From an uncultured virus (IMG/VR IMGVR_UViG_3300027851_001141) (lineage: Duplodnaviria; Heunggongvirae; Uroviricota; Caudoviricetes): 20,000 bases of DNA. The notes beneath the pieces are model-generated. The model had not been told where the DNA came from. It made no database searches and saw nothing but the letters and a program-made list of their open reading frames with translations. The translations under genes and the position numbers were made by a program. Shown here in pieces: positions 1 to 20,000 of the stretch. Location of the stretch: IMG/VR virus record IMGVR_UViG_3300027851_001141; one strand, 5' to 3'. Positions within the stretch are counted from its first letter, which is position 1. Every line of letters begins with the position of its first letter.

Positions 1-125
1 GCCTCGTTCACGACTCGGGTTCCCCAATAGAGGATCCAAGCTGCCGGAGTACGTCCCCACACGTTCACGCAGAACGTGAACGCTAGGACGGAGACGATCA
101 CATACCACTTTTTCAAGGATTCCAT
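1..125 (-). CDS. Hypothetical membrane/secreted protein, runs off the left edge (MESLKKWYVIVSVLAFTFCVNVWGR...)
   Basis: ATG at 125 with AGGAGG SD (136-141) and promoter motif at 148-163; hydrophobic N-terminus; translated by hand. Confidence 0.75.
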   Translation of the reverse strand, partial: MESLKKWYVIVSVLAFTFCVNVWGRTPAAWILYWGTRVVNE

Positions 126-147
126 GCGGCAAATGCCTCCTGCCATT

Positions 148-163
148 TACTATTAGCAGGGTT
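148..163 (-). promoter_or_regulatory. Phage promoter motif (variant AACCCTGCTAATAGTA)
   Basis: One mismatch to the AACCC-N4-CATAVTA consensus, directly upstream of an SD/ATG. Confidence 0.7.
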
Positions 164-365
164 TGATTCCACCTAATAGCCGATTGAAAGTTGGAAATAG
201 GGGAAAGTCTCACGTGAACTGGTAATACCAGTTGCACTTAAAGGTTACCTTAGTCGGAAAATGTTGTAATCATCTATTCACACTTTCGACCCTTTAAGTG
301 AGGCAGCGGGTCAACAGGGGAAAACGGCCCTTCTCACGTGGAATAGCGGACAGGCGGCAGGTCAG

Positions 366-394
366 GTTAAAAGGCAATGGCCCGCAAGCGGGCC
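366..394 (-). terminator. Hairpin terminator with TTTTAAC tail
   Basis: GGCCCGC/GCGGGCC stem 379-394; gttaaaa at 366-372. Confidence 0.55.
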
Positions 395-404
395 TGAAAA
401 GCTA

Positions 405-489
405 GATTCTCGTAGCCACTGCGAGGAACGGTTAGTGACTATTAGAAATAGGTGTATCACTGCGAGGATTCTCGTAGCCACTGCGAGGA
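405..489. repeat. CTGCGAG/CTCGTAG interleaved palindromic repeat cluster
   Basis: gattctcgtagccactgcgagga at 405-427 and cactgcgaggattctcgtagccactgcgagga at 458-489. Confidence 0.9.
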
Positions 490-532
490 TTAAACGGAAA
501 TAGCCCCTAGGAAATACCTAGGGGCTATTTCC
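490..532 (-). terminator. Intrinsic terminator (16-bp stem)
   Basis: ggaaatagcccctagg-aaata-cctaggggctatttcc, followed on the minus strand by GTTTAA. Confidence 0.85.
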
Positions 533-542
533 GGGTAGTGCA

Positions 543-728
543 TCACGCCACCGACTTGATACGGTGGACGATGACGTTTTGGGTTCGGGCTCGAATCAGG
601 AAGATCGCTTTGTCGATCTCTTCGAGATTCTTCTGAATCTCCTTTCTGCGATCCTCTCCCGCTCGAATCTGTGCCCGGAGCAGCTCACCCTTACGAGTGA
701 GAAGATGACGAATCTGATCGTTGCCCAT
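543..728 (-). CDS. Hypothetical coiled-coil protein (61 aa, MGNDQIRHLL...)
   Basis: Start reassigned to ATG 728 (AGGAGG 737-742, promoter 752-767). Confidence 0.8.
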   Translation of the reverse strand: MGNDQIRHLLTRKGELLRAQIRAGEDRRKEIQKNLEEIDKAIFLIRARTQNVIVHRIKSVA

Positions 729-751
729 GGTCCTAGCCTCCTCTTGGCATC

Positions 752-767
752 TATTATGAAAAGGGTT
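752..767 (-). promoter_or_regulatory. Phage promoter motif AACCCTTTTCATAATA
   Basis: Matches consensus; upstream of an SD/ATG. Confidence 0.85.
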
Positions 768-826
768 CGTAGCCACTGCGAGAAATAGGGGTATCACTGC
801 GAGGATTCTCGTAGCCACTGCGAGGA
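767..826. repeat. CTGCGAG/CTCGTAG repeat cluster; 781-826 is a 45/46 copy of 444-489
   Basis: Direct sequence comparison. Confidence 0.9.
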
Positions 827-846
827 ATCATTAGAAAGGGTAGGGG

Positions 847-891
847 GTTAAACAGAAATAGCCCCTGGGTTGGTTACCAGGGGCGTATTTC
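847..891 (-). terminator. Intrinsic terminator
   Basis: gaaatagcccctgg...ccaggggcgtatttc stem plus gttaaac. Confidence 0.75.
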
Positions 892-1171
892 AGGAAACCT
901 TCTCGACCTTCTCGAAAGAAAGGCTGTCGAACTGGAGCCCGTGAGAAGGATCGGAGCAGCATCGAGTGTATTTCTCGACCAGCTTGAAATCCGGTGCGTG
1001 GGCTGCCAGAACCTCAAGCACCTTCGCCTTCCGGTCCGGAAAGACGACTCCGAGGTTTTCCTCCCCATGAAACTTGGCCAGCTTGGCCAACCGGAATGCG
1101 GCCACGTGAGGCAGACCGTAATCTGCCTTCAACTTCTTTCCGAGCACCTTCCGATACTTGGCGAGAGTCAT
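890..1171 (-). CDS. Hypothetical protein (MTLAKYRKVLG...)
   Basis: ATG 1171 with AAGGAGG SD, promoter 1195-1210. Confidence 0.8.
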   Translation of the reverse strand: MTLAKYRKVLGKKLKADYGLPHVAAFRLAKLAKFHGEENLGVVFPDRKAKVLEVLAAHAPDFKLVEKYTRCCSDPSHGLQFDSLSFEKVEKVS

Positions 1172-1194
1172 AGCTCCCTCCTTTCGTCTCCCTT

Positions 1195-1210
1195 TATTAT
1201 GTCGAGGGTT
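1195..1210 (-). promoter_or_regulatory. Phage promoter motif AACCCTCGACATAATA
   Basis: Matches consensus. Confidence 0.85.
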
Positions 1211-1252
1211 GGACTCGGGCAGCACGTGCGTTAAAAGGGCTTAGCCCCCACA

Positions 1253-1525
1253 CTAGGGATTCCACCTAGAGGGGAGGCTGTAGCCTTCGTCTTCTTCGTC
1301 GAAGATTTCTCTCCGCTCTTTCCGCGCTTCCTTCTCCGCTTTTCCACGCTCCGATTGAAGCCGGAGAGTGCGAATCTTGGAAGCGATGCGCTCCGCCCGG
1401 TGGTATTCCTGAGAGCAGATTTTACATCCGCACTCGATCACCGGGAAAGAGTATCCCTGAGAGCAGGGAGCGGAGAGAATCTCGGCGTGCTCGTTCGAGA
1501 GCTTTTCGATCTGGCGTTCGTCCAT
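1253..1525 (-). CDS. Hypothetical protein (90 aa, Cys cluster)
   Basis: ORF with GGAGG SD and promoter 1545-1560. Confidence 0.8.
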   Translation of the reverse strand: MDERQIEKLSNEHAEILSAPCSQGYSFPVIECGCKICSQEYHRAERIASKIRTLRLQSERGKAEKEARKERREIFDEEDEGYSLPSRWNP

Positions 1526-1544
1526 GAAGCCTCCCTTCGAGATT

Positions 1545-1560
1545 TAGTATGAAAAGGGTT
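1545..1560 (-). promoter_or_regulatory. Phage promoter motif AACCCTTTTCATACTA
   Basis: Matches consensus. Confidence 0.85.
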
Positions 1561-1571
1561 GCGGGGCTAGC

Positions 1572-1808
1572 TCACCCCATTCCTTTGCCCCACTTCTCGA
1601 CCGCGTGTTCCCACACTTCCGCGAGAAGGTAAATCCTACCCGCAACGTGCAGTTGGGGCACCGACTTTTCGTCCGGTTGCTCGTTTGCTTCCACCGGGGA
1701 TTCGATGGTGTCGATCGCTTCTGCCCGGATGGCAACGAGGCGTGTGTTTTCCCGATTCAGCGTCCCGTCCCGCGAAACTTCGTTGTAGACCAGAAAGTGA
1801 ATGATCAT
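1572..1808 (-). CDS. Hypothetical protein (MIIHFLVYNE...)
   Basis: ATGA overlap with the stop of the upstream gene; GAGG SD. Confidence 0.75.
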   Translation of the reverse strand: MIIHFLVYNEVSRDGTLNRENTRLVAIRAEAIDTIESPVEANEQPDEKSVPQLHVAGRIYLLAEVWEHAVEKWGKGMG

Positions 1809-2077
1809 GGAATCAACCTCGGGACAGGTTCGTACACCCGTCGCTTGATGTCTTCTTCGGTGTAGGCTGTCTCCCATTCCGGAAGAAACTCACACCGGGC
1901 CAGGATTTCCATTCTCCGGAAATCTTCTCGCTCGTGGACCTCCGAAAGAACGTCCAAAAGCGCGTGGCAGGTTTCCGTGTCCTGGGAATCGAACATTTCC
2001 AGTTCCACGTGCTGCTGGCACTGGTAACTGTCTCCGGTCCAGTCGCACAGAAGCAGTGTGTAAAGTACGTGAATCAT
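1805..2077 (-). CDS. Hypothetical protein (90 aa)
   Basis: GAGGA SD, promoter 2099-2114. Confidence 0.8.
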   Translation of the reverse strand: MIHVLYTLLLCDWTGDSYQCQQHVELEMFDSQDTETCHALLDVLSEVHEREDFRRMEILARCEFLPEWETAYTEEDIKRRVYEPVPRLIP

Positions 2078-2098
2078 TATTTCCTCGTCCTTGGTACT

Positions 2099-2114
2099 TA
2101 CTATGAAGTGGGTT
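2099..2114 (-). promoter_or_regulatory. Phage promoter motif AACCCACTTCATAGTA
   Basis: Matches consensus. Confidence 0.8.
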
Positions 2115-2117
2115 CGT

Positions 2118-2147
2118 CTCGCAGCGAGGATTCTCGTAGCCGCTGCG
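2118..2147. repeat. CTGCGAG/CTCGYAG-family repeat
   Basis: ctcgcagcgaggattctcgtagccgctgcg, abutting the promoter. Confidence 0.8.
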
Positions 2148-2160
2148 TACTCCTGCGCGC

Positions 2161-2203
2161 ATTAAACGACAAAAGCCCCACCTAGGTTTCCCTAGGTGGG
2201 GCT
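2161..2203 (-). terminator. Intrinsic terminator (13-bp stem, GAAA loop)
   Basis: agccccacctagg-tttc-cctaggtggggct; minus-strand tail TTTGTCGTTTAAT. Confidence 0.9.
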
Positions 2204-2281
2204 GGCAGGTATGGACATGTAACCCAACTTACCTGTTACATAGAGGTACCCTCCTCCCGTCAGGTTTCTGCCGCGGTGGCC
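2165..2281 (-). ncRNA. Putative small RNA / start-stop minigene transcript
   Basis: Bounded by promoter 2287-2302 and terminator 2161-2203; no ORF of size; contains GGAGGAGG-8nt-ATG-TAA and internal stems. Confidence 0.6.
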
Positions 2282-2286
2282 CTACC

Positions 2287-2302
2287 TATTATGGGCAGGG
2301 TT
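2287..2302 (-). promoter_or_regulatory. Phage promoter motif AACCCTGCCCATAATA
   Basis: Matches consensus. Confidence 0.85.
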
Positions 2303-2321
2303 TGCGGGCTAGGCTTGTGTG

Positions 2322-2744
2322 TCAGTAGGGTGAAGGATTCTCTCCGTCGGGAAGCCGGAATCCGTTTTCGGAAGCGAAGGCACGAAGACCAAGTTCGATG
2401 TCCCAATCGCTTGCCGCATCGTCGTGAATGCTTTGCAGCTCGGAGAAGAACTGCAAATCTTCGGCCGTCTCCGAATCGAAGCCGACCGCCTCGTTCAGCT
2501 CCCTTTGGACGTCCTCGTAGGGGGCATCTTCGTGGATCTTCTCCACGATTACTCCCTCGAAGCGGGGATTGTACTTCTCGTCGGAAATCAAGTGCCCAAT
2601 GTTGCACTTGCAACCGTTTCGCCCCCGGTACATCGGGCCTTCGACCTGACGTCTGCTGTATCCCAGGGAGAGCCGAAAGCCTTGGTACTTCATCCCGTTC
2701 CAGACCTTCGTGAAGATTTCCTGCTTTTGTTCGTGACTCAACAT
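2322..2744 (-). CDS. Conserved-looking phage hypothetical protein (YRG...KCxIGxLI...LQxIHD)
   Basis: Start reassigned to ATG 2744 with GGAGG SD; motif pattern recalled from phage hypothetical proteins. Confidence 0.8.
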   Translation of the reverse strand: MLSHEQKQEIFTKVWNGMKYQGFRLSLGYSRRQVEGPMYRGRNGCKCNIGHLISDEKYNPRFEGVIVEKIHEDAPYEDVQRELNEAVGFDSETAEDLQFFSELQSIHDDAASDWDIELGLRAFASENGFRLPDGENPSPY

Positions 2745-2746
2745 CT

Positions 2747-3094
2747 TTATCCTCCCGTCAAGGGGCGACGACGTATCCATGAAAGTTCGAGGCGAAGAGA
2801 GCACCCCAAAAGAGCGCCCACGTCAGGAAGCGGCCACCGAGACGAAGCCTCGTTCTGCCAGACTGCGACAACCAGAAAGAAAATCCCGGCCGGAAGAAAA
2901 TGGTTCATGAATGGAACCAGCTTGGCGAGGTAGTACGTCCAAAGACCCACCGTCGCCAGGTTGGAGAAAAACTCCAGACCCGTCATTCCGTCCGCATCCT
3001 CGAACGGAATGTAATACACTCGGCCTTCCTTCGTACGAAGGACACGGTGCGTCTCGGTCTTGGAACGAATCGGAAGCTGCCAACGAGCGGTCAT
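2747..3094 (-). CDS. Hypothetical membrane protein
   Basis: GAGGTG SD, hydrophobic segments, promoter 3145-3160. Confidence 0.7.
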   Translation of the reverse strand: MTARWQLPIRSKTETHRVLRTKEGRVYYIPFEDADGMTGLEFFSNLATVGLWTYYLAKLVPFMNHFLPAGIFFLVVAVWQNEASSRWPLPDVGALLGCSLRLELSWIRRRPLTGG

Positions 3095-3144
3095 GATTCA
3101 CCTCTTGGGTGTGAAAGGAATGGGCCGTCGTCGGCCTCGAAACC

Positions 3145-3160
3145 TAGTATGACCAGGGTT
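3145..3160 (-). promoter_or_regulatory. Phage promoter motif AACCCTGGTCATACTA
   Basis: Matches consensus; identical to the 13695-13710 copy. Confidence 0.85.
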
Positions 3161-3169
3161 GAGTTTGGC

Positions 3170-3215
3170 TTAAACGAGAAAAGGCTCCCAGGAGTATTCC
3201 TAGGAGCGTCTTCTC
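3170..3215 (-). terminator. Intrinsic terminator
   Basis: Imperfect gagaa..gctcc.agga/tcct.ggagc..ttctc stem plus ttaaac. Confidence 0.7.
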
Positions 3216-3579
3216 AGGGAGTGTACTTCACGCCGAGAATCTCGATGTGCGTCGGGTAGTCCACCCACCGAAAGCTGATTCCGTGAGGCTTCTCCGCGTC
3301 GATCCACCGGAGAAATCCCCAGCAGAGCTTGCAGAATCGCGGCACGTTGTCTTTGGCGAGAGCCTCGTCCGAGAGCCGGAAATGGCGGCGAACACGCTCC
3401 AGATTCTTCTGGAGAACCTCTTTCAGCGGCGCTCCGGTTTGCGCACAGACCATGTCCTCGATTCCCGGAGTCGAAAGAGCGAGGATGTACATCCGCTCCA
3501 CCTCGATCACCGTTCCCAGGTACACGTTGAAGTTCTCGTCATCGACCTCGAACGTGGAAGTCAGAAAGCTCTTGCCCAT
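3214..3579 (-). CDS. Hypothetical protein (121 aa)
   Basis: GGAGGTG SD, promoter 3602-3617. Confidence 0.85.
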   Translation of the reverse strand: MGKSFLTSTFEVDDENFNVYLGTVIEVERMYILALSTPGIEDMVCAQTGAPLKEVLQKNLERVRRHFRLSDEALAKDNVPRFCKLCWGFLRWIDAEKPHGISFRWVDYPTHIEILGVKYTP

Positions 3580-3601
3580 GGGGTCACCTCCTCTTGGCTT
3601 T

Positions 3602-3617
3602 TACTATGGCCAGGGTT
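3602..3617 (-). promoter_or_regulatory. Phage promoter motif AACCCTGGCCATAGTA
   Basis: Matches consensus. Confidence 0.85.
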
Positions 3618-3624
3618 TAGATTA

Positions 3625-4209
3625 CTATTTGAGGTAGACGTATCCCTTGATACCCTCCTCCCGATATTCCGCGTAGCACTCCAACTCCGTCTTCATGGAA
3701 TGCTTTTCCAGAAAGAGGCGTGTCTTCTCCTCGCTGCCGTTGCGAAACTTCGTGTGAGCGATGACCCTTTCGCTCCCGTCGGGATGAATCTCGAACACAT
3801 GCACTTCGGTTTTCACATTCACCTCCCACAGAGGAATGTCGAGAACGAACGTGGAAAGCTCACGTTGAAACACCACCTGAAAGTCAGAATGGTGGGAAAC
3901 AGCTCCCGAAGGAACATCGTAGACACGGATCAGAAATCCGTTGTCTTCCAGTTGAATCGTCTCATCCTCCGTAAACCACTCACAAAGTTGGTTCACCGAG
4001 TCGAAGCCGCAAACCTCCCCTGCCTTCATAGCGTAACCGCTCGCAAAAGGTGTCGGATGGTAGGGACAGCCGGAGTGCCTACTCGAAAGGCTCAAAGTCA
4101 TGTTCGACGACCTGTCGGACCGAGTATCCAAAAGTTGGTAGGGTCCAAATCCGTCCCTTTTGTGTTCGACTCGGTAGACCCTGCCGCCCAGCATAGCCAA
4201 GTCTTTCAT
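3625..4209 (-). CDS. Phage protein, possibly ADP-ribosyltransferase-like fold in the N-terminal domain
   Basis: AAGGAGG SD; VYRVEH..G.GPY / HP.P / CGFxS..QL..WF / Y.V / QVVF pattern; the fold call is inference. Confidence 0.8.
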   Translation of the reverse strand: MKDLAMLGGRVYRVEHKRDGFGPYQLLDTRSDRSSNMTLSLSSRHSGCPYHPTPFASGYAMKAGEVCGFDSVNQLCEWFTEDETIQLEDNGFLIRVYDVPSGAVSHHSDFQVVFQRELSTFVLDIPLWEVNVKTEVHVFEIHPDGSERVIAHTKFRNGSEEKTRLFLEKHSMKTELECYAEYREEGIKGYVYLK

Positions 4210-4229
4210 GTCGGCCTCCTTTCTCTTTC

Positions 4230-4245
4230 TATTATGGAAAGGGTT
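4230..4245 (-). promoter_or_regulatory. Phage promoter motif AACCCTTTCCATAATA
   Basis: Matches consensus. Confidence 0.85.
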
Positions 4246-4249
4246 GCTT

Positions 4250-4280
4250 CGCTGCGAGGATTCTCGCAGCGGCTACGAGG
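4250..4280. repeat. CTGCGAG/CTCGYAG-family repeat
   Basis: cgctgcgaggattctcgcagcggctacgagg between terminator and promoter. Confidence 0.85.
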
Positions 4281-4291
4281 AGGGTTAAATG

Positions 4292-4329
4292 GAAAATAGC
4301 CCGACGTAATATTCCGTCGGGCTATTTTC
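4292..4329 (-). terminator. 38-bp palindromic terminator repeat, copy 1 (one substitution)
   Basis: gaaaatagcccgacgtaatattccgtcgggctattttc. Confidence 0.85.
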
Positions 4330-4609
4330 AGCAGAAGGTGGTTCGACTGTGCCACAGTTCCGGATTGTGGCCGTACCCGTCGTGTCGGATGGGTTCTCCG
4401 TCCCCGTCGAGCGTGACGGGAGTTTCCTCGTCATCGGAGGGAGTGCTCGTGACGGTGTAGAGACACCATCGGTTTCCGGGACACCATCCCGTCAGGAACA
4501 GATTTCCGGCGGCGATTTCGACGGCGAACTCCTCGGGAAGCTCTCCGAGGAACATCGCCATCACGCCCTCATCTTCGGTCAGGTACCGCACCAAGTATTG
4601 TTTCGCCAT
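4328..4609 (-). CDS. Hypothetical acidic protein (MAKQYLVRY...)
   Basis: Start reassigned to ATG 4609 with AAGGA SD. Confidence 0.8.
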   Translation of the reverse strand: MAKQYLVRYLTEDEGVMAMFLGELPEEFAVEIAAGNLFLTGWCPGNRWCLYTVTSTPSDDEETPVTLDGDGEPIRHDGYGHNPELWHSRTTFC

Positions 4610-4622
4610 GATCTGTTTCCTT

Positions 4623-4841
4623 TCAGATGACGCCGTCTTCGATGAACGCACCGCCGCTGCGCTTCCACGCGGCGATCTCTTCTCGGTAGAGATCCGGATC
4701 GTACTCCAGATCGAAGTCTCCGTCCGAGAAGCAGTCAACGAAGTAGTTGACCACCGGGTCTTTCGTCTTCATGTTCGCGTCGTAGGCACGTTGGCAGAGG
4801 TCCAACTGTGCTTCCGTCAGAATGCTGAGGCTCAGATTCAT
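4623..4841 (-). CDS. Hypothetical acidic protein (72 aa)
   Basis: AAGGA SD; follows the tRNA-like RNA in the same unit. Confidence 0.8.
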   Translation of the reverse strand: MNLSLSILTEAQLDLCQRAYDANMKTKDPVVNYFVDCFSDGDFDLEYDPDLYREEIAAWKRSGGAFIEDGVI

Positions 4842-4868
4842 TGTTGTTTCCTTTCAGTGGAACTTCAT

Positions 4869-4954
4869 TGGTCGCAGGGGTAGGAGTCGAACCTACTTAT
4901 TATCATCACACCCTTGGCAGGGAGAGCCCGGCTCATTTTTCGTGATGCCCTGCG
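4869..4954 (-). ncRNA. tRNA-like RNA 1 (86 nt): acceptor stem + T-arm + CCA, no D-arm or anticodon arm
   Basis: CGCAGGG/CCCTGCG-A-CCA; GTAGG-TTCGACT-CCTAC; internal CATCACG/TGTGATG stem enclosing two hairpins. Confidence 0.8.
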
Positions 4955-4964
4955 CTGCCCTTTC

Positions 4965-4980
4965 TATTATGTTCGGGGTT
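4965..4980 (-). promoter_or_regulatory. Phage promoter motif AACCCCGAACATAATA
   Basis: Matches consensus; drives tRNA-like RNA 1. Confidence 0.85.
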
Positions 4981-4983
4981 GCC

Positions 4984-5247
4984 TCACCAGCAGTCGAACA
5001 CAACGTCCCTTTTCTCCAGATCCTCCACCAGCATTTCCTTTAGATCCTGCTCGGGAATGGCCAGAAGAGACTTCGTGTTGTGGCGAATCCAACTCTGGAA
5101 TCCACCGGGAGAGATTGGTTGACCCAACGTGATGACGCACAAAACGTGAAAGTGAACGTACTTTTCCGGATCGTACTCGTCATCATTGGGAACGGACATT
5201 CCCTCTTCTTCCGCAAACCTCGCAATGGACAGGGGAAAGGCGAACAT
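4984..5247 (-). CDS. Hypothetical protein (87 aa)
   Basis: AGGAG SD, fills the space between cassettes. Confidence 0.8.
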   Translation of the reverse strand: MFAFPLSIARFAEEEGMSVPNDDEYDPEKYVHFHVLCVITLGQPISPGGFQSWIRHNTKSLLAIPEQDLKEMLVEDLEKRDVVFDCW

Positions 5248-5275
5248 TTCTTTTCTCCTAGGCTGAGGATAGATA

Positions 5276-5312
5276 GAAATAGCCCGACGGAATATTCCGT
5301 CGGGCTATTTTC
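5276..5312 (-). terminator. Palindromic terminator repeat, copy 2
   Basis: gaaatagcccgacggaatattccgtcgggctattttc. Confidence 0.85.
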
Positions 5313-5320
5313 AGGTTCAG

Positions 5321-5521
5321 TCACTTGTGGTAGCGACGTTTGTCATCGGGATGCAGGACGAACGGGCCCTTGATTTCTGCGACGGACCCCAGGAAGAGAT
5401 TTCCTGGTGAGGTGTTTCTCGCCACGAACTCGTTGAGACTCGCAGCGTAGTTTTTCCCGTGCTCTTCGGAGAATGGGCCCTGAATCGCACCACCTCGACA
5501 GTCGTGAACGTAAACGTCCAT
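5321..5521 (-). CDS. Hypothetical protein (66 aa), single-gene cassette
   Basis: AAGGAGGTG SD, promoter 5542-5557. Confidence 0.8.
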   Translation of the reverse strand: MDVYVHDCRGGAIQGPFSEEHGKNYAASLNEFVARNTSPGNLFLGSVAEIKGPFVLHPDDKRRYHK

Positions 5522-5541
5522 GTCAGCACCTCCTTTTTCGT

Positions 5542-5557
5542 TACTATGTTCGGGGTT
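5542..5557 (-). promoter_or_regulatory. Phage promoter motif AACCCCGAACATAGTA
   Basis: Matches consensus. Confidence 0.85.
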
Positions 5558-5572
5558 CCATCTACTAAAAAC

Positions 5573-5610
5573 GAAAATAGCCCGACGGAATATTCCGTCG
5601 GGCTATTTTC
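5573..5610 (-). terminator. Perfect 38-bp palindromic terminator repeat, copy 3
   Basis: GAAAATAGCCCGACGGAAT|ATTCCGTCGGGCTATTTTC. Confidence 0.85.
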
Positions 5611-5914
5611 AGGCTGCCTTGGCGACTTCTCGAAGAGCGAAGCTCTTGAAGCTCTTGGCCTCGGCGATCTTGTTGGAGAGGACCGAGAGCTTGTGCCACT
5701 CGGCGAACGCTGCCTGGTAGGCGTCGGACGCCGCCGCGTGGAAGTTGCTTCCCATGGGATATTTCCGCATGGTGGCCGAGTGCTTCTCGACCTCGGCCCG
5801 CCAGTATTCCATGGCGGGCTTCACGAAGACCACCAGCGTCAGGCCGATGATCTTGTCCGCCGTGAAGGTGCGGGTCGCTTCGCTGATGTTCTTGATCTGG
5901 GCCTTGATGTCCAT
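5609..5914 (-). CDS. Hypothetical Ala/Lys-rich helical protein (101 aa)
   Basis: AGGAG SD, strongly biased codon usage, promoter 5955-5970. Confidence 0.85.
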   Translation of the reverse strand: MDIKAQIKNISEATRTFTADKIIGLTLVVFVKPAMEYWRAEVEKHSATMRKYPMGSNFHAAASDAYQAAFAEWHKLSVLSNKIAEAKSFKSFALREVAKAA

Positions 5915-5954
5915 GAGTATTTCTCCTGTTGAGGTGGACGGGGTGGTCGAGATT

Positions 5955-5970
5955 TAGTATGAACAGGGTT
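5955..5970 (-). promoter_or_regulatory. Phage promoter motif AACCCTGTTCATACTA
   Basis: Matches consensus. Confidence 0.85.
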
Positions 5971-5986
5971 GGTTCGGCCAACACCT

Positions 5987-6346
5987 TCAATCGTCGCAGT
6001 AGAACGTGTAGACTTCGAGGCCTCCGCCACGGAAGATTTCTGCTGCGTGTTTCTCGGTGAGGCCGACCAGGGTGCTTCCGGTCCAGAGCGCTGACTTATC
6101 CGAGGTCACGTAGGTCACCGTCCAGGTTGTTTCAGTGACGGCGCAGGGTTTCTCCTCGTTTTCGTGAACGCCGATCGTGAGAATGAATCCGCGGTCGCCG
6201 AACACTACGTCGCAGATTTTCTTCTCCTCCCTTTCGCGTGACCCAAGAAAGTAGATCCTTGCCACCTTGTCAGGCCGATTTTCCCGGAGCCACTTCCACT
6301 TGGCGGAAGTTTCGGGGGCGGAGACGCTGCTGGTTCTGCTCGCCAT
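5987..6346 (-). CDS. Hypothetical protein (119 aa)
   Basis: ORF in operon tiling. Confidence 0.75.
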   Translation of the reverse strand: MASRTSSVSAPETSAKWKWLRENRPDKVARIYFLGSREREEKKICDVVFGDRGFILTIGVHENEEKPCAVTETTWTVTYVTSDKSALWTGSTLVGLTEKHAAEIFRGGGLEVYTFYCDD

Positions 6347-6355
6347 GGATTTTTC

Positions 6356-6835
6356 TCAGTCCGGAAGAGAAGAGAGCGCCTCCGCGATGGCGGCGCGGTT
6401 CTTTGCCAGCTTGGACAGTTCGTCTTGGATGTCCATGTAGAGAATCGAGGTGGGCCCCACCAGAGCACCGCCTCCCCCGAACTCTCCCGGTCGCATTTTG
6501 GAGCAGGTGTAGGACCACGTGAAAACGATGCACTCGTTGGGGCGGAACTTCTGGAGGAAATCCTGAAGAAGTCCAGCCATCACGTCGATTTGTCCGCCTT
6601 CTTCGCAGAAGATGACCAGTTGGTTACCTTCCTTTTCGTAGTTCCACCCCCACCCTTCTTCACAGAGTTGCTTTTCGATATCTGTGAACTCGTGCTCTTC
6701 GTCGTCTTCCAGGAGCAGTTCGTGCTCTCCGCTGACGATGGCTTCGTACCACACCATCTTCTCGATGAGGAACTTGCCCTCCTCTTCGTTGCGAAGATCG
6801 ATCTGGAACGAGCTTTGTTGGTAGTTGTTCGCCAT
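6356..6835 (-). CDS. Conserved hypothetical protein (W..TCSK.R.GEFGGG motif)
   Basis: AAGGA SD; motif pattern recalled from phage/mobile-element hypotheticals. Confidence 0.85.
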   Translation of the reverse strand: MANNYQQSSFQIDLRNEEEGKFLIEKMVWYEAIVSGEHELLLEDDEEHEFTDIEKQLCEEGWGWNYEKEGNQLVIFCEEGGQIDVMAGLLQDFLQKFRPNECIVFTWSYTCSKMRPGEFGGGGALVGPTSILYMDIQDELSKLAKNRAAIAEALSSLPD

Positions 6836-6848
6836 TATTTTCTTCCTT

Positions 6849-7160
6849 TCAGTGAATGAATCCTTCGCACCCGATCACTCGTCCCTCGGAATCCCGAACG
6901 AGACGACCCGGAGAAACCAGGTCCACTCGGGGCGAAGTTGCCTTCACCACCGCCGAGACGATGTAGAGCACACCATTTTCTTGCGGCGGAAGACCCTCAA
7001 CCGCTCCTATTTCGGAGCGGTAGATCGGAATGTTGTCGATGACGTCCACACACTTTGTGAACTGTTCCACCCTTGCGCATCCCTCGGAAGGAAAGGTTTT
7101 TTCTTCCGCCTCTCCGTTGAAGACGACGATGGTGTGAGGGGTGAGGTTGATGAATCTCAT
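6849..7160 (-). CDS. Conserved phage protein (INLTPH...GLP...YIVS...VRD..G..IGC family)
   Basis: Start reassigned to ATG 7160 (GGAG SD); widespread phage hypothetical motif. Confidence 0.85.
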   Translation of the reverse strand: MRFINLTPHTIVVFNGEAEEKTFPSEGCARVEQFTKCVDVIDNIPIYRSEIGAVEGLPPQENGVLYIVSAVVKATSPRVDLVSPGRLVRDSEGRVIGCEGFIH

Positions 7161-7164
7161 TGTT

Positions 7165-7638
7165 TCACTCCGGGAGAAGGCCGAGCACTTTACGAAGAAG
7201 TGACCGGGGGCTGCGCACCGAGATTTTGTCTCGGAACGAGTCATTCGGGTTCCTCGACGCGATCCACTGGTCTTCGTCGTCGAGGTAGTCGGGACAGAGA
7301 TTGTGGCACTTGCCCTTTTCGATCATGAAGACGACCTTCGCAGCGAGCCACTCTTGAACGGACTCGTATTCCGTTCGGTCGTACTTCTTGCGATAGTCCC
7401 AGGACGCCTTCTCGGGGATGACCAGGAAGTACTCTCCTTCGGGAAGAAGAGCCTGGATGGCCTGAATGTCCCCGAGGTCGAGGTCACCCCATCCGATTTC
7501 CACTCCGAGTCGGTTGTACCACCGGGCGTTGTGGAAATATTCCTTCGCCCTGATTTGCCCCTCTTGAAGCATGAACTGAATGTCCATGCTCGGATCGTGC
7601 TGGAATCGATCGAACATTCGTGCGGTGAGTAGCGACAT
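7165..7638 (-). CDS. Hypothetical protein (157 aa)
   Basis: AAGGAGGTG SD, promoter 7659-7674. Confidence 0.8.
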   Translation of the reverse strand: MSLLTARMFDRFQHDPSMDIQFMLQEGQIRAKEYFHNARWYNRLGVEIGWGDLDLGDIQAIQALLPEGEYFLVIPEKASWDYRKKYDRTEYESVQEWLAAKVVFMIEKGKCHNLCPDYLDDEDQWIASRNPNDSFRDKISVRSPRSLLRKVLGLLPE

Positions 7639-7658
7639 TGGCCACCTCCTTCCCCCTC

Positions 7659-7674
7659 TATTATGTCCAGGGTT
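7659..7674 (-). promoter_or_regulatory. Phage promoter motif AACCCTGGACATAATA
   Basis: Matches consensus. Confidence 0.85.
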
Positions 7675-7676
7675 GT

Positions 7677-7702
7677 GTCACTGCGAGGTTTCTCGCAGTG
7701 AC
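7677..7702. repeat. CTGCGAG/CTCGCAG-family palindrome (possibly also the terminator of the kinase-like gene)
   Basis: gtcactgcgag-gttt-ctcgcagtgac. Confidence 0.8.
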
Positions 7703-7709
7703 GAAGGCG

Positions 7710-8135
7710 CTAGTAAGCCCAATCATACGCCTTAAGGGAACCGTCTTTTGAGTATCCCACCTGACAACAATCTACTGAGAAAGCCCAATCGGGCAGGTTT
7801 GCCCACTCGCCTTCATAAGGGCTGATGTATTCCATAATCAGCACAGGTATTCCCAAACTTTTGGAAATTTCATCGTTGTACCCACACCGAGCTAGCCAAT
7901 GTTTTTGGGTTTTCCACGTAGAAGATTCGTAATAGTTTGCCTCGAATCCGTCCGATCCCTTGGGCAACTTGATCACGAAATCATCGTTAAGGCGAAAGGC
8001 CACACGGTTACGGCCTTCTCCTATGGGTTCTCCGTAAAGTTCTTTTAGCTTTTGAAAGGCGACTTCTACTAGCTTTTCTAAATCTTCTTCGGTTTCTACC
8101 TGAACTCGGTGTTTGGTATTCTTTCTCAGAATCAT
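7710..8135 (-). CDS. Minimal protein-kinase-like (PKL fold) protein
   Basis: IGEGRNRVAF Gly loop, VIK lysine, NYYE helix C, LIMEY hinge, D...QVG catalytic-loop-like segment, terminal DW; start at ATG 8135 inferred. Confidence 0.7.
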   Translation of the reverse strand: MILRKNTKHRVQVETEEDLEKLVEVAFQKLKELYGEPIGEGRNRVAFRLNDDFVIKLPKGSDGFEANYYESSTWKTQKHWLARCGYNDEISKSLGIPVLIMEYISPYEGEWANLPDWAFSVDCCQVGYSKDGSLKAYDWAY

Positions 8136-8196
8136 ATTACCGCCATTAACGAAGAAAGAGCGCACGGCCGTGCAGTTAAAAGGCCATGAGGACCAG

Positions 8197-8241
8197 GTTA
8201 AACGCCAACAGCCCCCTAGCTAACTGCTAGGGGGCTGTTGG
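8197..8241 (-). terminator. Intrinsic terminator (16-bp stem)
   Basis: ccaacagccccctagc-taact-gctagggggctgttgg plus gttaaac. Confidence 0.85.
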
Positions 8242-8440
8242 GCTTGTGCAGCATATCCACAAGGTGGGCCATGCATCTTTCGACTGGCCTTTCGCTTGAA
8301 GACTTGGCGATTCTCCATTAGCATTTCTGCCAACTTCTACGTTTCGTTGCTCCTCAAACTACCGAAATACCCTTGTCTACGAGCATAGGGGAAACGCTCT
8401 GTGACGCTCTACCTTTCTCGCTAGCACTCGTGGTATTTCT
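8242..8440 (-). ncRNA. Putative ~200-nt structured RNA downstream of tRNA-Lys
   Basis: Stems GAAATACC/GGTATTTC, GTTTGAGGA/TCTTCAAGC, GGCCA/TGGCC and CTTGTG/CACAAG; GAAA tetraloops; no SD-supported ORF. Confidence 0.6.
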
Positions 8441-8445
8441 AAGGG

Positions 8446-8518
8446 TGGGACCGGCGGGACTCGAACCCGCGACCGATGGATTAAAAGTCCACTGCTCTAC
8501 CAACTGAGCTACGGTCCC
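8446..8518 (-). tRNA. trnK: tRNA-Lys(UUU), CCA not encoded (ends A-CCC)
   Basis: GGGACCG/CGGTCCC acceptor stem, GCTC/GAGC D-arm, CTTTTAA anticodon loop, GCGGG-TTCGAGT-CCCGC T-arm. Confidence 0.97.
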
Positions 8519-8522
8519 AGAA

Positions 8523-8594
8523 GTGGACACCCGAGGTGCGGGTCGGGTGTCCACGGAATGACCTAGAGGGAAAGGAGGGGAAACCTCTAGGTCA
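8523..8594 (-). other. Twin perfect hairpins with C-rich loops (possible sRNA)
   Basis: 12-bp and 11-bp perfect stems; minus-strand loops CCCGCACC and TTTCCCCTCCTTTC. Confidence 0.7.
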
Positions 8595-8599
8595 CGTAT

Positions 8600-8845
8600 T
8601 CACTTCTTGGGGATCGAGAGGAAGCGTCCCTTGGGGTCGCGGAAGGTCGCCCCCTCGGCACGGGCCTTCCGGAACGCGTCGCCGATCGAGACGGCGACCT
8701 TCTGCTCGACCTGCGTCTCCCGGTAGGCACGCATGTTCTTGCGCTCTTCGTTGCGCTTCACCTTCCGCTCGTGACTTCCGAGGATCTTCGGAAGACGAAG
8801 GCGGAGTTCCTCGGGGGAGAGACGCTTGGCGTGAGGCTGATTCAT
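8600..8845 (-). CDS. Small basic (Arg/Lys-rich) protein, first gene of the tRNA/ncRNA unit
   Basis: GGAGGT SD, promoter 8889-8904. Confidence 0.8.
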   Translation of the reverse strand: MNQPHAKRLSPEELRLRLPKILGSHERKVKRNEERKNMRAYRETQVEQKVAVSIGDAFRKARAEGATFRDPKGRFLSIPKK

Positions 8846-8888
8846 GATTATTACCTCCGGTGTGGCCGTCGTGGCCGGTGACTCACTT

Positions 8889-8904
8889 TACTATGGACAG
8901 GGTT
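8889..8904 (-). promoter_or_regulatory. Phage promoter motif AACCCTGTCCATAGTA
   Basis: Matches consensus. Confidence 0.85.
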
Positions 8905-8908
8905 CGAC

Positions 8909-9025
8909 CTACTTGAAGATTCCTTCCGGGCAACGGAAGTGTCGGTCGCTCACTTTGCCACGGAGACGGATCGTGTAGACCCATTCCCCGCACAGAAACG
9001 TTCGTCGCTTTCGTCGCTTGTTCAC
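8909..9025 (-). CDS. Small basic hypothetical protein (38 aa, GTG start)
   Basis: AGGAGG SD inside the end of the upstream gene; TAGTG overlap. Confidence 0.55.
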   Translation of the reverse strand: MNKRRKRRTFLCGEWVYTIRLRGKVSDRHFRCPEGIFK

Positions 9026-9408
9026 TATTCCTCCTGGGCCTTGAGGAAGGCCTGGTTCACGCGGTCCAAGATTTCCTCTTCGGTGTCTCCCGAATCCCAG
9101 CCAGGACAAGGTTCGCAACGGTCGGCATCCACCAACTTGAGAATGAAATCTCTGGCGTCGGCGTCGAGCGTGGTTCCTACCGAAGCGTACACCACAGTGT
9201 TGCCACGAAAGAAAACCCACAAGTCGTGCTCTGGTTCCGCTCTCGAAACCTCTTGGGGAAGGACACCATCGATGTAGTGCCAGTCCGTGATGACTCCGTT
9301 CCTTTGAAGGTTTTCAGAGAGAGCCTCACTCACGAGGTCTTCCGGTGCCTGCTCCTCTTCGATCTCGAAGAGAATCGAAACGTTTGCTCTGTAGGTTACC
9401 TTGGCCAT
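9025..9408 (-). CDS. Hypothetical acidic protein (127 aa)
   Basis: GGAG SD, operon tiling. Confidence 0.8.
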   Translation of the reverse strand: MAKVTYRANVSILFEIEEEQAPEDLVSEALSENLQRNGVITDWHYIDGVLPQEVSRAEPEHDLWVFFRGNTVVYASVGTTLDADARDFILKLVDADRCEPCPGWDSGDTEEEILDRVNQAFLKAQEE

Positions 9409-9409
9409 T

Positions 9410-9712
9410 TCACGCTCCGTGAGCCTGCTCGACCTGGCAGGTTTGCTCTCCCTTGGAAAGCTCTTTGCAGATCCAGTAGCACCTTCCGTAGTCGCATTCC
9501 TCGGAAGCGATCACCGAAACTCCGGTGATGTTGGCGATCTGCGCCGCGAAAAGAATCGAGATCGGATGCTTGTTCACCCAATCCGTTCCTTGACAGTCGG
9601 GATGTTCTCGAAGGACTTTGAGAGCCTTCTCGAAGGAGTAGATGACTCCGCTCAAGTTGCTCGCACTCTGCACGTCCAGAGCGGCCTTCGCCGCCTCTTG
9701 CAAGGTCTTCAT
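9410..9712 (-). CDS. Conserved phage hypothetical protein (ALDVQ.A.NLSG motif)
   Basis: AAGGAG SD; start at 9712 or 9718. Confidence 0.8.
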   Translation of the reverse strand: MKTLQEAAKAALDVQSASNLSGVIYSFEKALKVLREHPDCQGTDWVNKHPISILFAAQIANITGVSVIASEECDYGRCYWICKELSKGEQTCQVEQAHGA

Positions 9713-9714
9713 GA

Positions 9715-9957
9715 TCATTCTCCTTGTGGTTGCTGAAACCAGAACTCTTGAGGCAGGGGCTCACCCGTGTAAATGTCCCACAGCCATTCTCCGTCCATGC
9801 CTCCCTTGCAGATTCGTACGAGTCCGTACTCGTCCACGGGGATCTCCTCTTTCGCACACCTGCTCTCGAAGAGCTGGTCGGCGTCCCGGCGGGAGTCGGC
9901 CTGAAAATAGTAGCCGTGACTCCCGTCGTTGTGCTCGTACATGAAAGTGTACTTCAT
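9715..9957 (-). CDS. Hypothetical protein (MKYTFMYEH...)
   Basis: GAGGTG SD. Confidence 0.8.
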   Translation of the reverse strand: MKYTFMYEHNDGSHGYYFQADSRRDADQLFESRCAKEEIPVDEYGLVRICKGGMDGEWLWDIYTGEPLPQEFWFQQPQGE

Positions 9958-9965
9958 GATTCACC

Positions 9966-10217
9966 TCACATATGACGTGCAAGCGCCAAGGCCGACGCCC
10001 GACGCCAATGCAACGACGCCCGTCTCTCCCAAAGAAAGGTCACGGCCGCAATCAGCTCTTGGCGGATTTCGTCCGAGCAACTGATACGCTCACACACAAG
10101 TGCCAGTTCGACGTGGAGTGTCTCAGCCTCTGCGCGGTTGACGATATCAGCGGCTAGGCGGGAGATAGTCAGAGTGGAGAGCAGCATAGTGTGTTCGTAG
10201 GTGAAGGTGTACTTCAT
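9966..10217 (-). CDS. Hypothetical protein (MKYTFTYEH...), shares its N-terminus with the next gene
   Basis: ORF tiling; 23/27 nt identity with 9931-9957. Confidence 0.6.
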   Translation of the reverse strand: MKYTFTYEHTMLLSTLTISRLAADIVNRAEAETLHVELALVCERISCSDEIRQELIAAVTFLWERRASLHWRRASALALARHM

Positions 10218-10219
10218 GG

Positions 10220-10450
10220 TCAGAACCGATCGAAAGCGTCGAGAGCACGGAACACGTCTCCAATGTCGCTTCGCGTTACGACCTCGTTCCCGATGCAGAA
10301 GCCTCCGACGTTTCCATCCATTTCCGTGTCGGAAAGAACGCGGCCACAGAAGTCTCTGGCACTGAAAGCCAGGTTGGCACCGAACGTCCCGTTCGTGACG
10401 TAGTAGCCGTGAATGGAACCGATGCGAGTGTTGGGGTTGATGACGATCAT
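10220..10450 (-). CDS. Hypothetical protein (76 aa)
   Basis: AGGAGG SD, promoter 10468-10483. Confidence 0.85.
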   Translation of the reverse strand: MIVINPNTRIGSIHGYYVTNGTFGANLAFSARDFCGRVLSDTEMDGNVGGFCIGNEVVTRSDIGDVFRALDAFDRF

Positions 10451-10467
10451 TGTTTCCTCCTGGCCTT

Positions 10468-10483
10468 TACTATGTTGAGGGTT
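10468..10483 (-). promoter_or_regulatory. Phage promoter motif AACCCTCAACATAGTA
   Basis: Matches consensus. Confidence 0.85.
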
Positions 10484-10492
10484 CGTCTTTCC

Positions 10493-10526
10493 TTAAACGA
10501 GACAAGGCCCTTTCGGGCCGAGTCTC
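10493..10526 (-). terminator. Intrinsic terminator (GGCCC-GAAA-GGGCC)
   Basis: Stem plus ttaaac. Confidence 0.75.
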
Positions 10527-10713
10527 AGTCTTCGTGGTGAGTGAAGCCGAAGGTACCCACCTTGTTCCCGTTCGCATCCATGACGGGGAGGTCTTCGATG
10601 GCCCTGGCTGGAAGAGAGGTCATTTTCTCCACGATCTTTTCGAGAGACTCGATGATGTGGCGCTTGTAGCGCATGGCATCGTTGCCCATCGTGATCTCGA
10701 CCTTGAACTTCAT
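10525..10713 (-). CDS. Hypothetical protein (MKFKVEITMGNDA...D.NGNKVG)
   Basis: GGAG SD, ATGA overlap; familiar small phage protein pattern. Confidence 0.75.
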   Translation of the reverse strand: MKFKVEITMGNDAMRYKRHIIESLEKIVEKMTSLPARAIEDLPVMDANGNKVGTFGFTHHED

Positions 10714-10968
10714 GACTTCAACTCCATTTCTTCCACGTAGTAGTAGAATCGTTGGTGGTTTCGGGTGTCGGGGTGATTCGTGAGAGGGTGCCCACCGAAA
10801 AGCTTTTCCCCGTCCTCGTCGCAAGCCTTCTGTGCCGCTTCGTAGGTGAGGAACGCGCCCAGATAGGTGACGAAATTTGTCGGGGTGCTTCTCGGTCTTG
10901 GTCGCAACGAAGACTTGGCGACAAGGCTCCGGCTCTGCCTCGGTCCCTTCGAGAAGGGACGTCACCAT
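10710..10968 (-). pseudogene. Gene split by a +1 frameshift near 10870-10878 (indel, sequencing error or programmed shift)
   Basis: N-terminal frame ...QVFVATKTEKHPDKF continues sensibly in the +1 frame as VTYLGAFLTYEAAQKAC... Confidence 0.6.
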
Positions 10969-11234
10969 GCTCTGGATTCCGCGTACCAATTCATGAGAAT
11001 GGCGGTGAGGTGTCCGTGAACGTCATAGATGGGATCGAGAAGGTCACCGTTTTCGTTGGTGACCTTCGTGATCTCCAGCACTTCGACGAGAGCCTTTCTC
11101 GCCTCGGGCCCGAAGATCGAGCCTGTCCAGAACTCGCCTTTCGCCTCGGCTCGTTCCTTGCTCTGTTCCAGAGTGAAGTCGATGGTCGCGATGACCCTCT
11201 CGATTTCTTTGCGAATGTCCTTGGGCTTGGTCAT
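10962..11234 (-). CDS. Hypothetical protein (MTKPKDIRKE...)
   Basis: Start reassigned to ATG 11234 (AAGGA SD), downstream of tRNA-like RNA 2. Confidence 0.8.
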   Translation of the reverse strand: MTKPKDIRKEIERVIATIDFTLEQSKERAEAKGEFWTGSIFGPEARKALVEVLEITKVTNENGDLLDPIYDVHGHLTAILMNWYAESRAW

Positions 11235-11261
11235 GATTATTTTCCTTTCCTTTTGGAACAC

Positions 11262-11392
11262 TGGCCCCCTGGGATGGACTTGAACCACCACTTTCCTTAC
11301 CTCGCATCGAAAGTTGCAGCTAACGATGCGAGACTGTGCTCTGCGTCTGCAAACACTTCGCACGGACGTTCTGCCAATTAAACTACCAGGGG
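11262..11392 (-). ncRNA. tRNA-like RNA 2 (131 nt): acceptor, D and T arms + CCA, anticodon arm replaced by a 73-nt branched domain
   Basis: CCCCTGG/CCAGGGG-G-CCA; TA-GTTT-AATTGGCA-GAAC; GGTGG-TTCAAGT-CCATC; inner CTCGCATCG/CGATGCGAG stem. Confidence 0.85.
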
Positions 11393-11420
11393 ATAGGTGA
11401 AGCCTCATGGCCTCACCGTT

Positions 11421-11436
11421 TAGTATGAGCAGGGTT
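11421..11436 (-). promoter_or_regulatory. Phage promoter motif AACCCTGCTCATACTA
   Basis: Matches consensus; drives tRNA-like RNA 2. Confidence 0.85.
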
Positions 11437-11467
11437 GCTCAATCCAACACGTCTTCCTCCAAGATCA

Positions 11468-11797
11468 TCAGTCTAGACAGTAGGAAAGTTTTGCCTTGAC
11501 CTCTCGGCACAACTCGAAGGGGTTGTCCTCCCAGCCTCCTGTGTCGTACTCGGTGCTGCACGGATAATCGTGCTCAGCCCCCACGAGAAGGTGGTCATTC
11601 TCGAAATCCTCCAACTTGGAGTAGAGGTCTTCGATTTCGTGGTCGAACTTGGACCACTTGGCGTAGAGGAACAAGAAGAGAACCCCCTGCTCGTGCTCGT
11701 ACACCTCGTTTGCTTCCTTGAGGACCGGGTGATTACGCAACTCGTCCAGGGCTCGGCCCTTTTTGATTGCCAACCCAACGTCAGTTCGCGTTGACAT
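11468..11797 (-). CDS. Hypothetical acidic phage protein (109 aa)
   Basis: AAGGAG SD. Confidence 0.8.
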   Translation of the reverse strand: MSTRTDVGLAIKKGRALDELRNHPVLKEANEVYEHEQGVLFLFLYAKWSKFDHEIEDLYSKLEDFENDHLLVGAEHDYPCSTEYDTGGWEDNPFELCREVKAKLSYCLD

Positions 11798-12154
11798 TCA
11801 AACTCCTTGAGGATGGTGACTGCGGAAAAGATTCCGGTTGTCGATGCGCCCTGTGCTCCCCGTCACGAATGCGACGAGACTCTTCCGGAAAGCCTCTTCC
11901 GAGTAGAAGAGGTGCTCGAACTGGACGGCAGGCTGAGCGTCCTTTTCGTTGCCATTCACTGCCCAAATGGTGCAGTGAGGACGAGAAACCGTCCAAATTT
12001 TTCCGTGCTCTGTTTCTTCGACACCAGAGACGATCATGGCTCGGAATGCCCACGTTGGGCCGTACACCGACTCGACGTCCAGACACACCACGTCGCCAAT
12101 GCGAATCTCGGTTTCTTCGCAATAGATGCGAAACCCGTGCTTGTTGAACTGCAT
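11798..12154 (-). CDS. Hypothetical protein (MQFNKHGFRI...)
   Basis: Start reassigned to ATG 12154 (AAGGA SD); a start at 12229 is also possible. Confidence 0.7.
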   Translation of the reverse strand: MQFNKHGFRIYCEETEIRIGDVVCLDVESVYGPTWAFRAMIVSGVEETEHGKIWTVSRPHCTIWAVNGNEKDAQPAVQFEHLFYSEEAFRKSLVAFVTGSTGRIDNRNLFRSHHPQGV

Positions 12155-12231
12155 GATGACTATTCCTTTTTCCGTTGTAGGCTGTGGACCCTTGTCAATC
12201 AACCTTTGAAGTTTTAGATAGGCCCTCATGA

Positions 12232-12684
12232 TTAGTACATGAGAGAGCCACTCCCCCATCTTTCGGCGATGTGATCGTAGACGGCATTCCAGGTGCGGTC
12301 TTCGTCCTCGTCGTCCTCGTCGAGGTCGAGAAGGTTCGTCACCTCACGCAACAGTTCGGGGTGCTTCTCGATCATCCTTTCGACCGAACTGACGTGCATG
12401 TACGTCACTTGTTCGCAGTCGTACATGGAGCCGAGGATCTTTTCGTTGAGAGCTTCTCTTTGGTCTTCGGAGAGCCCGTCGATCTCTTCGTAGTCGTTGC
12501 TGATGAACACCAGGCAGTAGCTTGGCGTCAACTCGCAACAGTGAGTGTGGGAGTTGCGATCGAAAGCGTAAACTCCGTACATCGCTTTTGTCTGCTCGGC
12601 GATCTCGGGGTTCCACATGTCTCGTTCGTCGATCTTGATGAGACAGTAGTTCGGCTTGACCTCGGGCTTGGTTTCTTTGGCCAT
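12232..12684 (-). CDS. Hypothetical acidic protein (150 aa)
   Basis: AAGGAGG SD, promoter 12704-12719. Confidence 0.85.
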   Translation of the reverse strand: MAKETKPEVKPNYCLIKIDERDMWNPEIAEQTKAMYGVYAFDRNSHTHCCELTPSYCLVFISNDYEEIDGLSEDQREALNEKILGSMYDCEQVTYMHVSSVERMIEKHPELLREVTNLLDLDEDDEDEDRTWNAVYDHIAERWGSGSLMY

Positions 12685-12703
12685 GAAAGCCTCCTTCCCA
12701 CTC

Positions 12704-12719
12704 TATTATGGTCAGGGTT
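12704..12719 (-). promoter_or_regulatory. Phage promoter motif AACCCTGACCATAATA
   Basis: Matches consensus. Confidence 0.85.
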
Positions 12720-12725
12720 GCTGAG

Positions 12726-12756
12726 GTTAAACTAATAAGGGCCCCTGACAGGGCCC
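12726..12756 (-). terminator. Intrinsic terminator
   Basis: gggccc..gggccc stem plus gttaaac. Confidence 0.7.
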
Positions 12757-12763
12757 CCACTAG

Positions 12764-13171
12764 TCAGTACTCCTCGTCCATGTAGTACGGCTCGTAGTTT
12801 CCGTGAATGCCTTCGCTGTTATCCACGGAACACCGCTCCTCTGCTCTTTCGAGCATATCCCAGAAGTCCTGAAAGTCGAAGAACTGTGTGTAGGTTCCGT
12901 TCTCGTCCTGGATCTCCTGGTAGATTTCGGGATGTTGCCCTGTCGGATCGACAGCCGTCCACCGTTGAACCTTCTCCAGCGTCCACCCCTTGCGAGGTGC
13001 TAGGTCCAGGCTGTACACTCCCTCTTGAAGATCCTTGTGATCGAGAACCTTCTTGGTCACTCGGTCGAGAGTCAACTCTCTCACCGGCCAGTCGACGTCC
13101 TCCAGAACGTTGTCGGACACACGAACGTGAATCACAACCACTCCCGGACGAGGACTACTCACGCTGGACAT
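12764..13171 (-). CDS. Hypothetical acidic protein (135 aa)
   Basis: GGAG SD, operon tiling. Confidence 0.75.
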   Translation of the reverse strand: MSSVSSPRPGVVVIHVRVSDNVLEDVDWPVRELTLDRVTKKVLDHKDLQEGVYSLDLAPRKGWTLEKVQRWTAVDPTGQHPEIYQEIQDENGTYTQFFDFQDFWDMLERAEERCSVDNSEGIHGNYEPYYMDEEY

Positions 13172-13347
13172 TCGATCTTCTCCCTCCTCTTGACCGTCTT
13201 GAAGACGGTGCCAGGTTCGTTCATTCGATATTCACGAAGCCTATTTCTTGCTTCCTTCCAGGTGGTTTCTGCTGTCACCACCTCGAACCCTTGACCATAG
13301 TCTCCCAGGATATCCCAGTAGTCTCTGGTTTTTCGTTGGTACGCCAT
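13159..13347 (-). CDS. Small conserved-looking phage protein (MAYQRKTRD...YGQGFE...EYR.NE)
   Basis: Start reassigned to ATG 13347, TGATG overlap. Confidence 0.8.
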   Translation of the reverse strand: MAYQRKTRDYWDILGDYGQGFEVVTAETTWKEARNRLREYRMNEPGTVFKTVKRREKIECPA

Positions 13348-13655
13348 CACGCTGCCTTCTTGTGAGTGGAGACGTGAATGTTCTTGGCTCGGCCACGAAT
13401 CTTTTGAAGATCCATCCCGATGTCGAACTCGTCTCGGGAGAGAACGACCTTCTCTCCTGCGTAGAAGATGCCATCCTCCGTCGTCATCTCTGCGATGAAG
13501 AGGAGCTTGGGGTTCTTCTCCTTGAGCGTTCCGACGAAACGGAACTTGCCCTTGATCGGCTTGGGTTGAATGCGGTGCTTCTTTGCAGCCGCCTTCTCCT
13601 TTTCGGTGAGGGGCAGGTTGAAGTCGTAGGTTTCGCGGAGGATGGGAAAGAACAT
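13347..13655 (-). CDS. Hypothetical basic protein (102 aa)
   Basis: AAGGAG SD, promoter 13695-13710. Confidence 0.85.
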   Translation of the reverse strand: MFFPILRETYDFNLPLTEKEKAAAKKHRIQPKPIKGKFRFVGTLKEKNPKLLFIAEMTTEDGIFYAGEKVVLSRDEFDIGMDLQKIRGRAKNIHVSTHKKAA

Positions 13656-13694
13656 GACTATTCTCCTTTGCCGCCATCACTTGACGGTCCTTAC

Positions 13695-13710
13695 TAGTAT
13701 GACCAGGGTT
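13695..13710 (-). promoter_or_regulatory. Phage promoter motif AACCCTGGTCATACTA
   Basis: Matches consensus. Confidence 0.85.
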
Positions 13711-13732
13711 CGTAATCCTCATTAGGATGCAC

Positions 13733-13772
13733 TTTAACGAGCAATGGAGGCCCTTATGGACCTCTATTGCTC
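13733..13772 (-). terminator. Intrinsic terminator
   Basis: gagcaatggagg...cctctattgctc stem plus tttaac. Confidence 0.7.
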
Positions 13773-13785
13773 AAGGAAGTGAAGA

Positions 13786-14004
13786 TTACTTCCAGCGAAG
13801 AATGGCCTCGGATGCTATGGTAGCCAGGTCGAACACAACTAGCCCTGAGTCTTTTCCTTCTGCGTCGGAAAGGTCGTCAGCCTCTCGCAGTCGAATGGCA
13901 AACTGCCCGTCCAAAGAAACGGACTGCTCTTCACACACTCGTTGAAGCTCGCGAAGAGCCTTTGCGATTCTCGGGTCCAGATCGGTCAGACTGAGGGGGA
14001 GCAT
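13786..14004 (-). CDS. Hypothetical protein (MLPLSLTDLD...)
   Basis: Start reassigned to ATG 14004, overlapping the end of the upstream gene. Confidence 0.65.
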   Translation of the reverse strand: MLPLSLTDLDPRIAKALRELQRVCEEQSVSLDGQFAIRLREADDLSDAEGKDSGLVVFDLATIASEAILRWK

Positions 14005-14546
14005 TGCTGTACTTCGTCTTCCGAGTGAACGAAGAAGTCCCGATCTCGATAGAACCCGATCTTTTCCTTGAACCTCTTCGTTGCTTTCTGGATGTTCAAC
14101 AGAAGATTGCCGTCTTCTGCACAGTGAGTGATGGCTCTTCCTACTGCCGAGTAGAAAGCGCCTTCGACCATCCACGTACTGAACGAGTCCGTTCTCTCTA
14201 CCATGCAGAAGCCCTCTCCCAGCCTTGTGCAGTCCAGGGGAGAAGGCATCGTCAAGGAATGGTGGGCTGCCAACACGCTGACGTGAATCCTTTGTAGAGT
14301 CTCGTCGATCAGGAGATCGTCGTACTTGACGATTTCCGGACCGAAGATGCTCGTCGCCTCGAAGAGATCGTCCTTGAGGTGTCGAACGATCTCCAAGGGC
14401 AGGAAGGTTCTGGAGGAGGTTGCGTAACGGTACACCTTGCAACTCGTGTAGTCGAAGTCGGGAACCTCGCCCGGCTTCGGCAGGAGGAGCGAAGCGGAAA
14501 CCTTGCGGCGATCGAAGGTGGCAACGATGAATACTTTGTTGTCCAT
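13986..14546 (-). CDS. Hypothetical protein (186 aa)
   Basis: ORF tiling and codon style. Confidence 0.8.
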   Translation of the reverse strand: MDNKVFIVATFDRRKVSASLLLPKPGEVPDFDYTSCKVYRYATSSRTFLPLEIVRHLKDDLFEATSIFGPEIVKYDDLLIDETLQRIHVSVLAAHHSLTMPSPLDCTRLGEGFCMVERTDSFSTWMVEGAFYSAVGRAITHCAEDGNLLLNIQKATKRFKEKIGFYRDRDFFVHSEDEVQQCSPSV

Positions 14547-14556
14547 TATTTACTTT

Positions 14557-14745
14557 CTATGAGATCAAGTCTCGTGTTTCCATGCAGGTGACACAGACAT
14601 TTCCACGAAAAGGAATCTCGCTCTGGCAGTCTTCGCACATCTTGACTCCCGAAAGGTAGTCGTCTGTGGTGAGAGTACGAGGACTCTTGCCGAGAGCGGG
14701 AGGAACTTTGTGTTTCTTGGACACCTTATTCTTTCGCTTCGGCAT
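14557..14745 (-). CDS. Small protein with basic N-terminus and CxxC..CxxC Zn finger
   Basis: CEDC...CVTC. Confidence 0.7.
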   Translation of the reverse strand: MPKRKNKVSKKHKVPPALGKSPRTLTTDDYLSGVKMCEDCQSEIPFRGNVCVTCMETRDLIS

Positions 14746-14751
14746 AAGTTC

Positions 14752-14916
14752 CTAGCAGCGGCCGATTCTGGCGCGATAGAAGCCTCCCATCGCCTGTACT
14801 AACCCTACCTGCGCTGCTAGTTCGGCAGTGGTCCGAGGCGTTTCCCACTTGTACACTATTCCTTTTCTTCGATCGAACTTATTGGTCGGACCATAGTTGT
14901 ACCACTTTTCATTCAT
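14752..14916 (-). CDS. Hypothetical protein (54 aa, MNEKWYNYGP...)
   Basis: Hand-translated ORF filling a gap below the ORF-track threshold. Confidence 0.6.
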   Translation of the reverse strand: MNEKWYNYGPTNKFDRRKGIVYKWETPRTTAELAAQVGLVQAMGGFYRARIGRC

Positions 14917-14927
14917 GGGATGCCTTG

Positions 14928-15218
14928 TTACTTCGCCAAGGTTTTTCCTAGGCGAAGTCCCTTATTCGTTGGGTAGAGTCGCACAGTCTTTCCGTTGCGC
15001 CGCTGCGCCAGACCTTCTTTTTCCAGAAGGTTTGCAGCGGCCGTCTTGGCGTAGTCTCCGATCTTTTCGGAGAGGCCAGGAATCAACTTGATCTCGTTCA
15101 GAACCAGAGGCGAATGTTTGGTCAGAAGGTGCGCTAGAAGTTCGTCTACGTCAGCTACTCCGATCTCCATAAGAGCAACTGCGACCTTTTCCAACGCTTT
15201 CTTTTCGTCTTCTGTCAT
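14928..15218 (-). CDS. Possible winged-helix (MarR-like C-terminus) protein
   Basis: LLEKEGLAQR...VRLYPTNKG resembles the wHTH wing motif. Confidence 0.7.
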   Translation of the reverse strand: MTEDEKKALEKVAVALMEIGVADVDELLAHLLTKHSPLVLNEIKLIPGLSEKIGDYAKTAAANLLEKEGLAQRRNGKTVRLYPTNKGLRLGKTLAK

Positions 15219-15388
15219 TTGCAGTCGACCGTTAGTTCGTAGGTATCTACGATTTCCCCTCCAGAAGTGAGAAGCCCATCTCCGATGGCTCTGCGCGTCT
15301 CTCGATCCAGGGCCATGAGAAGGCTGTCTTCGTCTTGAATGGTCGACTCGTCGTACCAGACTTCGAGAGTGATGGTGACCTTTTTCAT
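15215..15388 (-). CDS. Hypothetical acidic protein (57 aa, MKKVTITLEV...)
   Basis: Hand-translated; ATGA overlaps at both ends. Confidence 0.75.
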   Translation of the reverse strand: MKKVTITLEVWYDESTIQDEDSLLMALDRETRRAIGDGLLTSGGEIVDTYELTVDCK

Positions 15389-15636
15389 CCTTTGAGTATT
15401 CCCCTCTTCCTCAGAAGAGTCGTGTAGGAGTTGTGGTGGTAGTACAGCATTTCGTCCCCCAATACTTCGTGTAGACCAATCAAATGGGGGACCACAAGAT
15501 CAGTGCAAGAGGGGCAGAGGTACTCTGTATCGAGTCCATTCCTTCCGTTGAGTAGTAGCATGGCTCCTTCTTCGGGAGCCAGGCCCTGCACAACGGATAC
15601 TTCTGCTCCGCACCTCTTGCACTGTCTTTTCTTCAT
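15385..15636 (-). CDS. Zn-finger-like protein (CKRC...CPSC)
   Basis: Start reassigned to ATG 15636, ATGA overlap. Confidence 0.75.
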   Translation of the reverse strand: MKKRQCKRCGAEVSVVQGLAPEEGAMLLLNGRNGLDTEYLCPSCTDLVVPHLIGLHEVLGDEMLYYHHNSYTTLLRKRGILKG

Positions 15637-15980
15637 TGCTGAATTCCGTTGACGCGTGATAGGCGATCCTGCTCGGCCCAAAACTGCTTGGACGACCAGT
15701 CGTGCTCACTTGCCGTCGAGTGACCTTCGTAGAGTTTGTCTACGAGTCTCTTGATGGGTACCCTGTTGAATGCCGCATATCCGATTGTGTGTGCAAGCCA
15801 CTCCCATACGGGAGGACCAGCGTACGAAGTGCCATTTGGGTCCACGCCTTTGAAGGTGGGTTCCTTGTCGTCGACCACCTCGAAAATCAGAGTGCGCAGA
15901 AACTCCAAACGTTCCTCCACGGAACGTTGCATGAGACGGCGCACCGCCTTCTCCGCCATTTTTTTGGTGTATTTGATCAT
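15633..15980 (-). CDS. Hypothetical protein (115 aa)
   Basis: ATGA overlaps. Confidence 0.8.
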   Translation of the reverse strand: MIKYTKKMAEKAVRRLMQRSVEERLEFLRTLIFEVVDDKEPTFKGVDPNGTSYAGPPVWEWLAHTIGYAAFNRVPIKRLVDKLYEGHSTASEHDWSSKQFWAEQDRLSRVNGIQQ

Positions 15981-16342
15981 TGGTTCTTCCGAATGGCGCT
16001 GAACTGCTGATGGAAGTCGTCGATGTGGATCTGGTTGGTGATCCGTCGAATGATCAGCTCGTACAGACCCGAAGACATGACCTTCGAGGACCAGTCGTTC
16101 GGGTAGCTCATCTTACGACGGCACTTGAGAACGTCACAGACGTATCGAAGTTCCTGGTAGCTGGTCACGAGGCGAAGAAGATCGATCTCCGCATCCTGAA
16201 TGGGAGTGAGAGGATTCAACAATCCCATGCAGTTGGCGGTGTGTTCCGCCTCTCCCAAGATTTGCAGGAACATCTTGGACTGGTCCGGCTCTCGGAGAAG
16301 TTGTTCGTGAGTGACCTGTTCGATTCGCAGATACTTGCTCAT
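15977..16342 (-). CDS. Hypothetical protein (121 aa)
   Basis: AAGGAGG SD, promoter 16362-16377. Confidence 0.85.
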   Translation of the reverse strand: MSKYLRIEQVTHEQLLREPDQSKMFLQILGEAEHTANCMGLLNPLTPIQDAEIDLLRLVTSYQELRYVCDVLKCRRKMSYPNDWSSKVMSSGLYELIIRRITNQIHIDDFHQQFSAIRKNQ

Positions 16343-16361
16343 GTGAGCCTCCTTTTGCTTT

Positions 16362-16377
16362 TATTATGGGCAGGGTT
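16362..16377 (-). promoter_or_regulatory. Phage promoter motif AACCCTGCCCATAATA
   Basis: Matches consensus; identical to the 2287-2302 copy. Confidence 0.85.
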
Positions 16378-16574
16378 CAACCCTTGCGAACCTTTTCTAA
16401 ATGATACTGCACGTCAGCCTCTGACTCAGGATCTCCACGAACCTGTAGTATCAAGGCGCGTGCTGCTTCTGGATTTCTGTCCATCCAGTCCGGAAGAATA
16501 TACTTACGAAAGTACAGAGAGCGAAGGAGAAACCCCTCGATGTCAACGTGCTTCTGTTCCGGCTTCTTGGACAT
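16377..16574 (-). CDS. Hypothetical protein (65 aa)
   Basis: ORF tiling. Confidence 0.6.
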   Translation of the reverse strand: MSKKPEQKHVDIEGFLLRSLYFRKYILPDWMDRNPEAARALILQVRGDPESEADVQYHLEKVRKG

Positions 16575-16881
16575 TGTCTAGATCCGCAAACAGGTTTTCT
16601 CGTTCTACCAAAGACATAGCCTTGTCCGTGACGTGGTATTCTTTCCACATCTTTCCAAGGTACCCCAACTCTTCTAGGATTTTTATGGAATCCATCAGGT
16701 GTCTGTTAATACCTCCCGACAGGCTCCACGCATCATAGCTTCCCCATTCGTACACCTTACGAAAGACAGCAGGAAGAGCCTTTCTCACGTTCGCTGAGAT
16801 AGGCGTCTTGATATTCTTCTCCTGGGCTTCGTTCATGAGAAGGTTACTAAGCTTGATGTAGTCTTCTTTAGTCATAGTCAT
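16543..16881 (-). CDS. Possible winged-helix protein (112 aa)
   Basis: IKILEELGYL...YHVTDKA resembles the wHTH wing motif. Confidence 0.7.
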   Translation of the reverse strand: MTMTKEDYIKLSNLLMNEAQEKNIKTPISANVRKALPAVFRKVYEWGSYDAWSLSGGINRHLMDSIKILEELGYLGKMWKEYHVTDKAMSLVERENLFADLDNVQEAGTEAR

Positions 16882-16889
16882 TTAGGTTC

Positions 16890-16922
16890 GTTAAACAGGT
16901 AAGGGCCCCACCTTGGGGCCCT
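16890..16922 (-). terminator. Intrinsic terminator
   Basis: agggcccca-cct-tggggccct plus gttaaac. Confidence 0.8.
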
Positions 16923-16928
16923 CCTGTT

Positions 16929-17519
16929 TTACACACTCAGGGTATTCGACGCCAGTGGAAGGGAAAGCTGGGGCTCATCCTCTCGAAGAGTGGACAGGCT
17001 GTGTTCCCCGTCCAGCTTGGCGCTCTCTTCTCCGTAGAATCCGTAACAGGAATCCACGATTTCTCCTTCATCATTCAGAATGTTGTAACCCCACACGTCA
17101 CCCTGAATGTACATGTCGTAGGTCTTCACCTCTTCCTGCAAGCAGGAAGCCACCTTCTCGCGCATCTTCTTCGTGACGTTTCGTTTGTGGCCAAACGCTC
17201 TCAGGGCGTCTTCGCGGGAAACGTAGATGAATCCCACCTGCCCCGAATCCCAGCGGTCGCCGAAATCTTGGGTTCGCATGGTGATGCTTCCATGGTCGTA
17301 GAGATACAACGGAAGAACAACCAAGGCATCCTTCACGTCGTAGAGGTACTTCTCCATGTCCTCCCACGACTCGAAATCGGAGGTCTGGATTCCGATATCG
17401 TTCTTGTCGCCGAGGTTGTACCTCTTGTGGAAGCACAGCATCTTTCCGATGTTGTCGTGGCATTCTCGCGGGTTGAAGATCGGGTCAGAGTCTTGAACGA
17501 GTTTGAGAGTCAGAGTCAT
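16929..17519 (-). CDS. Conserved hypothetical protein (LPLYLYDH.S...WDSGQVG...DSC.GFYG family)
   Basis: Start reassigned to ATG 17519 (AAGGAG SD); motif family recalled from phages and conjugative elements. Confidence 0.85.
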   Translation of the reverse strand: MTLTLKLVQDSDPIFNPRECHDNIGKMLCFHKRYNLGDKNDIGIQTSDFESWEDMEKYLYDVKDALVVLPLYLYDHGSITMRTQDFGDRWDSGQVGFIYVSREDALRAFGHKRNVTKKMREKVASCLQEEVKTYDMYIQGDVWGYNILNDEGEIVDSCYGFYGEESAKLDGEHSLSTLREDEPQLSLPLASNTLSV

Positions 17520-17533
17520 TGTTACTTCTCCTT

Positions 17534-17722
17534 TCACGAAAGTTCGCTTGCGAAACATTCGAGGACGCTTCCATCCTCGTCCCTGATACTTACTACTTCC
17601 TCTTCGATGTCGATGACTTCGATTTCCAGAATCTTGTAGTGACGTGAACAGGCTCCGTTGTCCGGATCTTCCCACCACACTTCGTCTCCGCGATGCAGAG
17701 CACGCACTTCTTTCAGGGTCAT
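17534..17722 (-). CDS. Small SH3-like/beta protein (MTLKEVRALH...)
   Basis: Start reassigned to ATG 17722 (AAGGA SD). Confidence 0.75.
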   Translation of the reverse strand: MTLKEVRALHRGDEVWWEDPDNGACSRHYKILEIEVIDIEEEVVSIRDEDGSVLECFASELS

Positions 17723-17738
17723 GATTTCCTTTCGATAC

Positions 17739-18104
17739 TCATCGATAGGGTCCGATGTTCCGGCGATGGGTTTCCAGAAAGGGCCATTCACGCGACCCCT
17801 CCTCAGTTTCCATCATGATTGTGACCGTGTCACCTTCCACCTTGTGTATGGTACCACGTCGAAGTTGGCCAAAAGTATCGGAAGCCGACACCTTATCTCC
17901 GACAAGAAGAGAAGGTGCATCCTTCTTTGCGCCTGCCCGCTTCTCTGCCTTACGCTGGCGCTTTTCCTCCGCCTTGGCCTTGCGGTCCAAGTCTCCCTGA
18001 GTGATGATCTTTTCCTCTCGTTTCTTTCGAGGAGGAAGAAGATTGTCCAGAAAGTCTGGTCCAAGAATGGCAGACAGAGCCCCTAGAGCACGGTTGGGTT
18101 TCAT
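17739..18104 (-). CDS. Hypothetical protein, basic linker plus small beta domain
   Basis: Start reassigned to ATG 18104 (GAGGA SD). Confidence 0.75.
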   Translation of the reverse strand: MKPNRALGALSAILGPDFLDNLLPPRKKREEKIITQGDLDRKAKAEEKRQRKAEKRAGAKKDAPSLLVGDKVSASDTFGQLRRGTIHKVEGDTVTIMMETEEGSREWPFLETHRRNIGPYR

Positions 18105-18114
18105 TTGTACATCC

Positions 18115-18501
18115 TCAGGATTGAAGGTCGTATTCGTAGGAACCTTCCTCGGTGCCAGGCCAAGCAACGAGGGTCTGACTTCCGAATGTCTTGGACATTC
18201 GAGTCAGTTCCAGGCCGTCCGGAGACGGCCAGTCGCCATCCCAGAACCCTGCTCCGTGACCATTTCGGGTCAGACAGAAATCGTGTCCTGCCTGTTTCTC
18301 GTTTCCTTTGATGAGAGTACCCGCCATTTCCTGGAAGGAACCACAGTCGGAGAGAATCTGTTGTTGAATCACCTCCGGAAGATCGGACCAAAGAGGACCA
18401 GCGTCACTGTCATCCAGTGGCGCACCCTCCGAACCCTCCGTTGGGTAGTAGAATCCTACCCAGCACAGGCACTCGAAATACGCTTGTGTGAACTTGTCCA
18501 T
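18115..18501 (-). CDS. Conserved phage protein (GHDF.LTRNGHGAGFWD motif)
   Basis: AGGAG SD; widespread phage hypothetical motif. Confidence 0.85.
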   Translation of the reverse strand: MDKFTQAYFECLCWVGFYYPTEGSEGAPLDDSDAGPLWSDLPEVIQQQILSDCGSFQEMAGTLIKGNEKQAGHDFCLTRNGHGAGFWDGDWPSPDGLELTRMSKTFGSQTLVAWPGTEEGSYEYDLQS

Positions 18502-18512
18502 TGTTATTTCTC

Positions 18513-18932
18513 CTAATCGTTGGATTCCTTCGACACGAAATCCACTTCCCAGCCTGTGGAGTTCTCGTTGACCTCACCAACTTCTCCTCGATTGAGGATT
18601 TCGTTGGCCATCTTCTCTGCCTCTTTGGATGACGTGGCTTCGATCGTCAGGTAGGAAGAGTTCACGACGTTCACTCGGTACGTCTTCTTTACCTTGGGCA
18701 GGGGACGGATCACATTCATGATCTCTGCCGTCTCTTCCTCTGTGAAGATGATCACGTTCGCGTCGTTGGAGAAGTTCTTCCTCCAGTGAGGAAATTTCTT
18801 GAACACCCACTCCAGCTCGTGGCCGTCCGCCTGAATGCGCACTACCCAAAACTTGTGGAGTAGGGAGAGAAAGTTGGTCCCTACGTGACCTTCACGAGAA
18901 TCACCTTCTCTATTGATGAAGTAGAATGCCAT
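18513..18932 (-). CDS. Hypothetical two-domain protein (MAFYFINRE...)
   Basis: Start reassigned to ATG 18932 (AAGGAG SD). Confidence 0.8.
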   Translation of the reverse strand: MAFYFINREGDSREGHVGTNFLSLLHKFWVVRIQADGHELEWVFKKFPHWRKNFSNDANVIIFTEEETAEIMNVIRPLPKVKKTYRVNVVNSSYLTIEATSSKEAEKMANEILNRGEVGEVNENSTGWEVDFVSKESND

Positions 18933-18985
18933 ATCATTTCTCCTTCTTGGGTTGACTGGCGCCAACACTTGGTTAGCCTTGTTGC

Positions 18986-19621
18986 ATGACACACGTTTGT
19001 GAATGCGGTAGAAGAAAAGACAAGAGGTCAGTAATGTGCCGCACCTGTAGACACAACCTCATGTACACCAGTTGCTCTTCAAAAACATGTACAGCATGTA
19101 AGCAGGACTTGCATTTGAGTGAGTTTAGGATACGGACCAGAAAAACTCCACGTCCAAGACCTGTGTGTAAGAAGTGCGAGTCTCTTGAACAGGCTGCCCG
19201 CCTCAAAAGAAAGAGGGAAGAGAACCCTACTGCTGTTAGGGAGAAAAAGAGAAGGTGGAGTCAGGAGAACTCTGACAGTGTGAGAAAAACCTGTGTCAGA
19301 ACCAAGTGTAGAAAGTTAGGCTGGGAGGAACACTTTATAACTCAAGTTGTAAGATACTCCCAAACCAAACTGACATGTGAAATATGCGGGTTGGACCCAT
19401 CCCTCGATGACTCTCGGTACAACAGGCTATCCGTAGACCATTGTCACACCACTAATGAGTTTCGAGGAATGTTGTGCAATAGCTGTAACTTAGCTATAGG
19501 GAAATTTCAGGACAAACCCGAGTTACTTCTTAGGGCTGTTGAATACCTTAAGAGGCCACGGCCTCTGACATTTCCCAGCACTCAGGTCCAAAGCCTCGAC
19601 GACAAGAATCCGGAACCGTGA
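18986..19621 (+). CDS. Endonuclease VII-like HNH (homing) endonuclease
   Basis: CEICG...LSVDHCH.T...RGMLC..CN.AIG.F.D....L.RA..YL is the recombination endonuclease VII pattern; N-terminal CxxC pairs. Confidence 0.9.
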   Translation: MTHVCECGRRKDKRSVMCRTCRHNLMYTSCSSKTCTACKQDLHLSEFRIRTRKTPRPRPVCKKCESLEQAARLKRKREENPTAVREKKRRWSQENSDSVRKTCVRTKCRKLGWEEHFITQVVRYSQTKLTCEICGLDPSLDDSRYNRLSVDHCHTTNEFRGMLCNSCNLAIGKFQDKPELLLRAVEYLKRPRPLTFPSTQVQSLDDKNPEP

Positions 19622-20000
19622 GTGCTCGACCACATCGAGCACACTTTCCGACGTGGTGGAACTCGAACTCGATCGGAAAGTCTTGCTTGGAAAACAGACG
19701 ATCGAAGAACCATCGCCAAGCTCTTGCGCTGGGTGCGTTCTCCGTGATCTTTCCTTTGGCCGAGTGCTTGAATCTGGGAGGCTGCGTATGTCTCTCATAA
19801 CCCTGGGCAGGAAAGATGGTACCGAAGAATCGGTAATCCGAATGGTTGTCGGGTCCGTTGAGGAGAGATACCCAAAAGATATCTCCGTCCTTCTTTTGCC
19901 TCACCTTGTAGGTGAAACGATTTCCGGTGAGCTTGTTCTCGATGGTGAAGATCGCATTTCCTCCGAGAACGAAGCGAATGATGTCTTCCTTTTTGTGTAG
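19548..20000 (-). CDS. DUF6011-type Zn-ribbon phage protein, 5' end beyond the window
   Basis: Frame open to the window edge (LHKKEDIIRFVLGGNAIFT...); C-terminal CARCGRALTVPDSCRRGFGPEC. Confidence 0.85.
   Translation of the reverse strand, partial: LHKKEDIIRFVLGGNAIFTIENKLTGNRFTYKVRQKKDGDIFWVSLLNGPDNHSDYRFFGTIFPAQGYERHTQPPRFKHSAKGKITENAPSARAWRWFFDRLFSKQDFPIEFEFHHVGKCARCGRALTVPDSCRRGFGPECWEMSEAVAS

What the first reader, a model, noticed from the sequence alone, without database searches (positions are those of the whole stretch)
11262..11436. tRNA mimic 2: canonical acceptor, D and T arms with a 73-nt branched domain in place of the anticodon arm
Seen (minus): CCCCTGG-TA-GTTT AATTGGCA GAAC-G-[TCC...GGA, 11366-11294]-AAGT-GGTGG TTCAAGT CCATC-CCAGGGG-G-CCA, 131 nt, behind its own promoter and a 9-bp leader hairpin. 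The insert holds GTGTTTGC/GCAGAGCAC and a perfect 9-bp CTCGCATCG/CGATGCGAG stem. The apex of that stem can present CUGCAAC, an anticodon-loop-like 7-mer (GCA) displaced from the normal position. It keeps U8, A14, G18G19 and the T-loop, so the elbow should form. The topology recalls the tmRNA tRNA-like domain, but there is no G3-U70 and no tag ORF.
Basis: partly seen in the sequence, partly recalled or inferred. Interest (0 to 1): 0.85.

Follow-up and report, generated by a model that had tools for sequence, protein, structure and literature searches.

The report
Phage tRNA look-alike lacking an anticodon arm
An uncultured large phage carries, just behind one of its own promoters, a gene for an RNA with the full body of a tRNA, but a Y-shaped pair of hairpins sits where the anticodon arm should be, so it almost certainly cannot read codons and probably serves as a tRNA mimic of unknown job.

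Summary
On the minus strand, 11392-11262 is a 131-nt tRNA-shaped gene. Rfam's tRNA model scores it 40.1 bits (cut-off 29), with 67 nt inserted where the anticodon stem-loop belongs. Acceptor, D and T arms, the 4-nt variable loop, G73 and an encoded CCA are intact. The insert folds into a 3-bp stub carrying two hairpins.

It is not an ordinary intron-bearing tRNA. No single excision restores a canonical anticodon arm, ARAGORN finds nothing with an intron at 37/38, and no ribozyme, tmRNA or Y-RNA model matches.

It lies 28 nt behind a phage-specific promoter box that recurs 19 times on this strand, in the leader of a small gene. Two near-identical metagenome variants keep it. One has a structure-compatible change, and its sequence is replaced starting 9 nt past the CCA.

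No distant homologue was found in any collection searched, so there is no covariation, and no RNA data exist.

Best reading: a non-decoding, tRNA-scaffolded phage RNA. Its function is unknown; a decoy or a displayed domain is favoured.

The scan has noted the same class of anticodon-less phage tRNA look-alikes on other DNA, but never this sequence.

The parts
11421..11438 (-). Phage-specific promoter box GCAACCCTGCTCATACTA
   Evidence: The motif GCAACCCNGNNCATANTA has 19 matches at up to 3 mismatches, all on the minus strand. Shuffles give 0.69 expected, and 0 of 200 reach 19. The copies lie 10-45 nt upstream of a Shine-Dalgarno site and ATG. The same box occurs 30 times in a distantly related 388-kb phage contig.
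11396..11417 (-). Leader hairpin GGUGAGGCC-AUGA-GGCUUCACC (9 pairs), followed by the 3-nt spacer UAU
   Evidence: Read from the sequence. It is kept in the minimum-energy fold of the 206-nt leader.
11262..11392 (-). 131-nt tRNA-like RNA gene, including G73 and the encoded CCA
   Evidence: Rfam RF00005 scores it 40.1 bits against 29, with a 67-nt insertion.
11368..11383 (-). D arm GUUU-AAUUGGCA-GAAC (A14, A15, G18, G19, A21)
   Evidence: Aligned to the Rfam tRNA consensus with posterior probability '*'.
11294..11366 (-). 73-nt Y-shaped domain: the stub UCC/GGA (11366-11364 with 11296-11294) carrying two hairpins
   Evidence: Partition function: stub p about 0.6. The insert alone has z -2.76.
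11336..11363 (-). Hairpin A: GUGC-GAA-GUGUU-UGCA-GACGC-AGA-GCAC
   Evidence: p about 0.68. The natural variant at 11344 (RNA G49>A) turns U38-G49 into U38-A49.
11301..11332 (-). Hairpin B: perfect 9-bp stem CUCGCAUCG/CGAUGCGAG, two U-U layers, A-U and G-C pairs, loop CUGCAA
   Evidence: p about 1.0 for the 9 pairs and 0.98 for A72-U81 and G73-C80.
11273..11293 (-). Variable loop AAGU and T arm GGUGG-UUCAAGU-CCAUC
   Evidence: The T arm is identical to that of the tRNA-Trp of Pseudomonas phage phiK7B1.
11235..11261 (-). 27-nt spacer with a possible UUCC/GGAA mini-hairpin over a weak Shine-Dalgarno site (AAAGGAAAGGAAA)
   Evidence: A similar GUUCCA...AAAGGAAA spacer follows the second tRNA-like element.
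10962..11234 (-). Downstream 90-aa gene of unknown function, presumably co-transcribed
   Evidence: No PHROG or Pfam match. Codon-position GC is 0.54/0.38/0.73, which is gene-like, against a flat 0.50/0.48/0.52 over 11235-11408.

Best explanation
The locus encodes a non-decoding RNA derived from a tRNA. It is a natural counterpart of the engineered 'tRNA scaffold'.

Proposed steps:
1. The phage promoter box at 11438-11421 drives a transcript that starts with a 9-bp hairpin.
2. The tRNA body folds into the usual L-shape: acceptor, D arm, T arm, a 4-nt variable loop and all core contacts.
3. Host tRNA-maturation enzymes therefore handle it. RNase P cuts before C1 (11392), helped by the encoded GCCA, and the 3' end is trimmed to CCA. 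This releases a stable 131-nt RNA from the small-gene mRNA behind it.
4. The anticodon arm is replaced by a 3-bp stub bearing two rod-like hairpins, so the RNA cannot reach the decoding centre and is not a translational adaptor.
5. It acts by being bound. Either it is a decoy for proteins that recognise the tRNA body, with host tRNA-directed defence enzymes the most attractive targets for an RNA behind an operon-type promoter, or it is a stable chassis that displays the Y-domain to a partner.

Shown here: the architecture, the promoter box, the lack of any splice that restores a tRNA, and retention in near-identical variants.
Inferred: transcription, processing, stability and the binding role.
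For: - tRNA homology with a 67-nt insertion exactly at the anticodon arm: 40.1 bits against 29.
- Every nucleotide that builds the tRNA core is present: U8, A14, A15 with U48, G18, G19, A21, U13-G22 with G46, G26 with A44, G53-C61, U54, U55, C56 and A58. Their roles are established tRNA knowledge, recalled.
- The insert is structured: z -2.76, with a 9-bp stem at p about 1.0.
- No excision yields a 5-bp stem with Y32, U33 and R37. ARAGORN with an intron fixed at 37/38 finds nothing, and its free-position fit is a 4-pair stem with two G-U pairs and a 14-nt variable loop.
- In contrast, 6 of 7 other phage tRNA genes with inserts of similar size are modelled as having an intron at 37/38.
- A promoter box sits 28 nt upstream. 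It has 19 copies, all on this strand, against 0.69 expected.
- The stretch lacks a coding signature.
- Contigs from two other metagenomes keep the element with one change in 131 nt, and that change is pair-compatible. One of them replaces the sequence starting 9 nt after the CCA, so the element ends at a recombination boundary.
- Engineered RNAs of this design (acceptor, T and D arms kept, an insert in place of the anticodon stem-loop) are described as recognised by E. coli factors, processed precisely and stable (PMC3753655, passages read).
Against: - There is no expression evidence. No RNA run held or covered the element.
- There is no homologue below about 99% identity, so no covariation and no proof of selection. 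Divergence is 1 of 131 in the element against 6 of 441 in the flank of the same contig, which is no difference.
- The minimum-energy fold of the 206-nt leader does not form the acceptor, D or T stems.
- The stub is only 3 bp, with p about 0.6.
- A 148-codon frame from ATG 11408 runs through the element into the downstream gene.
- Nothing identifies a binding partner. The 14-nt loop has no complement in the window beyond chance.
- The element lies in an mRNA leader, which fits a purely cis role equally well.
Confidence: 0.45

Rival explanations
1. It is a cis-acting leader element. The tRNA shape is a processing and stability signal for the downstream mRNA, like the 't-elements' of plant mitochondria. 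RNase P and a 3' cut set the mRNA's 5' end or time its translation, and the released RNA has no job of its own.
For: - It lies between a promoter and the ribosome-binding site of a small gene. The other 17 promoter copies are followed directly by a 10-45-nt leader and AAGGAGG.
- The only other tRNA-like element in the window (4954-4869) has the same layout: promoter, tRNA-like RNA ending in CCA, a spacer of about 28 nt with UUCC...GGAA, a weak AGGAAA-type ribosome-binding site, then ATG.
- Mitochondrial t-elements are reported to contribute to mRNA 5' and 3' end formation (PMC1920247, search listing and abstract only).
Against: - A processing signal needs only the acceptor and T arm. Here the D arm, the variable-loop contacts and a 73-nt structured insert are also kept.
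- In one variant, the ribosome-binding site and the 5' part of the downstream gene are replaced while the element is kept. The element is therefore not tied to that leader.
Confidence: 0.2
2. It is a working tRNA gene interrupted by an unconventional intron, which is removed to give a decoding tRNA.
For: - ARAGORN with free intron placement returns tRNA-Glu(UUC) with a 47-nt intron and a loop CUUUCGA.
- Phage tRNA genes with unexplained introns are reported in Lak megaphages (PMC6784885, passages read).
- 6 of 7 other insert-bearing phage tRNA genes found here fit an intron at 37/38.
Against: - The ARAGORN fit puts the intron at 32/33. It has a 4-pair stem with two G-U pairs and a 14-nt variable loop, and it destroys the perfect 9-bp hairpin.
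- With the intron fixed at 37/38, nothing is found.
- No single excision gives a canonical anticodon arm. The best candidates have 4 or 5 of 5 stem pairs, G-U counted, but a loop GCGAAGU or GCGAGGU with no U33.
- At 73 nt the insert is far below group I size (recalled), and no Rfam intron or ribozyme matched at E up to 10.
- There is no bulge-helix-bulge motif (read from the fold), and the signals are bacterial.
Confidence: 0.1
3. It is a dead tRNA gene, a pseudogene whose anticodon arm was destroyed by an insertion, carried along in a leader with no function.
For: - It has no distant homologues, so it is an orphan.
- Its divergence equals that of the flank.
- Phage genomes do hold tRNA pseudogenes, for example one per terminal repeat in XacN1 (PMC5852040, passages read).
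Against: - All core nucleotides, three fully base-paired tRNA stems (two G-U pairs), the CCA and a perfect 9-bp hairpin are intact.
- The insert folds better than 497 of 500 shuffles.
- The insert is not a repeat or a mobile sequence found elsewhere in the window or in the 388-kb relative.
- The element is bounded by a recombination junction, as a module would be.
Confidence: 0.15

Closest known systems
Engineered 'tRNA scaffold' RNAs (Ponchon, Dardel and colleagues; PMC3753655, passages read)
   Same: The architecture is identical in principle. The acceptor stem, T arm and D arm are kept, and the anticodon stem-loop is replaced by a foreign structured RNA. Such chimeras are described as processed precisely and stable in E. 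coli.
   Different: Those are man-made expression tools. This one is natural, sits behind a phage promoter in a gene leader, and has an insert of unknown function.
Bacteriophage T4 RNAC and RNAD (species 1 and 2 RNAs)
   Same: They are small phage-encoded stable RNAs associated with the tRNA genes and still of unknown function (PMC9697503, passage read). Their tRNA-like ends and RNase P processing are recalled, not checked here.
   Different: There is no sequence similarity: blastn of the element against GenBank phages gave only 9 short tRNA-type or chance matches, none in a T4-type phage. In T4 these are late RNAs, whereas this element follows an operon-type promoter.
Intron-bearing tRNA genes of Lak megaphages (PMC6784885, passages read), and the phage tRNA genes with 43-63-nt inserts found here (L004, L005, L020, L021)
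   Same: They are phage tRNA genes with long unexplained inserts in the anticodon region.
   Different: Those keep a recognisable anticodon arm once the insert is removed at 37/38. This one does not. The inserts are not homologous.
The tRNA-like domain of tmRNA
   Same: The acceptor and T arm are kept, and the anticodon arm is replaced by other RNA.
   Different: There is no G3:U70 (C3-G70), no tag reading frame and no pseudoknots. It is 131 nt and has a full D arm. ARAGORN -m and Rfam find no tmRNA.
Bacterial Y-RNA-like YrlA (Rfam RF02553)
   Same: It is a non-coding RNA containing a tRNA-mimicking module.
   Different: In YrlA the ends form the Ro-binding stem and the tRNA-like part is internal (recalled). 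Here the ends form the acceptor stem. There is no Rfam match at E up to 10.

Membership tests
Canonical tRNA (Rfam RF00005) | Acceptor, D and T arms with the conserved core nucleotides, and a score above the gathering cut-off | tested here: met
   40.1 bits against 29. Model positions 1-71 are all matched apart from the anticodon hairpin.
Canonical tRNA (Rfam RF00005) | Anticodon arm: a 5-bp stem and a 7-nt loop with U33 and a purine at 37 | tested here: not met
   The arm is replaced by 67-73 nt. Default ARAGORN does not call the gene.
Intron-bearing tRNA gene | Removing one contiguous segment restores a canonical anticodon arm | tested here: not met
   An exhaustive excision scan with variable loops of 3-21 nt found none with a 5-bp stem plus Y32, U33 and R37. 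ARAGORN with the intron fixed at 37/38 found nothing.
Intron-bearing tRNA gene | A recognisable intron type (group I core, bulge-helix-bulge motif or self-cleaving ribozyme) | tested here: not met
   tRNA was the only Rfam family matched at E up to 10 in 10800-11900. No bulge-helix-bulge geometry appears in the predicted fold.
tmRNA | G3:U70, a tag reading frame and detection by ARAGORN or Rfam | tested here: not met
   The pair is C3-G70. ARAGORN -m finds nothing. There is no Rfam tmRNA match.
YrlA / Y RNA | A match to RF02553, with a Ro-binding stem formed by the two ends | tested here: not met
   No match at E up to 10. The ends form a tRNA acceptor stem.
T4 RNAC/RNAD | Sequence or structural homology to the T4 RNAs | tested here: not met
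   blastn against 50,697 phage records at E up to 10 gave 9 records, none T4-like. No covariance model of RNAC or RNAD was available for a structural test.
Functional tRNA mimic (processed, stable, bound by tRNA-recognising proteins) | Transcription, RNase P and 3' processing, accumulation, and a binding partner | not testable with these tools
   No RNA run covers the element. This needs bench work.

The most novel reading that the evidence does not exclude
The phage makes a natural tRNA-scaffolded effector RNA. The tRNA body recruits the host's own maturation enzymes to produce a very stable RNA. That RNA then works as a decoy or inhibitor of a host tRNA-directed anti-phage enzyme, such as a nuclease that cuts or amputates anticodon arms or an enzyme that attacks the CCA end. 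The rigid Y-domain would replace the part that such enzymes destroy. Together with the second tRNA-like element at 4954-4869, this would be an RNA-based counter-defence class placed in gene leaders.
Probability: 0.2. Interest if true: 0.8.

Novelty: new variant of a known kind. Interest (0 to 1): 0.45.

Why it matters
Phage tRNA genes are now seen as weapons against host enzymes that destroy tRNAs (PMC10264068, PMC11555353 and PMC12445682; abstracts seen). Those cases involve working tRNAs that replace the damaged ones.

An RNA that keeps the whole tRNA body but discards the decoding arm cannot act as a replacement. If it is functional, it points to a different logic: mimicry, sequestration, or using the tRNA body as a chassis for stability and processing.

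The element is compact (131 nt), its design matches a proven laboratory scaffold, and it can be tested directly in a laboratory host. Its weakness is that it is an orphan, with neither expression nor covariation data.

Tried and rejected
- Homologue searches all failed.
  - blastn of 1 kb and of the 131-nt element against GenBank phages found nothing related.
  - An exact 28-mer in IMG/VR gave 0.
  - A degenerate D-arm/gap/T-loop pattern in IMG/VR gave 20 loci, none homologous in the insert. A T-loop-restricted version of the pattern in the JGI metagenome contigs gave 1 locus, L021, not homologous.
  - A junction pattern in IMG/VR gave 0.
  - A hairpin-B pattern in IMG/VR gave 12 loci, none in a tRNA context.
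  - A pattern for the 3' half in the GTDB genomes gave 1 chance match that is not a tRNA.
  - Neither flanking protein has a relative in IMG/VR.
  - tblastn of a third protein against GenBank phages found nothing.
- No whole genome is held for this window.
- The 388-kb relative G001 has no copy, by blastn (best E 0.6) and by my split-tRNA scan.
- Sequencing runs: no RNA holder is listed. Of the two 'RNA?' runs laid, X22 covered only 11804-11836 and X24 nothing. This says nothing about expression.
- Isotype of the tRNA body is ambiguous. The T arm and 3' end are closest to a phage tRNA-Trp (27 of 30). The D arm is of the Gln, Asn or Trp type (the parsing read only the first 50 nt of each tRNA, so its T-arm scores are not valid). 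G73 fits all of these (identity rules recalled).
- The insert as a nested tRNA was rejected: it is a three-way junction, not a four-way one, and has no T arm.
- The insert as a repeat or mobile element was rejected.
- An antisense target of the 14-nt loop in the window: none beyond chance.
- The 148-aa frame through the element as a real gene was rejected. GC by codon position is flat. ATG 11408 lies in the loop of the leader hairpin with a Shine-Dalgarno site 2 nt away. One variant replaces 132 nt with 122 nt, which is not a multiple of three.
- The earlier-findings index has no note on this genome or on any look-alike sequence.

Full report
**1. What is there**

Read on the minus strand, 11392-11262 spells a 131-nt RNA:
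- 7-bp acceptor stem CCCCUGG/CCAGGGG
- U8 A9
- D arm GUUU-AAUUGGCA-GAAC
- G26
- a 73-nt segment that begins UCC and ends GGA
- AAGU
- T arm GGUGG-UUCAAGU-CCAUC
- G73 and an encoded CCA

Default ARAGORN does not call it; its only call is tRNA-Lys(UUU) at 8443-8519. Rfam with its default speed filters also misses it. With permissive filters the Rfam tRNA model matches 11392-11265 end to end at 40.1 bits against a gathering score of 29. E is 9e-07 in 1.1 kb and 1.6e-05 in the whole window. The model places a 67-nt insertion exactly where the anticodon hairpin belongs. tRNA was the only Rfam family to match that stretch at E up to 10.

**2. The tRNA body is complete**

The sequence keeps every nucleotide that builds the L-shaped core in textbook tRNA structure. 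The roles below are recalled; the bases are read from the calls.
- U8 and A14
- A15 with U48 (Levitt pair)
- G18 and G19 with U55 and C56
- A21
- U13-G22 with G46
- G26 with A44
- G53-C61
- U54 with A58

This argues against a decayed gene.

The body is closest to G73-type tRNAs. Its last 30 nt are 90% identical to the tRNA-Trp of Pseudomonas phage phiK7B1, with an identical T arm. The D arm is of the kind seen in phage tRNA-Gln, -Asn and -Trp genes. No isotype can be assigned.

**3. The insert**

I fixed the three tRNA stems and computed the partition function.
- Stub U27-C29/G97-A99: p about 0.6.
- Hairpin A: 30-33/54-57 and 37-41/46-50 around a symmetric GAA/AGA internal loop, capped by UGCA, p about 0.68.
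- Hairpin B: a perfect 9-bp stem 61-69/84-92, p about 1.0. It is extended through two U-U layers by A72-U81 and G73-C80 (p 0.98) to a CUGCAA hexaloop.

The insert alone folds at -28.4 kcal/mol against -19.95 +/- 3.06 for shuffles, z -2.76, with 3 of 500 as good. The whole RNA folds at -48.0, z -2.56, with 5 of 200 as good.

Even then it would sit on a rod of about 13 layers beyond the stub, which is the wrong geometry for decoding.

**4. Not an ordinary intron**

- ARAGORN with introns fixed at 37/38 finds nothing.
- With free placement it forces a tRNA-Glu(UUC) with a 47-nt intron between 32 and 33, a 4-pair stem (two G-U pairs) and a 14-nt variable loop. That model destroys hairpin B.
- My exhaustive scan of single excisions, with variable loops of 3-21 nt, found no product with a 5-bp stem, Y32, U33 and R37. 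The best have 4 or 5 of 5 stem pairs (G-U counted) but a loop with no U33.
- As a comparison, 7 of the 21 loci fetched with the D-arm/gap/T-loop patterns are single tRNA-like genes with 7 of 7 acceptor pairs and large inserts (5 distinct sequences). ARAGORN models 6 of those 7 as tRNAs with a 43-63-nt intron at 37/38. The present element is therefore different in kind from these and from the Lak-megaphage introns (PMC6784885, passages read).
- tmRNA is excluded: the pair is C3-G70, there is no tag, and ARAGORN -m is empty.

**5. Context**

The window is a phage-like run of about 50 small genes, nearly all on the minus strand.
- 8 of 50 proteins match PHROGs. The only match with a named function is an endonuclease VII at 18986-19621 (+). 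1 of 50 matches Pfam.
- An 18-nt box, consensus nnAACCCTGnnCATAnTA, occurs 19 times at up to 3 mismatches, always on the minus strand. Shuffles give 0.69 expected, and 0 of 200 reach 19.
- 17 copies are followed within 10-45 nt by AAGGAGG and a start codon, so the box is the operon promoter of this phage. The sigma-70 scan finds nothing in 10900-11900.
- One copy ends 28 nt upstream of C1. In between lie the 9-bp hairpin and UAU.
- After the CCA come 27 nt with a weak AGGAAA-type ribosome-binding site and the ATG of a 90-aa gene of unknown function.
- The frame that runs from ATG 11408 through the element has flat GC by codon position, 0.50/0.48/0.52. For 36 genes of the window the means are 0.57/0.39/0.67. 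It is not coding.

The same box, CCAACCCTGGCCATACTAG, occurs 30 times in one 388-kb IMG/VR contig, G001.
- G001 shares 5 of 50 window proteins at 30-46% identity.
- It carries 30 tRNA matches.
- The window therefore comes from a large, uncultured phage of that distant lineage. G001 has no copy of this element.

**6. Conservation**

- The stretch is held in full by one freshwater metagenome run, which may be its source.
- 23 other runs, from wastewater, sludge, soil and aquatic samples, hold part of it.
- I laid contigs of two of them, X2 and X4, and both cover the element.
- X4 shows no change in it.
- X2 shows one, 11344 C>T, which is G49>A in the RNA.
- In X2, similarity stops at 11253, 9 nt past the CCA. 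There 132 nt, covering the ribosome-binding site and the 5' part of the next gene, are replaced by 122 other letters. Beyond that the gene is about 8% divergent (11 differences in 131 nt), against 1.2% upstream (7 in 572).
- The element thus ends at a recombination boundary and travels independently of the leader it feeds.
- One change in 131 nt against six in 441 nt of flank is no evidence of constraint.

**7. Mechanism**

The architecture is that of the engineered tRNA scaffold. There the acceptor, T and D arms are kept and an insert replaces the anticodon stem-loop. The authors describe such chimeras as recognised by E. coli factors, processed precisely, modified and protected from degradation (PMC3753655, passages read).

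I therefore infer four things:
- RNase P cleaves at C1.
- The 3' end is trimmed to the encoded CCA.
- A stable 131-nt RNA is released.
- That RNA cannot decode.

What it does then is open. I favour binding, either as a decoy for proteins that recognise the tRNA body or as a display of the Y-domain. The reasons are that the whole core is maintained when a processing signal would need only the acceptor and T arm, and that phage tRNA genes are now tied to host enzymes that destroy tRNAs (PMC10264068, PMC11555353 and PMC12445682; abstracts only).

A purely cis role in the leader is the main rival. It is supported by the second tRNA-like element at 4954-4869, which has the same layout of promoter, CCA-ended RNA, weak ribosome-binding site and ATG.

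**8. Novelty and limits**

Anticodon-less tRNA look-alikes in phages are barely described in print.
- T4 RNAC and RNAD are still 'of yet unknown functions' (PMC9697503, passage read).
- A survey of viral structured RNAs mentions tRNA-like candidates only in general terms (PMC10690425, passages read).
- None returned a description of this architecture in a natural phage RNA. Subscription journals are not covered.
- This scan's own notes list the same class on other genomes, but nothing on this genome or sequence.

I rate it a new variant of a known kind. It is well formed and testable, but it is an orphan without expression or covariation evidence.

Noticed in passing
It has a 7-bp acceptor CGCAGGG/CCCUGCG, a T arm GUAGG-UUCGACU-CCUAC, A73 and CCA, but no D arm. 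In its place is a 6-bp stem CAUCAC/GUGAUG enclosing two small hairpins. It starts about 10 nt after a promoter box and is followed by a spacer of about 28 nt with UUCC...GGAA, a weak ribosome-binding site and an ATG, as at the studied locus. The best tRNA-clan match in Rfam is tRNA-Sec at 15.5 bits, E 1.5, which is not significant; all 8 matches are far below their cut-offs.
   Followed up: partly
window, 19 sites on the minus strand (e.g. 16362-16379, 12704-12721, 7659-7676, 4230-4247): A phage-specific promoter-like box nnAACCCTGnnCATAnTA lies 10-45 nt upstream of AAGGAGG and ATG, with 19 copies against 0.69 expected. The same box, more uniform, occurs 30 times in the 388-kb IMG/VR contig G001. 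It suggests a dedicated phage RNA polymerase or sigma factor shared by the two phages.
   Followed up: partly
G001 (IMGVR_UViG_3300030332_001481) 251849-251722 (-) and 251570-251447 (-); locus L129: Two paralogous RNA-like elements of 124-128 nt have a 7-bp acceptor stem and a T arm GGAAGG-UUCGACU-CCUUC. They carry several internal hairpins and have no D arm and no CCA. They lie next to a tRNA gene. A weak YrlA-model match (19.8 bits, E 0.82) lies between them.
   Followed up: partly
window 8443-8519 (-) and 8523-8590: A genuine tRNA-Lys(UUU) scores 79 bits and has no encoded CCA, unlike both tRNA-like elements. It is preceded by a 12-bp hairpin (8523-8554) and a further palindrome. tRNA-Lys(UUU) is, by recall, the classic target of anticodon nucleases.
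   Followed up: no
window about 2170-2304 (-): The promoter box at 2287-2304 is followed not by a ribosome-binding site but by about 85 nt holding a hairpin (AUGUAAC...GUUACAU). Then comes a 13-bp terminator-like hairpin at 2174-2203. This is a candidate small non-coding RNA gene.
   Followed up: no
window 5573-5610, 4292-4329, 5277-5310: Three copies of a 17-19-bp perfect palindrome (GAAAATAGCCCGACGGAAT/ATTCCGTCGGGCTATTTTC) probably act as two-way terminators. A further hairpin family, CUGCGAG-AAUC-CUCGCAG, sits just upstream of several promoter boxes.
   Followed up: no
loci L004/L011/L017, L005, L020, L021, L009: Other uncultured phage contigs carry tRNA genes with the same type of D arm and 43-63-nt inserts. 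ARAGORN places these as introns at 37/38 (His-ATG, Ser-AGA, Ser-GCT or Asn-GTT, Leu-AAG). L009, on a 363-kb contig, has an irregular anticodon arm, a roughly 45-nt extra arm and an encoded CCA, and is not called at all.
   Followed up: partly
window 11120-11253: In one wastewater-type run (X2) this stretch is replaced by 122 unrelated letters. It covers the ribosome-binding site and the first 38 codons of the 90-aa gene. The next 131 nt are 8% divergent, while the element and the upstream gene are about 99% identical. This is a mosaic junction right at the 3' edge of the RNA gene.
   Followed up: partly
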